Part shown: piece by piece, positions 1 to 64,000 of the stretch
Layout of the letters: the number at the start of each line of letters is the position of its first letter
How positions within the stretch are numbered: the stretch's first letter is position 1
Source of the DNA: Pseudomonas aeruginosa PAO1
Lineage (GTDB): Bacteria > Pseudomonadota > Gammaproteobacteria > Pseudomonadales > Pseudomonadaceae
Assembly (NCBI RefSeq): GCF_000006765.1
Contig: NC_002516.2
DNA: 64,000 nt
Strand: one strand, 5' to 3'
Made by a program: the position numbers and the translations under genes
The notes under the pieces: generated by a model
Told to the model about the DNA's origin: nothing
The model's database searches: none
What the model saw: only the letters and a program-made list of their open reading frames with translations

Positions 1-438
1 GCCGGCATGGTCGGCGGCCAGGCGATCGACCTCGGCTCGGTCGGCGTGGCCCTCGACCAGGCGGCCCTGGAAGTCATGCACCGGCACAAGACCGGCGCGC
101 TGATCGAAGCCAGCGTGCGCCTCGGCGCCCTCGCCAGCGGTCGCGCCGAGCCCGCCTCGCTGGCCGCCCTGGAGCGCTACGCCGAAGCGATCGGCCTGGC
201 CTTCCAGGTGCAGGACGACATCCTCGACGTGGAAAGCGACACCGCCACCCTCGGCAAGACCCAGGGCAAGGACCAGGCGCACAACAAGCCGACCTATCCC
301 GCCCTGCTCGGCCTGGAGGCCGCCAAAGGCTATGCCCTGGAGCTGCGCGACCTGGCCCTGGCCGCCCTCGACGGTTTTCCGCCGAGCGCCGACCCGCTGC
401 GCCAACTGGCCCGCTACATCGTCGAGCGACGCAACTGA
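1..438 (+). CDS. ispA: Farnesyl diphosphate synthase / geranyltranstransferase, 3' part (5' end outside window)
   Basis: Second Asp-rich motif FQVQDDILD, GKTQGKD and KPTYPALLGL; directly upstream of dxs. Confidence 0.95.
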   Translation, partial: AGMVGGQAIDLGSVGVALDQAALEVMHRHKTGALIEASVRLGALASGRAEPASLAALERYAEAIGLAFQVQDDILDVESDTATLGKTQGKDQAHNKPTYPALLGLEAAKGYALELRDLALAALDGFPPSADPLRQLARYIVERRN

Positions 439-546
439 CCGACGGGTCGTCGGAAGTCCCCGGCAAAGGTAGGGGCTCCCTTGCTTGGGCGCGGCCGGTG
501 CATCAGGTAAACTGCTGGCCTCTCCGGATTGCATAACGACAGCCTG

Positions 547-2430
547 ATGCCCAAGACGCTCCATGAGATTCCCCGCGAGCGCCCCGCCACGCCCCTGCTC
601 GACCGCGCCTCTTCGCCGGCCGAACTGCGCCGGCTGGGCGAGGCGGACCTGGAAACCCTGGCCGACGAGCTGCGCCAGTACCTGCTGTATACCGTCGGCC
701 AGACCGGCGGTCATTTCGGCGCCGGCCTCGGCGTGGTCGAGCTGACCATTGCCCTGCACTACGTCTTCGACACTCCGGACGACCGCCTGGTCTGGGACGT
801 CGGCCACCAGGCCTATCCGCACAAGATCCTCACCGAGCGCCGCGAGCTGATGGGCACCCTGCGCCAGAAGAACGGCCTGGCGGCCTTCCCGCGCCGCGCA
901 GAGAGCGAGTACGACACCTTCGGCGTCGGCCACTCCAGCACCTCCATCAGCGCCGCCCTGGGCATGGCCATCGCCGCCCGCCTGCAAGGCAAGGAGCGTA
1001 AGTCGGTGGCCGTGATCGGCGACGGTGCGCTGACCGCCGGCATGGCCTTCGAGGCACTCAACCACGCCTCGGAAGTCGACGCCGACATGCTGGTGATCCT
1101 CAACGACAACGACATGTCGATCTCGCACAACGTCGGCGGGCTCTCCAACTACCTGGCGAAGATCCTCTCCAGCCGCACCTATAGCAGCATGCGCGAGGGC
1201 AGCAAGAAGGTGCTCTCGCGCCTGCCCGGGGCCTGGGAGATCGCCCGGCGCACCGAGGAATACGCCAAGGGCATGCTGGTCCCCGGCACCCTGTTCGAGG
1301 AGCTCGGCTGGAATTACATCGGCCCGATCGACGGCCACGACCTGCCGACCCTGGTGGCTACCCTGCGCAACATGCGCGACATGAAGGGCCCGCAGTTCCT
1401 CCATGTGGTGACCAAGAAAGGCAAGGGCTTCGCCCCGGCCGAACTGGATCCGATCGGCTACCACGCGATCACCAAGCTGGAAGCTCCCGGCAGTGCGCCG
1501 AAGAAGACCGGCGGACCCAAGTATTCCAGCGTCTTCGGCCAGTGGCTGTGCGACATGGCCGCCCAGGACGCGCGCCTGCTCGGCATCACCCCGGCGATGA
1601 AGGAAGGTTCCGACCTGGTGGCCTTCAGCGAACGTTATCCGGAACGCTACTTCGACGTCGCCATCGCCGAACAGCATGCCGTGACCCTGGCCGCCGGCAT
1701 GGCCTGCGAGGGCATGAAGCCGGTGGTAGCGATCTACTCGACCTTCCTCCAGCGCGCCTACGACCAGTTGATCCATGACGTCGCCGTGCAGCACCTCGAC
1801 GTGCTGTTCGCCATCGACCGCGCCGGCCTGGTCGGCGAGGACGGCCCGACCCACGCCGGTAGCTTCGACATCTCCTACCTGCGCTGCATCCCCGGCATGC
1901 TGGTGATGACCCCCAGCGACGAGGACGAGCTGCGCAAGCTGCTCACCACCGGCTACCTGTTCGATGGCCCGGCCGCGGTGCGCTATCCGCGCGGCAGCGG
2001 CCCCAACCATCCGATCGATCCGGACCTGCAACCGGTGGAGATCGGCAAGGGCGTGGTCCGTCGGCGCGGCGGCAGGGTCGCACTGCTGGTCTTCGGCGTG
2101 CAGTTGGCGGAGGCGATGAAGGTCGCCGAAAGCCTCGACGCCACGGTCGTCGACATGCGTTTCGTCAAACCCCTCGACGAAGCCCTGGTACGCGAATTGG
2201 CGGGCAGCCACGAACTGCTGGTGACCATCGAGGAAAACGCCGTGATGGGCGGCGCCGGCTCGGCGGTCGGCGAGTTCCTCGCCAGCGAGGGCCTCGAAGT
2301 CCCGCTGCTGCAACTGGGCCTGCCCGACTACTACGTCGAACACGCCAAGCCCAGCGAGATGCTCGCCGAATGCGGCCTGGATGCCGCGGGCATCGAAAAG
2401 GCAGTACGCCAGCGTCTCGACCGGCAGTAG
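547..2430 (+). CDS. dxs: 1-deoxy-D-xylulose-5-phosphate synthase (627 aa from ATG 547)
   Basis: [37 protein letters not shown] and [13 protein letters not shown] motifs. Confidence 0.98.
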
Positions 2431-2450
2431 CGCCAAACCCAGCGACAACG

Positions 2451-2760
2451 GCGGATAACCGCGTTGCGGTTATTCGCCCTACCCCCCAATTGCCGTAGGG
2501 CGAATAACGCCACCGGCGTTATCCGCCGATACACCACCATACCGACATGCCCCGCCGACTGGCAGCGATAACCGCGTTGCGGTTATTCGCCCTACCCCCC
2601 AATTGCCGTAGGGCGAATAACGCCACCGGCGTTATCCGCCGATACACCACCATACCGACATGCCCCGCCGACTGGCAGCGATAACCGCGTTGCGGTTATT
2701 CGCCCTACCCCCCAATTGCCCGTAGGGCGAACAACGCCGCCGGCGTTATCCGCCGATACA
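2451..2760. repeat. REP (GTAG-type) array: about 2.7 tandem copies of a 113-bp unit, each with two inverted REP palindromes
   Basis: GATAACCGCGTTGCGGTTATTCGCCCTAC starts at 2454, 2567 and 2680; each is followed by GTAGGGCGAA(T/C)AACGCC(A/G)CCGGCGTTATCCGCC; lies between convergent genes. Confidence 0.92.
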
Positions 2761-2781
2761 GCGCGCGATACCGACAAGCAT

Positions 2782-3579
2782 TCAGCGCGCCCCGGCGAGC
2801 GAGCGGCAGAGTTTCTCGGTCGCCGCCAGCATGGCGAAGCTCGGCCGCTCGAGGTTCTTGTCTTCGATCCGGTACAGCTGTCCGCGCCGCGTCGCCGCCA
2901 GCGCCGGCCATTGCCGCCAGAGTTCGAGCTGGGCGTGACTGCCGGCGACGATGACCGCCGGATCGCGCGCCAGAACCGCCTCGACGCTGACCTGCGGCGC
3001 CGGCTGCGGCAGGTCGCCGAATAGGTTCTCGGCGCCGCAGACGCGCAGCGCATCGCTGATCACCTGGCGTCCGCCAATGGTGTACAGCGGCCGGTCCCAG
3101 ACCTGGTAGAACACTTTCAGCGGCTTGTCCCGCCGGTAGCGCTCGGCCAGGCGCCGCATGCCTTCGCGGAACCTGGCCGACAACCGCTGGCCGGCCTCGG
3201 CCTCGCCCAATGCCTCGCCCAGCGCAGCCAGTTGCAGAGCCAGTTCGTCGAGGCTGTGCGGTTCGGCGATGAAGAGGGCGATGCCGAAGTCCCGCAGGCG
3301 CTGCAACTGCGCCTCGGGCACGCTGCCGGGCCAGACCAGGATCAAGTCGGGCTGCAGTTCCAGCAGGCGTTCGAGATTGACCTGGCCGTAGCGGCCGACG
3401 GAAGGCAGGTCGCCAATCGCCGCCGGACGCTCGCCGCCATCCAGCACGCCGACCAGGCGGCGCGCTGCGCCGAGTTCGAGGACGCTGTCGGTCAGCGAAG
3501 GCGCCAGGCTGACCACCCGCTGCGCCGCCCCGGCGGAAAGGCTGAGGAGCAGGCAGGCGAGCAGCCAGAACGAGCGCAT
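2782..3579 (-). CDS. Cobalamin-binding periplasmic protein, BtuF-like (PA4045)
   Basis: Signal peptide [18 protein letters not shown]; RVVSLAPSLT, LERLLELQPDL and VSVEAVLARDP motifs of class III metal/B12-binding proteins. Confidence 0.85.
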   Translation of the reverse strand: MRSFWLLACLLLSLSAGAAQRVVSLAPSLTDSVLELGAARRLVGVLDGGERPAAIGDLPSVGRYGQVNLERLLELQPDLILVWPGSVPEAQLQRLRDFGIALFIAEPHSLDELALQLAALGEALGEAEAGQRLSARFREGMRRLAERYRRDKPLKVFYQVWDRPLYTIGGRQVISDALRVCGAENLFGDLPQPAPQVSVEAVLARDPAVIVAGSHAQLELWRQWPALAATRRGQLYRIEDKNLERPSFAMLAATEKLCRSLAGAR

Positions 3580-3998
3580 CAACCGAGTTGACGCGGAATA
3601 CGGTAGAGCCAGAACAGCACCAGGCTGGTGACCCCGAGCAGGATCAGCGCAACGCCGTTGAGCCCGGCGAACACACCCGGCACGCCGATCCAGGCCGGCA
3701 GGCTGGCGCCGAACAGGGCCTTGCGGCGCACCTGCGCCAGACGGGTCCAGGCGGCGGCTTCCTCCGCCGTATCCAGCGCTTTCTGGGTGGCGATGAGACC
3801 ACGCTTGTAGGCACCGAACAGCGGCAGGTTGACGAACATCGACAGCAGCGCGGCGATGAACAGCGGCATCGCCAGGCCATGGGGAAGGGGTTGCAGTTCG
3901 CCGAGGAAGAACTCGACCAGGATCAGCGGCAACAGCGCCAACGCCAGTTGCAACCACCAGGCACGTCCCAGCGCGCCGCGGGCTTGCTGGCGACTCAC
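3579..3998 (-). CDS. Small multi-TM membrane protein (PA4046)
   Basis: GTG start overlapping ribA stop; several hydrophobic segments; stop abuts the start of the btuF-like gene. Confidence 0.75.
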
Positions 3999-4612
3999 GT
4001 GGTTTCCGCCTCGCCCTGGTGCAGGCTGCCGAGCATGTGCCCGAGCTTGCCGGCCTTGGTCGCCAGGTAGCGCCTGTTGTGCTTGTTCAGGCCCTTTTGC
4101 AGCGGCACGCGCTCCGCCACGGTGATGGCGTAGCTTTCCAGCGCCTTGACCTTGCGCGGATTGTTGGTCATCAGGCGCAGGGAGGAGACGCCCAGGTGCG
4201 CGAGCATCGGCTGGCACATGGCGTAGTCGCGCTGGTCGGCGCCAAAACCCAGTTGCAGGTTCGCCTCGACGGTGTCGGCACCGCCATCCTGCAATTCATA
4301 GGCACGGATCTTGTTCAGCAGGCCGATGCCGCGACCTTCCTGGCGCAGGTAGAGGAGCACGCCGCGGCCCTCCTCGGCGATGGCGGCAAGCGCGCCTTCC
4401 AGCTGGAAACCGCAATCGCAGCGCAGGCTGAACAGCGCGTCGCCGGTCAGGCATTCGGAATGCAGGCGACCAAGCACCGGCGCGCCATCGGCGATGTCGC
4501 CCATGCTCAGGGCTACATGTTCCTTGCCGCTCTCCTCGTCGAGGAAACCATGCATGGTGAATTCGCCGAAGGGAGTCGGCAGTTTGGAGGCGGCGACGAA
4601 CACGACGGACAC
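3995..4612 (-). CDS. ribA: GTP cyclohydrolase II
   Basis: [31 protein letters not shown] and LMTNNPRK motifs. Confidence 0.97.
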
Positions 4613-4742
4613 CGGGGAACTCCTAGGGAAACGGAAGTCCGCCATTGTACCAGCAGCGTCCGGCGCCCGGTCAGCTCGAAATGCCGCAAATACCTATCGA
4701 GATGGACGATGAATAGAACCCCGGGTTATGAGCGAGCGACAT

Positions 4743-5387
4743 TCAATGCTTGGCCTCGATAAGCAGCATTCCCTGTTCCTCGCGCCAACGCACCCGGTTG
4801 AGGAAACTCATGCCGAGCAGGGCTTCGGTCGGATAGCCACCCTCGATCACCGCCGCCTCGACACCCAGCAACTCGATACCGCCGATCTTCACCCGGTCCA
4901 GGGTCACTCGCCAGCCGCGCGAGGTTCCGCTGGCAGTGGAGGCGACCATCGGCTTGCCGTCCACCCGGTAATCGATACCCAGGCGGCGCGCCTCGTTCTC
5001 GTTCATGGCGATGCTGGTGGCGCCGGTATCCACCAGGAACTGCATGTTCTGCCCGTTCACCGAGCCAGCCACCCAATAGTGCCCGCCCGTACCGCGGGCG
5101 ATGCTGAAGCTTTGCCGCTGCGGCGCCGAATAGCCCGCCTCGTTGTATTCGCGGCTCAGTTCGTAGGTGCGCTCGACGCCGTCGATCCGCAGCACCGCCT
5201 TGCGGCTGTCGGCGCTGACCACCTGGACGCCCTGCGGGCCGGTCTGGCCGACCCTGACCAGCTTGCGCTGGCCATCGACGTTGAGTACCGCCGCGCCGGG
5301 GAACAGGCCGACCACGAACACCTGGGGCGCGGCCAGCGAGGACAACGCGAGAACGCTGGAAAACAGGGCGACGCACAGCCGCAGCAT
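4743..5387 (-). CDS. Clan AA retropepsin-like aspartic protease, TIGR02281 type (PA4048)
   Basis: FLVDTGATSIAM catalytic motif, ALLGMSFL, N-terminal signal peptide. Confidence 0.88.
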   Translation of the reverse strand: MLRLCVALFSSVLALSSLAAPQVFVVGLFPGAAVLNVDGQRKLVRVGQTGPQGVQVVSADSRKAVLRIDGVERTYELSREYNEAGYSAPQRQSFSIARGTGGHYWVAGSVNGQNMQFLVDTGATSIAMNENEARRLGIDYRVDGKPMVASTASGTSRGWRVTLDRVKIGGIELLGVEAAVIEGGYPTEALLGMSFLNRVRWREEQGMLLIEAKH

Positions 5388-5389
5388 GA

Positions 5390-6136
5390 TCACTCCTTGG
5401 GTGGCAGGATTGCCTTCAACGGCGCATAGGGCCAGTTCCAGCGGGCGAAGATCCGCTCCAGCTCGCCGCTGGCATGCAACTGCCGCATGCGCCGGTCGAA
5501 CAGCGCCAGCAGCTCACGGCCCCTGGGGGAATCGGAGAAGCCAAGATACAGCGGCAACCGAGTGACGTCGGTGATGCGGTACTCAGCCGCCAGCGCTCCG
5601 GCCCCTGCGAGCATTTCCTCGAGTTCCGGACGCGAATCGATGAAATAGTCGACCCGGTGGTTGAGCAGCATCGGCAGCGCCGAGGTGCGGCGCTGCAACT
5701 CGCTGTGCGGGGTCAGGGTAGGGAAATAGCGGGCGAAGGCGTAGCCACGCATCCATGACAGGCGGAACCGGCTCAGGCCCTCCAGTGGCGGCGGCGGATT
5801 GTCTTTCAGGGAAAGCACGGCGATCGGATCGACGTCATAGGGCCAGCGAGGATAAAGCGCTTCGTCGATTTCCCCGCGGTAGGCGCCGACCCAGGCGTCG
5901 GCCTCGCCGCGCAGGACCAGGCCGACCGCCCGGGTATAGGGCTCGTTGGCGATCCGCAGGCGTACCCCGGCCGGCTCGTAGACGGCCCGCAACAGGTCCC
6001 AGGCCACCCCGCGACCGTCCTCCTGGGTGTAGCGCGTCCAGGTTTCGCTGACCACGCGGATCTCGCCCACGGAGGGGGCGGCGGAAGCGACGCCGGGCAG
6101 CAGCCACAGGCAGCAGAACAGGACGAGCAGACGCAT
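5390..6136 (-). CDS. Periplasmic substrate-binding protein, family 3-like (PA4049)
   Basis: Signal peptide; AVGLVLRGEADA, LLNHRVDYFI and GELERIFARW pattern. Confidence 0.75.
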   Translation of the reverse strand: MRLLVLFCCLWLLPGVASAAPSVGEIRVVSETWTRYTQEDGRGVAWDLLRAVYEPAGVRLRIANEPYTRAVGLVLRGEADAWVGAYRGEIDEALYPRWPYDVDPIAVLSLKDNPPPPLEGLSRFRLSWMRGYAFARYFPTLTPHSELQRRTSALPMLLNHRVDYFIDSRPELEEMLAGAGALAAEYRITDVTRLPLYLGFSDSPRGRELLALFDRRMRQLHASGELERIFARWNWPYAPLKAILPPKE

Positions 6137-6144
6137 GGGAGGCC

Positions 6145-6660
6145 TCAGACCAGCCAGTGTACCCATCCCCAGACTAGACCCTGCATGACCAGCCAGGCGA
6201 ATACCCCGGCCAGGACGTCGTCGAGCATGATCCCGACGCCGCCGTGCACGTTGCGGTCCACCCAACTGATCGGCCAGGGCTTGAGAATATCCACGATGCG
6301 GAACACGACGAAGCCGATCAGCAGCCACCACCAGCCCTCCGGCACCAGCCAGAGGGTTATCCACATGCCGACCATCTCGTCCCAGACGATGCCTTCGTGG
6401 TCGTGCACGCGCAGGTCGTCGGCGACCTTGCCGCACAGCCAGGAGCCGAACAGCATGGTCACTCCCAGCATCAGCCAGTAGCCCCAGTCCGGCAGCATCT
6501 GCCACAGCGGGATGAACGGGATGGCCACCAGCGACCCCCAGGTGCCCGGCGCCTTGGGCAGGGTGCCGGAGCCGAAGCCGAAGGCGAGGAAATGCCAGGG
6601 ATTGCGCCAGACCGACGGCGGCACCGGCTGCGCCGGCGCCTGATCAGGATGCTCAGTCAC
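6145..6660 (-). CDS. pgpA: Phosphatidylglycerophosphatase A
   Basis: GFGSG-APGTWGS, HDHEGIVWDEMVG and GIMLDDVLAG motifs. Confidence 0.96.
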   Translation of the reverse strand: MTEHPDQAPAQPVPPSVWRNPWHFLAFGFGSGTLPKAPGTWGSLVAIPFIPLWQMLPDWGYWLMLGVTMLFGSWLCGKVADDLRVHDHEGIVWDEMVGMWITLWLVPEGWWWLLIGFVVFRIVDILKPWPISWVDRNVHGGVGIMLDDVLAGVFAWLVMQGLVWGWVHWLV

Positions 6661-7621
6661 GTTGGGTTCCGAAATGTTGGTAACCGGCCGCGGCCGGTAT
6701 GAGTTCCTTTCCGTCGGCGTCGAGCAGGTGCACCCCCTGTCCCGCCTCGACCCGGCCGATGACGGCCATGGCCGGCCACGCGGCGCGAATCTCGCCAAGG
6801 TACTCAGGCGGCAGGGTGAAAACCAGCACGTAGTCGTCGCCGGCGGCCAGTTGCTGGCGCAAGGCTTCCTCGCCGGCGAGCAGGCCGCTCAACGCGGCGC
6901 TTGCCTGCAAGCGCTGGCATTCGACCAACAGGGCAACGCCGGAAGCGCGGGCGATATGCCCGCAGTCGGCGAGCAGCCCGTCGGAGATGTCCAGGGCGGC
7001 GCTGGCCTTGCCGCGCAGGGCGAGGCCCAGACCGAATTGCGGGGCCGGCGTCCAGTAGCGCGCCAGCAGCGGTTCGGCCACCTCGGCGGGCGCCGATCTT
7101 CGCTCCAGCACCAGTTCCAGCGCCGCTCCAGCCTCGCCGAGCGGGCCCCCGACGCAGAGCAGGTCGCCCGGGCGCGCACCGGCGCGGGTCAGCGCCTGGC
7201 CGGCCGGCACCCTGCCGAATACGGTCAGGGTCATGCTCAGCGGGCCGCGCGTGGTGTCGCCGCCGACCAGGGCCAGGCCGCACTGCCGGGCCATGGCGTC
7301 GAGGCCGCGGGCGAAGCCCTGCAACCACTCGGCGTCGGCCTGCGGCAAGGTCAGGGCCAGGGTGAAGGCCAGGGGCGCGGCGCCCATCGCCGCCAGGTCG
7401 CTGGCGGAGACCGCCAGGGCGCGCTGGGCAAGAAGGAAAGGGTCGCAACCGGCGGGAAAATGCACGCCTTCCACCAGGGTATCGGTGGAGACCGCCAGTT
7501 GTTCGCCGGCTGGCGGCGCCAGCAGGGCGCAGTCGTCGCCGATGCCGAGGGCCACGTCCGCCGCCGGCGCCGCGCAGGCGGCCGCGGCGAAGAAGCGGCG
7601 GATCAGCTCGAACTCACCCAT
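6653..7621 (-). CDS. thiL: Thiamine-monophosphate kinase
   Basis: MGEFELI, GIGDDCA, DTLVEGVHF, GGDTT, LDISDGL and GDDYVL motifs. Confidence 0.97.
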   Translation of the reverse strand: MGEFELIRRFFAAAACAAPAADVALGIGDDCALLAPPAGEQLAVSTDTLVEGVHFPAGCDPFLLAQRALAVSASDLAAMGAAPLAFTLALTLPQADAEWLQGFARGLDAMARQCGLALVGGDTTRGPLSMTLTVFGRVPAGQALTRAGARPGDLLCVGGPLGEAGAALELVLERRSAPAEVAEPLLARYWTPAPQFGLGLALRGKASAALDISDGLLADCGHIARASGVALLVECQRLQASAALSGLLAGEEALRQQLAAGDDYVLVFTLPPEYLGEIRAAWPAMAVIGRVEAGQGVHLLDADGKELIPAAAGYQHFGTQRD

Positions 7622-7639
7622 GACGCCGCCGGCGCGGGA

Positions 7640-8119
7640 TCAGCGCTTGCCGCCGCGCAGCTCGGCGGCGCGCAGGCGCGGCGCCAGCTTGTCGAGCACG
7701 CCGTTGACGAACTTGTGGCCGTCGGTGGCGCCGAAGGTCTTGGCCAGCTCGATGCCCTCGTTGATCACTACCTTGTAGGGCACGTCGATGCGGTTGCGCA
7801 GCTCGTAGGTGGACAGCCGCAGGATGGCCAGCTCGACCGGGTCGATCTCGGCCAGCGGGCGGTCCAGGCAGGGCTCGAAGGTGGAGTCCAGTTCGCTCTT
7901 CTGCCGCGGCACGCCGTGCAGGATCTCGTGGAAGTAGGCGCCGTCGACCTCGGAGAAGTCGTTGTCGGTGCGGAACTGCGCCTCGATCTCGTGCAGGGGC
8001 TGGCCGGCGATCTGCCAGGAGTACAGGGCCTGGACGGCCAGGCTGCGGGCCTTGCGGCGAGCGGCGGTCTTGCCTTTCGGCGGCTTGGCTGCCGGGTTGC
8101 CGCTGTCTTGATTGCTCAC
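7640..8119 (-). CDS. nusB: Transcription antitermination factor NusB
   Basis: [25 protein letters not shown] and KFVNGVLD motifs; follows lumazine synthase. Confidence 0.97.
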
Positions 8120-8592
8120 TTGGCCTCCAACTGCGCCAGCAGGCTGACCATTTCCAGGGCCGACAGCGCGGCTTCGGCGCCCTTGTTGCCGGCCTTGGTG
8201 CCGGAGCGCTCGATGGCCTGCTCGATGGAGTCGACGGTGAGGACGCCGAAGGCGACCGGGATGCCGAACTGCAGGGACACCTGGGCCAGGCCCTTGGTGC
8301 ACTCGCCAGCCACGTATTCGAAGTGCGGGGTGCCGCCACGGATCACCGCGCCGAGGGCGATGATGGCGTCGAAGCCGCCTTGCTGGGCGACCTTCTGGGT
8401 CACCAGCGGGATCTCGAAGGCACCCGGGGCGCGGATGATGGTGATCTCGCTTTCAGCCACGCCGTGGCGGACCAGGGCGTCGACGGCGCCGCTGACCAGG
8501 CTTTCCACGACGAAGCTGTTGAAGCGGCCGACCACCAGGGCGTAGCGGCCTTTGGGGGCAATGAAGGTACCTTCGATGGTCTTCAGGGTCAT
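8116..8592 (-). CDS. ribH: 6,7-dimethyl-8-ribityllumazine synthase (named ribE in PAO1)
   Basis: RFNSFVV, PGAFEIP and [14 protein letters not shown] motifs. Confidence 0.97.
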
Positions 8593-8709
8593 GAGCAGGT
8601 CTCATCTGTTAAAGAGCCGGGACGCCGTTGCGCCCCGAGCGAAAAGGGTCGAAAGGTCCGTCCAGCATAGCGCCCACCGCGATCTTGCACGCGGCGGGCG
8701 GGACAGGCC

Positions 8710-9807
8710 TTATTCGGCGGGCAGGTATTCTACAACTTCCAGGTCGAAACCGGATATCGCATTGAAGCGCATCGGCGCACTCAGCAGGCGCATCTTGCGC
8801 ACGCCGAGGTCGCGCAGGATCTGCGAACCGGCACCGACGGTGCTGTAGGTGGTGGTGGCCTTGGGCGCCGGAGCCGGCGCCGAAGCGATCTCGCGGACAT
8901 GGGCGAGCAGGTCGTCGCCGCCGATCTGGTGACCGAGCAGCAGCACCACGCCGCTGCCCGCCTCGGCGACCTTGGTCATCGCCGCGCGCAGGCTCCAGCG
9001 GCCCGGTTGGTTGACCTGCAGCAGGTCGCGCAGCGGGTCCATGTTATGCACGCGGACCAAGGTCGGCTCTTCCGCGCAGACCTTGCCGAGGGTCAGCGCC
9101 AGGTGCACGTCGCCCTCCACCGAGTCGCGGTAGGTGATCAGGTTGAAGTGGCCCAGTTCGCTGTCGAGCGGCTGCTCGGCGATGCGCTCGACGGTGCGCT
9201 CGTGGATCAGCCGGTAGTGGATCAGGTCGGCGATGGTGCCGATCTTGATCCCGTGCTCGGCGGCGAACGCCTCCAGTTCGGGCCGGCGAGCCATGCTGCC
9301 GTCGTCGTTCATCACCTCGCAGATCACCCCGGACGGCTCGAACCCGGCCATCCGCGCCAGGTCGCAGGCCGCCTCGGTGTGCCCGGCGCGAGCCAGGGTA
9401 CCGCCCGGCTGGGCCATCAGCGGGAAGATGTGGCCGGGGCTGACGATGTCGGCGGCCACGGCGTTCTTCGCCGCCGCAGCCTGCACGGTGCGGGCGCGGT
9501 CCGCGGCGGAGATGCCGGTGGTGACGCCCTCGGCGGCCTCGATGGAGACAGTGAACTTGGTGCCGAAGCCGGAGCCGTTGCGCTGCACCATCAGCGGCAG
9601 GCCGAGGCGCTCGCAACGCTCGCGGGTCATCGGCATGCAGACCAGGCCGCGGGCATGCTTGACCATGAAGTTGATGTCTTCGGTGCGGACGCATTCGGCG
9701 GCCATGATCAGGTCGCCTTCGTTCTCGCGGTCCTCGTCATCCATCAGGATGACCATCTTGCCTTGGCGGATGTCTTCGATCAGTTCGTCGATCGTGTTGA
9801 GTGCCAT
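8710..9807 (-). CDS. ribB: DHBP synthase fused to a GTP cyclohydrolase II-like domain (RibBA/RibBX type)
   Basis: DDEDRENEGDL, FTVSIEA, PGHIFPL and GHTEA motifs; C-terminal GSQILRDLGVRKMRLL. Confidence 0.95.
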   Translation of the reverse strand: MALNTIDELIEDIRQGKMVILMDDEDRENEGDLIMAAECVRTEDINFMVKHARGLVCMPMTRERCERLGLPLMVQRNGSGFGTKFTVSIEAAEGVTTGISAADRARTVQAAAAKNAVAADIVSPGHIFPLMAQPGGTLARAGHTEAACDLARMAGFEPSGVICEVMNDDGSMARRPELEAFAAEHGIKIGTIADLIHYRLIHERTVERIAEQPLDSELGHFNLITYRDSVEGDVHLALTLGKVCAEEPTLVRVHNMDPLRDLLQVNQPGRWSLRAAMTKVAEAGSGVVLLLGHQIGGDDLLAHVREIASAPAPAPKATTTYSTVGAGSQILRDLGVRKMRLLSAPMRFNAISGFDLEVVEYLPAE

Positions 9808-9833
9808 GGGCACCCCCTTATGCAATTCGTGGG

Positions 9834-10493
9834 TTACTTGAGAAAACCGTTCTCGGCGAGAAACGCTTCGCTGATGCCGGAGGCGCTGGGCTCGGCGGCC
9901 TTGTCGCCAAGCAGCAGGCGCTCCAGGTAACGGGCCAGCAGGTCGACCTCGAGGTTGACCCGGCGTCCGGGCTGGTACTCGGCCATGATGGTTTCGCTGA
10001 GCGTATGCGGGACGATGGTCAGCTCGAACTCCGCGCCGTTCACCGCGTTCACCGTGAGGCTGGTGCCGTCGACGGTGATCGAGCCCTTGTGCGCGATGTA
10101 CCTGGCCAGTTCGCGCGGGGCACGCACGGTGAACTGGATGGCGCGGGCGTTCTCCTCGCGCTTGAGCACCTCGCCGACGCCGTCGACGTGGCCGCTCACC
10201 AGGTGTCCGCCGAGGCGGGTGGTCGGCGTCAGGGCCTTTTCCAGGTTCACCCGGCTGCCCACCTTCAGGTGCTGGAAGGCGGTGCGCGCCAGGCTCTCGC
10301 GGCTGACGTCGGCCCAGAAGCCATCGCCGGGCAGTTCCACTGCGGTCAGGCAGACGCCGTTGACCGCGATGCTGTCGCCGAGCTTGACGTCGCCCAGGTC
10401 GAGCTTGCCGGTGGCGATGTAGACCCGCAGGTCGCCGCCCTTGGGCGTCATTGCGCGGACGCTGCCGATCGACTCGATTATGCCGGTGAACAT
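9834..10493 (-). CDS. ribC: Riboflavin synthase alpha chain
   Basis: MFTGIIE start, GDSIAVNGVCLT and GGHLVSGHVDG; own GGAGG SD. Confidence 0.97.
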   Translation of the reverse strand: MFTGIIESIGSVRAMTPKGGDLRVYIATGKLDLGDVKLGDSIAVNGVCLTAVELPGDGFWADVSRESLARTAFQHLKVGSRVNLEKALTPTTRLGGHLVSGHVDGVGEVLKREENARAIQFTVRAPRELARYIAHKGSITVDGTSLTVNAVNGAEFELTIVPHTLSETIMAEYQPGRRVNLEVDLLARYLERLLLGDKAAEPSASGISEAFLAENGFLK

Positions 10494-10591
10494 GCGACCT
10501 CCCGTTTTTCCGCCGCACAGGCGCGCAGCATGGCCGGCGCGACGCCGAGCGGCCTGCGTGCCATAGCGCGGGTATTCCAAGATGAAGACAT
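10478..10591 (-). CDS. Putative 37-aa leader ORF between the FMN aptamer and ribC
   Basis: AGGAG SD 8 nt before ATG; out of frame with ribC and overlapping its start; no recognisable family. Confidence 0.35.
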   Translation of the reverse strand: MSSSWNTRAMARRPLGVAPAMLRACAAEKREVACSPA

Positions 10592-10680
10592 ATGACGAAC
10601 TCCTGTTTCGTGAAAAACAGGGCTTTTTGGATCGAAGGGGATCTTGCGGGCGCACAGGGTACGCCCAGGCAGGCAATCCC

Positions 10681-10838
10681 GTTCTCTCTTTATCCGGACT
10701 ATGACCGTCGGCCCCGGAATCGCACCGGGTCTGCTGACCTTGTCGTCCGGCGGTGGCCGGTCCGGCAAGCGCTCGCGGGCTAGGCGCCTTGCGCGCCATT
10801 ACCGCCGGTGGGGACTTTCACCCCGCCCTGAGAACGTT
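10681..10838 (-). ncRNA. FMN riboswitch (RFN element)
   Basis: Minus strand reads CTCAGGGCGGGGTGAAAGTCCCCACCGGCGGTAA...GCCCGCGAGCGC...GTCAGCAGACCCGGTGCGATTCCGGGGCCGACGGTCATAGTCCGGATAAAGAGAG, the canonical RFN consensus. Confidence 0.96.
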
Positions 10839-10920
10839 ACGGCCACCGAGATGGCCGTGTGGCGTTTTACCACAGTTGCGCCGCTTGTGCATCGTCCGCC
10901 GCGTCGCCGCGCAGCGAAGT

Positions 10921-12042
10921 TCAGGCGTCCCGCAGATGGGGCCGCGCGGTGACCAGCCAGTCGTCGCCCACCGCGCGGATGTCGTCGATCCGCAACTGCG
11001 CCGCATCGGCCATCCGCGCCAGCGGCCAATCGAGCAAAGGACGGGCGCTGGAGCCGAGGAACTTCGGCGCGACGAACAGCCGGTACTCATCCACCAGCCC
11101 CAGCCGGGCGAAGGCGCCGGCCAGACGCGGGCCGGCCTCCACCAGCACTTCGTTGGCGCCGCGCGCCGCCAGTTCCAGGAGCAGCTTGTGCAAATCGACG
11201 TGGCCCTCGGCGGAGGGCAGCGCCAGCAGTTCGTGGCCGGCGTCCTGGAAGCGTTCGCGCGCCGAGGCGGCGGCGCAGGTCGCCACCAGCGCCGGACCGG
11301 CCTGGTAGAACGCCGACTCCAGCGGCACCCGCAGGCGCCCGTCGACCAGCACCCGCAACGGCTGGCGAGCCGCGGCGAGCGCGGTAAGCTCGGCGTTCAG
11401 GCCCAGTTCGTCGGGGCGTACGTTGAGCCGCGCATCGTCCGCCAGCAGCGTATCGGCGCCGGACAACACCACGCTGGAGCGAGCGCGCAAGCGCTGCACC
11501 GCCGAACGCGCGGAGGGCCCGGTGATCCACTGGCTTTCCCCGCTGGCCATGGCGGTGCGCCCGTCCAGGCTCATCGCCAGCTTGACCCGGACGAACGGCA
11601 GGCCATGTTCCATGCGCTTGATGAAACCGATGTTGAGTTCCCGCGCCTCGGCTTCGAGGACGCCGCTCTGCACCGCGATGCCGGCCTGCATCAGACGCAG
11701 CAGGCCGCGACCGGCGACCTCGGGGTTGGGATCCTGCATCGCCGCGACCACCCGCGCCACCCCGGCGCCCACCAGCGCATCGGCGCACGGCGGGGTGCGG
11801 CCGAAGTGGCTGCAGGGCTCGAGGGTCACGTAGGCGGTGGCGCCGCGTGCATTCTCGCCGGCCTGGCGCAGGGCATGGACCTCGGCGTGCGGCTCGCCGG
11901 CGCGGACGTGCCAGCCCTCGCCGACCACCTGGCCGTCCTTGACCAGCACGCAGCCGACGCGCGGATTCGGCTGGGTGGAGTACAGCCCCTGGCGCGCCAG
12001 TTCCAGGGCGCGGGCCATGTACAGCGGGTCGGCGGCGTTCAT
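10921..12042 (-). CDS. ribD: Bifunctional riboflavin deaminase/reductase
   Basis: [29 protein letters not shown] and [11 protein letters not shown] motifs. Confidence 0.97.
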
Positions 12043-12503
12043 TCCTTGGCCGGCTCGCGGGCGAGGCGTTCGATCTCCTCGCGGAATTCGTTGAGGTCCT
12101 GGAAGCGCCGGTAGACCGAGGCGAAACGGATGTAGGCGACTTCGTCGAGCTTCTGCAGCTCGGCCATCACCAGTTCGCCCAGCACCCGCGACTTGATCTC
12201 GCGCTCGCCGGTGGCGCGCAACTGGTGCTTGATGTGGCCGATGGCCGCTTCCAGGCGCTCGACGCTGACCGGACGCTTCTCCAGGGCGCGCTGCATGCCG
12301 GCGCGCAGCTTGTCCTCGTCGAACGGCTGGCGGCTGCCGTCCTGCTTGATCAGGCGCGGCATGACCAGCTCGGCGGTCTCGAAGGTGGTGAAGCGTTCGC
12401 CGCAGGCCAGGCACTCGCGGCGCCGGCGCACCTGATCGCCCTCGGCGACCAGTCGCGAGTCAATCACTTTGGTGTCATGGGCACCGCAGAAGGGACAATG
12501 CAT
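12039..12503 (-). CDS. nrdR: Transcriptional repressor NrdR
   Basis: [24 protein letters not shown] zinc ribbon, ATP cone, AYIRFASVY. Confidence 0.98.
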
Positions 12504-12700
12504 GGTGCTGATACAGGCGTAGCTGAAGGAAGCCGCATGGTAGCGCATCCGCGCCCGACCGAGCACCCGCAGAATCGACCGGCGCCGGCACGCTGGGAAA
12601 GGCGAGAGGAATCGGACGTTGCGGACTACGCGAAGCGCGACAAGAATCACACTTTGCGCTATACAAGCGCCGCCCGGATTCCACCGCTATGGAGCAGCCC

Positions 12701-13159
12701 ATGACCCTGCGCCCGATCGCCCTGCTGGCCGTCCTTCTCCTCGCCGCTTGTTCCAGCGACAAGCCGAAGCCTGCGCCAACGCCGCAAGCTTCGCGCAGCG
12801 TGACCATGGTCGAGCCGGTGCTACCGGCCCACCTGCGCGAGCTGAGCGGAACGCTGAGCAGCATCCAGGGCAGCCTGCCACGCGGCAGCGAGGTGCAGAT
12901 GGCACTGCTGGTGATCGACGAGCGCGACCGTCCACAGCGGCTGCTGGCCAGCGAGACGGTGCTGGCCACCGGCGAACTCATGCCCTTCCGCCTGCCGTTC
13001 AACCCCGAATCCTTCCCGCCGGCCGGTGGCGCGCTGCGCGTCGAACTGCACGCGCGGGTGATCCAGTCCGGCCAGTTGGCCTGGCGCCTGCATCCGTTGC
13101 GGATCGCCCAGCCGACCACCCAGTCCCTCGGCGAACTGCGCCTGGTACGCGCGCCGTGA
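12701..13159 (+). CDS. YbaY/YscW-like lipoprotein (PA4058)
   Basis: Lipobox LLAAC; Pro-rich linker; PFRLPFNP-ELHARV pattern. Confidence 0.8.
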   Translation: MTLRPIALLAVLLLAACSSDKPKPAPTPQASRSVTMVEPVLPAHLRELSGTLSSIQGSLPRGSEVQMALLVIDERDRPQRLLASETVLATGELMPFRLPFNPESFPPAGGALRVELHARVIQSGQLAWRLHPLRIAQPTTQSLGELRLVRAP

Positions 13160-13817
13160 CGGCACCGCAAGCCCTGACCCAGGCGCTGGGCGAGCTGCTC
13201 GGCGACGCCCGGCTCAGCGCCACCGCGCTGCCCGGCACCGACCTGCGCCTGTGGCTGATCGACGCGCAGAACATGGACCGCCAGTTCAGCCCGGAGGAAA
13301 CCCGCCGCATCCTCGAAGAGCCGCCGTACTGGTGCTTCTGCTGGGCCAGCGGGCTGGTCCTGGCGCGCTGGCTGGCGGCGCGCCCGCAGTGGGTCCGCGA
13401 CAAGCGCGTGCTGGACTTCGGCAGCGGCTCCGGGGTGGCGGCGATCGCCGCGGCCCGCGCCGGCGCCGCGAGGTGGTGGCTTGCGACCTGGATCCCCTGG
13501 CGCTGGCAGCGAGCCGGGCGAACGCCGAACTGAACGGAGTGGAGCTGAGCTATTCGGCGGACTTCTTCGCCGAGGACGATCGCTTCGACCTGATCCTGGT
13601 GGCCGACGTGCTCTACGACCGCGCCAACCTGCCGCTGCTCGACCAGTTCCTCAGCCGCGGCCGCCAGGCGCTGGTCGCCGACTCGCGGGTCCGTGACTTC
13701 CGTCATCCGCTGTACCGACGCCTGGACGTGCTCGAAGCCTGTACCTGGCCGGACCTCGCCGAGCCCGCCGAATTCCGCCTGGTCAGCCTGTATCACGCCG
13801 AACGCGGGCAAGCCTGA
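13156..13817 (+). pseudogene. Class I SAM methyltransferase (METTL20/ETFB-KMT-like) split by a 1-nt deletion near 13468-13470 (PA4059/PA4060)
   Basis: Frame A: PPYWCFCWASG...VLDFGSGSGVAAIAAARAGA; frame B continues EVVACDLDPLAL...DLILVADVLYD. Confidence 0.85.
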
Positions 13818-13888
13818 GGCACGGGCTTGTTTGCGCGCGGCGCGCCCCCACTTATAGTGGTCACCACCTTGCGTTTCCGAGAATCGAC

Positions 13889-14758
13889 ATGAGCGATACG
13901 CCCTACATCTTCGACGTCACCGGCGCCAACTTCGAGCAGCTGGTCATCGAGAACTCGTTCCACAAGCCGGTCCTGGTGGACTTCTGGGCCGACTGGTGCG
14001 CCCCGTGCAAGGCGCTGATGCCGCTGCTGGCGCAGATCGCCGAGTCCTACCAGGGCGAATTGCTGCTGGCCAAGGTCAACTGCGACGTCGAGCAGGACAT
14101 CGTGATGCGCTTCGGCATCCGCAGCCTGCCGACCGTGGTCCTGTTCAAGGATGGCCAGCCGGTCGACGGTTTCGCCGGCGCCCAGCCCGAATCGCAGATC
14201 CGCGCCCTGCTCGAACCCCATGTGAAAGCACCGGCGCTGCCCGACGAAGACCCGCTGGAAGTGGCCCAGGCGCTATTCGCCGAAGGCCGCATCGGCGACG
14301 CCGAAGCGACCCTGAAAGCCCTGCTGGCGGAGAACAACGAGAACGCCGCGGCGCTGATCCTCTACGCCCGCTGCCTGGCCGAGCGCGGCGAACTGGAAGA
14401 GGCGCAGGCCATCCTCGACGCGGTGAAGAGCGACGAGCACAAGCAGGCCCTGGCCGGCGCCCGCGCGCAGCTGACCTTCCTGCGCCAGGCTGCCGACCTG
14501 CCCGACAGCGCAGAGCTGAAGAGCCGCCTGGCGGCCGATGCCGGCGACGACGAGGCAGCCTACCAGTTGGCCGTCCAGCAGCTCGCCCGGCAGCAGTACG
14601 AGGCGGCCCTGGACGGACTGCTCAAGCTGTTCCTGCGCAACCGCGGCTACCAGGACGACCTGCCGCGCAAGACCCTGGTGCAGGTCTTCGACCTGCTTGG
14701 CAACGACCACCCGCTGGTCACCGCCTACCGCCGCAAGCTGTACCAGGCGCTCTACTGA
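13889..14758 (+). CDS. Thioredoxin-TPR co-chaperone, YbbN/CnoX family (PA4061)
   Basis: VLVDFWADWCAPCK active site plus C-terminal TPR-like helices ending YRRKLYQALY. Confidence 0.93.
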   Translation: MSDTPYIFDVTGANFEQLVIENSFHKPVLVDFWADWCAPCKALMPLLAQIAESYQGELLLAKVNCDVEQDIVMRFGIRSLPTVVLFKDGQPVDGFAGAQPESQIRALLEPHVKAPALPDEDPLEVAQALFAEGRIGDAEATLKALLAENNENAAALILYARCLAERGELEEAQAILDAVKSDEHKQALAGARAQLTFLRQAADLPDSAELKSRLAADAGDDEAAYQLAVQQLARQQYEAALDGLLKLFLRNRGYQDDLPRKTLVQVFDLLGNDHPLVTAYRRKLYQALY

Positions 14759-14764
14759 GTCGCC

Positions 14765-14784
14765 GAGCCCCGTCCGCGGGGCTC
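14765..14784. terminator. Hairpin between convergent genes
   Basis: GAGCCCCG-tccg-CGGGGCTC perfect stem. Confidence 0.5.
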
Positions 14785-15139
14785 AGTCCTCCAGCCAGAC
14801 GAACACCTGGGTGCCGTCGACCACCTCGACCTTGACCCGGGCGTCATGCCGCAGGCGCACAAGCAGTTGCTTGGCGGCGCCGGCATTGCCGCTGAACCCC
14901 TCCAACTCCGCCAGCAACTGCGGCCCCTCGATCCGCCCGCTGCCGCGCAGCAGGTCCTGGGCGGTCTGCCACAGGCGATCCACCGGCGCTGCCGGCGCCG
15001 GCGCCCTGGCCGCCGCGACCTGCGGCTCGCCCAGCGGCGGCGGGGGCACGTGTTGCGCCAGCTGGCGCCAATCCTCGGCGTCCAGTTCCAGGGTCAGGTC
15101 CACCGGCCAGTCGCCGATGCTTCCGCGAATCCGCACCAT
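14783..15139 (-). CDS. Hypothetical protein (PA4062)
   Basis: MVRIRGSIGDWPVDL; Pro/Ala linker and a probable small helical C-terminal domain; typical codon usage. Confidence 0.75.
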   Translation of the reverse strand: MVRIRGSIGDWPVDLTLELDAEDWRQLAQHVPPPPLGEPQVAAARAPAPAAPVDRLWQTAQDLLRGSGRIEGPQLLAELEGFSGNAGAAKQLLVRLRHDARVKVEVVDGTQVFVWLED

Positions 15140-15220
15140 CTCGTTTCTCCACAAGCGAATCGCGCCATGCTCCCACGTCGGCGCGTAGGGGCCAAATCGG
15201 CCAGGCTAGGCAGGCGGAAA

Positions 15221-15240
15221 AATTCGTTATAACGTAACAA
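15221..15240 (+). promoter_or_regulatory. Probable Zur box
   Basis: AATTCGTTATAACGTAACAA containing the perfect palindrome CGTTATAACG, upstream of a His-rich zinc-uptake operon. Confidence 0.7.
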
Positions 15241-15271
15241 ACTCTTTTCCTTCCTTGCCGGAGTCCCGTTC

Positions 15272-15862
<591 letters not shown>

Positions 15863-15950
15863 GATCGTTCCGGAGGCGCCGCGAGGGATTCGGCGCGGCG
15901 CCCCTCCATCCATTCTCGAGGCTCCGGCGGAGCGTTCCGCCCCTACCCCC

Positions 15951-16655
15951 ATGAGCGCACTGATCACCCTGACCAACCTCGGCTTCGCCTGGCCCGGCCA
16001 GGCGGAGTTGCTGGACATTCCCAGCTTCCATCTCGAACGCGGCGAGAGCCTGTTCCTCAAGGGGCCTTCCGGCAGCGGCAAGACCACCCTGCTCGGCCTC
16101 CTCGGCGGCGTGCAGAAGCCCGGCCGCGGCAGCATCCGCCTGCTCGGCGAGGACCTGGAAAAGCTGTCCGCCGCGCGCCGCGACCATTTCCGCGTCGACC
16201 ACACCGGCTACATCTTCCAGCAGTTCAACCTGCTGCCATTCCTCTCGGTACGCGAGAACGTCGAGCTGCCCTGTCACTTTTCCGCGTTGCGCCGTCAGCG
16301 CGCCCGCGAACGCCACGGTAGCCCGGCGCAGGCCGCCAGCCATCTGCTCGGCCAGCTCGGCCTCGGCGGCGAACTGCACGAACGCCGCGCCGACAGCCTG
16401 TCCATCGGCCAGCAGCAGCGGGTCGCCGCCGCCCGCGCGCTGATCGGCCAGCCGGAGCTGGTGATCGCCGACGAGCCGACCTCGGCGCTCGACGCCGACA
16501 GCCGCGAGGCGTTTCTCCAGTTGCTCTTCGCCGAATGCCGCGAGGCCGGCGCCAGCCTGCTGTTCGTCAGCCACGACCAGAGCCTGGCCGGGCTGTTCGA
16601 CCGCAGCCTGTCCCTTTCCGATCTCAACCGCGCCGCCCGGCCGGCAGGACTCTGA
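15951..16655 (+). CDS. ABC transporter ATP-binding protein, LolD/MacB-like (PA4064)
   Basis: GPSGSGKTT Walker A, LSIGQQQRVA signature, ADEPT. Confidence 0.95.
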   Translation: MSALITLTNLGFAWPGQAELLDIPSFHLERGESLFLKGPSGSGKTTLLGLLGGVQKPGRGSIRLLGEDLEKLSAARRDHFRVDHTGYIFQQFNLLPFLSVRENVELPCHFSALRRQRARERHGSPAQAASHLLGQLGLGGELHERRADSLSIGQQQRVAAARALIGQPELVIADEPTSALDADSREAFLQLLFAECREAGASLLFVSHDQSLAGLFDRSLSLSDLNRAARPAGL

Positions 16656-16657
16656 GC

Positions 16658-17923
16658 ATGTATCTCTTCCGACTGGCACTGGCCAGCCTGGCCAACCGCC
16701 GCTTCACCGCCCTGCTGACGATCTTCGCCATCGCCCTCTCCGCCTGCCTGCTGCTGGCGGTGGAGCGGGTCCGCACCGAGGCCAAGGCCAGCTTCGCCAG
16801 TACCATCTCCGGAACCGACCTGATCGTCGGCGCGCGCTCCGGCTCGGTGAACCTGCTGCTCTACTCGGTATTCCGCATCGGCAACGCGACCAACAACATC
16901 CGCTGGGACAGCTACCGGCACTTCGCCGAAAACCCGCGGGTGAAGTGGGCGATCCCGATCTCCCTCGGCGACTCGCACCGCGGCTACCGGGTAATGGGTA
17001 CCGATGCCGGCTATTTCGAGCACTACCGCTACGGCCGCGGCCAGGAACTGCAACTGGCCGAGGGCCGCGCCTTCGGCCAGGACCTGTTCGACGTGGTGCT
17101 CGGCGCCGAGGTGGCCGAAGCCCTGCACTACAGGCTCGGCGAGAAGATCGTGCTGGCCCATGGGGTGAGCACGGTGAGCCTGGTCAAGCACGACGACAAG
17201 CCGTTCACCGTGGTCGGCATCCTCCAGCGCACCGGTACCCCGGTGGACCGCACCCTGCACATATCCCTCGCCGGCATGGAGGCGCTGCACGTCGACTGGC
17301 GCAACGGGGTGCCGGCGATGGGCGCCGGGCGCGTCAGTGCCGAGCAGGCGCGGCACATGGACCTGCAACCACAGACGATCACCGCGTTCCTGGTCGGCCT
17401 GAAGAGCAAGGTGGCGACCTTCGCCCTGCAACGCGAGGTCAACGACTATCCCGGCGAACCGCTGATGGCGATCCTCCCCGGTGTCGCCCTGCAGGAACTG
17501 TGGGGCCTGATGGGCACCGCCGAGAAGGCACTGTTCGTGGTCTCGCTGTTCGTCGTCCTCACCGGCCTGATCGGCATGCTCACGGCGATCCTCACCAGCC
17601 TCAACGAGCGCCGCCGGGAGATGGCCATCCTGCGCTCGGTGGGCGCGCGCCCCTGGCACATCTTCGGCCTGCTGCTGGCCGAGGCCTTCAGCCTGGCGCT
17701 GGCCGGCGTCGCCCTCGGCCTCGGCCTGCTCTACCTCGGCATCGCCGCCAGCCAGGGCTACGTCCAGGCCAACTACGGCATCTACCTGCCGCTGGCCTGG
17801 CCGAGCGACTATGAGTGGAGCCTGCTCGGGGCTATCCTGGCGGCCGCCGTGCTGATCGGCTGCGTGCCGGCCTGGCGCGCCTACCGCCAGTCCCTGGCCG
17901 ATGGCCTGTCGATCCGCCTATGA
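16658..17923 (+). CDS. ABC permease, MacB/FtsX family (PA4065)
   Basis: N-terminal TM, large periplasmic domain, LNERRREMAILRSVGA and three C-terminal TMs. Confidence 0.92.
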   Translation: MYLFRLALASLANRRFTALLTIFAIALSACLLLAVERVRTEAKASFASTISGTDLIVGARSGSVNLLLYSVFRIGNATNNIRWDSYRHFAENPRVKWAIPISLGDSHRGYRVMGTDAGYFEHYRYGRGQELQLAEGRAFGQDLFDVVLGAEVAEALHYRLGEKIVLAHGVSTVSLVKHDDKPFTVVGILQRTGTPVDRTLHISLAGMEALHVDWRNGVPAMGAGRVSAEQARHMDLQPQTITAFLVGLKSKVATFALQREVNDYPGEPLMAILPGVALQELWGLMGTAEKALFVVSLFVVLTGLIGMLTAILTSLNERRREMAILRSVGARPWHIFGLLLAEAFSLALAGVALGLGLLYLGIAASQGYVQANYGIYLPLAWPSDYEWSLLGAILAAAVLIGCVPAWRAYRQSLADGLSIRL

Positions 17924-17940
17924 CCCGGAGATATTCCCCG

Positions 17941-18459
17941 ATGCTGCGCTCCCTGACCGTCCTCCTGCTGGCTTTCGCCCTGCTCCTGGGCAGTGCCGTG
18001 GCGCGCGCCGCGCCGCGCGAACTGACCTGGTCGCAACTGATCCCGGCCGGCGCCCCGCCCGCCCCGGCGCCGCTGCCGATCCACGACCTCGCCAACGCCC
18101 TCAGCGAAGCCGGTCCGGCGGCCAGCCAGCAGAGCCCCAACGCCCCGGTGGTGAAGGCACTGGACGGCATCGAGGCCAAGCTGCCGGGCTACATCGTGCC
18201 GCTGGAAATCAGCGAGGCCGGGCTGGTCACCGAGTTCCTCCTGGTCCCCTACTACGGCGCCTGCATCCACGTACCGCCGCCGCCGTCGAACCAGATCGTC
18301 TACGTGAAGACCGCCAAGGGCGTGCAGATGGACGAGTTGTATCAGCCATTCTGGGTCGAGGGCACCTTCAAGGTGGAGAACGCCAGCAGCGAGCTGGCGG
18401 CGGCCGGCTACCGCATGCAGGCGAGCAAGGTGACGCCCTACGAATACGAAGGTGGCTGA
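17941..18459 (+). CDS. DUF3299 family exported protein (PA4066); alternative start 17920
   Basis: Signal peptide; LPGYIVPLE and FLLVPYYGACIHVPPPPSNQIV motifs. Confidence 0.85.
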   Translation: MLRSLTVLLLAFALLLGSAVARAAPRELTWSQLIPAGAPPAPAPLPIHDLANALSEAGPAASQQSPNAPVVKALDGIEAKLPGYIVPLEISEAGLVTEFLLVPYYGACIHVPPPPSNQIVYVKTAKGVQMDELYQPFWVEGTFKVENASSELAAAGYRMQASKVTPYEYEGG

Positions 18460-18522
18460 ACGACATGCGACAATCCGCCGCGCCATTTACGTTGCGGCGG
18501 TCACATTTGCTCCTAGGATTGA

Positions 18523-18536
18523 TTGAGCTGTGTCAA
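18523..18536 (+). promoter_or_regulatory. ANR (FNR-type) box upstream of oprG
   Basis: TTGAG-CTGT-GTCAA versus consensus TTGAT-N4-ATCAA; oprG is known to be ANR-dependent. Confidence 0.7.
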
Positions 18537-18606
18537 GGAAGGCAACTGTTAGCTGGCTGACCATTAGCAGCACCAACACTTTCTAATACAAGGAATGGAG
18601 CTCATC

Positions 18607-19305
18607 ATGCGTAAGTCCTGGCTTACCGCTTCCCTGCTGGCCCTCACCGTCGCCTCCCCGTTCGCCGCTGCGGATATTCAAGGACACAAGGCCGGTGACT
18701 TCATCATCCGTGGCGGCTTCGCCACCGTCGATCCCGACGACAGCAGTTCCGACATCAAGCTGGACGGCGCCAAGCAGCGCGGTACCAAGGCGACTGTCGA
18801 CAGCGACACCCAGCTCGGCCTGACCTTCACCTACATGTTCGCCGACAAGTGGGGCGTGGAACTGGTCGCCGCCACTCCGTTCAACCACCAGGTCGACGTC
18901 AAGGGCCTCGGCCCGGGCCTGGACGGCAAGCTGGCCGACATCAAGCAACTGCCGCCGACCCTGCTGCTCCAGTACTACCCCATGGGCGGTACCAACAGCG
19001 CCTTCCAGCCCTACGGCGGTCTGGGCGTGAACTACACCACCTTCTTCGACGAAGACCTCGCCAGCAACCGCAAGGCGCAGGGTTTCAGCAGCATGAAGCT
19101 GCAGGACTCCTGGGGCCTGGCCGGCGAACTGGGCTTCGACTACATGCTCAACGAGCACGCGCTGTTCAACATGGCCGTCTGGTACATGGACATCGACACC
19201 AAGGCCAGCATCAACGGCCCGAGCGCCCTGGGCGTGAACAAGACCAAGGTCGACGTGGACGTCGATCCGTGGGTCTACATGATCGGTTTCGGCTACAAGT
19301 TCTGA
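18607..19305 (+). CDS. oprG: Outer membrane protein OprG (OmpW family)
   Basis: HKAGDFIIRGG, VELVAATPFNH, LPPTLLLQYY, C-terminal GYKF. Confidence 0.97.
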   Translation: MRKSWLTASLLALTVASPFAAADIQGHKAGDFIIRGGFATVDPDDSSSDIKLDGAKQRGTKATVDSDTQLGLTFTYMFADKWGVELVAATPFNHQVDVKGLGPGLDGKLADIKQLPPTLLLQYYPMGGTNSAFQPYGGLGVNYTTFFDEDLASNRKAQGFSSMKLQDSWGLAGELGFDYMLNEHALFNMAVWYMDIDTKASINGPSALGVNKTKVDVDVDPWVYMIGFGYKF

Positions 19306-19340
19306 GTCGTAGACTGTCGCGGGGCTTGCGCCCCCAACGG

Positions 19341-19367
19341 AAAAAGGCGCCTTCGGGCGCCTTTTTT
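19341..19367 (+). terminator. Rho-independent terminator after oprG
   Basis: AAAAAGGCGCC-TTCG-GGCGCCTTTTTT. Confidence 0.92.
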
Positions 19368-19388
19368 CATCCTGCGGAAACGGACCCC

Positions 19389-19745
19389 ATGTACCTCTGG
19401 CTGAAGACCCTGCACATCACCTTCGCCCTCAGCAGCGCCGCCCTGTTCGTCTGGCGCCTGGCCTGGAACTGGTCGGGGCGCAAGGCCAGCGGCATCCGCC
19501 GCTGGGGACCGCACCTGGTGGACACCCTGCTGCTGCTCAGCGCGCTCGGCCTGGTGCACCTGGCGATGCCCTGGCCGCTGCCGCTCTGGCTGCTGGCGAA
19601 GCTGGGGCTGTTGCTGGGCTACATCGTCTGCGCGGCGTTCGCCCTGCGGATGGCGCGGGGCCCCGGCAAGGGCCTGCTCAGCGTCCTCAGCCTCACCCTG
19701 CTGGGCGGGATCTTCTACCTGGCGCTGAACAAGCCCTGGTGGTGA
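19389..19745 (+). CDS. SirB2-family small membrane protein (118 aa)
   Basis: MYLWLKTLHITFA, PHLVDTLLLLSA and WLLAKLGLLLGYIV motifs typical of SirB/YchQ. Confidence 0.8.
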   Translation: MYLWLKTLHITFALSSAALFVWRLAWNWSGRKASGIRRWGPHLVDTLLLLSALGLVHLAMPWPLPLWLLAKLGLLLGYIVCAAFALRMARGPGKGLLSVLSLTLLGGIFYLALNKPWW

Positions 19746-20675
19746 TCAGCGGCCGAGCAGGCGCGCCAGGCCCACGCCCATCGGCGTCGGCTGGTCGAAG
19801 CGGAAACGCCGCAGCAGGCGCTCGTTGTTCGCCCGCGAATGCCTGATGTCACCGGCTCGCGCGTCGGCGTGGGTCACCGGCGGCAGGCCACCGAGTACCT
19901 GGCCGATCTCTGCCAGCAACTGCTTCAGGCTGATGCTGCGATTCAGGCCGACGTTCACCGCCCCGGGTTCCACCGCCGTCGCCTCCAGCGCCTGGACCAG
20001 GAAATCGACCAGGTCGGCGACGTAGATGAAGTCGCGGGTCTGCTCGCCGTCGCCGAACACGGTGATCGGCGTCCCCTTCAGGGCGCGCTCGGTGAATATG
20101 CTGATCACCCCGGAATAGGGCGAGGACGGGTCCTGGCGTGGCCCGTAGACGTTGAAGAAGCGGAAGATCGCCGGTTCCAGCCCATGCTGGCGGCGATAGA
20201 AATCGAGGTAGTACTCGCTGGCCAGCTTGTCCGACGCGTAGGGCGTCAGCGGCGACTTCGGGGTGTCTTCGTCGATCGCCGTGCCTTCGCCGTTCTGCCC
20301 GTAGACCGCTGCGCTGGAAGCGAACACCACGCGCTTCACGCCCTGCTCGCGCATCGCTTCGCAGAGGTTCAGGGTGGCGATGAAATTGCTCTGGTGGGTG
20401 GCGACCGGGTCGTCCACCGAGGCCTGTACCGAGGCGACCGCGGCCAGGTGGGCGACCGCCGCGCAGCCCTTCAGGGCGGCCGCCAGGGTCGCCGCGTCGG
20501 CGGCGTCGCCTTCGAGCAGCTCTACCCGTTCGTCGTCCAGGGGCAGGTTGTCGCGCTTGCCGGTGGACAGGTTGTCCAGCACACGCACGCGGTAGCCGCG
20601 CGCCAGCAGCGCGTCGGTCAGGTGGGAGCCGATGAAACCGGCGCCGCCGGTGATCAGGATGGGGCGTTCAAACAT
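19746..20675 (-). CDS. NAD-dependent epimerase/dehydratase (PA4068)
   Basis: TGGAGFIG, SSAAVYG, YASDK (YxxxK), FRFFNVYGPRQDPSSPYSGVI. Confidence 0.93.
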   Translation of the reverse strand: MFERPILITGGAGFIGSHLTDALLARGYRVRVLDNLSTGKRDNLPLDDERVELLEGDAADAATLAAALKGCAAVAHLAAVASVQASVDDPVATHQSNFIATLNLCEAMREQGVKRVVFASSAAVYGQNGEGTAIDEDTPKSPLTPYASDKLASEYYLDFYRRQHGLEPAIFRFFNVYGPRQDPSSPYSGVISIFTERALKGTPITVFGDGEQTRDFIYVADLVDFLVQALEATAVEPGAVNVGLNRSISLKQLLAEIGQVLGGLPPVTHADARAGDIRHSRANNERLLRRFRFDQPTPMGVGLARLLGR

Positions 20676-21552
20676 GCCTGTAGTACCTGTCCAATAGAGC
20701 CGGCAAACCTGCGCGCCAGGCGCGCGGCTTGATGCCGAAGGTGTGGAGGATCTTCTTGCAGACCATCACCGCGTGCTGCGGCTCGTCGAGCGCGTCCGGG
20801 CGCGCGGCATGGGCCTCCGCCGAAGGCTCCTGGATCAGGTTGGAGCGATAGGTACGCGCCTCGTTGAGGATCACCTGTCCCAGCGCCAGGGTGGTGGTCG
20901 CTTCCAGTCCGCCGTAGTGGTAGGTGCCCCACAGCGGCGCCTGGCAGTCGAGCTGCTTGAGCACCGAGAGCACCACCCGCGCGGCGTCGTCCACCGGCGT
21001 CGGGTTGCCGCGCCGGTCGTCGGCGAGGAACAGCGGCTGCGGTTGCTCGGCGCGGCTGAGGAAACGTCCCAGCAAGCCGTTCGGGCTTTCGTCCAGCAGC
21101 CAGCCGAAGCGGATCAGCACATGTCGCGGGCAGGCCGCGCGCACGCTCTGCTCCATGCGCCAGAGCGCCTGGCCACGCAGGCCCAGCGGAAGGGTCTCGT
21201 CCTTCTCGCTGTAGGCGGTGGCGCGGGCGCCGTCGAAGACCCGGTAGCTGGACGGCTGGACCAGCAGGATCTCGTAGTGCTGGCAGAGCTCCGCGAGGCG
21301 CTCGACGGCGCGCTCCTGGGCGCCCAGGCGCTCCGCCTCGACCTGCTCGGCCTGGAACCAGTCGTGGTAGAAGGCGAGGTTGATCACCGCGTCGGGGCGC
21401 GTTTCGTCCAGCAGGGTGGTGAGGCTGGCGGCATCCCAGCCCTGCTCGGGTGGTCTGGGCGCGAGGAAACCGATGTCTTCCTCCGCCCCTAGGCGGATCA
21501 GCGCCTGTCCAAGGGCATTACCGCCGCCCAAAAGCATCAGGCGCATTCGCAT
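20668..21552 (-). CDS. RmlD-like extended SDR with degenerate active site (PA4069)
   Basis: RmlD fold hallmarks (PDAVINLA, GNPTPVDD, WGTYHYGG); PLGLRGQAL where YxxxK is expected. Confidence 0.85.
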   Translation of the reverse strand: MRMRLMLLGGGNALGQALIRLGAEEDIGFLAPRPPEQGWDAASLTTLLDETRPDAVINLAFYHDWFQAEQVEAERLGAQERAVERLAELCQHYEILLVQPSSYRVFDGARATAYSEKDETLPLGLRGQALWRMEQSVRAACPRHVLIRFGWLLDESPNGLLGRFLSRAEQPQPLFLADDRRGNPTPVDDAARVVLSVLKQLDCQAPLWGTYHYGGLEATTTLALGQVILNEARTYRSNLIQEPSAEAHAARPDALDEPQHAVMVCKKILHTFGIKPRAWRAGLPALLDRYYRHV

Positions 21553-21820
21553 GGTGTAGGGGGGCACTCGAAATCTGATAGTGAATAGCGACGCGGCGCA
21601 CGCCCCAAGGCAATGACATCCTGCGCCTCGCTGGCGACATGAAAGGTGCGGGCATCGGGTGCTGCTTGTCGCGGCAGGTACCCCGGACAGCGCCGCCGTT
21701 ATTTTCATGCAACCTGACACGCCGCATTCTTGCTGTGCCTCCGGTGAAGCGTCAAGCATTCACCGGGCCAGCTCCGCCTGCGGCGCGGATCGGCGGGACG
21801 AATGGCAGCGCGCGGCGGCG

Positions 21821-22771
21821 TCAGGCCGGTAGCGCGCCGGCCCGATAGTCCTTGGGCGAAACCTCGAACTGCTTCTTGAACGCCCGGCTGAAATGCGCCG
21901 AGTCGCTGAAACCCCACTTGAAGGCGATGGAGGTGATCGATTCGCCGCGCAGCCGTGGGTTGCCGAGGTCGGCGGCGCTGCGGCTGAGGCGCTGGCGGAG
22001 AATGTAGCGGCAGACGCTGTCGCCCTGCTCCTCGAACAACCGGTACAACTGGCGCACCGAGATGCGCAGGCGGCCGGCGAGCATGTCCGGACTCAGGCGC
22101 GGCTCCTGCAGGGATTGCTCGATCAGACGCTCCGCGTGCCGGCGCAGACTGTAGCCATAGAGCCCGGCCAGCGGTCCCTCCAATTCCTCGCCGGCGTGCT
22201 GTAGCGCCGGCCCGAGCAGGGCGATCAGCGCCTCCTGCAACGCCCCGCCCTCGTCCGCCACCGCCCACGGCTGCAGTTCTCCGGCGCACACCTGCTGCAC
22301 CAGCAGGCTCAGCAGGCGACCGCTGGCGCAGTTCGGCGAGAGTTTGCCGAAGGCCCGCTGGCTGGGTGGCAGGTGCCGGCATACCTCTTCGCGGGAGAGA
22401 TGGAACGAGGTGTGTTCGATGAGTCCGTGGGGAATGATCTCGCAGCCGCCCGCGGAGTCCATCAGCGCCATTTCCCCTGGCGCCAGCTCTATGCTGTCCC
22501 CACCCTGGCGCAGTTGCGCATGGCCGCTGCGCTGGACGACCAGGAAGCAGTGGCGGTCGTCGTCATGATCGGCATGGGTGGCCTGGCGGGCGATGCGCCC
22601 TGCGTTGGTGCGGATCTGCGCCAACTCCAGACCGCCAAGGTCCTGCCGCGAGATATCGCCGATGAACAGCGTCCGGTTCAGCGCGGGCTGCGATTCGAAG
22701 CGCCCGCAGACCTGGCGCAACGCCTGGTTCCAGGCTTCGAAGCTGTTGTGTGCGGAAGACAGGGTATGCAC
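21821..22771 (-). CDS. AraC-family regulator, FeaR-like (PA4070)
   Basis: GTG start; AWNQALRQVCGRF N-terminus as in FeaR; C-terminal ITSIAFKWGFSDSAHFSRAFKKQF. Confidence 0.9.
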   Translation of the reverse strand: MHTLSSAHNSFEAWNQALRQVCGRFESQPALNRTLFIGDISRQDLGGLELAQIRTNAGRIARQATHADHDDDRHCFLVVQRSGHAQLRQGGDSIELAPGEMALMDSAGGCEIIPHGLIEHTSFHLSREEVCRHLPPSQRAFGKLSPNCASGRLLSLLVQQVCAGELQPWAVADEGGALQEALIALLGPALQHAGEELEGPLAGLYGYSLRRHAERLIEQSLQEPRLSPDMLAGRLRISVRQLYRLFEEQGDSVCRYILRQRLSRSAADLGNPRLRGESITSIAFKWGFSDSAHFSRAFKKQFEVSPKDYRAGALPA

Positions 22772-22931
22772 CGGGCACCTCCTGACGGCAACGGCCATCG
22801 TTATTGTTGTATGGCGCGGCAATTACCGAGCCACGCAGCGCTGCCGTTATGATTAACATGTTATCGATATACCCACAAGCTAGCGCAAATGGACCGGCGG
22901 ATACGCATCCGGGAGAGCCGGCAAGGGCCGT

Positions 22932-23510
22932 TCAGGCGGGAGAAAGCAGGCGCTGCAATTGGGCGAAGGCGCCCAGCAGGGCCAGGCGCTGCTCGGCGAC
23001 CAGAGGGATGTAGCGGCGATAGGCGGGGAAGCGGTTGACCACCTCGCACGCCCCCAGGTGTTCCAGGCTCACGGTCCAGCCCCTGTCGTCGCGGCAGAGG
23101 CGCAAACTCCGGAAGTCCAGCGGCATGAGCTGCTCCAGCAAGACCCGGTCGCCCCCCTGCAAGGCCTCCCGCAACGGCTCGAGCCCGCTCCCGCTGCGTA
23201 CCTTGCAAAGGATGCCGCGACGCCGCAAACAACCGGCGTGACGCAGCTCCAGGCTGGCCGGCGGCCCCCCGGGCGCCGCCACGAACAGGCTGAACTCGGT
23301 GCTGACGATATGCATGAACAGGTGCGCCTGGACCCGCTCGCGAACCTCGAGGCTCAGCTCTTTCGTACGCAGCAACAGCCTGCCGTCCTGCGCCTCGCCG
23401 TCGCACGCAGCCAGGTTGCGCCGCACCAGGGCCAGGGTGGCTCCGGGGCGATAGGCGGCTGGCCGCCAGTCGCGCCAGTGACGCTCATACCAGCGCGCCC
23501 AGGCGGACAT
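22932..23510 (-). CDS. Hypothetical protein, DUF3156-like (PA4071)
   Basis: Overlaps the permease stop; YRPGATL, LFMHIV and VVNRFPAYRRYIPL. Confidence 0.75.
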   Translation of the reverse strand: MSAWARWYERHWRDWRPAAYRPGATLALVRRNLAACDGEAQDGRLLLRTKELSLEVRERVQAHLFMHIVSTEFSLFVAAPGGPPASLELRHAGCLRRRGILCKVRSGSGLEPLREALQGGDRVLLEQLMPLDFRSLRLCRDDRGWTVSLEHLGACEVVNRFPAYRRYIPLVAEQRLALLGAFAQLQRLLSPA

Positions 23511-24975
23511 GCGCCCTCTCCCGCTGCTGCTGGTCCTCTTCGGCGAATTCCTTCTCCAGCACCTCTTCCACCGCCAGCGGACGGAACGGATTCACCCGCT
23601 GTACGCACAGGGTCCAGAACAGGGCGTAGGCGGCCGCCAGGCCGAGCATCAGGGCGAACGGCAGGTAGATGTCGACGGGGTTCATCCCCGGCGGCGTGAT
23701 GTAGAACATCCCCAGCAGGATTCCGGCGCTGGAGAATAGCTGCGGCAACGGGAACAGCGGCGAGCGGTAGGCGCGCGGCAGGTCCGGGCGACGGATGCGC
23801 AGCAGCACCACGGAGAGGGTCACCAGCAGGTAGGCGGTGCCCCAGGCGCAGACCGCAGCCAGGACCAGGTGGATGATCCCTTCGCTGTCGCCGCCCAGCC
23901 ACCAGGCGTGCAGGCAGGGAATCGCCGCTGCCACGGCGATGCACAGCAACGGTGTCTTGAAGCGCGGGTGCAGGTAGGTGAAGGCCTTCGGCAAGGCGCC
24001 ATCCAGCGCCATCCCGTAGAGAATCCGCGGCAGGCCGGCCATCAGGGTGTTGATGGTGGCGGCCCCGGCGAACAGCAGGCCCACGCCCAGCCAGATGCGT
24101 CCGAACGGTCCCATCACCTGCTCGGCGAATCGCGGGATCGCCATCGGCGTCTCCAGCAGGTGCAGGCCGCCGCCGAGGTCGAGGTTTTCCACCTGCCGGC
24201 GCATCGCCGCGCCATAGAGGAACATGCAGCAGGCCACCCCGATCAACCCCAGGGCCATCGCCCGCGGCAGGGTCCGCGAAGCGTGGCGCACCTCCGGCGC
24301 CAGCGGCGTGACGAATTCGCAACCGACGAACATGAACATCGCCATGCCCACCAGCGACAGCAGGGTCGGCAGGTCGTCGCCGACCATCGAGGCCCCGAAC
24401 CAGCCCTGCAACTCCACCGCGGGCAGGCGCAACAGGCCGGCCACGGCGAAGATCATCAGGGTGCTCCACATGCCGAAGGTGAGGATCACTTCGGCGCGAC
24501 CGAAGGCGGTGATCCCCAGCGCATTCAGCAGGCCGAAGCAGAGCACCATGCCGACGCCCACCAGCCAGGCGCTGCCGCCCGGCTCGGTGAGGGTATTCAG
24601 CGACTCGAAGTTGACCAGCGCCATGGTGCCGCTGAGCATGGTCTCGGCGGTGCCGGCGAACACATGGACGATCAGGTAGGCCGACAGCGTGCCGGTGATC
24701 GCGAAGAAGCGCCCGAGGCCGCACGACAGGTAGTCGTAGACCGAGCCACGGGTCGGCAGCAGGCAGGCGGCCTCGGCGAAGGTGGTGGATTGCGCCAGCA
24801 TCAGCAGCAGCGCCACCAGCATCGCCACGGCGAAGGTTCCGCCGCCCAGGCCGAAGCCGGTGGTGGCGGTGAGGATCACCGGGCTGGCCATGATCAACCC
24901 GACCGAACTGGCCAGGGCGGTGGGGAAACCAACCCGCCCGCGGAGCAGGTGCTGGGTGAGTCTGGAGTTGGACAT
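23485..24975 (-). CDS. APC-family amino acid/amine permease (PA4072)
   Basis: About 12 TMs; FVGCEFVTPLAPEV; RRPDLPRAYRSP. Confidence 0.92.
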   Translation of the reverse strand: MSNSRLTQHLLRGRVGFPTALASSVGLIMASPVILTATTGFGLGGGTFAVAMLVALLLMLAQSTTFAEAACLLPTRGSVYDYLSCGLGRFFAITGTLSAYLIVHVFAGTAETMLSGTMALVNFESLNTLTEPGGSAWLVGVGMVLCFGLLNALGITAFGRAEVILTFGMWSTLMIFAVAGLLRLPAVELQGWFGASMVGDDLPTLLSLVGMAMFMFVGCEFVTPLAPEVRHASRTLPRAMALGLIGVACCMFLYGAAMRRQVENLDLGGGLHLLETPMAIPRFAEQVMGPFGRIWLGVGLLFAGAATINTLMAGLPRILYGMALDGALPKAFTYLHPRFKTPLLCIAVAAAIPCLHAWWLGGDSEGIIHLVLAAVCAWGTAYLLVTLSVVLLRIRRPDLPRAYRSPLFPLPQLFSSAGILLGMFYITPPGMNPVDIYLPFALMLGLAAAYALFWTLCVQRVNPFRPLAVEEVLEKEFAEEDQQQRERAHVRLGALV

Positions 24976-25142
24976 CGACGTATCCTCGACGGCAGCGTTG
25001 CTGTTGTTGTTCTTGCGTCAGGCCCTGCGGGACGCGCCGGCGTCCCGTACGCTCCGCCGGCAGGCGAGGCGTGTCGCACAAAAGGCTGCCGCGGAGGGCA
25101 GCGAAAGAGCCGAACGAATCGGCTCCCCCCGATTCATCGATA

Positions 25143-26630
25143 TCAGTAGGCGATGCACACCGACTTGTTCTCGGTGTACGCCTCGATCGCCGCATGGCCC
25201 ATCTCGCGTCCGATGCCGGACTGCTTGAAGCCGCCGAACGGCATCGACGGGTCGAGCAGGTTGTGGGCGTTCACCCATACCGTGCCGGCCTTGATCCTGG
25301 GTACCAGGTCCATGACCTGGCGCAGGTCGTTGGACCAGATGCTCGCACCGAGCCCGTAGATGCTGTCGTTGGCCAGGCGCACCGCTTCGTCGAGATCGTC
25401 GAAGGGCGTCGCCACCAGCACCGGCCCGAAGATTTCCTCGCGCACCACCTGCATCCCCGGGGTGACGTCGGCAAGGATCGTCGGCTGCACGTAGAACCCC
25501 GTCTCGCCCTGGCGCGCCCCACCGCAGACCACGCTGGCGCCCTCGGCCACCCCGCTTTCGATCATCCCCAGCACCCGCTCCTGCTGCCTGGCCGAGACCA
25601 GCGGGTTGATCTGCGTGGTCGGATCCAGGCCGGGGCCGATGCTCAGGTCGCCGGCGATGGCCGCCAGGCGCTCCAGCACCTGGTCGAAACGCTTGCGCTG
25701 CACATAGAGGCGCGAGCCAGCGGTGCAGACCTGCCCCTGGTTGAAGAAGATCGCGCCGGCGGAACCGGCGGCAGCCATGTCCAGGCTGGTGTCATCGAGG
25801 ATGATCACCGGGGATTTGCCGCCGAGTTCGAGGGAAAAACGCGTCATGTTCTCCACCGCCGCATGCCCGATCAGCTTGCCCACCGGGGTCGAGCCGGTGA
25901 ACGCCAGCTTGTCGATGCCCGGGTGCGCCGCCAGTGCCGCGCCGGCCTCGGCGCCCGTGCCGGTGACGATGTTCACCACTCCTGGCGGAATCCCCGCCTC
26001 CAGGCACAACTGGCCGAGGCGCAGGGCGGTCAGCGGGGTTTCGTCGGCCGGCTTGAGGACCACGGTGCAGCCGCAGGCCAGGGCCGGGACGATCTTCCAG
26101 ATCGCCATCAGCAGGGGGAAATTCCACGGCACGATGGCTCCGACCACGCCCACCGGCTCCGGCACCGTGTAGGCCCGGTAGCGCGCGCCTGGGACCGCGG
26201 CGATCGACAGGTCGAGGCTGCGACCCTCGATCTTGGTCGCCCAGCCGGCCATGTAGCGGATGAACTCCACCGAGGCGCCGACCTCCAGGGCCCGCGACAG
26301 GTTGATCGACTTGCCGTTGTTCAGGGTTTCCAACTGCGCCAGTTGCTCGCCATGCGCCTCGATCCGTTCCGCCAGTCGCAGCAGCAGGCGCTCGCGATCG
26401 GCCGGGCGCTGGCCTGCCCAGTTGCCTTCGAACGCACGCCGCGCGGCGGCGACCGCCCGATCGACGTCTTCGGCGCCGGCGCGGGCCACGCGCGCCAGCT
26501 CGGCACCGGTCGCCGGGTCGTACAGCGGCATGTCGGCGCCGGAACGCGCCGGCCCGGACTCACCGTCGATCAGCAGGCCATGGGGACTGCGCAAGAAGGC
26601 GCTGACGGACGGGTCGATGGCAATACTCAT
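25143..26630 (-). CDS. Aldehyde dehydrogenase, phenylacetaldehyde DH (FeaB/PeaE)-like (PA4073)
   Basis: PWNFP, FTGSTPVG, LELGGKSP, FNQGQVCTAGSR and EEIFGPV motifs. Confidence 0.93.
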   Translation of the reverse strand: MSIAIDPSVSAFLRSPHGLLIDGESGPARSGADMPLYDPATGAELARVARAGAEDVDRAVAAARRAFEGNWAGQRPADRERLLLRLAERIEAHGEQLAQLETLNNGKSINLSRALEVGASVEFIRYMAGWATKIEGRSLDLSIAAVPGARYRAYTVPEPVGVVGAIVPWNFPLLMAIWKIVPALACGCTVVLKPADETPLTALRLGQLCLEAGIPPGVVNIVTGTGAEAGAALAAHPGIDKLAFTGSTPVGKLIGHAAVENMTRFSLELGGKSPVIILDDTSLDMAAAGSAGAIFFNQGQVCTAGSRLYVQRKRFDQVLERLAAIAGDLSIGPGLDPTTQINPLVSARQQERVLGMIESGVAEGASVVCGGARQGETGFYVQPTILADVTPGMQVVREEIFGPVLVATPFDDLDEAVRLANDSIYGLGASIWSNDLRQVMDLVPRIKAGTVWVNAHNLLDPSMPFGGFKQSGIGREMGHAAIEAYTENKSVCIAY

Positions 26631-26715
26631 GTGTGCTCCTCGGCTTGGCGACGGCGCTGCGTCATGCATGCGCCTACTACCCGGGAATACTCTGGACCCG
26701 CCGCTCCCCCGCTCG

Positions 26716-26754
26716 CTTGCTCCAGCCTGCCGGGTTTCTTGCCGCTGCCTGCCA
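26716..26754 (-). promoter_or_regulatory. Tandem AraC/FeaR-type boxes upstream of the aldehyde dehydrogenase
   Basis: Minus strand TGGCA-N8-CAAG and CGGCA-N8-CAAG, 22 bp apart; -10-like CAGAGT at 26689-26694. Confidence 0.6.
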
Positions 26755-26858
26755 AGCCAGGCAGAGAGAGACAAGACGGCGCGCCGGGGCATGGACATTC
26801 TGCCCGGCAGGCGGGACAGTGGACGTCCCGCCGCCTCGTCCCTCGGGAGTCCCGCGCC

Positions 26859-27527
26859 ATGCCTTCGACCCTGTCGCCCGACCTCGGCCCGCGCTGCATG
26901 CAGGCCTTCACCCAGGTGGTACCGGCCAGCCTGTGCGTGTTCTATCGCATCGACGAGGACTGCCGCGCACACGATTTCCAGCTCCTGCGGATGCCGGCCG
27001 GCATGCACCGCGACTACCTGCGCCACTACCGCGACTACGATCCGCTGCAGCCGCGCCACTGCCTGGCCAGCGCTTCGCCGGTGGTGCCGCTGCGCCAGGG
27101 CATCGCCCGCCAGCCCGCGGAGGACAGCGCACTGTACCAGGGCTTCCTGCGACGCCACGGGATCTGCGACGTGGTCGAGGTGCTGGCGCATGCGCATCAG
27201 CGTCCGGTCGCGGCCCTGTCGTTGCTGCGCGACGCCCGCCTAGGGGCCTTCTCCGACCAGGAGCTGCGACAGTTGCGCGCCCTGCATGGCCTGATGGAGC
27301 TGGCGGCGCAGGCATGCGCCACGCCAACGGCCAGCGCCGAGCGCCTGCAAGGCCTGACACCGAGGGAACGGGAGATCGCCCTGCTGCTGCGCGACGGCGT
27401 CAGCAACAAATGCCTGGCACAGTGCCTCGGACTCGGCCTGCCGACGGTGAAGACCCACCTGCTCAACCTGTTCCGCAAGACCGGCGCGCGCAGCCGCACC
27501 GAGCTGGTGAAGCGACTCTTCCTCTAG
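26859..27527 (+). CDS. LuxR-family regulator with N-terminal sensory domain (PA4074)
   Basis: LTPREREIALLLRDGVSNK...TVKTHLLNLFRK HTH. Confidence 0.9.
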   Translation: MPSTLSPDLGPRCMQAFTQVVPASLCVFYRIDEDCRAHDFQLLRMPAGMHRDYLRHYRDYDPLQPRHCLASASPVVPLRQGIARQPAEDSALYQGFLRRHGICDVVEVLAHAHQRPVAALSLLRDARLGAFSDQELRQLRALHGLMELAAQACATPTASAERLQGLTPREREIALLLRDGVSNKCLAQCLGLGLPTVKTHLLNLFRKTGARSRTELVKRLFL

Positions 27528-28327
27528 CCGCGCGCGGCCTGGGGGCTGCGCGCCTCCAGCCAGAAGAGGAACTGCCGCACCGCCAGCGGCTTGCCGCTCT
27601 CGTGCAGGCCGCGCAGGCGCTCGCGGTGGCGCCTGAAGGAAAAACCGGGAAATACCCAGGGCAGGTTCAACAGGTACCAGGCCAGGGCGCCGACATCGGC
27701 GAAGTGCAACACCTCCCAACCTTCGCCGCCTGCCACCGGCGGCAACTCCGCGGCCTCCAGCTGGGCCCGGGCGAAACCCAGGTTCCAGTGCGGCGCCTCC
27801 GGCGTCGGCGCCGGTTCGCCGAGCAACGCATAGAACTCGCGGTTGAAGTCGCCGGCCACCTGCTGGGTGAGGAAACAGCCGCCGGGCGCCAGCACCCGCC
27901 GGACCTCCGATGGCAGATAGGACTCGTGGCGGTTGCCGACCAGGTCGAAGGTGCCATCGGCGAACGGCAACGCCCCGCCGCCATCGCCCTCCCGGCCCTG
28001 GCGATGGTTGTCCGGCGCGCCCTCCACCTCGACCACGCGGATGCCCAAGGGCTCCAGACGACCCCGGGCAATCTCCAGGTTGGGCGCCCAGCCCTCGGTA
28101 GCCACGGTGAGCGGCGGGCGATACGGCAGCCGGCTCAACCATTCGCCGCCGCCGGTGCCCATGTCCAGCAGGCTGGCGGCGGCCCGGCAGCGCTCCAGCA
28201 TGCGCCCCGGGAAATCCCATGGCGGCGGTTCCAGGCGGATGCGTCCGCCATAGTCGTATTCCCAGCCGCGCATCGGTGTGCGGCCGGCTTCCGCCAGCAG
28301 CGCGTCGAATTCGTCGCCCGTCGCCAT
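27524..28327 (-). CDS. Class I SAM-dependent methyltransferase (PA4075)
   Basis: LLDMGTGGGE, LPFADGTFDLV and LAPGGCFLTQQV motifs. Confidence 0.88.
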   Translation of the reverse strand: MATGDEFDALLAEAGRTPMRGWEYDYGGRIRLEPPPWDFPGRMLERCRAAASLLDMGTGGGEWLSRLPYRPPLTVATEGWAPNLEIARGRLEPLGIRVVEVEGAPDNHRQGREGDGGGALPFADGTFDLVGNRHESYLPSEVRRVLAPGGCFLTQQVAGDFNREFYALLGEPAPTPEAPHWNLGFARAQLEAAELPPVAGGEGWEVLHFADVGALAWYLLNLPWVFPGFSFRRHRERLRGLHESGKPLAVRQFLFWLEARSPQAARG

Positions 28328-28395
28328 TTCGCCGTTCTCCCAGAGACCGCCCGCTACCATCCCCGAGTCTCCTCGCCAAGGCAAGCCCATAGAGA

Positions 28396-28453
28396 ATGTA
28401 AAGCTTGCTTGACAAAGAAGAGCATTCCGGCCAATGTAAAGCCCCCTTTACAT
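28396..28453 (+). promoter_or_regulatory. Two operator palindromes overlapping a sigma70 promoter
   Basis: ATGTAAAG-N4-CTTGACAA (28396-28415) and perfect ATGTAAAG-N4-CTTTACAT (28434-28453); TTGACA at 28409, CAATGT 17 bp later. Confidence 0.75.
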
Positions 28454-28841
28454 GGACGGTTCAACCATGACCCACAAACGTTTCTTCCTCGAACTGCTTC
28501 TCGCGCTGGTCGGCTATGCCGCTGCCGTTCTGATCAGCGGCCAGTCGCTGGCGGGCACGGAACCGGGCGCCGGCCGGGTCTTCCTCGCCCTGCTGCCGGT
28601 GCCACCGATGGTCGCCCTGGCGCTGGTGGTGATCCGTTACCTGCGGCGCCTCGACGAAATGGCCCGGCGCATCCATCTCGAAGCCCTCGCCCTGGCCTTC
28701 GTCGGCACCGCCCTGCTCACCTTCACCTACGGTTTCCTCGAAACCACCGGCTTTCCGAAACTCTCGATGTTCTTCGTCTGGCCCCTGATGGGCGCGTTCT
28801 GGGTCATCGGCTGCGTCCTGGGACTGAGGCGCTACGCATGA
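28452..28841 (+). CDS. 4-TM membrane protein (PA4076); alternative start 28467
   Basis: Hydrophobic helices; LDEMARRIHLEA. Confidence 0.8.
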   Translation: MDGSTMTHKRFFLELLLALVGYAAAVLISGQSLAGTEPGAGRVFLALLPVPPMVALALVVIRYLRRLDEMARRIHLEALALAFVGTALLTFTYGFLETTGFPKLSMFFVWPLMGAFWVIGCVLGLRRYA

Positions 28842-29044
28842 GGAACCGCGTTCGCGAGTTGCGCGCGGAGCGCGGCTGGTCACAGGCGGAGCTGGCCGGA
28901 AAGCTGGAGGTATCGCGGCAGACGGTGAACGCCATCGAAACCGGCCGCTACGATCCAAGCCTGCCCTTGGCGTTCAAGCTCGCCCGGGTGTTCGGACTGG
29001 CCATAGAAGCGATCTTCGACGACCGGGAAGGCCAGTTGGACTGA
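28838..29044 (+). CDS. Cro/C1 (XRE) HTH regulator, 68 aa (PA4077)
   Basis: MRNRVRELRAERGWSQAELAGKLEVSRQTVNAIETGRYDPSLPLAFKLA. Confidence 0.93.
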   Translation: MRNRVRELRAERGWSQAELAGKLEVSRQTVNAIETGRYDPSLPLAFKLARVFGLAIEAIFDDREGQLD

Positions 29045-29253
29045 GTCCGGTCCCGCTTCCGAAAACGTCCGGGGCGCCCCTGGCGACCCCGGCGGCAAGC
29101 CCCCCTTACCCTGTACCAAATGGCAGTTGCCGCATTTCCCCTCGGGGCTAGCCTTGGACCAGGCCTATCCCCAGCCTTCCCCCTGGTCCCCGCTCGATAC
29201 GCTGAAAAACCACGGATAACGTCTTTTCCACCGGCAAGACAGGAGTCTCAGCC

Positions 29254-32229
29254 ATGTCGAAAGATTCTGTTCTTGGCTTATTCAGGCAACACGCAGATAC
29301 CCATCCCGAACGCCCCGCCCTCGTCGATCGCGAGCGCTCGTTCAGCTACCGCGAACTCGACCGGCTCAGCGACCGGCTGGCCGCCCACCTGGCCAGGCGC
29401 GGCGTCGCCCGGGGCGAGCTGCTGCCCCTGCTGGCCGAACGCTCGGCCGAACTGGTCATCGCCATCCTGGCGGCCGCCAAGTGCGCAGCGGCCTACGTAC
29501 CGGTGGACCGTCGGCAACCCGACAGGCGCAAGCGGGAAGTCCTCCGCCAGTGCCAAGCCCCCTTGGCCCTCGCCACCCATGCCGAGGACCTGCCGGGGCA
29601 ACCGGTGGAGGTCATCGCACAGGCGCTCGCGACGAGTGCGGCGGGTGCCGCGCCGAGACCGGCGCTCGACGGCAGCGAAGCGCTGTATGTGATCTTCACC
29701 TCGGGCACCACCGGCGAACCCAAGGGCGTGGTGATCGAGAGTCGCTCCCTGGCCAACCTCGTGGGCTGGCACAACCGGCGCTTCAATATGGATCAACGGA
29801 GCCGCACCACCCTGATGGCCGGCGTCGGCTTCGACGTTTCCCAATGGGAAATCTGGTCCACCCTGTGCGCAGGCGCCTGCCTCCACCTGGTGCCCGACGA
29901 GGTGCGCCCAGACCCGGCGGCGCTGCTGGCATTCTTCGCCGAGCAGCGGATCAGCCACGCCTTCGCGCCTACCGTGATGGTGCCCGCGCTGGCGGAGCAG
30001 CCCGCCCCGCCGTCGCTGGCGCTGCGCTACCTGTTCTGCGCCGGGGAAAAACTGCCGCCGGTCGCAACCGGCGGGCTGCCCTATACCGTGGTGGATTACT
30101 ACGGCCCGACCGAGGCCACGGTCTTCGCCACCTGCCGCATCGTCGACGCCGAAGCACATCGGCGACCCGCCTCGATCGGCACGCCCATCGACGGCTGCGA
30201 GGCATTCATCCTCGACGCCGACGACCGGCCTTGCCATGGCGACCGACCCGGTGAACTGAACCTGGCGGGCGTCTGCCTGGCGCGCGAATACCTGCGCGAC
30301 CCGGACATGACCGCCAGGCGCTTCCACTACTCGCAGGCACTGCGGCGTCGGCTCTACCGCACCGGCGACAAGGCCCGCTGGTTGGCCGATGGCAGCCTGC
30401 AGTTCCTCGGTCGGCTGGACGACCAGGTGAAGATCCGCGGCCACCGCGTCGAACTCGGCGACGTCGAGGCCGCGCTGTTGCGCCAGCCGGCTATCCACGG
30501 CGCGGTGGTGCTGGCGCATGCCGACCCACGCTCCGGTAGCCAGCAATTGAGCGCCTTCGTGGTCCCCCGCCAGCAGGACGGCGATGCCAGGGCCGTGCTC
30601 GCCGCCATCAAGACCGCACTGCGCCAGGAACTGCCCGACTACATGCTGCCCAGCCGCTACCTGTCGCTGGACAGCCTGCCGACCACGGTCAACGGCAAGA
30701 TCGACCGCCAGGCCCTGCGTCGACACCTGGACGAACAATGCCAGGAACGACTCGACGAGCAACGCTTCGGCACCCCCGGCGAACTGCAAGTGGCCCTGTC
30801 CTGGCAGGAAGTGCTGGGGCATACCGACTTCGGCCTGGACGACAGCTTCTTCGAGGTCGGCGGCCATTCCCTGCTGGCCGCCGCCCTGGTGCGCGAATTG
30901 AGCCGACGCTTCGGCAACCGTGCCTACATCCACGACATCTACCGCACCCCGAGCGTGCGCCAACTGGCGGCCAGCCTGGCGCGGCGCGCCGGCGAAGCGC
31001 CGCCGGCGCTGGACAGCGAACCGGCCCAGGAGCTGCAACGGGACGTGCGCCTGCCCGCCGACGTGGATTTCAGCCGCCCCACGGACACCGCCCAATTGCT
31101 GGCGCCACGGCACATCCTGCTCACCGGCGCCAGCGGGCTGATGGGCGCCCACCTGCTCGCCGAGCTGCTGGCCAGCCGCGAGGCCGACCTGCATTGTCCG
31201 GTCCGTGCGCAAAACGACGCCCATGCCCTCGAACGCCTGCGCCAGGCCGCCCGGCAGCACCGCATCGAACTCGCCGAGACGGACTGGCGACGGGTCAGGG
31301 CCTACGCCGCCGACCTCGCAGAACCAGGTTTCGGACTACCGGCGGAAACCTATCGCGAGCTGGCCGGCAGCGTCGACCAGGTCTTCCATTCCGCCAGCGC
31401 GGTGAACTTCATCCAGCCATACAGCTACATGAAGCGCGACAACGTCGAGGGGCTCGGCCAGGTCCTGCGCTTCTGCGCCAGCGGCCGCTGCAAGCCGCTG
31501 ATGCTGCTGTCGAGCATCTCGGTGTACAGCTGGGGCCACCTGCATACCGGCAAGCGCCTGATGCGCGAGGACGACGACATCGACCAGAACCTGCCGGCGG
31601 TGGTCACCGACATGGGCTACGTGCGCAGCAAATGGGTGATGGAAAAGATCGCCGACCTCGCCGCCGAACGCGGCCTGCCGCTGATGACCTTCCGCCTCGG
31701 CTACGCCACCTGCCACAGCCGTACCGGCGCCTACGCCGACTACCAGTGGTGGAGCCGGCTGGCGCGGACCTGCCTGGAGTACCGGGCCGTGCCGCTCCTG
31801 CGCGAGCTGCGCGAGGGCCTGACCACGGTGGACTACATGGTAGAGGCGATCAGCGTCATCGCCCGCCAGCCTTCGGCGCTGGGCAAGAAATTCAACCTGG
31901 TGCCGAGCATTCCGCGCTGCCTGACCCTGGACGAGTTCTTCGGCCGTCTCGGGCGACGCGCCGGGCGTCCCCTTCGGCAGATGCCGTTCGACGACTGGGT
32001 AAGTCTCTGGGAAGACAATCGCGACGCCCCGCTCTATCCCCTGCTGAGCATGTTCCGCGACAACATGTACGCCGGCCGCAGCACCGTCGAGTTGTACCAG
32101 GACACCTATCTCTGGGACTGCACCAACGTCGAGGAACACCTGCGCGGGAGCGCCGTGCGCGAGCCGGAGTTCGACGACCGCCTGCTCGACCTGTACCTCG
32201 CCGGCCTGGGCGGCAGCGCCATGCGGTAA
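29254..32229 (+). CDS. Stand-alone NRPS-like enzyme, adenylation-thiolation-reductase (PA4078)
   Basis: A: YVIFTSGTTGEPKG, YGPTE, YRTGD, GRLDDQVKIRGHRVELG; T: FFEVGGHSL; R: LTGASGLMG and GYVRSKW; no C or TE domain. Confidence 0.93.
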   Translation: MSKDSVLGLFRQHADTHPERPALVDRERSFSYRELDRLSDRLAAHLARRGVARGELLPLLAERSAELVIAILAAAKCAAAYVPVDRRQPDRRKREVLRQCQAPLALATHAEDLPGQPVEVIAQALATSAAGAAPRPALDGSEALYVIFTSGTTGEPKGVVIESRSLANLVGWHNRRFNMDQRSRTTLMAGVGFDVSQWEIWSTLCAGACLHLVPDEVRPDPAALLAFFAEQRISHAFAPTVMVPALAEQPAPPSLALRYLFCAGEKLPPVATGGLPYTVVDYYGPTEATVFATCRIVDAEAHRRPASIGTPIDGCEAFILDADDRPCHGDRPGELNLAGVCLAREYLRDPDMTARRFHYSQALRRRLYRTGDKARWLADGSLQFLGRLDDQVKIRGHRVELGDVEAALLRQPAIHGAVVLAHADPRSGSQQLSAFVVPRQQDGDARAVLAAIKTALRQELPDYMLPSRYLSLDSLPTTVNGKIDRQALRRHLDEQCQERLDEQRFGTPGELQVALSWQEVLGHTDFGLDDSFFEVGGHSLLAAALVRELSRRFGNRAYIHDIYRTPSVRQLAASLARRAGEAPPALDSEPAQELQRDVRLPADVDFSRPTDTAQLLAPRHILLTGASGLMGAHLLAELLASREADLHCPVRAQNDAHALERLRQAARQHRIELAETDWRRVRAYAADLAEPGFGLPAETYRELAGSVDQVFHSASAVNFIQPYSYMKRDNVEGLGQVLRFCASGRCKPLMLLSSISVYSWGHLHTGKRLMREDDDIDQNLPAVVTDMGYVRSKWVMEKIADLAAERGLPLMTFRLGYATCHSRTGAYADYQWWSRLARTCLEYRAVPLLRELREGLTTVDYMVEAISVIARQPSALGKKFNLVPSIPRCLTLDEFFGRLGRRAGRPLRQMPFDDWVSLWEDNRDAPLYPLLSMFRDNMYAGRSTVELYQDTYLWDCTNVEEHLRGSAVREPEFDDRLLDLYLAGLGGSAMR

Positions 32230-32301
32230 CGAGGTCGCCGCGGCGGTTACGCAGCGGGACGCGCTTGGGTATCCTGTCCGCTTTATCGCCCGGAGAACCT
32301 C

Positions 32302-32991
32302 ATGCACAACGTTCTGATCGTCGGCGCCTCGCGCGGCATCGGCCTGGGACTGGCGGATGCCTTCCTGCAACGCGGCGCACAGGTATTCGCCGTCGCCCGG
32401 CGACCGCAAGGCTCTCCCGGGCTACAGGCACTGGCGGAGCGGGCCGGGGAGCGCTTGCAAGCGGTGACCGGCGACCTCAACCAACACGATTGCGCCGAAC
32501 GCATTGGCGAGATGCTGGGCGAGCGGCGGATCGATCGCCTGATCGTCAACGCCGGCATCTACGGCCCGCAGCAACAGGATGTGGCGGAAATCGACGCCGA
32601 GCAGACCGCCCAGCTATTCCTGACCAACGCCATCGCGCCGCTGCGCCTGGCCAGGGCACTGTCCGGCCGGGTTAGCCGGGGTGGCGTGGTGGCGTTCATG
32701 AGTTCGCAGATGGCCAGCCTGGCGCTGGGCCTGTCGGCCACGATGCCGCTCTACGGCGCCAGCAAGGCGGCGCTGAACAGCCTGGTACGCAGTTGGGAGG
32801 GCGAGTTCGAGGAGTTGCCGTTCAGCCTGTTGCTCCTGCATCCCGGCTGGGTGCGTACCGAAATGGGCGGCGACAGCGCGCCGCTGAGCGTCGAGGAAAG
32901 CGCCGCCGGACTGGTCGCGGCGGTGGAGGATGCCGCGGGCGTGAATGCCTGTCGCTTCGTCGATTATCGGAACCAGCCGCTGCCCTGGTGA
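32302..32991 (+). CDS. CsgA-like short-chain dehydrogenase (PA4079)
   Basis: GASRGIG, LIVNAGI, YGASKAALN, LHPGWVRTEMGG. Confidence 0.92.
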   Translation: MHNVLIVGASRGIGLGLADAFLQRGAQVFAVARRPQGSPGLQALAERAGERLQAVTGDLNQHDCAERIGEMLGERRIDRLIVNAGIYGPQQQDVAEIDAEQTAQLFLTNAIAPLRLARALSGRVSRGGVVAFMSSQMASLALGLSATMPLYGASKAALNSLVRSWEGEFEELPFSLLLLHPGWVRTEMGGDSAPLSVEESAAGLVAAVEDAAGVNACRFVDYRNQPLPW

Positions 32992-33005
32992 AGCGGGCCG
33001 ATCCG

Positions 33006-33650
33006 TCAGGGCATCCGGCAATAGCCCTCGGCCGCATACCTGATGAGGTCGGCATCGCGCTTGATGCCGAGCTTCTTCATGGCACTGACCTTCTGCGTAC
33101 TGATGGTCTGCACGCTGCGATGCGAGCGCTCGGCGATTTCGGTGATGGTCAGTCCGGAGCCGAACAGACGGACGATTTCCGCCTCCCGGGGCGTCAGCCG
33201 TTCGTTGTGCGAGGAAAGCACCTGGTTGACGAAGATGTCCCTGATCGACGGCGAGAAATACTGGTTTCGCGAATAGGCCGCGCTCACCGCCGCCAGCAGG
33301 TGACTGGTCGAGTCGGACTTGCTGAGGATGCAATTGATACCCTGCTTGAGAATGGCCCGGATAAGGCCCGGATTGTTCAGCATGGTAAAGACAACCAATT
33401 GCAGATGCGGATAACGTCGCCGCAGCAATGACAACAATGCCAGTCCATCGCCATATTTCCCGCCCGGCATCGTATAGTCGACGATAACGACATCGCAGTC
33501 GCCTTCGTTGAGCCGACCGATCAACTCGGTAGAATTGGAAACTTGACCGAGCATCTCCAAAGAACCGCACTGACTCAGTTCGTAGGAAATACCCAGCGAA
33601 ATGGCGGGATGATCATCCGCAACCATTACGCGAATGCGATGTAGGGACAT
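33006..33650 (-). CDS. NarL/RcsB-type response regulator (PA4080)
   Basis: ADDHP, VDYTMPG receiver domain; LTPREAEIVRL...STQKVSAMKKLG HTH. Confidence 0.93.
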   Translation of the reverse strand: MSLHRIRVMVADDHPAISLGISYELSQCGSLEMLGQVSNSTELIGRLNEGDCDVVIVDYTMPGGKYGDGLALLSLLRRRYPHLQLVVFTMLNNPGLIRAILKQGINCILSKSDSTSHLLAAVSAAYSRNQYFSPSIRDIFVNQVLSSHNERLTPREAEIVRLFGSGLTITEIAERSHRSVQTISTQKVSAMKKLGIKRDADLIRYAAEGYCRMP

Positions 33651-34294
33651 CCTTGCGTCTCCTTAAGCGGTACACGGCAGGCGAAAGCGTTACCAGGAAA
33701 CCTGTGGTCTCGGTCATGCCTGCCGCAGGCAGGCGGCCGCCGCTCGGCCGGCAAGGAGGAAAGCGCGGTCCGGAATCCGCCGACGCCACTGCCCCGGTTC
33801 AAAGTGAACATGTGTATTTTCTAGTGAAACCGACGATATTTAATATAGTAAAACTACTATTTTTTCGCCTCGCAAACTAACAACAAAGACACTTGAAACA
33901 GCCCCCGAAAAACGTATACGTAGACACTTATGAAAACGATGAAATACGAAACGGACAAGCCAGAGCAGCAAAAAGTTTTGAAAAAAGAGTTCCGTGACAA
34001 GCTGAAACTATCGCCTGGAAAATAGCGTTCTTTTATTTGCGCGAAATCCTACCGAGGAAACTTGCATATCCCTCAGAAAGCCTTCGCCCATACGCAATAT
34101 CGGTATTCCGCGTGCGGGAATGGCATGTGCGCACGAGACCCAGGACGAGCAGCGGAGCGATATGCAGAGCGCCTTCGGCGATCTGCAACCACTGGAGGTG
34201 AGGGGCCGAGCCTTCGCGAGGGCTGGCGCGAAAGCGGCCGACGGCGCTTCCCGAGGCGGGGCGGGAAACGCCGGGGAAAGAGCGGCGGCGCCGC

Positions 34295-35440
34295 TCAGGG
34301 GAAGGTAAACGTGAACTCGGCGGCGCCGTCGGCGACCCCGGCCTTCAATTCGCCCTCCGCGCCGATACGGATGTAGGCGGCACTCAGCGGGAGGTCGGCG
34401 CTGTCGCCGACACGCCGCATCGGGTAGGGCGTGCCGTCGAAACGTATCCGCTGCTGGTCCAGGCCGTTCTTCACGACGATGCCGAACCCCGCCGCGCCGC
34501 CGCTCTTCAAGCTGAGGATCGTCGGGTCCGCTTGCTGCGCCGAGACATACTTGTCGCGGAAAGCGATTTCCGGCTTGGCCAGCGCCGCACACTCGCTGAG
34601 AGAGATATCGAAGGAGCGCTCCGTGGAGGTGTCGTTGACCCGCGGGAAGTTCTTCAACGCGACGCTACCCAGTTTGACGTTGATTTCCCGTCCCACCTCG
34701 ACCTTGCATTTCTTCGGGATCGGCGGCGGCGGGGGACCGCCGCCGATAGCGATGGAGGCCGGGCCGATCAGCGAATAGGGCTTTCGGCAAACCCCGGTGG
34801 GGTAGTTGTCCGCAGGCACCGCCAGGACGCTGCCGATGGACGCTTCGCCCTTCAGCCTGTCCACCGCCCAGAGATTCAGGGTGGCGCTGCCGGATACGCT
34901 GGTTACCTTCAGGTCGCCGGCAGGCAACTCGCCGGGGTCGACCGTCAGGACCAGTTCCTGTAGGTAGTCGCTGGTCGTGCTTCCGGAAAAGCTCGTGACT
35001 CGCTTGTCCAGCGCATGGGGCTGGTTGTCGACCGGAATCACCCGCTTGACGCCGTCCTGGGCATCCACCGAGATCCGATAGCCGATGCCTTTGACGTCGG
35101 ACGCCACCGTGCCGTAGGGCCCCGGATAGCCCACCCCGGACCAGTTCCCCCCGATGACCAGCTCATGCGCCTCCTGGGAAGCCTGGGGCTTGTAGTTCAG
35201 GAACAGGCTCACCGGCCTGGCGAACAGCACCGTGCCTTTCGCCGTGCCGCTGGTCAGCTCGTTCACCACACGCCAGGGCAAGCCTTTGCCATTGTCGAAC
35301 GAGCAGTTCAGGGCGACCTCGTTCAGGGCCCAGGCCTGGCCGCCGGTCAGGCAGCAGAGGCCGAGAACGAGCGCCTGCCGAGCCTGCGCGCCAGGCCGGC
35401 GGCGCAGGGAAACGCGGCCGGGAAATAACCTCATGCTCAT
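34295..35440 (-). CDS. cupB6: Fimbrial tip adhesin CupB6
   Basis: Two-domain adhesin with poly-Pro linker GGGPPPPIP and a C-terminal pilin domain ending AEFTFTFP. Confidence 0.9.
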   Translation of the reverse strand: MSMRLFPGRVSLRRRPGAQARQALVLGLCCLTGGQAWALNEVALNCSFDNGKGLPWRVVNELTSGTAKGTVLFARPVSLFLNYKPQASQEAHELVIGGNWSGVGYPGPYGTVASDVKGIGYRISVDAQDGVKRVIPVDNQPHALDKRVTSFSGSTTSDYLQELVLTVDPGELPAGDLKVTSVSGSATLNLWAVDRLKGEASIGSVLAVPADNYPTGVCRKPYSLIGPASIAIGGGPPPPPIPKKCKVEVGREINVKLGSVALKNFPRVNDTSTERSFDISLSECAALAKPEIAFRDKYVSAQQADPTILSLKSGGAAGFGIVVKNGLDQQRIRFDGTPYPMRRVGDSADLPLSAAYIRIGAEGELKAGVADGAAEFTFTFP

Positions 35441-35539
35441 GGAACTCTCCAAGATTGCGCCTGCGGAAGAGGGCCACACTCCAGGCGAGAGCGGCCCCGG
35501 CCGGGAAGGGAGGTCCGCCAGGGACCTCCCCTGCCGGCC

Positions 35540-38500
35540 TTACCAGATGTTGCCGTAGTCGATACCGGCAGGCGGCAGGAGCGCCGCCTCGCCGATCACG
35601 TAGTTGCCGCCCAGGACCCCATGGTTCTCGCCGACCTGCGCACCGTAGATCTGGCCGTAATGGGACTGAGGCTTGAAGTCGATCTTGCCGCTGACGCCGG
35701 AGTACTCGATCGATCCCAGGTTGAGGCCGGCCAGCCCGCCCATGGAGACGTAGTAGTCGCCACTGACGGTGCCTTCCGACATGGACGAAACGATACGTCC
35801 CTGGATCTGGTTCTCGCCGACCAGGCCGCCGATGCGGCTGCGCCCGCTGCCGTTGACGGTACTGCTGCTGCGCGCCGACAGGATCGAACCGGCGTTGCTG
35901 CCGACCAGGCCGCCAACCGACGCACTCGCAGCGGCGCTGACCCTGCCGCTGGCATCCACGTTGACCAGTTCGCCGCCGTTGTGGCCGACGAGCCCGCCCA
36001 CCAGACTGTTGAACCCGCCGCTCACGTCGCCGCGCGAGATCGCATGGGCGACGGAACCGCCGAGGTTGTGTCCAATCAGCCCGCCGACGCGACTGTTGCT
36101 GCCGCCGCTGACCTTGCCCGTCGCCTCGGCGGTCTCGATGGCGCTCTGGCTATTGTTGCCGACCAGCCCGCCCAGATCCGCGCCGCCCTGGTCCGTGACG
36201 CTGCCGCTGGCTTTCAGGTTTCCGAGCATGCCGTTGCCTTCTGCCTTGCCGATCAGCCCGCCGGTCGCCAGGCCGCCCTTGCTGTACACCGACCCGCTCG
36301 CCTGCGAGCGGAATATCTCGCCGCCGGAACTCAGGCCGACCAGCCCGCCGGTATTCCCCGCGCCGCCGGCCTCCACCTGGCCGCTGGCGCTACTATCGGA
36401 GACGTGGCCGAACATGTTGTAGCCGACCAGGCCGCCGACGTTCAGGCCGGGCCGGTAGGTCTCGACCTTCCCCTGGCTGCCGGACGCCCTGATCATGCCC
36501 TTCGCATTCAGTCCGACCAGGCCGCCGACGCCGCCCAGGCTGTTGCGCTCGGTGGACTGTGCAGCCACATGGACGTTGCTGTGGGCGTTCTCGATGACCG
36601 CCTCCGGCCCCCAGGCAGTGGTGAAGTTCTCCCCCACCAGACCGCCGACCGCCGTGCTCGCCGCATAACCGGTGACGCCGCCGCTGACGGATGCGTTCGC
36701 GATCTGCCCGCTGATATTGCGTCCGACCAGGCCGCCCAGTGCGTTGGAGCGCAGTCGGCTGCCGACGACCGAGACCCCGCTGGCGCTGACGTTGGCGATG
36801 CGGCCGCTGTTGATCCCGACCAGGGCGCCGAGCGAAGACGGTCCGGAGCCGTAGGTGTTATCGGATACCCGCAGGTTGTTCAGCTTCAGGTTGCTCAGGG
36901 TGCCCGAGGAGCGGGCGAACAGCCCGACATTCGGCCCGGTGTTGCTGATCGAGAGATTGCCGATGCTGTTGCCGAGACCGTCCAGGGTGCCGCTGAAGAC
37001 GCCGGCGGGCCCGCCGATGGATTGCAGCGCCGTGCAGTAATAGCTGCCGCCCAGGATATTGCCGCCGAGCACGTACAGGCCGTCCAGGTTCTTGTTGATC
37101 GCCTGCAACTGCGCCAGGTTCTGCACCACCGTGTAGTAATAGCCACCGGAGACGTAGGTCGCGTTGGCCCCGGCCAGGGAGACCGACGCCGTGCCGTTCA
37201 CCCGGTGGCCTTCGCCGGCATCCATGGCCAGCGCGCTGCCAGCCCCGCCGAGAACGATCTTGTCATTGATATCGATAGCGCCTTCGGCCTTCAGCTCCAG
37301 CCCAGCCTTGGCGCCACTGGCATTCAGCCTGCCATTCAGCGTCAGGTCGGCCGCGGAGCCCAGCCCCAGCCGGTTGCCCGATGCCCAGTTCACCGAGCCG
37401 TCGAGGTCCAGGTCGCCCTTGGTCGAAACCAGTTCGATATTGGTGCTCGCCAGGTTCCGCGACAGGGTGTCGGCATGAACGGTGACGCCATCCGACACCG
37501 CCGACGGGCGCACGTCGATCTTGTCGGCGGCAATCTTCCAGGTGCCGTTGAGGCCATTGCTGGCGAGCGTGTTCACCTGGGTGCCCAGGGCCACTTCCAC
37601 CGCCTGCCCCCGGACCTCGACCGTCCCGCCGTGCCCCGGTCCGTTCAGCGCATTGGCGGACAAGGCGCCTCCCACCATGACCTTGCCGTCCGGGCCGCCA
37701 TCGAGCACGATCCGCCCGTTCTTGCCGCGCAGCGAACGGGCCTCGATGGCACCCTGGGAGTTCACCACCGTGTTGAGCAGCGCATTGGCGGTCCTGGCCG
37801 CCATCAGGACTCGCCCCCCGTCGGCCTTGAGCAGGCCGCCGTTGCTTGCCAGCGCATTGGCGACCCCGGCGTCGACGCGGATGTCGAGCAGCTTGTTGCC
37901 GTCGAAATTCAGCGTCAGGTCGCTGCCCGCGCCGAGCCCGACACCGCCCATCTGCGCCAGGACCGTCCCGCGGTTGTCGACCTGCGCGCCGAGCAGGGCG
38001 ATGCTGCCGCCTTCCGCCGCGGTGATGGCGCCCCCGTGGTTGAGGACACCGTTGGTAGAGGGACCCGTGAAACGGTATCTGGAGGAGTTGCCGTTGAACT
38101 CGGCATCCGTGATGTCCAGCGTGGAAGCCACCAGGCCGCCGACATTGACCTGGGCGCCGCGACCGAAGAGCACGCCGTTGGGGTTGACCAGGAAGACCTG
38201 GCCGTTGGCATCGATCCGGCCCTGGATATCGCTGGCCTTGGTGCCGATCACCCGATTCAGGGCAATCGAGCTACTGCTCGGCTGGTTGAAGATCACCCGC
38301 TCGCCGGCGGCAACGCTGAAGGAGTCCCAGTTGGCGATGAGCTTGTCGACCTTCTGGTTGACCGACAGGCTGTTGCCGCCCGACAGGTGTATCTCCCCGT
38401 TCGCGCTCCCGCCGACCACCGTTCCCCCGCTTGGCAGCGCATAGGCCGGAGCCAGGGCCGTGGCGCCCAGCAGGGCCAGGACGGAGGCGATCGCCGCCTT

Positions 38501-38596
38501 GGCGCCGGCGGGCTTGCCGCGCCTGCGACTGCCTTCGCTGACGACGTTCCAGCAGCCCTGGGATACGTTCCAGACCAGTGCATAGCATTTGTTCAT
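35540..38596 (-). CDS. cupB5: TpsA/FHA-like adhesin CupB5 (1018 aa)
   Basis: Extended signal peptide MNKCYALVWN; haemagglutination domain VFLVNPNGVLFG; about 13 GGLVG (GLUG) repeats. Confidence 0.93.
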   Translation of the reverse strand: MNKCYALVWNVSQGCWNVVSEGSRRRGKPAGAKAAIASVLALLGATALAPAYALPSGGTVVGGSANGEIHLSGGNSLSVNQKVDKLIANWDSFSVAAGERVIFNQPSSSSIALNRVIGTKASDIQGRIDANGQVFLVNPNGVLFGRGAQVNVGGLVASTLDITDAEFNGNSSRYRFTGPSTNGVLNHGGAITAAEGGSIALLGAQVDNRGTVLAQMGGVGLGAGSDLTLNFDGNKLLDIRVDAGVANALASNGGLLKADGGRVLMAARTANALLNTVVNSQGAIEARSLRGKNGRIVLDGGPDGKVMVGGALSANALNGPGHGGTVEVRGQAVEVALGTQVNTLASNGLNGTWKIAADKIDVRPSAVSDGVTVHADTLSRNLASTNIELVSTKGDLDLDGSVNWASGNRLGLGSAADLTLNGRLNASGAKAGLELKAEGAIDINDKIVLGGAGSALAMDAGEGHRVNGTASVSLAGANATYVSGGYYYTVVQNLAQLQAINKNLDGLYVLGGNILGGSYYCTALQSIGGPAGVFSGTLDGLGNSIGNLSISNTGPNVGLFARSSGTLSNLKLNNLRVSDNTYGSGPSSLGALVGINSGRIANVSASGVSVVGSRLRSNALGGLVGRNISGQIANASVSGGVTGYAASTAVGGLVGENFTTAWGPEAVIENAHSNVHVAAQSTERNSLGGVGGLVGLNAKGMIRASGSQGKVETYRPGLNVGGLVGYNMFGHVSDSSASGQVEAGGAGNTGGLVGLSSGGEIFRSQASGSVYSKGGLATGGLIGKAEGNGMLGNLKASGSVTDQGGADLGGLVGNNSQSAIETAEATGKVSGGSNSRVGGLIGHNLGGSVAHAISRGDVSGGFNSLVGGLVGHNGGELVNVDASGRVSAAASASVGGLVGSNAGSILSARSSSTVNGSGRSRIGGLVGENQIQGRIVSSMSEGTVSGDYYVSMGGLAGLNLGSIEYSGVSGKIDFKPQSHYGQIYGAQVGENHGVLGGNYVIGEAALLPPAGIDYGNIW

Positions 38597-38683
38597 GTGC
38601 TTCCTTCCTCCAGTGAAACCCCGCGACCTATTCGCAGGGCCGTGCTACGGCAGGAGCCCAACTCCCCGGGCCCTGCCGAACTC

Positions 38684-39424
38684 CTACGGGTATCTCTCTG
38701 CCGGCGCGTCGCCGCGCTCGATCTGGCCGTCATCCCCCACCGCATCGAAATGGACCCGCGCCGCCTCGCCGGGCACGGCCGGCAGACTCAACGGGGTAAG
38801 GGCGAAAGGCGGCAGGGTGACGCTGCCGAGGGACATGGCGAGGTCGCCCTCGCCCAGCTCCAGGCGCACCAGGGAAACGTGATAGGGACTGCGGTTGTCC
38901 GCCTCCAGCAGCGCCCGCTGCCCCGGCCGTACCGCCGGACGCAGGCGCCAGACGACCTGGCGCGCGGCGGCTCGCGGATCGCCGGACAGACCCTGCGGAC
39001 GGAACAGGAGCTTCATCCGCAGGCGGTAGCTCACCAGCAGCAGGTTGCCGCTGCCGTCCTCCCGCCCCGGCACCTCCAGCAGGTTGACCCAGAACAGCGA
39101 TTCCCGGTCGTCCGGCAGCGGCTCGCCGGTATGGCGAAGCTGGAGCGCCTGGGTCTCCTGCGGGTCCATACGCAACAGCGGCGGCGACAGGATGAACGGC
39201 ACCGTGACAGCGCTCGGGTCCGCCGTCTCGTCGCCGCGATCGAGCCAGGTCTGGACCAGGGCCGGGCGCGTCCCGACGTTACCGACGCGGATCGTCAGCG
39301 CGGAAACGCCCGCCGGATAGATGAAACGGGTCCCGATCACGGACAGCGAGGCGGAGGCATCGGCCACCAGCGCCACCAGCAGGACCCAGGCCGTGCCGCA
39401 TCGGCCCAGGCCGACGCCGGTCAC
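38684..39424 (-). CDS. cupB4: Periplasmic fimbrial chaperone CupB4
   Basis: GTRFIY, PFILSPPL and DRESLFWVNLLEVP motifs. Confidence 0.9.
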   Translation of the reverse strand: MTGVGLGRCGTAWVLLVALVADASASLSVIGTRFIYPAGVSALTIRVGNVGTRPALVQTWLDRGDETADPSAVTVPFILSPPLLRMDPQETQALQLRHTGEPLPDDRESLFWVNLLEVPGREDGSGNLLLVSYRLRMKLLFRPQGLSGDPRAAARQVVWRLRPAVRPGQRALLEADNRSPYHVSLVRLELGEGDLAMSLGSVTLPPFALTPLSLPAVPGEAARVHFDAVGDDGQIERGDAPAERYP

Positions 39425-42132
39425 AGCGTGCGCTCCCGGTCGGCGGCCGACGCCGGGCGACATGCCAGTTGCAGGACGGGAGGCGTCGTCTCGCGCGGGC
39501 CCAACGCATAGTCGACCAGGCACTGCTGCTGCGGCTCGTTGCCCCAGCGCACCCGAACCGAGCCGCGATCCTGCTCGACCCGCAGCACCAGGCGGCTGCC
39601 CTGGCCGACGGCGCCCACCGACTGCCCGCTGTGGGCATCGAGCACTTCCGCGGCGAACGGCAGGGGCTCGCCGCTGGGCATCCGGCTATCCACCAGCAAG
39701 GGCCTTGCCACCCGCGTCGGATAGTCGAGGCGCACCACCGCTCCGGCGGTGGGCGCCACGTTGCGCGAACTGGACCTCAGTTCGATCTCGTCGGCCATGC
39801 CGTTGGGGTCGAGGTCGACGCTGTTCAACTGGTAGGGCAGCAGGTTGGGAATCACCGCATAGCCGTGGCGGTCGATCCGGCTTCCCGAGTAGCCGGCAGC
39901 CGCGCCCCTGGCATTTGGCGCGTGGACCAGGCCGATCGTCTCGCCCAGGGTTTGTGCCGCGGTGATCCCGCCGCTGTGCGCGACCAGGCCCCCCGCGGCC
40001 TTGACCGACAACTGCCGATAGCCCGGTCCCTGCGAGAGGCTGGAGCCGAGTTCGACCTGCGGCAGTCGATAGTCGAGGCTGGCGCTCTTCGAGGTCTGCC
40101 GGCTGTCGCGGTCATGGGAGGCCGACAGCGAGTAGGAGGCCTCGCCACGCTTGCCCAGCATGCCGGAAACCCCGCTGGTGAGCTGGGTTCCGCTGTTGCT
40201 GTCGCGGGTCAGGTAGCTGCTCAGGGTCGGCGACCCGCGTCCAGCGCCGCCGAGCGGAATGGACAGGTTCAGGCTGAACAGCGTGCTGGTCTCGCCGCGC
40301 CTGTCACCGCTGGAAAAGCCTTCGTACTGGCTGCGCAGGCGTTGCGCGGAAATGGAGTAACTGACGTCGCGCCACTGGTTGCTGTAGCCGACGGAGAAGT
40401 TGACCGCCCGCCCGCCGCCGCTCCAGTAGCGCTGCGAGGAGCCGTTCAGGTAAAGGTTGCCGCCGTTGCCCAGTTGCTGGCTGATGTTGGCGTCGAGACG
40501 ATTGCGCAAGCGCGAGAACGACTCCAGCGGCTCGCCTCGCTCTACCCGGTCCTGCATGAAGGCCGCGTCGCGCAGGCCGAGATAGCCACCGGTGGAGTAA
40601 CGATAGGCGAGCAGCGAAAAGTTGGTGCCGGTGTTCGGCAGGTTCTTGCTGTAGGCGAGACGGTAGCTGGAGCCGCTAAGGCGGTCGTCGCCGGGAACCT
40701 CGGTACGCGCCAGCGTCACGTCACCGGAGAATCCGCCCACCGGCGTGTTCAGCGCCGCGCCCATCAACCCGGACATGTAGCTGCCGGTGAAGGCCCCGCC
40801 CGCGTATGCGGTGACGTCGTTGCCCAGGCCGCGCTGGTAGACGCCCTGCAGCATGTTCGGCCGACGCTCCAGGCTGGGATCGTTGAGCCGCCCGGCCGTC
40901 AGGCTGTAGCGCGTGGTCCCGGGGCGCAGCAGTTGTACGGTGGTGGCGAACGGCACGATGAAACTGCGGACTTCCCCGCTGGCTTCGGTCACCCGCACTT
41001 CCAGGTCCCCGCCATAGCTGGCGGTCTGCAGTTCGTCGAGAGCGAACGCCCCGGGTGCCACCGTGGTTTCGTAGATGAGGTAGCCGCGCTGGTAGACCGA
41101 TACCCGCGCATTGGTACTGGCGGTCCCACGGACCACCGGAGCGTAGTAGCGCAGCGAATCCGGCAGCATCCGGTCATCGCTGGATAGCTGCACTCCACGG
41201 AAGGACACCGCATCGAAGAACTCGCTGCTGGTGGAGTTTTCTCCCAGCAATAACTGCGCACGCCAGGCCGGCAGGTCGGTCTGCACATAGGTTGCGCTAC
41301 GCTGGTAATGGCTGCCCATGCGGCGCGACCAGGTGGCCGTGCCGTTGTGGCGCAGGCGCGCCCGCCCGAAATTGAAGCCGGCGTTCATCCCGGCATAGCC
41401 GCTGGTGGCGCTCCTGCCGTGGTTTTCCCTGACGTGGAGATTGCTGTTGTAGTTGAGCAAGGCGGCGGAAATGCCGCTGTCCCAGCTCGCCGGATCGACA
41501 TAGGTCTTCGAAGAATCCAGGCTCAGGTAATAGCTGGGCACCGAGACATAGATCGACTGCTCGGCGATATCGAGCTTGACCCGGGCCCCCGGCACATAGC
41601 GCTCGAGAGGGTCGCAGTGCAAACCTTCGGGCAGAGGATCGCGAGCCGAGGAACGGTCCTGGCCACGCGCGCTCTTCTCCAGGTCGATGCCCGCCCGCTC
41701 CAGCAGGCCCCGGTCGTAGCAGAAGACCGCGCTTTCCCGCCCCGGCTGGCGGCGCAGCTCGACTTCCTCGACGCCACGCCATCGGCTGTTGAGCAGCAGG
41801 TCGAGGCGATAGCGGCCTGGCTCGATGACGTCGCCGCGCTCGAAACGCGACGTATCGATCGAGCGTCCGCCCGGCCCCAGGGCCAGCATCTGCGCGTCGA
41901 AGACGATCCGCCGCGACGGTGCGTCCAACCCGCCGGCCGGTGACGCAACGGCCACCGCGGGCGCCTGCGGCTGTTTCGCCGGTGCTCCCGCCCTGGCCTC
42001 CTTCGCTTTCGCCCCGGCTACGCCGGCGGCGCCGACGGAGGACCAGGACTGGCAGGAGGACAGCGAAGGAAACAGTGCCAGCAGACAGGCGAATCGCAGG
42101 GAACGAACGGCGATCCCTCCCTGTATCGCCAT
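39421..42132 (-). CDS. cupB3: Outer membrane usher CupB3 (start uncertain: 42132 or 41955)
   Basis: DTSRFERG, PGRYRLDLLLN, WDSGISAALLNY, FRGVQLSSDDRMLP and GAVVRLDY usher motifs. Confidence 0.92.
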   Translation of the reverse strand: MAIQGGIAVRSLRFACLLALFPSLSSCQSWSSVGAAGVAGAKAKEARAGAPAKQPQAPAVAVASPAGGLDAPSRRIVFDAQMLALGPGGRSIDTSRFERGDVIEPGRYRLDLLLNSRWRGVEEVELRRQPGRESAVFCYDRGLLERAGIDLEKSARGQDRSSARDPLPEGLHCDPLERYVPGARVKLDIAEQSIYVSVPSYYLSLDSSKTYVDPASWDSGISAALLNYNSNLHVRENHGRSATSGYAGMNAGFNFGRARLRHNGTATWSRRMGSHYQRSATYVQTDLPAWRAQLLLGENSTSSEFFDAVSFRGVQLSSDDRMLPDSLRYYAPVVRGTASTNARVSVYQRGYLIYETTVAPGAFALDELQTASYGGDLEVRVTEASGEVRSFIVPFATTVQLLRPGTTRYSLTAGRLNDPSLERRPNMLQGVYQRGLGNDVTAYAGGAFTGSYMSGLMGAALNTPVGGFSGDVTLARTEVPGDDRLSGSSYRLAYSKNLPNTGTNFSLLAYRYSTGGYLGLRDAAFMQDRVERGEPLESFSRLRNRLDANISQQLGNGGNLYLNGSSQRYWSGGGRAVNFSVGYSNQWRDVSYSISAQRLRSQYEGFSSGDRRGETSTLFSLNLSIPLGGAGRGSPTLSSYLTRDSNSGTQLTSGVSGMLGKRGEASYSLSASHDRDSRQTSKSASLDYRLPQVELGSSLSQGPGYRQLSVKAAGGLVAHSGGITAAQTLGETIGLVHAPNARGAAAGYSGSRIDRHGYAVIPNLLPYQLNSVDLDPNGMADEIELRSSSRNVAPTAGAVVRLDYPTRVARPLLVDSRMPSGEPLPFAAEVLDAHSGQSVGAVGQGSRLVLRVEQDRGSVRVRWGNEPQQQCLVDYALGPRETTPPVLQLACRPASAADRERTL

Positions 42133-42276
42133 TCGCAACAGGGCGACCTGCCCACCGTAAGCGGGAGCGGACAAGCACCTATGAAGAGAAACTTTGGGCA
42201 TATGTAATCCCTGCAGCGATTTTAAAATCGCCACTCATATGTCGGGCCGTAAGTAAAAAGCGGGGAAACGGAGGGG

Positions 42277-43023
42277 TTATTTGCCGAGTGCCCTATCGTG
42301 GGTATTGCGGCCACCGTAATCGTTGATGACTTCGTATCTGACGGAAGCGGCTTCCATGTTCTTCGGATTTCCCTGCCAGTCGAACTCCTTCGTCGAGAAT
42401 GGCGCGACCATTCCCTTTCCCACGGACATGACACGGCCATCGACAATCAATTCGACGCTGGCGAACGAAACGTAGTAAGGCGTCGGATTATTTACCTGTA
42501 CTACGGTCTTTTTTCCTGCTCCCCCTGACTCCAGAAACTTCCATTGAAGTTTCCCGGCAGCCGAATCGACACTCTTCAACTGGCTGGGTCGAAAGAAGAG
42601 TTTGAAGCGCGAACGAAAGGAAAACTGCAATGCATTGTTTTCGTCTTCGTCCCTGGGCGGAACTTCCAGGATATTCAGCCAGAACAGCGATTCGCGATCC
42701 GTCGGCAACGGGGCCTTCAGGTAGGCGATGCGCAATACAGCGCCGCCATTGGGCTCCACTCGCGTCACGGCCGGCGTGACACTGAAGGGAACCTGCAGTT
42801 CCTCGGGGGGAACGTCCTGCCGGCCATCGTCGATCCAGGCTTGCGCCAGCACGGGAGTGCCGGAGGTATTGCTGACCCGCAAGGTGACCTCGCGCTCGCT
42901 GGCCGGAAAGACGACGCGAGTGCCCTGTGCGATCAGCCCGGCGTGAGCCGTTCCGACGCACAGGGCGATGGCCACGGCGCTTGCCGCCACGAAAGAATGA
43001 AAACGATGCATTAGCGGCGCCAT
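42277..43023 (-). CDS. cupB2: Periplasmic fimbrial chaperone CupB2
   Basis: GTRVVF, DRESLFWLNILEVPP, KLFFRP and NPTPYYVSF motifs. Confidence 0.93.
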   Translation of the reverse strand: MAPLMHRFHSFVAASAVAIALCVGTAHAGLIAQGTRVVFPASEREVTLRVSNTSGTPVLAQAWIDDGRQDVPPEELQVPFSVTPAVTRVEPNGGAVLRIAYLKAPLPTDRESLFWLNILEVPPRDEDENNALQFSFRSRFKLFFRPSQLKSVDSAAGKLQWKFLESGGAGKKTVVQVNNPTPYYVSFASVELIVDGRVMSVGKGMVAPFSTKEFDWQGNPKNMEAASVRYEVINDYGGRNTHDRALGK

Positions 43024-43053
43024 GGCCTCACCTCTTCGTCCGTCGACCGCCGC

Positions 43054-43623
43054 TTACTCGTACGCCAGGAGGTAGCGAATACGGGACAGGCCGGTACCCG
43101 CGGTCACGGCCTTCTCGGTGGACACATAGGAGGCCTTGTACTTCAGGGTCGCCGTGTTCTTCACGACGGTTGCCTTCTGCGGGGCGGCCTCGACCAAGCC
43201 CAGCGGGATCTTCGTGGTGTTGGTCGCCGAATTGTTGAAGATCTGGATCTGCACGCCCTTGGCTTCCGACGGCCCCATCAGCATCAGGTTGCCGCTGATA
43301 CGGTCGACGTTGGTGACCTGATCGAAGGCGATGGAAACCTTCTTGTCATTGGTGCAGCCGGCACCGGAGAGGACCAGATCGAACTCCTGGAAAGTGGAGT
43401 TGGTTCCGACGGCGGTGAAATGGGTCGGCGCCACGATACCCAGGTCGACGTTGGTGACGTTGCCCGCACCCGGCGCCTGGCCGTTGATATCGCACGCGAC
43501 TTCGGTGATGTTGCCCGAGAAGTTGACGATCCCATCGACCGCATGGGCCACGGGGGACATCAGCGCGAGAAGGGTGCCCGACGCAACGAGGGGCGCAAGA
43601 ATTGCACGTTTGAACTTGTTCAT
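43054..43623 (-). CDS. cupB1: Major fimbrial subunit CupB1
   Basis: Signal peptide, VNFSGNITEVAC, Cys pair, C-terminal YLLAYE. Confidence 0.92.
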   Translation of the reverse strand: MNKFKRAILAPLVASGTLLALMSPVAHAVDGIVNFSGNITEVACDINGQAPGAGNVTNVDLGIVAPTHFTAVGTNSTFQEFDLVLSGAGCTNDKKVSIAFDQVTNVDRISGNLMLMGPSEAKGVQIQIFNNSATNTTKIPLGLVEAAPQKATVVKNTATLKYKASYVSTEKAVTAGTGLSRIRYLLAYE

Positions 43624-44095
43624 CTGATTTCCTTTGGAGTTGTGGAACATCCTGGCTGCTCCCTGGAGAGCCGATGCAGTACGAACCGGCCAAGGTAGCC
43701 AAGCCTTTGCGCGCAACCGGAACGGCCGCCTAGAGCGCCTCCGACCATTACGCGACAGCCGAAGATTGCGCCCTGATAAACGCAGACCCAAATACTAGAA
43801 AGAAAGACAGGATTTAAAAATAATAATCATACGAAAATATATGTAGTCCATTTCCTACAACAGCCAACAAGCACATAAGAATAAATTCAGAAAATGCTTA
43901 TAGAAGAACAGGAACCCATTAACTAAAAAACCAAAAAAAAGAAGAAACGAAAACTCATCTAAGACTTCACCTTCGATAACTTTCCCTTCGCCGCTCCGTG
44001 CTATTTCCGTGGCATATCGACCTATCAACCATCCGGTCGATATCGGGATACTCGAAGACAGGCCAGCATGGGTTTCCCACGACGAGGAGAACCCT

Positions 44096-44920
44096 ATGTC
44101 CGCCCACTCGCATTCCGGATGGATCACCGTCGGCGCCCTGGCCGACGGCTTCGCCCCGGACAACCACGTCCTTCCCGCCTGCGGCGATCTCGCCGGGCTC
44201 GAACGGGTCCTGCACTTCGCCAACGGCTGGGTCATCGAACATGCCTTCGACTCGCAGCGCCTGCGCTGGCGCCTGGCCGACGGCAGTGCCAGCGGCGAGT
44301 CGGACTACCGCGCCAGTTCACTGCGGGAAAACCTTTACCTGGTGGATTTCCTCAAGCAGGAAAACGGCCGGCCGGTCTCGGTCAGCCTGGTGCTGGACTT
44401 CGACAACCAGGCGTTCACCGCGGTGCTCGGCCATCTGCCCGACCGCGCGGCCTGCGAACAGGGCCTGTTCGCCCGGGCCCTGGCCGGCCGGGAACTGACC
44501 GGCGTGGAGGCCGAGTTCCTGCATGGCAGCCTCGACCGCCCGTGGCAGCCCGGCGCCTGCCCGCACGTCCCCAGCGACGAGTTGGTCGGCCTGCGCAACC
44601 GCTACGTCTACAGCGCCAGCGAGGCCTACGAACACATCTACCTCAATCCCGCCTTCTACACCTGGCAATGCCTGCGCGGCGCCGAGCGAGGGCTGGCCGA
44701 TACCGACCGCTGCCACTGCTACCGACTGGCCGAACGCCTGTACCTGTTCGTCTGGCGCGAGAAGATCGTGCCGACCCTCGGCGTGCTGCTGATCGACCTG
44801 GAAGCCGGGCGCACCGACGGCAAGATCTTCGGCTACCAGGACGACGACTTCGCCACCCCGGTGAACTTCCCGGTCGGCGCCCTGGCCCAGGTGCTCAACC
44901 AGACCCGCCACGACCTGTGA
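44096..44920 (+). CDS. MoaF-like tandem beta-barrel protein (PA4087)
   Basis: Two related halves (ENLYLVDF; ERLYLFVWREKIVP); YEHIYLN motif. Confidence 0.8.
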   Translation: MSAHSHSGWITVGALADGFAPDNHVLPACGDLAGLERVLHFANGWVIEHAFDSQRLRWRLADGSASGESDYRASSLRENLYLVDFLKQENGRPVSVSLVLDFDNQAFTAVLGHLPDRAACEQGLFARALAGRELTGVEAEFLHGSLDRPWQPGACPHVPSDELVGLRNRYVYSASEAYEHIYLNPAFYTWQCLRGAERGLADTDRCHCYRLAERLYLFVWREKIVPTLGVLLIDLEAGRTDGKIFGYQDDDFATPVNFPVGALAQVLNQTRHDL

Positions 44921-44928
44921 GGACGCCC

Positions 44929-46314
44929 ATGGACACCACCTTCGGCCTCGACCTGGCCCGCGTCGAAACGCTGTTCAAGCGCGAGCTGCGACGCTTCGAC
45001 GAACTGCATCCGCGCTCCGCCCAGGCCTACCGGGAAAACCGCCGCCACTGGCTATACGGCGCACCGCTGCACTGGATGCAACAGTGGCCGGGCAACTGCC
45101 CGCTGCTGGTGAAGGAGGCCCAGGGCGCGCGCGTCACCGACATCGATGGCCAGCAGTACGTCGACTTCGCCCTCGGCGATAGCGGCGCCATGTTCGGCCA
45201 CGCCCAACCGGCGGTGGCCGACGCCATCGCCCGCCAGGCGCGGCGCGGCTCGACCCTGATGCTGCCGACCGAGGACAGCCTGTGGGTCGGCGCCGAACTG
45301 GCGCGGCGCTTCGGCCTGCCCTATTGGCAGGTGACCACCTCGGCCACCGACGCCAACCGTTTCGTCCTGCGCCTGTGCCGGATGCTCAGCGGACGCGACA
45401 AGGTGGTGGTGTTCAACTGCAACTACCACGGCAGCGTCGACGAATCGCAGGTGGAATTCGACGCCGCCGGGCGCATGGTTCCGCGCGCGGGCGTTCACCC
45501 CAATGGCGTACGCCACGCCACCACCACCCGCCTGGTGGAATTCAACGACCTCGACGCGCTGGAGGCCGCCCTCGCCCATGGCGACGTCGCCGCGGTGCTC
45601 ACCGAACCCTTCATGACCAACGTCGGCATGGTCCCGCCGGCCGAAGGCTTCCACGCCGGCCTGCGCGAACTGACCCGCCGCCACGACGTGGCGCTGATCA
45701 TCGACGAGACCCACACCATCTCCTGCGGTCCCGCCGGCTATAGCGGCGCGCATGGCCTCGAGCCGGACTTCTTCGTCCTCGGCAAATGCATCGCCGGCGG
45801 CATTCCCAGCGCCGTCTGGGGATGCAGCCAGGCGCAGGCGGAGCGGATCTGGGCGGTACTGCCGCACTTCCGACCGGGGCAGGCGATCAACCATTTCGGC
45901 TTTGGCGGCACCCTGGCCGGCAACGCGCTGCAACTGGCGGCGATGCGCGCGACCTTCGCCGAAGTGATGACGGAGGACGCCTATCGGCACATGTTCCAGC
46001 TCGCCGCGCAGCTCGAGGCGGGCGTCCGCGCGACGCTCGAGGAACTGCGCCTGCCCTGGCACGTGACGCGCATCGGCGCGCGCGTCGAGTACCTGTTCAT
46101 GACCCACGCCCCGCGCAACGGCGGCGAGGCCCACCACGCACGCAACGGCCTGATCGAGGCCTGCCTGCACCTCTACCTGCTCAACCGCGGCGTGCTCTTG
46201 ACGCCATTCCACAACATGGCGCTGACCTGCCCGGCGACCCGCGCGGAGGACGTCGAACTGCACGACCGCCTGCTCCGCGATTGCCTGGGCGAACTGCTGG
46301 AGCGCCCATCGTGA
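44929..46314 (+). CDS. Class III PLP aminotransferase, GSA-aminomutase-like (PA4088)
   Basis: DIDGQQYVDF, YHG, IIDETHT, LGKCIAGG (PLP Lys), GTLAGN. Confidence 0.9.
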   Translation: MDTTFGLDLARVETLFKRELRRFDELHPRSAQAYRENRRHWLYGAPLHWMQQWPGNCPLLVKEAQGARVTDIDGQQYVDFALGDSGAMFGHAQPAVADAIARQARRGSTLMLPTEDSLWVGAELARRFGLPYWQVTTSATDANRFVLRLCRMLSGRDKVVVFNCNYHGSVDESQVEFDAAGRMVPRAGVHPNGVRHATTTRLVEFNDLDALEAALAHGDVAAVLTEPFMTNVGMVPPAEGFHAGLRELTRRHDVALIIDETHTISCGPAGYSGAHGLEPDFFVLGKCIAGGIPSAVWGCSQAQAERIWAVLPHFRPGQAINHFGFGGTLAGNALQLAAMRATFAEVMTEDAYRHMFQLAAQLEAGVRATLEELRLPWHVTRIGARVEYLFMTHAPRNGGEAHHARNGLIEACLHLYLLNRGVLLTPFHNMALTCPATRAEDVELHDRLLRDCLGELLERPS

Positions 46315-47072
46315 GGCGCTTGGAGAACCGCGTCGCACTGGTCACCGGCGCCGGCCAGGGCATCGGCCGGGCCATCGCCGAATGCTTCGCCGCCGAAGGC
46401 GCCAGGGTTCTGCTGGCGACGCGTACCGCCAGCCGCGGCCAGGCCGTCCTGGAGGCGATCCGCCTGGGCGGAGGCACGGCCGAACTGCTGGCCGTCGACC
46501 TGAGCGAGTACGACGCCGCGAGACGAGCGGTGAGCGCGACCCTGGAGCGCTTCGGCCAGTTGGACATCCTCCTGCACAACGCCGCTGCCTTTCCCCAGTG
46601 CGCCCTCGCGGAACTGGACGAAGGCACCCTGGAACGGACCCTGGCGGTGAACCTGAAAAGCTGCTTCCGGCTGACCCAGGCCGCCCTTCCCGCCCTGCGC
46701 CGCAGCGTGGCCGGGCGCGTCCTGGTGACCTCCTCGGTGACCGGCCCGCGCACGGCGATCCCTGGGCTCTCGCACTATGCGGCGAGCAAGGCCGGGGTCA
46801 ACGGTTTCATCCGCGCCGCCGCGCTGGAGCTGGCCGGCGACGGCATCACCGTCAACGGCGTCGAGCCCGGCCTGGTCGCGACTCCGGCGCTGGGCAGCCT
46901 CGGCGACGCCGCCGCGCTGGCCGCGCACATCCCCCTCGGGCGTGTCGGCCAGCCGCTGGACATCGCCCACGCCATGCTCTTCCTCGCCTCCGACGAGGCG
47001 AGCTACATCACCGGGCAGACCCTGGTTGTGGATGGCGGCGCGTTGCTGCCGGAAAACGGCGGGCTGGCCTGA
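46311..47072 (+). CDS. Short-chain dehydrogenase, FabG-like (PA4089)
   Basis: TGAGQGIG, HNAA, YAASKAG, ITGQTLVVDGG. Confidence 0.92.
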   Translation: MRRLENRVALVTGAGQGIGRAIAECFAAEGARVLLATRTASRGQAVLEAIRLGGGTAELLAVDLSEYDAARRAVSATLERFGQLDILLHNAAAFPQCALAELDEGTLERTLAVNLKSCFRLTQAALPALRRSVAGRVLVTSSVTGPRTAIPGLSHYAASKAGVNGFIRAAALELAGDGITVNGVEPGLVATPALGSLGDAAALAAHIPLGRVGQPLDIAHAMLFLASDEASYITGQTLVVDGGALLPENGGLA

Positions 47073-47225
47073 AGCCGCTGGCGTTCGCCCTCTCCCTCCA
47101 GAGAGAGCGCTTTCCGACGTATCCGGCAAACACTTCCGCCGGCTCCGGTAGGGCGCTCGCCCTGTCCCACGGACAAGGGCCGACCATTTGCCGGGCGATT
47201 ATCGAAAGCCCCTGCAAAATGGATG

Positions 47226-47243
47226 AATAAGAATGACTCTCAG
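47226..47243 (+). promoter_or_regulatory. Possible Fur box
   Basis: AATAAGAATGACTCTCAG, an imperfect 7-1-7 repeat upstream of a DUF2218 gene. Confidence 0.4.
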
Positions 47244-47284
47244 CAGGTTAGTATCGGAAATCCCCAACCGAGAGGATTCGCTTC

Positions 47285-47575
47285 ATGTTCCGCTCCACCT
47301 CCCATGTCCGTACCGAATCGGCGGCACGCTACGTCAATCGCCTGTGCAAGCACTGGGGCCACAAGTTCGAAGTCGAACTCACACCCGAGCGCGGCTTCAT
47401 CGACTTCGGCGACTCCAACTGCGAGCTGCTCGCCCACCCCGACCATGTCCTGATGATTCTCAACAGCCCCGACGAGGACAGCCTCGCCCACATGCAGAAC
47501 GTGGTCGCCGATCACCTGCAACGCATGGCCAACAGCGAAAGCCTGGAGATTGCCTGGCAGCCCGCCGAAAGCTGA
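47285..47575 (+). CDS. DUF2218 family protein (PA4090)
   Basis: RYVNRLCKHWGHKF and VVADHLQRMA motifs. Confidence 0.88.
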   Translation: MFRSTSHVRTESAARYVNRLCKHWGHKFEVELTPERGFIDFGDSNCELLAHPDHVLMILNSPDEDSLAHMQNVVADHLQRMANSESLEIAWQPAES

Positions 47576-47737
47576 ACGCGCCGCCACCCGGCCGCCCTTC
47601 GCGGCCGGGCGCCGGGCGTCACGCGGGGCCATGGAAAGTGCAATTCATTCCCCGGAAAAGCCATTCAGCTCGCTCCGCCCCCGTCCCATCATCCCCTCCA
47701 GGCGCTCTCGCGCAGATAACAACAATGACTGGAGACG

Positions 47738-49303
47738 ATGATGAAACCCGAAGATTTCCGTGCCTCTGCCACCCGTCCGTTCACCGGCGAGGAGTACCTC
47801 GCCAGCCTGCGCGACGACCGTGAGATCTACATCTACGGCGACCGCGTCAAGGACGTCACCAGCCACCCCGCCTTCCGCAACGCGGCCGCCTCCATGGCCC
47901 GGCTCTACGACGCCCTGCACGATCCGCAGAGCAAGGAAAAGCTCTGCTGGGAGACCGATACCGGCAACGGCGGCTATACCCACAAGTTCTTCCGCTACGC
48001 GCGCAGCGCCGACGAACTGCGCCAGCAGCGCGACGCCATCGCCGAGTGGTCGCGGCTGACCTACGGCTGGATGGGCCGCACCCCGGACTACAAGGCCGCC
48101 TTCGGCAGCGCCCTCGGCGCCAACCCGGGCTTCTACGGGCGTTTCGAGGACAACGCGAAAACCTGGTACAAGCGCATCCAGGAAGCCTGCCTGTACCTCA
48201 ACCATGCCATCGTCAACCCGCCGATCGACCGCGACAAGCCGGTGGACCAGGTCAAGGACGTGTTCATCTCGGTGGACGAGGAAGTCGACGGCGGCATCGT
48301 CGTCAGCGGCGCCAAGGTGGTCGCCACGAATTCCGCGCTGACCCACTACAACTTCGTCGGCCAGGGTTCGGCGCAACTGCTCGGCGACAACACCGACTTC
48401 GCCCTGATGTTCATCGCGCCGATGAACACCCCCGGCATGAAGCTGATCTGCCGCCCCTCCTACGAACTGGTGGCGGGTATCGCCGGATCGCCGTTCGACT
48501 ACCCGCTGTCCAGCCGTTTCGACGAGAACGACGCGATCCTGGTGATGGACAAGGTGTTCATCCCCTGGGAGAACGTACTGATCTACCGCGACTTCGAGCG
48601 CTGCAAGCAGTGGTTCCCCCAGGGTGGCTTCGGCCGGCTGTTCCCGATGCAGGGCTGCACCCGCCTGGCGGTCAAGCTCGACTTCATCACCGGCGCCCTC
48701 TACAAGGCCCTGCAATGCACCGGCTCCCTGGAGTTCCGCGGCGTGCAGGCGCAGGTCGGCGAAGTGGTGGCCTGGCGCAACCTGTTCTGGTCGCTGACCG
48801 ACGCCATGTACGGCAACGCCAGCGAATGGCACGGCGGCGCCTTCCTGCCCAGCGCCGAGGCCCTGCAGGCCTACCGCGTGCTGGCGCCGCAGGCCTACCC
48901 GGAGATCAAGAAGACCATCGAGCAGGTGGTCGCCAGCGGCCTGATCTACCTGCCCTCCGGCGTTCGCGACCTGCACAATCCGCAACTCGACAAGTATCTC
49001 TCCACCTATTGCCGCGGCTCCGGCGGCATGGGCCACCGGGAGCGGATCAAGATCCTCAAGCTGCTCTGGGACGCCATCGGCAGCGAGTTCGGCGGCCGCC
49101 ACGAGCTGTACGAGATCAACTACGCCGGCAGCCAGGACGAGATCCGCATGCAGGCCCTGCGCCAGGCGATCGGCAGCGGGGCGATGAAGGGCATGCTCGG
49201 CATGGTCGAGCAGTGCATGGGCGACTACGACGAGAACGGCTGGACCGTGCCGCACCTGCACAACCCGGACGACATCAACGTGCTCGATCGCATCCGCCAA
49301 TGA
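47738..49303 (+). CDS. hpaA: 4-hydroxyphenylacetate 3-monooxygenase oxygenase component (HpaB type; named hpaA in PAO1)
   Basis: EEYLASLRDDREIY, GWMGRTPDYK, SRFDENDA and FGGRHELYE motifs. Confidence 0.96.
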   Translation: MMKPEDFRASATRPFTGEEYLASLRDDREIYIYGDRVKDVTSHPAFRNAAASMARLYDALHDPQSKEKLCWETDTGNGGYTHKFFRYARSADELRQQRDAIAEWSRLTYGWMGRTPDYKAAFGSALGANPGFYGRFEDNAKTWYKRIQEACLYLNHAIVNPPIDRDKPVDQVKDVFISVDEEVDGGIVVSGAKVVATNSALTHYNFVGQGSAQLLGDNTDFALMFIAPMNTPGMKLICRPSYELVAGIAGSPFDYPLSSRFDENDAILVMDKVFIPWENVLIYRDFERCKQWFPQGGFGRLFPMQGCTRLAVKLDFITGALYKALQCTGSLEFRGVQAQVGEVVAWRNLFWSLTDAMYGNASEWHGGAFLPSAEALQAYRVLAPQAYPEIKKTIEQVVASGLIYLPSGVRDLHNPQLDKYLSTYCRGSGGMGHRERIKILKLLWDAIGSEFGGRHELYEINYAGSQDEIRMQALRQAIGSGAMKGMLGMVEQCMGDYDENGWTVPHLHNPDDINVLDRIRQ

Positions 49304-49331
49304 CGCCCGCGTCGCCTCGGAGGTTATCCCC

Positions 49332-49844
49332 ATGTCCCAGCTCGAACCCAGGCAGCAAGCCTTCCGCAACGCCATGGCGCATCTTTCGGCGGCGGTCAAC
49401 GTGATCACCAGCAACGGCCCGGCCGGACGCTGCGGGATCACCGCCACCGCGGTCTGCTCGGTCACCGACAGCCCGCCGACGCTGATGCTCTGCATCAACC
49501 GCAACAGCGAGATGAACACGGTGTTCAAGGCCAACGGTCGACTCTGCGTGAACGTCCTCAGCGGCGAACATGAAGAGGTGGCCCGCCACTTCGCCGGCAT
49601 GACCGAGGTCCCGATGGAACGCCGCTTCGCCCTCCACGACTGGCGCGAGGGCCTCGCCGGGTTGCCGGTGCTGCACGGCGCCCTGGCCAACCTGCAGGGA
49701 CGCATCGCCGAGGTCCAGGAGATCGGCACCCACTCGGTGCTGTTGCTGGAACTGGAGGACATCCAGGTCCTCGAACAGGGCGACGGCCTGGTCTACTTCA
49801 GCCGCAGCTTCCATCGCCTGCAATGCCCCCGGCGGGCGGCCTGA
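49332..49844 (+). CDS. hpaC: 4-HPA 3-monooxygenase flavin reductase
   Basis: FRNAMAHL, GITATAVCSVTDSPPTL, GTHSV. Confidence 0.96.
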   Translation: MSQLEPRQQAFRNAMAHLSAAVNVITSNGPAGRCGITATAVCSVTDSPPTLMLCINRNSEMNTVFKANGRLCVNVLSGEHEEVARHFAGMTEVPMERRFALHDWREGLAGLPVLHGALANLQGRIAEVQEIGTHSVLLLELEDIQVLEQGDGLVYFSRSFHRLQCPRRAA

Positions 49845-49907
49845 ACGGCGCCTCCAGGAATCCTCCGCCAGCGTTTCGAAGCCGCCGCCGAGAACCCGGC
49901 CAGGCCC

Positions 49908-50324
49908 TCAGCGGCGGTGCGCCGGCGGGATCGAGTAAGTGCCGACCACATGGGCGACCGGTTCCGCGTCGCCTTCGGAGAACAGCGAGACCTCGCCCAT
50001 CGCCAGGGTCTTGCCGACCTTCATCAGGCGGCACTCGGCGACCACCCGGCGGTCCGCCGCGGGACGCCGCAGGAAGTTGATGGTCAGGCTGGTGGTCACC
50101 GCCAGCGGGACGATGCCGATCTCGCCCAGTACCGCCACGTACAGCGCGACATCGGCGATGGCCATCAGGGTCGGCCCGGAGACCGTGCCGCCGGGGCGCA
50201 GGTCGCTGGCGTCGACCGCCTGCCAGACCGTGGCGCTACGCTCGCCGACGGCTTCGACCACGACCCGGGTCTGGGGAAATTCGCGCTGGATGAAACGGGC
50301 GATCTGCTCTTTCTTGTCGGTCAC
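49908..50324 (-). CDS. PaaI-type hotdog thioesterase (PA4093)
   Basis: LRPGGTVSGPTLMAIAD and AVTTSLTINFLR. Confidence 0.88.
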   Translation of the reverse strand: MTDKKEQIARFIQREFPQTRVVVEAVGERSATVWQAVDASDLRPGGTVSGPTLMAIADVALYVAVLGEIGIVPLAVTTSLTINFLRRPAADRRVVAECRLMKVGKTLAMGEVSLFSEGDAEPVAHVVGTYSIPPAHRR

Positions 50325-50371
50325 GGAACGGGTCCTTGGCAGTAGGAGGAGGAAAGGTACGGTAGTCGGGT

Positions 50372-51331
50372 CTAGCGGCCACGCGCCTCGCTCGGCGTCA
50401 TCCCGTAGCGCGCCTTGAAGGCCCGGGCGAAATGCGCCTGGCTGGAGAAGCCGTGGCGATAGGCGACCTCGGCGACATCCAGGCGCCGGCCCTGGGGCGA
50501 AGCGAGCAACTGGCGGGCCCGCTCCAGGCGCCGCTCCTGCAGGTAGCGCCCGGGCGAGCTGCCTTCCTGGGCGAACAGCCGCGCCAGGTGCCGGCTGGAG
50601 ACGCCAGTGGCGGCGGCCACCCGCTCGCAGCTCAGGGCGGGTTCGTCGAGATGCTGCTGGATGTACTGCTTGGCCGCCAGCAGGTAGGACGCGCCCAGGG
50701 CGCTGGCACGGTGCTCGCCGGCATGGTCGCTGATGATGCTCGCCAGCAGGTCGTAGGCTTCCTCCTGGTAGCGCTCGGCATCCTCGCCATGGGGGCTGTC
50801 GAGGAAATCCCGGGTACGCTCGCCGAGGGTCCGCACCAGCAGGCGCTGCACCGGGCTTTCCGCGCCGATCTTCAGCGGTCCCTTGAAGTCGCGCAGGCAG
50901 CGCTCGGCGAAATCGTCCTGGGGAATGTCGAAGATGAACTGCCGCATCGGTCCGGAAAAACCGAACAGGTAGGGCTTGTCGGTCCGGTAGATAACCAGCT
51001 CGCCCGGTTGCAGGAGGTTGCAGCCGTTGTCCTGGTAGAAGAACGACTGGCTGCCCTGCACCAGGGAGACGAAGATCGACTCCTTGGGCACTGCGCGGAT
51101 CATCGAGCGGTCGCGCTCCACCACGTGCTCGTTGCCGCCGATGCGGGCCAGCCGCAGGCGTTCGAGGCAGAGGTTGTCCTGGGTCGCGGCGAAGCCGGCC
51201 TGGGAATACGACGAACATTTCAGGCCAACCAGGATGGAAGCGTTGTAGTCCTCCCAGAACGCCAGCCGCTGCTCCAGGGGAATGTCCTGGGTGCTGGCCC
51301 GCCGGGTTTCGAGCAAGGCATGTGCGGGCAT
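50372..51331 (-). CDS. AraC-family regulator with FeaR-like N-terminal domain (PA4094)
   Basis: PLEQRLAFWEDY, YLFGFSGPMRQFIF, VAEVAYRHGFSSQAHFARAFKARYG. Confidence 0.9.
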   Translation of the reverse strand: MPAHALLETRRASTQDIPLEQRLAFWEDYNASILVGLKCSSYSQAGFAATQDNLCLERLRLARIGGNEHVVERDRSMIRAVPKESIFVSLVQGSQSFFYQDNGCNLLQPGELVIYRTDKPYLFGFSGPMRQFIFDIPQDDFAERCLRDFKGPLKIGAESPVQRLLVRTLGERTRDFLDSPHGEDAERYQEEAYDLLASIISDHAGEHRASALGASYLLAAKQYIQQHLDEPALSCERVAAATGVSSRHLARLFAQEGSSPGRYLQERRLERARQLLASPQGRRLDVAEVAYRHGFSSQAHFARAFKARYGMTPSEARGR

Positions 51332-51551
51332 TTTTATTCTTCTCGTCGAACGCTGCGTGGACCTCCCGGACCTCAGGCAAGGCCTCCGGGGCCAGGCGCC
51401 GGGCCGCTCCGCCGACCTGTCGCGGTCGGTCGGCGAGGCGCCTGGCACCCCGTCATTAACATCTGAATCCTTTCCTCCGTCAATCGCCCTCCAGCCGGCT
51501 CCGACGCTGGGCAGGCCAGCTTGGCGGCGCGTCGCGGGTCGCGCCAGGCCA

Positions 51552-51616
51552 TGTCCGAAAAGCGCAAGTTTCCTGGCCGCCAGGGTCAAACCCGAAGGCC
51601 CGCCCATGGCTAGAGT
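51552..51616 (+). promoter_or_regulatory. Tandem AraC/FeaR-type boxes plus -10 for the cupin operon
   Basis: TGTCC-N8-CAAG (51552) and TGGCC-N8-CAAA (51574), 22 bp apart; TAGAGT at 51611. Confidence 0.62.
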
Positions 51617-51649
51617 CGGCCCGACGATAACAACGACAGAGGCCGCCCC

Positions 51650-52183
51650 ATGCCCGAACTCGCCACCCGTGAATTCTGGAAAGACCTGCAACCGATTCCC
51701 GACTGCTTCAAGCCGGACGCCAAGCCCGAGGTCTACCTGCGCAACGCGCCGACCGAGGACGAGCGCCTCTACGTGCCCTTCACCGAGACCGTGAAGTCGC
51801 GTCCGCTGTGGATCTCGCCAAGCGAAAACCGCTGGTGCGACATCCTGATGGCAACGAGCGCCGGCCTGGTCAACCGCCACTACCACCCGCACGAGGTGTT
51901 CGCCTACACCATCAGCGGCAAGTGGGGCTACCTGGAGCACGACTGGACCGCCACCGCCGGCGACTTCGTCTACGAGACGCCCGGCGAGGGCCACACCCTG
52001 GTGGCCTACGAGCACGAGCAGCCGATGCGTGCATTCTTCATCGTCAAGGGACCGCTGGTCTGGCTCGACGAGAAGGGCAACGCGGACGGCATCTTCGACG
52101 TCCACGACTACATCGCGATGTGCCGTGAGCACTACGACAAGATCGGCGTCGGCGCCGCCTACATCGACTCCCTGTTCCGCTGA
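51650..52183 (+). CDS. Cupin, 2,4'-dihydroxyacetophenone dioxygenase (DAD) family (PA4095)
   Basis: NRHYHPHEVFAYTISGKWGYLEHDW...FVYETPGEGHTL His triad pattern of DAD. Confidence 0.82.
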   Translation: MPELATREFWKDLQPIPDCFKPDAKPEVYLRNAPTEDERLYVPFTETVKSRPLWISPSENRWCDILMATSAGLVNRHYHPHEVFAYTISGKWGYLEHDWTATAGDFVYETPGEGHTLVAYEHEQPMRAFFIVKGPLVWLDEKGNADGIFDVHDYIAMCREHYDKIGVGAAYIDSLFR

Positions 52184-52253
52184 CCCCGGGCGCGCGCCGC
52201 CCTGGCGGACGCGCGCCTCCCCGCCGGCCGGCCCGCCCGGCCTGGAGACCGAC

Positions 52254-53509
52254 ATGGCGCATAACAACAATTCCGCCAGTTACGAAAACGTCCTGCTCTG
52301 CGTGCTGTTCCTGACCTTCGGCTTCGTCTTCTTCGACCGCCTGGCGCTGTCCTTCCTGTTTCCCTTCATGGAACAGGAGCTGCAACTGAGCAACAGCCAC
52401 CTGGGCATGCTCTCCTCGGTGCTGGCCCTGGCCTGGGCGGTATCCGGCGCGCTGGTCGGCGCCTGGTCCGACCGCCGCGGGCAGCGCAAGCCGCTGCTGA
52501 TCGTGGCGGTGATCCTGTTCTCGCTGTGCTCGGCGCTGTCCGGGCTGGTCGGCGGCTTCCTCAGCCTGCTGCTGTTCCGCGGCATCATGGGCCTGGCCGA
52601 GGGGCCGATCCTGCCGCTCTCGCAATCGCTGATGGTCGAGGCCTCCTCGCCACATCGCCGCGGCCTCAACATGGGTCTGCTACAGGGCTCGGCGGCCGGC
52701 CTGCTCGGCGCGGTGATCGGCCCGCCGCTGCTGGTGGCCCTGGCCGAAGCCCTCGGCTGGCGTCACGCCTTCATCGTCTCGTTGCTGCCGGGTCTGCTGA
52801 TCGCCTGGTTGATCTGGCGCCATGTGCGTCCCGACCCGCCCCGCGCGCAGCGCCCGGCGCCGCGCGCAGAAGAAGCGAAAGGCAAGCGCCTGGCACTGCT
52901 GAAGAGCCGCAACATCCTGCTCTGCACCCTGATCAGTTGCGTATTCGTCACCTGGTTCATCGTGCTGATTTCCTTTACCCCGACCTTCCTGGTCAACGCC
53001 CGCGGCTTCAGCCCGGCGACCATGGGCAGGCTGATGAGCTGCCTGGGCGTCGCCTGGGTGGTCTGGGGCTTCGCCGTACCGGCGATATCCGATCGCATCG
53101 GCCGTCGACCGACCCTGGTGGCGTTCTCCCTGCTCGCCGCGTGTTGCCCGCTGGCGCTGCTCTATGCGCCGAACGCGACCAGCCTCGGCCTGCTGTTGCT
53201 GCTGACCTACACCGGGCTCGGCTGCTTCACCCTGTTCATGGCGACCATCCCGGCGGAGACCGTCTCGCGCGGCGTCATCGCCACCGCCCTCGGCCTGATC
53301 ATGGGCCTCGGCGAACTGGTCGGCGGTTTCCTCGCGCCGACCGTGGCCGGCTTCGCCGCCGACCGCTTCGGCCTGTCCATCGTCATGTGGATGTCCTGCG
53401 GCGGCGCCCTGCTCGCCGCGTTCCTCTCGCTGTTCCTGCGCGAAACCGCGCCCGCCGTGCTGGCGCGCCAGCGCAGCGCGCCTACCTCCGTCCTGCAAGG
53501 AAACCAACC

Positions 53510-53513
<4 letters not shown>
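52254..53513 (+). CDS. MFS transporter (PA4096)
   Basis: FFDRLAL, GAWSDRRGQRK and SDRIGRR MFS motifs; about 12 TMs. Confidence 0.93.
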
Positions 53514-55308
<1,795 letters not shown>

Positions 55309-55392
55309 GCCGCCTTCGCTCCGGATGCACCTGTCCGCTTGGGGCGGACAGCGATTCGCACGACAGAACAACAACAAGACGAGTGCCTTGCC

Positions 55393-56697
55393 ATGAAAAC
55401 CCTCCGCACCTTGCCGGCGCTGCTCTGCGCCGGTTTCCTCGGTCTCTCCGCGCAGGCCGCCGAAGACAGCCGCAGCGGCCCGCTGGCCGGGTTCGGCGAA
55501 CGACTCCAGCGCCACGGCGTGAAGACCCACGCGCAGTTCTGGAGCCTGTCGCTGAAGAACCTCGACACCGGCCCGCGCCAGCACAGCTTCGGCAACAGCG
55601 GCGACCTGTTCCTCGGCGCCGACCTCGACCTCGCCACCCTCGCCGGCCTGGACGGCGCCTCGCTGCACATCGAGGAAACCCTGTTCATCCTCGACCGCGG
55701 CACCGGTCAGCCCACCGGGCCGAGCTGGCAGGGCGCGGTGGGCAGCTACTTCGGCGGCGCGCCGCTGCACAACGACATCGGCGCCAACCAGCTGAGCCTG
55801 CTCACCTGGCAGCAGCAGTGGCTGGGCGGACGCCTCGACAGCCATCTCGGACGGACCAATGCGCGGCGCTATTTCCTGATCTACAACTGCGAGACCGTGG
55901 TCACCTGCAACGACCCGATCATCGACGCCTCCACCGGCATCCTGCCGCCGCCCTACGGCGCCTGGGGCGGCTACCTGAAGTACCGGGCGACCCCGACCCT
56001 GTACCTGCACGCCGGGGCCTTCGAGTCCAACCCGGTGGATTACCTGAAGAAGCGCCATGGCCTCGATTTCGGCACCGACGACGCCAGCGGCACCAGCCTG
56101 CTGCTGGGGATCGGCGACAAGCGCGAGGAAAGCCTCGATCCCTACCGCTCGCACTATGAACTCAACGCCTACCTGAACACCGCCAACCAGGTCGACCCGC
56201 TCACCGGCGCCAGCGACCACGGCAGCGCCGGCGGCTTCTTCAAGTTCCAGCAGCTGTTCTGGCGCGCCGACGGCGGCCGCCTCGATTCGCCGAGGGCGCT
56301 GGGGCTGTTCGGCTCGCTGTCGGTATCGGCCGACGACAAGCAGCCGTTCCGTCATTTCGCCGAGCTGGGCCTGACCTACCATGCGCCCTTCGACCGCACG
56401 CGGGACAAGCTCAACCTCAAGGCCAGCTACCTGCGCCTGAACGATCACCAGCTGGAGTTCCAGCGCCAGGCGCGGATCGCCGCTGGCGGCGATGCGAAAC
56501 TCGGCCAGCGCGACGTGTACGCCCTGGAAACCAATGCGCACATCGCACTGACCCCGCACATCGCGCTGGAGCCGTCGGTGCAGTACATCTTCAACCCGGA
56601 CAACTACTACAACCCCGGCGCTCGCGAACTGAGCGGAGACGGTTTCGTCGTCGGCCTGCAACTGATGGTCGACATGGGCTCGCTGCTGGGGCTTTAG
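55393..56697 (+). CDS. OprB-family carbohydrate-selective porin (PA4099)
   Basis: Signal peptide; GADLDLATLAG; LETNAHIALTPHIALEPSVQYIFNP beta-strand pattern. Confidence 0.82.
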   Translation: MKTLRTLPALLCAGFLGLSAQAAEDSRSGPLAGFGERLQRHGVKTHAQFWSLSLKNLDTGPRQHSFGNSGDLFLGADLDLATLAGLDGASLHIEETLFILDRGTGQPTGPSWQGAVGSYFGGAPLHNDIGANQLSLLTWQQQWLGGRLDSHLGRTNARRYFLIYNCETVVTCNDPIIDASTGILPPPYGAWGGYLKYRATPTLYLHAGAFESNPVDYLKKRHGLDFGTDDASGTSLLLGIGDKREESLDPYRSHYELNAYLNTANQVDPLTGASDHGSAGGFFKFQQLFWRADGGRLDSPRALGLFGSLSVSADDKQPFRHFAELGLTYHAPFDRTRDKLNLKASYLRLNDHQLEFQRQARIAAGGDAKLGQRDVYALETNAHIALTPHIALEPSVQYIFNPDNYYNPGARELSGDGFVVGLQLMVDMGSLLGL

Positions 56698-56706
56698 CGC
56701 GCCGCC

Positions 56707-56745
56707 TGGCAGCCTCGGTCAACCCCGCCGGCAGGCTGGGACAAG
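56707..56745 (+). promoter_or_regulatory. Tandem AraC/FeaR-type boxes upstream of the GMC oxidoreductase
   Basis: TGGCA-N8-CAAC (56707) and CGGCA-GGCTGGGA-CAAG (56729), 22 bp apart. Confidence 0.62.
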
Positions 56746-56851
56746 CGGCCGGGCGCGCTTCCCCGTCCAATGGAGTAGCGTCGCGCCCATGGGCGCGGGG
56801 CGAAAAAGAACGCCGGGCGAGGCCCGGCAGCACACCCAGAAAGGTGCCGAC

Positions 56852-58531
56852 ATGACTTCCACTGCCCGCCGCTCGTTCGACTACATCGTGGTCGGCGCCG
56901 GCTCCGCCGGTTGCGTCCTGGCCAACCGTCTTTCCGCCGATCCCGCCGTCTCGGTCTGCCTGGTCGAGGCCGGCCCCAGCGACCGCACGCCGCTCCCCGC
57001 CGCCTACATCCGCACGCCGGCCGGGATCATCCGCCTGATCGCCAACCCGAAGTGGAACTGGATGCATCGCTTCGCCGCCCAGCCCGGCACCGCCAACCAG
57101 CCGATCGCCTGCCCGCGCGGCAAGGTCTGGGGCGGCTCCAGCGCGATCAACGGGATGATCTACATCCGCGGCGACCGCCACGACTACGACCGCTGGGCAT
57201 CCCTCGGCAACCGTGGCTGGAGCTACGACGAGCTGCTGCCGTACTTTCGCCGCTCGGAACATTTCGAGCCGGGCGAATCGCCCTGGCACGGGCGCGGCGG
57301 CGAATTGAACGTCGCCGCGCAGCGCAGCCCGGGCCCGATCAACCAGGTGTTCTTCCAGGCCGCCGAGGAAATGGGCTGGCCGTACAACGCCGACTTCAAC
57401 GGCGAGCGCCAGGAAGGCATCGGCCCGTTCCACGTCACCCAGGTCAACGGCGAACGCTGTAGCGCGGCGCGCGCCTTCCTGCACCCGGCCCTGGCGCGGC
57501 CCAACCTCACCGTGCTCAGCTCGGCGCTGACCCTGCGCGTGCTGCTGGAAGGTACCCGCGCCACCGGCGTGGAGATCAGCCAGGCTGGCGCGGTCGTGCA
57601 ATTGCAGGCACGCCGCGAAGTGATCCTCAGCGCCGGCTCGATCAACTCGCCGCAGCTCCTGTTGCTCTCCGGCATCGGCCCGGCGGCGGAACTGGCGCGC
57701 CACGGCATCGTCCAGCGCCATGAGTTGCCTGGGGTCGGCGAGAACCTGCAGGACCACCAGGACATCGTGCTGATGTACCGCACCGAGGCCAAGCTCGGCT
57801 ACGGCCTGGGCTTCTCGCCGAAGGGCTGGCTGCCGCTGCTGCGCTCGCCCTGGCAGTACCTGTTCGGCCGGCGCGGGGCGCTGACCTCGAACACCGTCGA
57901 GTCCGGTGGCTTCCTCCGCCTCGACCCGCAGGCAGAGACCCCGGAGCTGGGTCTGATCGTCGCCCCCGCGCTGAAGAACCAGCCGCAGCGCCTGGTCCCC
58001 TTCGGCCACGGGGTCAGCCTGCACGTCGCGGTGATGCACCCGCAGAGCCGCGGGCGGGTCCGCCTGAACTCGCCAGACCCGCACGACCGGCCGCTGATCG
58101 AAGCCAACTTCCTCAGCCACCCTGCCGACCTCGATACCCTGGTCCAGGGTTTCCAACTGGTCCGCAAACTGGCCGCCAGCCGCAGCTTCGCCCGTCACCT
58201 CAAGGGCGAGCTGGTACCGGGCCCGCAGGTTTCCAGCCGCGGCCAGATCGAGGCCTGGATCCGCGCCAACCTGGGCACCGTGTTCCATCCGGTGGGCACC
58301 TGCAAGATGGGCCACGACCAGCTCGCGGTGGTCGACGACCAGTTGCGCGTGCACGGCCTGCAAGGCCTGCGGGTGGCCGATGCGTCGATCATGCCGACGC
58401 TGATCACCGGCAATACCAACGCCCCGGCGATCATGATCGGCGAGAAGGCCGCCGACCTGATCCTCGGCAAGCCGGCGCCCCATGCACCGCCCGCGCGACA
58501 ACCGGCCGTGCAGGCTCTGGCCGGCGCCTGA
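56852..58531 (+). CDS. GMC-family FAD oxidoreductase (PA4100)
   Basis: DYIVVGAGSAGC, PRGKVWGGSSAINGMIYIRG, VFHPVGTCKMG, GNTNAPAIMIGEKAAD. Confidence 0.95.
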   Translation: MTSTARRSFDYIVVGAGSAGCVLANRLSADPAVSVCLVEAGPSDRTPLPAAYIRTPAGIIRLIANPKWNWMHRFAAQPGTANQPIACPRGKVWGGSSAINGMIYIRGDRHDYDRWASLGNRGWSYDELLPYFRRSEHFEPGESPWHGRGGELNVAAQRSPGPINQVFFQAAEEMGWPYNADFNGERQEGIGPFHVTQVNGERCSAARAFLHPALARPNLTVLSSALTLRVLLEGTRATGVEISQAGAVVQLQARREVILSAGSINSPQLLLLSGIGPAAELARHGIVQRHELPGVGENLQDHQDIVLMYRTEAKLGYGLGFSPKGWLPLLRSPWQYLFGRRGALTSNTVESGGFLRLDPQAETPELGLIVAPALKNQPQRLVPFGHGVSLHVAVMHPQSRGRVRLNSPDPHDRPLIEANFLSHPADLDTLVQGFQLVRKLAASRSFARHLKGELVPGPQVSSRGQIEAWIRANLGTVFHPVGTCKMGHDQLAVVDDQLRVHGLQGLRVADASIMPTLITGNTNAPAIMIGEKAADLILGKPAPHAPPARQPAVQALAGA

Positions 58532-58792
58532 CTAGCCGCCCTGGCTGCAGGCGCTGGCGTACTTGCGGTAGGCCAGCGAATGCAGCTTGCCGGCGGAGTC
58601 TAGGTAGTCCATCCGTGCATCGACGATCTCGCAGGTGGTCGACGCCTGTTCCTGGGTCGCCACCACCTTGTGCACATCCAGCGGCATGCCGTAGCGGTAG
58701 CTTTCGGTCGGTACCGGTGCGGCGGCCTGGGCGGCGAACGCGGGAAGCGCAAGCGCGGCGAGCAGGGTGGTGGCGAGCAGGGTGCGAGTCAT
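58532..58792 (-). CDS. DUF2790 small exported protein (86 aa)
   Basis: Signal peptide; YRYGMPLDVHKVV, CEIVDARMDYLDSAG and terminal Cys. Confidence 0.82.
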   Translation of the reverse strand: MTRTLLATTLLAALALPAFAAQAAAPVPTESYRYGMPLDVHKVVATQEQASTTCEIVDARMDYLDSAGKLHSLAYRKYASACSQGG

Positions 58793-58929
58793 GGGGGATC
58801 TCCTGGCGGCAGGACCGCGTCGGTGGAAGGCGACATGCCTTCGTCGAGGCCTATTCCAGGCCGCGGAGTTGTCCCGGATGTGTCGCTGGAATGCCCGATT
58901 CGTCAGCCGCTGTATCGCCGCTGCCGGCC

Positions 58930-59114
58930 GATACATGGCCGTACATTCGCCGCCCCGCTCCCGCCGGACGAATCGCGCCCGGCGCCATCCGTCGTCTCCC
59001 CCGTTCGCGACAGCGACAACCGGGCTTTTTTGCACGCCCCGGTATTCGCCCCGGCTCCGGATACAGTGCAATACAAACCCCGGCAGGCAAGCGCCGCGGG
59101 CGCGGATACACTGC
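58930..59114. promoter_or_regulatory. Probable BfmR boxes (GATACAnnGC, 10-bp direct repeats)
   Basis: GATACATGGC-CGTACA (58930), GATACAGTGC-AATACA (59060), GATACACTGC (59105). Confidence 0.7.
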
Positions 59115-59148
59115 TTGCAAGCACACCAACCGCCACGGGAGCCAGGCA

Positions 59149-59885
<737 letters not shown>

Positions 59886-59889
<4 letters not shown>

Positions 59890-61190
59890 AGCTCGCCGTG
59901 CCGCGCCCGCGCAGCCTCGCCGCGCGCCTGGCGCTGATCCTCTTCGCCGGGCTGGTGCTGGCCTACGGGCTGTCCTTCGCCTCGCAGTTCTACGAGCGCT
60001 ACCAGACCGCGAAGCACATGATGCTCGACAGCCTCGAACAGGACGTGGCGATCTCGGTAGCCATGCTCGACCGCCTGACGCCCGCCGAGCGCGAGGCCTG
60101 GCTGCCGCGCCTGGAACGACGCACCTACCGCTATCGCCTCGACGCCGGCGAGCCCGGCCAGCCGCTGGCGCTGGCCGACGCGCCGGTTGCCGCGCACTCC
60201 ATCGAACGCGCCCTCGACGGTCAATACCCGCTGACCCTGCGCACGGTGGCCGACAGCCGTCCGCACTTCCAGGTCCTCCTGCGCCTGCGCGACGGCAGCC
60301 CGCTGACCATCGACGTCACGCCGGCCCCGGTGCCGCTGTCCGGCTGGCTGCCGCTGGTACTGCTGGTGCAGTTGCTCCTGCTGCTGCTCTGCACCGGCCT
60401 CGCGGTGCGCACCGCCATCGGTCCGCTGACCCGGCTGGTGAAGGCCGTGGAACATCTCGATCCGAATCGTCCGGCACAGCCTCTCGCGGAAACCGGCCCA
60501 CGCGAAGTGGCGCATGCGGCGGCGGCCTTCAATGCCATGCAGGCGCGCATCGCCGACTACCTCAAGGAGCGCATGCAGTTGCTCGCGGCGATTTCCCACG
60601 ACCTGCAGACGCCGATCACGCGGATGAAGCTGCGCGTCGAGTTCATGGACGCCTCCAGCGACAGGGACAAGCTGTGGAACGATCTCGAAGAGATGCAGCA
60701 CCTGGTCCGCGAAGGCGTGGCCTATGCCCGCAGCATGCACGGCAGCACCGAAACCAGTTGCCGGGTGGACCTCGACGCCTTCCTCGACAGCCTGGTCTTC
60801 GACTACCAGGACAGCGGCAAGCAGGTACAACTCGACGGCCGTACCGGCGCGGTGATCGACACCCGTCCGCACGCCCTGCGCCGGGTGCTGGTGAACCTGG
60901 TCGACAATGCGCTGAAGTTCGCCGGCGCCGCGCGCCTGGAAGTGGAACGCCGTACCGATGGCGGCACGCGAATCCAGGTGCTGGACAATGGCCCGGGGAT
61001 TCCCGCCGAGGAACTCGACGAGGTGCTCAAGCCCTTCTACCGGGTGGAAAACTCGCGCAATCGCGACACCGGTGGCACCGGCCTCGGCCTGGCCATCGCG
61101 CAGCAGCTGAGCCTGGCCCTCGGCGGCCGCCTGACCCTGGCCAACCGCGCCGGCGGCGGGCTTTGCGCGCGCATCGAGCTGGACCCCTGA
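59886..61190 (+). CDS. bfmS: Sensor histidine kinase BfmS
   Basis: Two TMs, HAMP, ISHDLQTP (H238), NLVDNALKF, DNGPGI, GGTGLGLAI. Confidence 0.95.
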
Positions 61191-61196
61191 GGCGCC

Positions 61197-61245
61197 CGTA
61201 CAGAGCGATACATAACCGCCCTCGGCGGACACACTGCGGATAAAC
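61197..61245 (+). promoter_or_regulatory. Probable BfmR boxes upstream of PA4103
   Basis: CGTACA-GAGC-GATACA (61197) and GACACACTGC-GGATAAA (61228). Confidence 0.6.
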
Positions 61246-61319
61246 CCGCTTGCAACACTCCTGGCCACGGGAAGCGGCGGCACATCGCCGAGCCGCTCCC
61301 GGCAACCAGGAGCCCCACC

Positions 61320-61949
61320 ATGACCGTCCCAACCTCTCAATCCGCCTGGCACGGCTGGCGACTGTTCGCCGTCCTCGCCGTCGCCGTGCTGTGCATGACC
61401 GCCCTCGTCCTGGCTCTCCAGGCGCAACCGGTGGAGGGCCTGCGCAGCGCCATCCGCGCCACCGCGCGCAGTTCCTTCGCGCTGTTCCTCGCCGCTTTCC
61501 TCGCGTCCTCGCTGGCGACCCTGGTGCCCGGCCCGGGGACCCGCGCGCTGCTCCGTGAAAGGCGCTACCTGGGCCTGGCCTTCGCCTTCTCCCACGCAGT
61601 ACACGCCTTGCTGATCCTGGCCTACTGGAAGCTGTTCCCCGAGACATTCTGGAGCGGCCGCTCGGTCGCGGCGAACATCCCCGGCTCGATCGGCTACCTG
61701 TTCATCCTGCTGCTCACCCTCACCTCCTTCCGCACCCCGGCCCGACTGCTCGGCCCACGCGCCTGGAAAGCCCTGCACTCGACCGGCACCTGGGTGCTGG
61801 CGGGCATCTTCTGCCTGTCGTTCTTCAAACGCATCCCCATGGGCGGCTGGTACGTACTGGCGTTCGCCACGATCTTCTCCGCCATCGTCCTCAAGCTCAC
61901 CGCCAAGCTCGCCGTGCGCTTGCGTCGTCGCGACGTACAGCCGGCCTGA
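61320..61949 (+). CDS. Ferric reductase-like (MsrQ/YedZ-type) membrane protein (PA4103)
   Basis: [15 protein letters not shown] and WKALH His motifs; about 6 TMs. Confidence 0.82.
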
Positions 61950-61980
61950 CCCATCCACCGCCCTCAACGAGACATCGATC

Positions 61981-62490
61981 ATGCAAGCATCCGACCTGCG
62001 CGCCTGGCGCCGACCCTTCGCCCTGCTCGACCGCTGCGGCGGCTGGAGCGCCGACCTGTCCCTGCGACTGTTCCTGGCCTGGGAGTTCTTCGAGTCCGGT
62101 TGGGAAAAGTGGAACGGCGAGAACTGGTTCGGCGATATCCAGTCGGCTTTCCCCTTTCCCTTCGACCGCCTGCCCGCCGCCTTCAACTGGGAACTGTCGC
62201 TGTGGGCCGAACTGCTCGGCGCGCTGTTCCTCCTGCTCGGCCTCGGTACCCGCCTGACCGCCCTGGTGCTGATCGTCGTCACCCTGGTGGCGACCGCCGC
62301 CGTACACTGGCCGGCGGAGTGGTCGAGCCTGGCGGAACTGGCCCGCGGCTACTCGATCACCGACCACGGCTTCGGCAATTTCAAGCTCCCGGCGATCTAC
62401 CTGGCGGCGCTGCTGCCGCTGCTGTTGGCGGGGGCGGGGAAGCTGAGCCTGGACCACTGGCTCGGGCGGCGCCTGGGCCTGTCCCGCTAG
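61981..62490 (+). CDS. DoxX-family membrane protein (PA4104)
   Basis: [42 protein letters not shown]. Confidence 0.9.
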
Positions 62491-62508
62491 GATTCGGCCA
62501 GCCACGGA

Positions 62509-62542
62509 AAAACCCCGGAACGCGATCGCCTCCGGGGGTTTT
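62509..62542. terminator. Bidirectional terminator between convergent genes
   Basis: AAAACCCCGGA...TCCGGGGGTTTT. Confidence 0.7.
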
Positions 62543-62573
62543 CACAGCAAGCCAGAACCATCCCACCCACCGC

Positions 62574-62713
62574 GTAGGGCGAATAGCGCCAACGGCGCTA
62601 TTCGCCGATACACCGGACCCACCCCGGCGGATAACCGCAAGCGGTTATCCGCCCTACACCAAGACCGTCCCACCCACCACGTAGGGCGGATAGCGCCAAA
62701 GGCGCTATCCGCC
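62574..62713. repeat. Three GTAG-type REP palindromes (+,-,+)
   Basis: GTAGGGCGAATAGCGCC..GGCGCTATTCGCC (62574), GGCGGATAACCGC..GCGGTTATCCGCCCTAC (62626), GTAGGGCGGATAGCGCC..GGCGCTATCCGCC (62681). Confidence 0.9.
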
Positions 62714-62742
62714 GATGCATCGACTCCACAAGGGCTGCGTCG

Positions 62743-63498
62743 TCATCCGCCCGCCCAATCGCGTTCCAGGGTTCCGAGCACGACACCCTGGGTCCGCAAC
62801 GCTGCCAGCAACTCCAGCCCCGCCGCGTCGAGCGCTCCGGGCGCACTCCGCGCCTCGAGCGCCAGCGCCGCCAGGTGCTCGCGCCCGCTCAGGCGCCGTC
62901 TCGCCAGCGACTCCAGCAGGCGGCAGGCCAGCGGAGTCAGGCGCGCGGTATGCACGCGATGCGAGGAATCGCGGTGCATCAACAGCAGGGTCGGTTCCGC
63001 AGGCGCTTCGGCGAGCGCGACGTCCTCTTCGAGCCGATGCACCGGCCAGCGATAGCCCAGCGGCAGCGCCAGGCTCGACAGCAGCGGCACCCCGTCGAGC
63101 AGGTCGCCTTCACGCCGATACGGCGGATCGTCGGGCTCGGCCAGGTAGAGGCGCGTTTCGCTCCATTCGAAGTGGGCCAACTCGGCTTGCCACGCCGGCC
63201 GATACTCGCCCCGCTGCCGCAGGTAGTCGACGAAGACCCCGGCGATACGGGTGAACAGGGGGGTATGGCTTCTCTCCTCGCGATAGAACTCGCGCACCAG
63301 GCCATGCCACTGCTGCTCGCCAAGCAGCCCGCGCAAGCGCGGGAAGCCGCTGGCAAGGAGGCCTTCGATGGCGTTGTAGAACAGCTCGCGGTAGACCCGC
63401 AGGCGACGTTCTTCGATGTCCGGCGGCGGCGCATTGCCAAGCGGGTCGCGCAGGTGCCGGGCGAGGCTGAACTGCTGTTGGCGCAGGCGCTCATCCAT
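62743..63498 (-). CDS. DUF2063 (HvfC/BufC-like) MNIO partner protein (PA4105)
   Basis: [40 protein letters not shown]. Confidence 0.88.
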
Positions 63499-64000
63499 GA
63501 CGGCGTCCCTCGTCGCGTTGCCATTGGCGGATCTGCTCCACTTCCAGCAGCAGTTCGCCCAGCGGCGGATAGTTGAAGTCCCGCTCGAGCAGGGTCGGGC
63601 GCACGCCGAAGCGACGATAGGCGGCTCCGAGCAAGGCCCAGACGCCGGGCTTCACGGCGGCACCATGGGTGTCGATCTTCAGGTCCGGCGCCTCGTCGTA
63701 GTGCCCCGCCACATGGTAGGCGGCGACCCGCCCGGGCGGCAGCCGGACGAGGAAGTCGAGGGCGTCGTAGCCGTGGTTGCAGGCGTTGACGAACAGGTTG
63801 TTGACGTCCAGCAACAGGTCGCAGTCGGCCTCGTCGAGTACCGCGTTGACGAACTCGATCTCGCTCATCTCCCGGTACGGCGCTGCATAGTAGGAAATGT
63901 TCTCCACCGCGATGCGCCGCTCCAGGCGCTCCTGCGCCTCGCGGATGCGCGCCGCGACGTGACGCACCGCGGCCTCGGTGAACGGCAGCGGCAACAGATC
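63491..64000 (-). CDS. DUF692 multinuclear non-heme iron oxidative enzyme (MNIO), 3' part (PA4106)
   Basis: [29 protein letters not shown] and TLLERD iron-ligand motifs. Confidence 0.92.

Follow-up and report, generated by a model that had tools for sequence, protein, structure and literature searches.

Organization of the locus

Positions 50,372–58,531 of the 64,000-nucleotide stretch of Pseudomonas aeruginosa PAO1 DNA analyzed here (NC_002516.2; the window) are filled exactly by seven genes, identified through open reading frame (ORF) calls and family scans, and the boundaries of this segment are the stop codons of an AraC-type regulator gene and a GMC flavoprotein gene. With a GC content of 66–73%, the window contains many spurious ORFs overlapping real genes, and the reading frames were fixed by GC3, translations, and family scans. 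The genes and two intergenic features are as follows.

50372–51331, minus strand: AraC regulator, 319 amino acids (Pfam and NCBIfam scans)
51454–51616, plus strand: conserved, putatively regulatory region in the AraC–cupin spacer (alignment of 21 Pseudomonas loci)
51650–52183, plus strand: cupin, 177 amino acids (PDB and Pfam matches)
52254–53513, plus strand: MFS transporter, 419 amino acids (MFS_1, E 2.4e-51)
53510–54568, plus strand: MDR dehydrogenase, 352 amino acids (ADH_N, ADH_zinc_N)
54583–55308, plus strand: SDR dehydrogenase, 241 amino acids (adh_short_C2, E 8.8e-57)
55393–56697, plus strand: OprB porin, 434 amino acids (OprB, E 1.7e-77)
56811–56829, unstranded: GC-rich hairpin in the porin–GMC spacer (terminator-like scan and sequence)
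56852–58531, plus strand: GMC flavoprotein, 559 amino acids (GMC_oxred_N, GMC_oxred_C)

The divergent AraC and cupin genes lie 318 bp apart, the MDR start codon overlaps the MFS stop codon by 4 nt (ATGA), and the remaining gaps are 70, 14, 84, and 154 bp. The overlapping or closely spaced genes and the conserved promoter/operator region support an operon structure. The original prediction of an AraC gene divergent from a cupin-MFS-MDR-SDR-OprB-GMC series was borne out, all seven genes being real and their coordinates exact. The T-run of the hairpin lies on the minus strand only, and the porin–GMC gap containing it, 154 bp here and 152 bp in P. paraeruginosa, is 19–36 bp in most other Pseudomonas.

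The cupin and its active site

The cupin aligns without gaps with PDB entries 4p9g (E 1.2e-98) and 5bpx (E 3.9e-89) and is matched by Cupin_7 and Cupin_2 in the Pfam scan. Both cupin motifs of 2,4′-dihydroxyacetophenone dioxygenase (DAD) are present, i.e., GLVNRHYHP at residues 72–80 [G(X)3RHXHP] and EGHTLV at 113–118. The list of active-site residues and their roles was taken from PMC4219425, the window protein having the published numbering plus one; it names 22 metal, catalytic, and pocket residues, every one of which the window protein shares with Alcaligenes DAD. The iron-site residues His76, His78, and His114, together with Tyr93 and Glu108, are also identical in 76 of 76 orthologs, and the 17 pocket residues, all shared with the Alcaligenes enzyme, include the phenol-binding Trp61/Asp63, the stacking Phe43/Phe129, the polar Val41/Ser49/Tyr153, and the hydrophobic lining; all but three of the 22 positions are invariant in the orthologs. 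The length of 177 amino acids, the cupin motifs, and the three-His iron site are likewise those of DAD from Alcaligenes sp. 4HAP and Burkholderia sp. AZ11. Judged by its active site, the protein, which had been proposed to be a DAD-family cupin, is a true ortholog of the characterized non-haem iron dioxygenase (EC 1.13.11.41) and would be expected to convert 2,4′-dihydroxyacetophenone and O2 to 4-hydroxybenzoate and formate.

The sole characterized physiological role of DAD is in the catabolism of 4-hydroxyacetophenone, an intermediate of 4-ethylphenol breakdown on which the Alcaligenes source of the purified enzyme was grown, and the DAD substrate is thought to arise there from hydroxylation and not from diol dehydrogenation (PMC4219425).

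Dehydrogenases, porin, and flavoprotein

The MDR protein matches (R,R)-butanediol dehydrogenase (PDB 6ie0; E 7.5e-89) across 346 residues and carries the motifs CGICGSD at 34–40 (Cys37), GHE at 69–71, a structural Cys4 at 100–114, GLGPIG at 179–184, and Asp203. It is predicted to be a zinc-dependent, NAD-dependent enzyme of the (R,R)-butanediol/sorbitol dehydrogenase type; the match and the zinc and NAD motifs uphold at type level its earlier description as butanediol dehydrogenase-like, although its structural-zinc Cys4 loop is absent from 6ie0. The SDR protein matches PDB 4avy/4b79, a "probable short-chain dehydrogenase," over residues 1–241 (E 6.8e-155) and, with TGGSSGIG at 16–23, NNAG at 83–86, Ser133, and YSASK at 146–150 (Tyr146/Lys150), is classified as a classical SDR of solved structure and unassigned function. 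In the NCBIfam scans, neither dehydrogenase received a subfamily-level assignment, every match being under cutoff: the best model for the MDR was IolM (209 bits; cutoff, 450), and the SDR scored well with meso-butanediol and glucose dehydrogenase models. Both enzymes could act on another alcohol.

The reversible conversion of 1-phenyl-1,2-ethanediol to 2-hydroxyacetophenone is catalyzed both by MDRs of the (2R,3R)-butanediol dehydrogenase type and by SDRs, the stereochemistry being opposite in the two families (PMC7046757, PMC4989518). The MDR–SDR pair resembles RCR (MDR) and SCR (SDR) of Candida parapsilosis, which show opposite stereospecificity on an aryl-1,2-diol (PMC4989518, PMC7046757), and the window MDR is of the same type as the bacterial (2R,3R)-butanediol dehydrogenases active on 1-phenyl-1,2-ethanediol; unlike the window enzymes, these are known from biocatalysis and not from a catabolic operon. 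By analogy, (R)- and (S)-diols may be divided between MDR and SDR, as had been suggested for the two enantiomers. In PAO1 with Candida albicans, the dehydrogenase genes PA4097 and PA4098 were upregulated only approximately 2-fold and 1.7-fold, respectively (PMC9993114).

The porin matches PF04966 over almost its full length (model positions 2–371 of 372), and a pattern search placed the end of its signal peptide at AQA, residue 22. The OprB family is classed as carbohydrate-selective. This classification, the closest solved relative of the MDR, and the SDR scores are what might be expected of a non-aromatic acyloin or diol pathway, in which the cupin would cleave an aliphatic α-hydroxyketone and the compound degraded would be 2,3-butanediol, acetoin, hydroxyacetone, or a sugar alcohol. 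Such a pathway is nevertheless highly improbable: the whole aromatic DAD pocket is unchanged, including Trp61/Asp63 and Phe43/Phe129, related clusters encode aromatic-aldehyde dehydrogenases and a 4-phenol oxidoreductase, and loss of the substrate 4-OH alone lowers the turnover of Burkholderia DAD to 5%, as cited in PMC4219425.

The GMC enzyme is matched by GMC_oxred_N (E 4.2e-56) and GMC_oxred_C (E 4e-41) and contains the FAD-binding GAGSAG (15–20) and HPVGTCKMG (479–487) with the C-terminal catalytic His. It scores 593.8 bits with the NCBIfam choline dehydrogenase subfamily (PRK02106), just under the cutoff of 605, and matches a chloramphenicol-inactivating oxidoreductase (PDB 8b7s) at E 1.6e-120; identification as the choline dehydrogenase BetA was rejected, TIGR01810 giving 516.9 bits against an equivalog cutoff of 732. 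By family membership, it is a choline dehydrogenase-like FAD oxidoreductase and an accessory member of the cluster, its gene being found in only part of the lineages; in the 19 loci where this gene follows the porin gene, the MDR gene is always present as well. The enzyme may act on a primary alcohol group, either of the operon substrate or of a relative of it. It lies outside the scheme proposed below and is counted against a glycol pathway.

Regulator and putative regulatory region

The regulator has a C-terminal double helix-turn-helix (HTH_18, E 1.4e-24; HTH_AraC) and an N-terminal AraC_binding_2 sensor domain (E 3.4e-8). Its best NCBIfam match is FeaR (E 1.5e-35), with an alignment spanning both domains (residues 47–317) and a score of 123 bits against a curated cutoff of 199, and it is accordingly classified as an AraC/XylS-family protein related to FeaR, not as a FeaR equivalog. 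As in the feaR-feaB-tynA system of Escherichia coli for aromatic amine/aldehyde catabolism, the regulator gene adjoins genes of 4-hydroxyphenyl-C2 metabolism; unlike that system, the P. aeruginosa operon has neither an amine oxidase nor a phenylacetaldehyde dehydrogenase. A divergent AraC ortholog with 61–94% identity is found in the Pseudomonas loci in which the upstream flank is retained.

Across 21 Pseudomonas loci, an alignment of the 260 nt preceding the start codon of DAD shows blocks at least 85% conserved in an otherwise diverging sequence: CATTAACATCTGAA (51454–51467), GTCAA (51479–51483), GTCCGA (51553–51558) with a second G[GT]CCG approximately 21 nt downstream, GGTCAAACC (51584–51592), and a −10-like TAGAGT (51611–51616). 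This conservation suggests a regulatory role, and the result of a strict sigma-70 scan, which detected no promoter in the spacer region, fits an activator-dependent promoter.

Conservation of the module and alternative routes

Relatives of DAD are encoded by 548 GTDB species representatives, of which the best 80 loci were analyzed. An MDR and/or SDR gene lies within 3.6 kb of DAD in 74 of the 80, and four of the other six are cut contigs (L012, L021, L032, and L057). Dehydrogenase density within 3.6 kb of DAD is 0.16/kb, compared with 0.023/kb farther out in the same loci (approximately 7-fold). This enrichment, and the recurrence of the same gene order in dozens of species, indicate that the arrangement is not due to chance. 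Comparative genomics thereby establishes a module of DAD, dehydrogenase, transporter, and regulator, widespread in soil, plant, and marine bacteria, in which MDR/SDR is a near-invariant partner of DAD across the alpha-, beta-, and gammaproteobacteria among these best 80 of 548 species.

The components vary between lineages. MDR only is present in 17 Pseudomonas loci and SDR only (47–49% identical) in 13, whereas the P. aeruginosa group, Marinobacterium, and one Paraburkholderia plasmid have both, and the SDRs of alphaproteobacterial loci are 29–38% identical to that of the window; this alternation represents non-orthologous swapping at the same step. Transporters and regulators are also swapped, with MFS and porin in some lineages and a LivKHMGF-type ABC transporter in others. 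The MFS gene immediately follows DAD in 42 of 42 gamma/beta-type loci among the best 80 of 548; the porin gene occurs in 32 of 34 Pseudomonas loci (L012 ends after the MFS gene), and a general porin takes its place in Paraburkholderia.

The MFS protein matches the D-galactonate and aromatic-acid/H+ symporter subfamilies of NCBIfam equally and weakly, both far below cutoff. Anion symporters are therefore as close to it as any other transporters, and a carboxylated or acidic substrate is possible. The dehydrogenases might act reductively or at another oxidation state, converting 4-hydroxyphenylglyoxal to the hydroxyketone, or oxidizing a 3-aryl-2,3-dihydroxypropanoate to a β-keto acid that would decarboxylate spontaneously to 2,4′-dihydroxyacetophenone. 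In Marinobacterium, an aromatic aldehyde dehydrogenase (ALDH) gene directly follows the GMC gene beside the module, and in P. danubii an ALDH gene follows the GMC gene at a distance of a few genes, suggesting aldehyde and acid intermediates in a wider pathway. We consider this explanation improbable: it comes purely from chemical reasoning, its transporter matches are all far below cutoff, neither a glyoxalase, a decarboxylase, nor any other gene that would support it is present, and we know of no precedent for such dehydrogenases.

The known 4-ethylphenol/4-hydroxyacetophenone route is a somewhat better, although still unlikely, candidate. In this route, 4-hydroxyacetophenone would be formed from 1-(4-hydroxyphenyl)ethanol by MDR and SDR and converted to 2,4′-dihydroxyacetophenone by a monooxygenase whose gene is unlinked, and DAD would cleave the product. 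Besides the growth substrate of the Alcaligenes source, an AraC-DAD-MFS-MDR module in Kerstersia, of the same family as Alcaligenes, favors this route, as does the Novosphingobium humi locus, which combines two DAD-like cupins, cytochrome c, two SDRs, and an MDR with a VAO/PCMH 4-phenol oxidoreductase (E 1e-238 with nsVAO), a flavocytochrome of the PCMH/eugenol-hydroxylase type, a kind that hydroxylates 4-alkylphenols at C-alpha. However, no oxygenase occurs in the operon or in any conserved module among the best 80 of 548 loci, and no monooxygenase was found near DAD in Kerstersia or Comamonas, so the cluster would encode the first and third steps and never the second. HpaB/HpaC is encoded 2 kb upstream, but this family hydroxylates the ring and not the methyl group. 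A dedicated polyol-type porin and transporter are also less expected for a hydrophobic ketone. In the Alcaligenes-type pathway the DAD substrate is made by hydroxylating 4-hydroxyacetophenone; here DAD is instead linked to an alcohol dehydrogenase of the NAD type, and this linkage in 74 of 80 loci, with no linked oxygenase, indicates that the DAD substrate is probably supplied by a different step and, in consequence, that the growth substrate probably differs as well.

Proposed pathway

The simplest reading of modules lacking an oxygenase is that the dehydrogenase makes the compound that DAD cleaves, a diol being converted to an α-hydroxyketone. We therefore favor, with a probability of roughly 0.55, the reading that the AraC protein activates an operon for the catabolism of a polar 4-hydroxyphenyl compound whose side chain is a two-carbon glycol, most simply 1-(4-hydroxyphenyl)ethane-1,2-diol; the direction and substrate of the dehydrogenases, the importer roles, and the inducer are those that we infer. 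The substrate would cross the outer membrane by way of the OprB-type porin and would then be carried across the inner membrane by the MFS protein, likely the importer; these putative importers are encoded together in the operon. The NAD-dependent MDR and/or SDR would oxidize the benzylic secondary alcohol to 2,4′-dihydroxyacetophenone, and the Fe(II) cupin would insert O2 and split the side chain to yield 4-hydroxybenzoate and formate. The 4-hydroxybenzoate would enter the protocatechuate/β-ketoadipate route, encoded elsewhere.

Related clusters bear on the origin of the substrate. The ALDH of alphaproteobacterial loci matches salicylaldehyde dehydrogenase (E 1e-212) and vanillin dehydrogenase (E 1e-203), and, together with the 4-phenol oxidoreductase, points to plant- or lignin-derived 4-hydroxyphenyl compounds. 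Sphingomonad LigD/L/N/O C-alpha dehydrogenases are similarly SDRs that oxidize benzylic alcohols of lignin-derived aromatics. An SDR gene lies directly downstream of two DAD genes in strain SG61-1L (PMC4651090), and in Novosphingobium sp. MBES04 a DAD-like gene showed the strongest induction of any gene by a lignin model compound (44.6-fold with GGGE; PMC10866074). The N. humi cluster is of the same kind, although DAD has diverged further in the sphingomonads (63% identity in N. humi) and their clusters also encode a TonB-dependent receptor, a second cupin, and a flavocytochrome, none of which is present in the P. aeruginosa window.

The proposal of an uptake-plus-catabolism unit, with aryl glycols as candidate substrates, is thus partly supported by the DAD ortholog, the linked dehydrogenases, and the co-encoded importers; its extension to lignin-derived diols agrees with the related loci as far as plant or lignin phenolics in general, and the link to glycols of octopamine and noradrenaline received no specific support from the operon. 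The description of the pathway as undescribed holds within the literature searched, in which no account of the operon or of an aryl-glycol route was found. A variant of the known DAD pathway, made from ordinary enzyme families, is plausible, and the same DAD–dehydrogenase pairing in dozens of species suggests a route from aromatic glycols to 4-hydroxybenzoate and formate.

Gene Content of the Operon

The region has a GC content of 66–73% and is crowded with overlapping spurious open reading frames (ORFs); a strict GC3 filter overlooked most genes, and the seven genes were set by translations and family scans. They agree with the gene content of the original prediction, whose boundaries, 50372–58531, run exactly from the stop codon of the AraC gene to that of the GMC gene.

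Genes of the operon and its divergent regulator
50372–51331, minus strand, AraC-family regulator, 319 aa
51650–52183, plus strand, cupin (PA4095), 2,4'-dihydroxyacetophenone dioxygenase (DAD), 177 aa
52254–53513, plus strand, MFS transporter, 419 aa
53510–54568, plus strand, Zn-dependent medium-chain dehydrogenase (MDR, PA4097), 352 aa
54583–55308, plus strand, short-chain dehydrogenase (SDR, PA4098), 241 aa
55393–56697, plus strand, OprB-family porin, 434 aa
56852–58531, plus strand, GMC flavoprotein (PA4100), 559 aa

The MFS stop and MDR start overlap (ATGA), and the remaining gaps in the operon are 70, 14, 84, and 154 bp. The MFS subfamily was sought as a clue to substrate charge, and all matches were tied, far below the cutoff. 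The GC content of the cluster matches that of its surroundings, and its recent arrival in the PAO1 genome from a foreign source was rejected on this ground. Just upstream of the regulator lie genes for HpaB, the 4-hydroxyphenylacetate 3-hydroxylase oxygenase (47738–49303, plus strand), and HpaC, a flavin reductase (49332–49844, plus strand), and a 4HBT-type thioesterase gene (49908–50324, minus strand) immediately follows the AraC gene in the same orientation. Together with the operon, these genes may form a loose grouping for 4-hydroxyphenyl-C2 compounds. In P. chlororaphis-type loci, ORFs of HpaB/HpaC size, recognized by size and ORF cluster only, occur about 8 kb or less from DAD; they share ORF clusters with the HpaB/HpaC-sized ORFs of P. 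paraeruginosa, whose locus is near-identical.

The Cupin Is a DAD Ortholog

The cupin aligns without gaps, over residues 5–177, with the solved DAD of Alcaligenes sp. 4HAP (E = 1.2e-98). Among the key residues of DAD, His76, His78, and His114 bind the iron, Tyr93 and Glu108 are invariant, Trp61 and Asp63 bind the phenol, and Phe43 and Phe129 provide stacking; Val41, Ser49, and Tyr153 make up the polar pocket, and a further ten residues form the hydrophobic lining (PMC4219425). All 22 are identical in the cupin, at a numbering offset of +1, and 19 of these positions are invariant across 76 DAD orthologs, the other three varying slightly. Both cupin motifs were also found. The proposed DAD-family membership was thus borne out, and the protein is a true ortholog rather than a mere family member. 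Because the alignment, key residues, and motifs all match DAD, the cupin is predicted with high confidence to convert 2,4'-dihydroxyacetophenone and O2 to 4-hydroxybenzoate and formate. A pathway for non-aromatic acyloins is very improbable, given that the aromatic pocket is unchanged. The DAD identity itself is not new, since homologs are already publicly annotated as "2,4'-dihydroxyacetophenone dioxygenase family protein"; the sole described biological role of DAD is 4-hydroxyacetophenone degradation, which rests on two strains.

Dehydrogenases and the Proposed Feeding Step

The products of DAD need no dehydrogenase, and a dehydrogenase therefore most likely supplies its substrate. The one-step secondary-alcohol precursor of 2,4'-dihydroxyacetophenone is 1-(4-hydroxyphenyl)ethane-1,2-diol, from which we infer the feeding step: the MDR or SDR would oxidize the aryl-1,2-diol to 2,4'-dihydroxyacetophenone, and DAD would then cleave the latter to 4-hydroxybenzoate and formate. 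We put the probability of this mechanism overall, a diol fed to DAD by a linked dehydrogenase, at roughly 55%; a precursor in a different oxidation state, or an acidic one, is considered quite unlikely.

The best solved relative of the MDR is the (R,R)-butanediol dehydrogenase 6ie0 (E = 7.5e-89), although the structural-zinc Cys4 loop kept in the MDR is missing from 6ie0. The SDR matches, over its full length, the "probable short-chain dehydrogenase" of PDB entries 4avy/4b79 (E = 6.8e-155), which we take to be P. aeruginosa PA4098, consistent with the locus tags used in the original prediction. MDRs of the (2R,3R)-butanediol dehydrogenase type convert 2-hydroxyacetophenone to (R)-1-phenyl-1,2-ethanediol (PMC7046757), and in Candida parapsilosis an MDR oxidizes the (R)-diol, and from that hydroxyketone an SDR produces the (S)-diol (PMC4989518). 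By analogy with these published activities, the MDR and SDR may divide the two diol enantiomers between them, which would fit their co-occurrence in three distant lineages.

Conservation of the Module in Other Species

A census of one genome per species found a DAD relative in 548 species. The best 80 of the 548 loci (DAD identity 79–99%) were fetched with 10-kb flanks, the seven proteins were mapped onto them, and all ORFs were also clustered de novo.

Gene arrangements around DAD among the best 80 of 548 loci
P. aeruginosa group, 3 loci: AraC / DAD-MFS-MDR-SDR-porin(-GMC)
Conjugative Paraburkholderia graminis plasmid: AraC / DAD-MFS-MDR-SDR-porin(-GMC), a general porin replacing OprB
17 Pseudomonas species: AraC / DAD-MFS-MDR-porin-GMC
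13 species of P. fluorescens / P. syringae type: AraC / DAD-MFS-porin-SDR (SDR 47–49% identical)
Marinobacterium, Kerstersia, Comamonas: DAD-MFS-MDR(-SDR), without porin
38 mostly alphaproteobacterial loci: a different AraC, a LivKHMGF-type ABC importer, aldehyde dehydrogenase (ALDH), and SDR

In 74 of these 80 loci, DAD has an MDR or SDR gene no more than 3.6 kb away, and four of the other six are cut contigs (L012, L021, L032, and L057). Across the same loci, the density of MDR/SDR genes close to DAD is seven times that at greater distance. The SDR of the 38 mostly alphaproteobacterial loci is 29–38% identical and directly upstream or downstream of DAD. The type of regulator, the type of importer, and even the dehydrogenase fold are replaced, while the combination of DAD, one NAD-type alcohol dehydrogenase, and an importer persists. 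That this set outlasts the swapping of its components is the main evidence for consecutive dehydrogenase and DAD steps. The solute-binding protein of the alphaproteobacterial importer, compared with solved structures for a ligand-bound relative, gave only distant Leu/Ile/Val-type matches.

No oxygenase was found in the conserved modules of the best 80 of 548 loci, and a 4-hydroxyacetophenone hydroxylase adjoining DAD was sought in Kerstersia and Comamonas and not found. These results bear on the main rival, in which DAD serves the known 4-ethylphenol/4-hydroxyacetophenone route with an unlinked hydroxylase. Such a route agrees with the history of DAD and with the flavocytochrome of Novosphingobium, but it needs a middle step that is never encoded with the other two, and we regard it as rather unlikely.

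Origin of the Substrate

The DAD cluster on a Novosphingobium humi plasmid (locus L082, 3049–14229) contains a DAD with 63% identity, a second DAD-like cupin, an AraC regulator, an MFS transporter, a TonB-dependent receptor, two SDRs, and an MDR. It also encodes a cytochrome c with a signal peptide and a CxxCH motif, whose gene overlaps the start of that for a 4-phenol oxidoreductase of the VAO/PCMH family, closely related to nsVAO (9ffk; E = 1e-238). By chemical reasoning, C-alpha hydroxylation of a tyrosol-type 4-(2-hydroxyethyl)phenol would yield exactly the proposed glycol. VAO/PCMH-type enzymes hydroxylate the C-alpha of para-substituted phenols, and the paper on nsVAO left its physiological substrate and electron acceptor open (PMC7617285). 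The overlap of the two genes inside a DAD cluster suggests that the adjoining cytochrome c is the physiological acceptor of nsVAO and that the real substrate of nsVAO feeds DAD.

The module is common among soil, plant-associated, and marine bacteria. The ALDH of the alphaproteobacterial loci matches salicylaldehyde and vanillin dehydrogenases (E = 1e-212 and 1e-203, respectively). In Marinobacterium (locus L004, 15370–18565), the next gene after GMC encodes an aromatic-type ALDH that falls into one ORF cluster with the vanillin-dehydrogenase-like ALDH of the alphaproteobacterial loci, and in P. danubii (locus L009, 14244–20024) the same type lies a few genes downstream of GMC. Furthermore, ten alphaproteobacterial-type loci carry a ThDP enzyme directly upstream of DAD (L043, L048, L054, L058, L061, L063, L066, and L079, among others); that of locus L062 (8182–9981; 599 aa) matches NCBIfam PRK08327 with 658 bits. 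It is no more than a distant relative of benzoylformate decarboxylase and benzaldehyde lyase, and it may provide another means of cleaving aryl alpha-hydroxyketones or 2-oxo acids.

The gene content of the related loci suggests phenolics from plants or lignin. Hints in the literature agree with this direction: of the genes of Novosphingobium sp. MBES04, a DAD-like gene responded most strongly to a lignin model compound (44.6-fold induction with GGGE; PMC10866074), and in strain SG61-1L an SDR gene closely follows two DAD genes (PMC4651090). According to one lignin study, there is no known bacterial pathway for 3,4-dihydroxyphenylglycol (PMC6307125). Nothing was found that ties the operon to the glycol metabolites of octopamine or of noradrenaline and other catecholamines.

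Regulation and Expression

The 318-bp AraC–DAD spacer holds conserved blocks in 21 Pseudomonas loci, namely CATTAACATCTGAA, GTCAA, GTCCGA paired with G[GT]CCG at a distance of about 21 nt, and GGTCAAACC, and diverges elsewhere. A further conserved block, a -10-like TAGAGT, stands about 35 nt before the DAD start codon, and no strict sigma-70 promoter was found in the spacer, which looks like a putative activator-dependent promoter with AraC-type sites. Promoter and terminator scans of the plus strand gave nothing usable. Both domains of the regulator align with FeaR, at a score below the equivalog cutoff. PA4097 and PA4098 were among the 20 most raised P. aeruginosa genes by RNA-seq in biofilms shared with Candida albicans, though by only about 2-fold (log2 1.0) and 1.7-fold (log2 0.79), respectively (PMC9993114). 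The descriptions of PA4097 and PA5384 seem to have been interchanged in the text of the paper.

The GMC Gene and the bfm Neighborhood

The GMC gene occurs only in clusters with MDR among the best 80 of 548 loci. The porin–GMC gap is 19–36 bp in most GMC-bearing Pseudomonas and 152–154 bp in P. aeruginosa and P. paraeruginosa; in the window it holds a GC-rich hairpin (56811–56829) with a T-run on the minus strand only. The closest solved relatives of the GMC protein are a chloramphenicol-oxidizing enzyme and choline dehydrogenase, with similar scores, and the protein fails the cutoff of the BetA model. In most species it is probably an accessory part of the pathway.

In a bfmS mutant, PA4100 was reported to be raised more than 10-fold, with verification PCR on random-primed cDNA (PMC4148453). 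No BfmR box was found upstream of the GMC gene; exact boxes (GATACAnnGC) occur only in the bfmR promoter (58930–59114), at 58930, 59060, and 59105, with one near match, the motifs spanning 58907–59114. A gene for a secreted 86-aa DUF2790 protein (58532–58792, minus strand; Pfam E = 6.2e-21) diverges from bfmR across the spacer that holds these boxes, and its stop abuts the GMC stop. Since this gene starts at the BfmR-box region and ends at the GMC stop, and since the cDNA was random-primed and the GMC gene has no upstream box, antisense read-through from the DUF2790 gene could explain the reported induction.

Novelty and Perspective

Literature searches by locus tags, DAD, phenylglycols, and gene clusters turned up neither an account of the operon nor one of a route from a diol to DAD. 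The enzymes come from ordinary families, and DAD function is already known; within the literature searched, the conserved DAD–dehydrogenase–importer module and the aryl-glycol feeding step it implies appear to be undescribed. More tentatively, the operon could represent a widespread module for growth on aryl-1,2-glycols, with DAD relatives in at least 548 species, in which enantio-complementary MDR and SDR would feed both enantiomers to DAD. Candidate substrates would be 4-hydroxyphenylglycol, derived from tyrosol, octopamine, or beta-1 units of lignin, and perhaps the catecholamine metabolites MHPG and DHPG, and P. aeruginosa would use host- or fungus-derived phenylglycols.

As the enzyme families are all ordinary, such a module would extend aromatic catabolism and overturn nothing. 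Should aryl glycols indeed be turned into the DAD substrate by the linked dehydrogenases, this would fill a gap in the breakdown of phenylglycols from lignin, tyrosol, and olives and supply a ready enzyme set for biocatalysis, combining stereo-complementary dehydrogenases with a C–C cleaving dioxygenase. It would also offer a general explanation of the strong conservation of DAD (75–99% identity) across three proteobacterial classes, and an orphan operon of a model pathogen, including the crystallized 4avy/4b79 protein of unassigned role, would gain a function.

Follow-up and report, generated by a model that had tools for sequence, protein, structure and literature searches.

A probable HvfA/oxazolin-type RiPP metallophore cluster of Pseudomonas aeruginosa, arranged as two convergent BfmR-activated operons

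The end of a 64,000-nucleotide stretch of the Pseudomonas aeruginosa PAO1 genome (NC_002516.2; referred to here as the window) raises the question of what is made by two short operons that face each other next to the regulatory genes bfmR and bfmS. These two genes, encoding an OmpR-type response regulator (PA4101, 59149-59889, plus strand) and an EnvZ-like sensor histidine kinase (PA4102, 59886-61190, plus strand), lie directly upstream of the PA4103-PA4106 region. PA4103 (61320-61949, plus strand), encoding a six-helix membrane protein of 209 aa, and PA4104 or hvfX (61981-62490, plus strand), encoding a membrane protein of the DoxX type that belongs to the HvfX family, converge, with 252 bp between the halves, on PA4105 or hvfC (62743-63498, minus strand) and PA4106 or hvfB (63491 to the window end at 64000, minus strand). 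A sequence-only reading of the window had described a split, convergent RiPP-like module beside bfmRS, and coordinates and Pfam matches located all four genes where it had put them. As the window holds only the C-terminal 169 of the 276 residues of PA4106, the full-length gene and the neighboring efhP (PA4107) were taken from locus L001 (20.7 kb, 19 called genes), which matches the window over its final 11,000 bases with 0 mismatches. We consider it highly probable that these genes form the P. aeruginosa HvfA/oxazolin (EGKCG, captophorin) RiPP metallophore cluster, divided over two convergent operons that are both activated by BfmR. The cluster, the precursor and the regulation have already been published, as has the thiooxazole chemistry of relatives (2024-26; PMC11252979, PMC13097082). 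The idea thus exists as a bioinformatic statement, leaving confirmation and detail rather than discovery.

PA4106 is a multinuclear non-haem iron oxidase (MNIO). Its 169 codons within the window match the Pfam family MbnB_TglH_ChrH (E = 1.1e-63) and the NCBIfam HvfB model (E = 2.1e-75), and for the complete protein, taken from L001, the latter model gives 409.5 bits (NF003818, cut-off 360). It also matches the structure of a DUF692 protein of H. somni (PDB 3BWW, E = 1.1e-72). Across 38 orthologues, nine residues (H61, H96, E140, D172, N175, H203, D217, H219, and E246) do not vary, and they fall in motifs common to 3BWW; following the MbnB ligand pattern, we take them to be candidate metal ligands. 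The MNIO partner PA4105 scores 251.6 bits against NCBIfam HvfC (cut-off 142), combines an N-terminal DUF2063 domain with an RRE-type C-terminal domain (Pfam NGO1945_C), and matches PDB 3DEE with an E-value of 4.5e-5. The start of hvfC overlaps the stop of hvfB by 8 nt, pointing to translational coupling, and physical interaction of PA4105 and PA4106 has been reported by Co-IP (PMC11445079, 2024). Assignment of PA4106 to the bufferin enzymes was rejected, its score of 256.2 against NCBIfam MNIO_BufB being below the cut-off of 310. The architecture had initially been read as bufferin/oxazolin, and of these two labels the oxazolin/HvfA (EGKCG) one was borne out and the bufferin one was not.

The precursor was predicted to lie just outside the window and to be EfhP, and efhP (L001: 8636-9103) is indeed the next gene after the window end, directly upstream of hvfB. 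Both features expected of the gene upstream of the DUF692 gene, a signal peptide and cysteine motifs, are present: the protein consists of a Sec signal peptide, four EGKCG motifs and two EF-hands, in this order. The signal peptide was called previously by SignalP 5.0 (PMC9132961), and the region reads SAFA followed by VEP, in which the AFA motif fits cleavage. The EGKCG motifs are organized as two (A/G)EGKCGEGKCG doublets, GEGKCGEGKCG and then AEGKCGEGKCG. EfhP scores 32.4 against the NCBIfam KCGExKCG_twice domain (cut-off 19.5) and 24 against the HvfA equivalog model (cut-off 95), which limits its membership to the domain level; NCBI and UniRef name its homologues HvfA-family RiPP metallophores. 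In Pfam, the models EF-hand_1, _5, _6, and _7 all exceed their cut-offs, and the two canonical 12-residue EF-hand loops read DTDHDGKVSRAE and DSDHDGFISEAE. Domain matches in NCBIfam and Pfam are limited to the EGKCG domain and the EF-hands. In the AF2 model, residues 1-77 are unstructured and two helix-loop-helix units span about 80-150.

By analogy with characterized relatives, the cysteines of EfhP are probably converted into copper-binding rings. HvfBC modifies every cysteine of AEGKCGEGKCG (PMC11252979), and its product has been reassigned as 5-thiooxazole, with two repeats as the minimal substrate (PMC13097082). Alternatively, EfhP could be a Ca2+ sensor only, with unmodified cysteines acting as iron or redox sensors or forming disulphides, and with PA4106 and PA4105 acting elsewhere or being inactive. 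All published EfhP phenotypes are related to Ca2+ or Fe, iron sensing by the cysteines has been proposed by the authors of the EfhP studies, and the published Ca2+ affinity (Kd 13.7 uM) is that of unmodified protein produced in E. coli. The EfhP motif, however, matches the proven HvfBC substrate motif, efhP, hvfB, and hvfC form one operon in which hvfB and hvfC are translationally coupled, the candidate catalytic residues of PA4106 are invariant, and precursors that have no EF-hands fill the same slot in other species (see below). A role in Ca2+ sensing only is therefore regarded as very unlikely. In the literature searched, no report of EfhP modification or copper binding was found, nor an experimental link of PA4107 or BfmRS to copper.

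The proposed route from precursor to metallophore follows the characterized systems. In the cytoplasm, HvfC would hold the EfhP precursor while HvfB, using O2, would convert each of the four cysteines to a 5-thiooxazole, a change predicted to give a mass loss of 4 Da per cysteine and absorbance at about 305 nm. The modified protein would then be exported by Sec and cleaved by signal peptidase after AFA. In periplasmic EfhP, a disordered segment that binds copper through its thiooxazoles would be linked to a pair of EF-hands that binds Ca2+.

Whether the two halves belong together can be judged from their regulation and their distribution. BfmR directly binds and activates the promoters of both PA4103-PA4104 and efhP-PA4106-PA4105, as shown by EMSA, footprint and ChIP-seq (PMC4148453, 2014; PMC8025907, 2021), which bears out the expected control of both halves by a two-component system. 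The gene most strongly activated by BfmR is efhP (11,268-fold; PMC8025907), and expression of the cluster is raised in cystic-fibrosis lungs (PMC4148453). In the PA4103 promoter we located a BfmR box, TACAGAGCGATACA (61199-61212, plus strand), followed by TAAC, which agrees with the published footprint GATACAnnAC and with the ChIP motif TACAA-N3-GATACA. The pattern TACAnnnnGATACA was matched once in 64 kb, at this box, where 0 matches were expected. A BfmR box is found upstream of the PA4103 orthologue in 63 of 81 loci, and an unlinked efhP locus of 16.5 kb contains four GATACA hexamers, three of them at most 130 bp upstream of efhP. ECF-sigma control, mentioned as usual for the architecture, did not hold up: reports of sigma/anti-sigma genes are confined to Buf1 clusters, and such control is not seen here.

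BfmR carries the Pfam domains Response_reg and Trans_reg_C, and BfmS carries HAMP, HisKA, and HATPase_c. The best NCBIfam matches are OmpR and EnvZ, respectively, both below their cut-offs. A heavy-metal or copper two-component system of the CopRS/CusRS/CzcRS type was considered and rejected, with BfmS scoring 117 against the heavy-metal sensor kinase model (cut-off 292.55) and BfmR 139.9 against the corresponding response-regulator model (cut-off 279.2; TIGR01386 and TIGR01387).

For the comparative survey, 81 loci were gathered with PA4103 as query, a sample that by its design covers hvf clusters only where PA4103 is present. The convergent seven-gene layout was found in the same order and orientation in 38 of these loci, from different species and distributed over Pseudomonas, Ectopseudomonas, Phytopseudomonas, and Rheinheimera, which indicates that the arrangement is not due to chance. 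An accidental and functionally meaningless juxtaposition of two operons might be proposed from the P. soli genome, in which efhP-hvfBC is located at a locus without PA4103, hvfX, and bfmRS, and from the distance between the halves, which reaches 7.6 kb (L010). Given the identical order and orientation in 38 loci of four genera and the direct co-regulation of both halves by BfmR, we regard this explanation as scarcely credible.

A precursor with three to seven EGKCG motifs is encoded directly upstream of hvfB in 33 of the 38 syntenic loci. Four syntenic loci (L017, L022, L056, and L058) contain hvfBC, and no convincing EGKCG or other Cys-rich precursor was detected upstream of hvfB. In five loci of the putida group, which form one nested clade (support 97/87), the EGKCG core is kept and the EF-hands are absent, identifying the cysteine core as the constant feature. 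In the HvfB tree, the Rheinheimera copies are nested inside Pseudomonas, as expected from transfer of the module between genera.

The surroundings of the two operons were also inspected. The spacer between them contains a repeat-bearing region (62552-62729) with three REP-like 13-nt palindromes and a 71-nt direct repeat; similar palindromes are present at 2499 and 2612 of the window. An Rfam search of 56000-64000, including the spacer, gave no match, and a scan for terminators and promoters gave no signal above background. Divergent from bfmR, a gene on the minus strand (58532-58792) encodes a small secreted DUF2790 protein (Pfam, E = 6.2e-21), and tblastn detected such a gene beside bfmR in most loci. 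The literature link of DUF2790 is limited to lanthanide-responsive expression in P. alloputida KT2440, and it was rejected as a known copper protein, the literature searched showing only this lanthanide-responsive expression.

PA4103 is the least conventional member of the cluster. It has no Pfam match at E <= 0.01, the only match at E <= 10 is SdpI (E = 0.019), and Ferric_reduct is not among the matches up to E <= 10. A profile of 82 PA4103 homologues detected no relative among PDB sequences. Since neither Pfam nor this profile gave a family, PA4103 was placed by fold comparison only. Its AF2 model (pLDDT 95.4) has STEAP4, STEAP2, STEAP1, and NOX5 as the top nine Foldseek matches in the PDB, at E-values of only 5e-3 to 0.6 and TMq of 0.45-0.60. 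H92 and H95 on helix 81-105 and H153 on helix 146-170 (helices 3 and 5) are nearly invariant among the 82 diverse homologues. Judged from its modeled fold, PA4103 is a six-helix ferric-reductase-domain membrane protein of the STEAP/NOX/MsrQ superfamily, and it probably carries one b-type haem. Its score against NCBIfam MsrQ is 31.6 bits (E = 1.1e-7), far below the cut-off of 130, and it was rejected as an MsrQ orthologue. The description of PA4103 as MsrQ-like thus applies at the level of superfamily and fold and fails at the level of the MsrQ family. That this putative haem reductase gene comes without MsrP was confirmed, as no msrP gene (Oxidored_molyb, PF00174) is present among the 19 called genes of L001. 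Several PA4103 orthologues have a precomputed PF01794 match. PA4104 matches Pfam DoxX (E = 1.3e-22) and scores 152.2 bits against NCBIfam HvfX (cut-off 80). The hvfX gene sits in the PA4103 operon, on the strand opposite to hvfBC, and HvfX is considered non-biosynthetic by the HvfA authors (PMC11252979).

PA4103, and perhaps HvfX, may stand outside the RiPP pathway, as a partner or target of BfmRS with an envelope redox function of its own, the RiPP operon being an optional member of the regulon. The pairing of bfmRS with PA4103 is the most constant association in the survey (68 of 81 loci), and the RiPP half is often absent. In 16 loci bfmRS-PA4103 occurs without any hvf gene, and in one of the loci (L043) the genes downstream of bfmRS-PA4103 are unrelated hydrolases. 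Of 13 loci without adjacent bfmRS, 11 have a BfmR box upstream of PA4103. In L039, which has apparently lost hvfB, an hvfC-like 5' fragment and a 3' stub of efhP remain, and bfmRS-PA4103-hvfX is intact. Pairs of a ferric-reductase-domain gene and hvfX without nearby hvfBC were found in 21 loci. Two distant relatives of PA4103 (P0132 and P0180) are located in unrelated contexts and are uninformative on function. Against a separate role stand the 38 hvfBC loci (of a sample seeded with PA4103), every one of which also has PA4103 and hvfX in this convergent layout, the nesting of Rheinheimera HvfB in Pseudomonas, which fits a module moving between genera, and the ferric-reductase genes reported in other EGKCG clusters. 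We give a separate role somewhat less than an even chance; the loci without hvf genes and the pairs without hvfBC leave any part played by PA4103 in the RiPP pathway tentative.

If PA4103 does serve the metallophore cluster, it could, speculatively, form a membrane redox pair with HvfX through its predicted haem b, and the pair might pass electrons to the periplasm, either onto Cu(II) or for maintaining the thiolates of the thiooxazoles in their reduced state. BfmRS is known as a switch for biofilm maturation and virulence. In a broader proposal, which we consider rather doubtful, BfmRS would at its evolutionary core be a system for metal and redox stress in the envelope, with PA4103 as its conserved regulon, either alone or accompanied by DoxX/HvfX and a thiooxazole metallophore; as a transmembrane electron conduit, PA4103-HvfX would serve the copper segment of EfhP, whose EF-hands would couple the binding of Ca2+ to the handling of copper. 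Were this true, the phenotypes published for efhP mutants (Ca2+, Fe, and virulence) would call for a new interpretation, since all published EfhP biochemistry was performed on unmodified recombinant protein. For a decade, work on EfhP has treated it solely as a Ca2+ sensor and has relied on recombinant protein unable to bear the modification. Should all four cysteines be thiooxazoles, EfhP would be a periplasmic protein for both Cu and Ca; BfmRS would then have a defined biochemical output, and the Ca2+-Fe-virulence phenotypes would have another basis.

Among known systems, the hvfXABC operon of nontypeable Haemophilus influenzae (oxazolin; PMC11252979) shares with the cluster described here an HvfB-type MNIO, an RRE-bearing HvfC, a DoxX/HvfX protein, and a precursor with a Sec signal and AEGKCGEGKCG repeats encoded directly upstream of the MNIO gene. 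Whereas hvfXABC is a single co-directional four-gene operon, hvfX of P. aeruginosa is on the opposite strand, behind a ferric-reductase-domain gene and under its own BfmR promoter, and two-component control is adjacent, unlike in hvfXABC. EfhP has two doublets and the H. influenzae precursor three, and of these only EfhP has a C-terminal EF-hand pair. Precursors in which EGKCG and EF-hands are fused are a described class, discussed together with EfhP (PMC12452194, 2025), and its features, a short EGKCG domain, two EF-hand_5 domains and a location beside MNIO, DUF2063, and DoxX genes, fit EfhP. That survey notes ferric-reductase genes as rare in EGKCG clusters and makes no mention of two-component systems, BfmR or a convergent layout. 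In it the N-terminus is described as a transmembrane helix; a signal peptide that is cleaved off is instead indicated by SignalP 5.0 (PMC9132961) together with the AFA motif.

In the captophorins (fontiphorin, gonophorin, and bulbicupramide; PMC13097082), MNIO and PME1 enzymes install 5-thiooxazoles on EGKCG cysteines, and the products bind Cu. Captophorin precursors are plain repeat peptides, whereas EfhP adds a folded Ca2+-binding domain, and a ferric-reductase partner or BfmR control, as in the cluster described here, is not described for them. The bufferins (BufABC) use an MNIO of a closely related subfamily and likewise have DoxX, a DUF2063 protein as partner, a precursor exported by Sec, thiooxazoles, and a role in copper stress; their precursors are of the DUF2282 or Buf2 type, and EfhP belongs to another family, EGKCG plus EF-hand. 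For the membrane half, the closest likeness is to MsrQ (YedZ) of the MsrPQ system and to the eukaryotic STEAP metalloreductases: like PA4103, both have six helices in a ferric-reductase-domain fold, and histidines are conserved on helices 3 and 5. The STEAPs act as reductases of Fe(III) and Cu(II), and PA4103 differs from STEAP2-4 in having no cytosolic NADPH/FAD domain.

The gene order of the last 7.5 kb of the window was derived from an ORF listing and Pfam and NCBIfam scans. A GMC oxidoreductase gene (56789-58531, plus strand) and a DUF2790 gene (58532-58792, minus strand) precede four plus-strand genes: bfmR (59149-59889) and bfmS (59886-61190), encoding a two-component system, PA4103 (61320-61949) and PA4104 (61981-62490; DoxX, E 1.3e-22). 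Beyond a spacer of 252 bp, the minus strand carries PA4105 (62743-63498; DUF2063 and NGO1945_C) and the 3' 510 bases of PA4106 (63491-64000; fragment against MbnB_TglH_ChrH, E 1.1e-63). ORFs and scans agree, coordinates included, with the sequence-only reading, in which DUF692 and DUF2063 genes converge on MsrQ-like and DoxX genes beside bfmRS. The start of PA4105 (hvfC) lies 8 nt ahead of the stop of PA4106 (hvfB), and this overlap suggests translational coupling. A direct repeat of 71 nt and three 13-nt palindromes resembling REP elements (GGCGGATAGCGCC..GGCGCTATCCGCC) lie in the spacer (62552-62729); because similar palindromes recur elsewhere in the window, some 60 kb off (2499-2527 and 2612-2640), the palindromes look like a dispersed REP family. 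The DUF2790 gene, divergent from bfmR, encodes a secreted protein of 86 aa with two Cys and keeps this position in most related loci; the only DUF2790 genes on which the literature reports are lanthanide-responsive ones of P. alloputida KT2440.

Full-length PA4106 scored 409.5 against the HvfB equivalog (cut-off 360) and 256 against BufB (cut-off 310); PA4105 scored 251.6 against HvfC (cut-off 142) and PA4104 152.2 against HvfX (cut-off 80). Since the three Hvf cut-offs were passed and that of BufB was not, the cluster is classified by sequence as oxazolin/HvfA (EGKCG) type and a bufferin identity was rejected; of the 'bufferin/oxazolin architecture' proposed earlier, the oxazolin part stands. 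Comparison with the PDB links PA4106 to 3BWW, a DUF692 structure from Histophilus somni (E 1.1e-72), and PA4105 to 3DEE. Nine His/Asp/Glu/Asn residues of PA4106 are invariant in 38 orthologues, with a spacing like that which we take to be the MNIO iron-ligand pattern of MbnB.

An exact-protein look-up of PA4105 identified a complete P. aeruginosa chromosome (L001), which overlaps the window over its final 11,000 bases with 0 mismatches and was therefore taken as its continuation. The gene upstream of PA4106 in L001 is efhP (PA4107), encoding a protein of 155 aa. Its signal peptide ends between SAFA and VEP, its Cys core consists of GEGKCGEGKCG, a 13-residue linker and AEGKCGEGKCG, and it has two canonical EF-hand loops (DTDHDGKVSRAE and DSDHDGFISEAE). 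EfhP scores above the cut-offs of Pfam EF-hand models and reaches 32.4 (cut-off 19.5) against the NCBIfam HvfA-type domain 'KCGExKCG_twice'. In its AF2 model (31 homologues), residues 1-77 are unstructured and residues ~80-150 form two helix-loop-helix units. Because efhP encodes EGKCG Cys motifs behind a signal peptide, the Cys-containing precursor that had been predicted directly upstream of the DUF692 gene is indeed present. In NCBI and UniRef, homologues of EfhP already bear the name 'HvfA family oxazolone/thioamide-modified RiPP metallophore'. In H. influenzae, HvfBC modifies each Cys of three AEGKCGEGKCG motifs (PMC11252979); later work reassigned the product as 5-thiooxazole and put the smallest substrate at two repeats (PMC13097082; a 2025 preprint), a requirement that the EfhP doublets fit. 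The EGKCG copy number of EfhP differs among P. aeruginosa strains (alleles P0271, P0274, P0278, P0285, P0287 and P0291), with 5 motifs in 160 aa, 4 in 155 aa, 3 in 150 aa (on 325 contigs), 2 in 145 or 132 aa, or 1 in 127 aa, the kind of series that slippage of a 15-bp unit should give. The repeat region of allele P0284 is scrambled in a frameshift-like manner.

A PA4103 profile scan of one genome per species yielded 80 loci (81 with L001), on which the other cluster genes were placed by tblastn. This survey was seeded with PA4103, and hvf clusters without that gene lie outside the sample. The full arrangement, bfmR-bfmS-PA4103-hvfX with convergent hvfC-hvfB, was found at 38 of the 81 loci, in Pseudomonas, Ectopseudomonas, Phytopseudomonas and Rheinheimera, and was oriented as in the window in 38/38. 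The other loci carried bfmRS-PA4103 only (16), bfmRS-PA4103-hvfX (13), PA4103-hvfX (8), PA4103 alone (5) or bfmS-PA4103 (1). The most stable pairing overall, and the conserved core, is bfmRS with PA4103. One bfmRS-PA4103 set (L036) is borne on plasmid Pls1 of Pseudomonas sp. R1-18.

The signal peptide and a conserved AFA-VExLxQGYQLA segment are common to all 33 precursors recovered, each of which contains between 3 and 7 EGKCG motifs. Two EF-hand loops were matched by regular expression in 27 of them and one loop only in that of locus L026, and five putida-group precursors are without EF-hands. The 27 include the Phytopseudomonas daroniae protein (L074:13663-14076), with the EF-hand pair mid-protein between one EGKCG and a C-terminal triple EGKCG. 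Based on the precursor and locus survey, the EGKCG core and hvfBC travel together and the EF-hand is an accessory, dispensable domain. As the five EF-hand-less loci form one nested clade in the HvfB tree (support 97/87), the data are consistent with a single loss in the putida group. Rheinheimera HvfB is nested within Pseudomonas, which suggests that the seven-gene module moved between genera by horizontal transfer; module loci in Rheinheimera and a Chromatiaceae bin are L011, L012, L018, L021, L025 and L026. At L017, L022, L056 and L058 hvfB-hvfC is syntenic, yet the upstream sequence yielded neither an EGKCG ORF nor any other clearly Cys-rich precursor candidate; these loci may have lost the precursor, or it may be very short or of a different type. 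In one P. soli genome, there is no linkage between efhP-hvfBC and the other half of the cluster. At L039:11134-11578, after hvfX, an hvfC-like 5' fragment accompanies the last 52 efhP codons (second EF-hand); hvfB and the EGKCG core are missing and bfmRS-PA4103-hvfX is intact, so that the site appears to be a deletion scar of hvfB. A gene of ~1,500 aa lies near efhP or its remnant at L084:2534-7063 (P. soli; ToxA_N, LRR and NEL domains) and L039:12418-16917.

In the 64 kb of the window, TACAnnnnGATACA has a single match, TACAGAGCGATACA at 61199-61212, against an expectation of none; the site fits the footprint and ChIP motif published for BfmR. This BfmR box is conserved across species, being present upstream of the PA4103 orthologue at 63 of 81 loci, among them 11 of the 13 without adjacent bfmRS. 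The efhP promoter has three GATACA half-sites, and three of the four GATACA hexamers of the unlinked P. soli locus lie <=130 bp from the efhP start. In a bfmS deletion mutant, expression of PA4100, bfmR and PA4103-PA4107 rises by a factor of more than 10; the promoters were shifted and footprinted with BfmR, and regulation is lost when the box is mutated (PMC4148453). The three promoters are the top BfmR ChIP-seq peaks, and efhP is induced 11,268-fold (PMC8025907). These published data and the box bear out both the two-component control and the co-regulation of the two halves proposed earlier. BfmRS is EnvZ/OmpR-like and did not reach the cut-offs of heavy-metal two-component families.

The Pfam scan assigned PA4103 to no family; its close homologues carry the annotation of ferric-reductase-like transmembrane proteins, and the profile search returned 1,504 representatives at E<=0.001. 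H92, H95 and H153 are nearly invariant in an 82-sequence alignment. Six long helices are seen in the AF2 model, which has a pLDDT of 95.4, and its nine best PDB matches are to STEAP4, STEAP2, STEAP1 and NOX5 (TMq 0.45-0.60, with modest E-values). Because of the histidines and the STEAP/NOX match, PA4103 is classed as a ferric-reductase-domain protein; its histidines lie on helices 3 and 5, the pattern expected for one b-type haem.

From characterised homologues, a mechanism can be proposed that builds on the established gene identities, precursor features, BfmR control and HvfB-HvfC binding. HvfC would present cytoplasmic pre-EfhP to HvfB, which would turn the four Cys into 5-thiooxazoles by oxidation; after export through Sec and cleavage, EfhP would be a periplasmic protein whose disordered segment binds copper and whose EF-hand pair binds Ca2+. 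More speculatively, PA4103, through haem b, and HvfX might pass electrons outward to reduce Cu(II) or keep thiolates reduced. The main rival to this electron transfer sees PA4103 chiefly as a partner or target of BfmRS that acts apart from the RiPP, a view favoured by the 16 loci with bfmRS-PA4103 only.

The finding itself is already known, and the earlier interpretation, including the predicted precursor, is supported. A drawing of the cluster with domain annotations appeared in 2016 (PMC4918941), PA4105-PA4106 interaction was confirmed by Co-IP and compared to TglHI (PMC11445079), and the HvfA paper reports the operon as conserved in P. aeruginosa (PMC11252979). The EfhP laboratory, whose protein was E. 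coli-made and unmodified, noticed the four EGKCG repeats and proposed iron sensing. We found no demonstration of EfhP modification or copper binding in the literature searched, and no mention of BfmRS in the RiPP literature. The present analysis adds three comparative points: the bfmRS-PA4103 core, the dispensable EF-hand and the cross-species conservation of the BfmR box.

A published survey describes precursors that fuse EGKCG motifs to EF-hands as a class of their own, discusses EfhP along with them, and records that ferric-reductase genes occur occasionally in such clusters (PMC12452194). PA4103 resembles MsrQ in fold and differs from the MsrPQ system in that no msrP gene is nearby; as an MsrQ orthologue it was rejected (31.6 bits against NCBIfam MsrQ, cut-off 130), so that 'MsrQ-like without MsrP' holds for fold and gene content and fails for orthology. 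The convergent halves differ from the H. influenzae hvf cluster, in which hvfX-A-B-C form one co-directional four-gene operon (PMC11252979).
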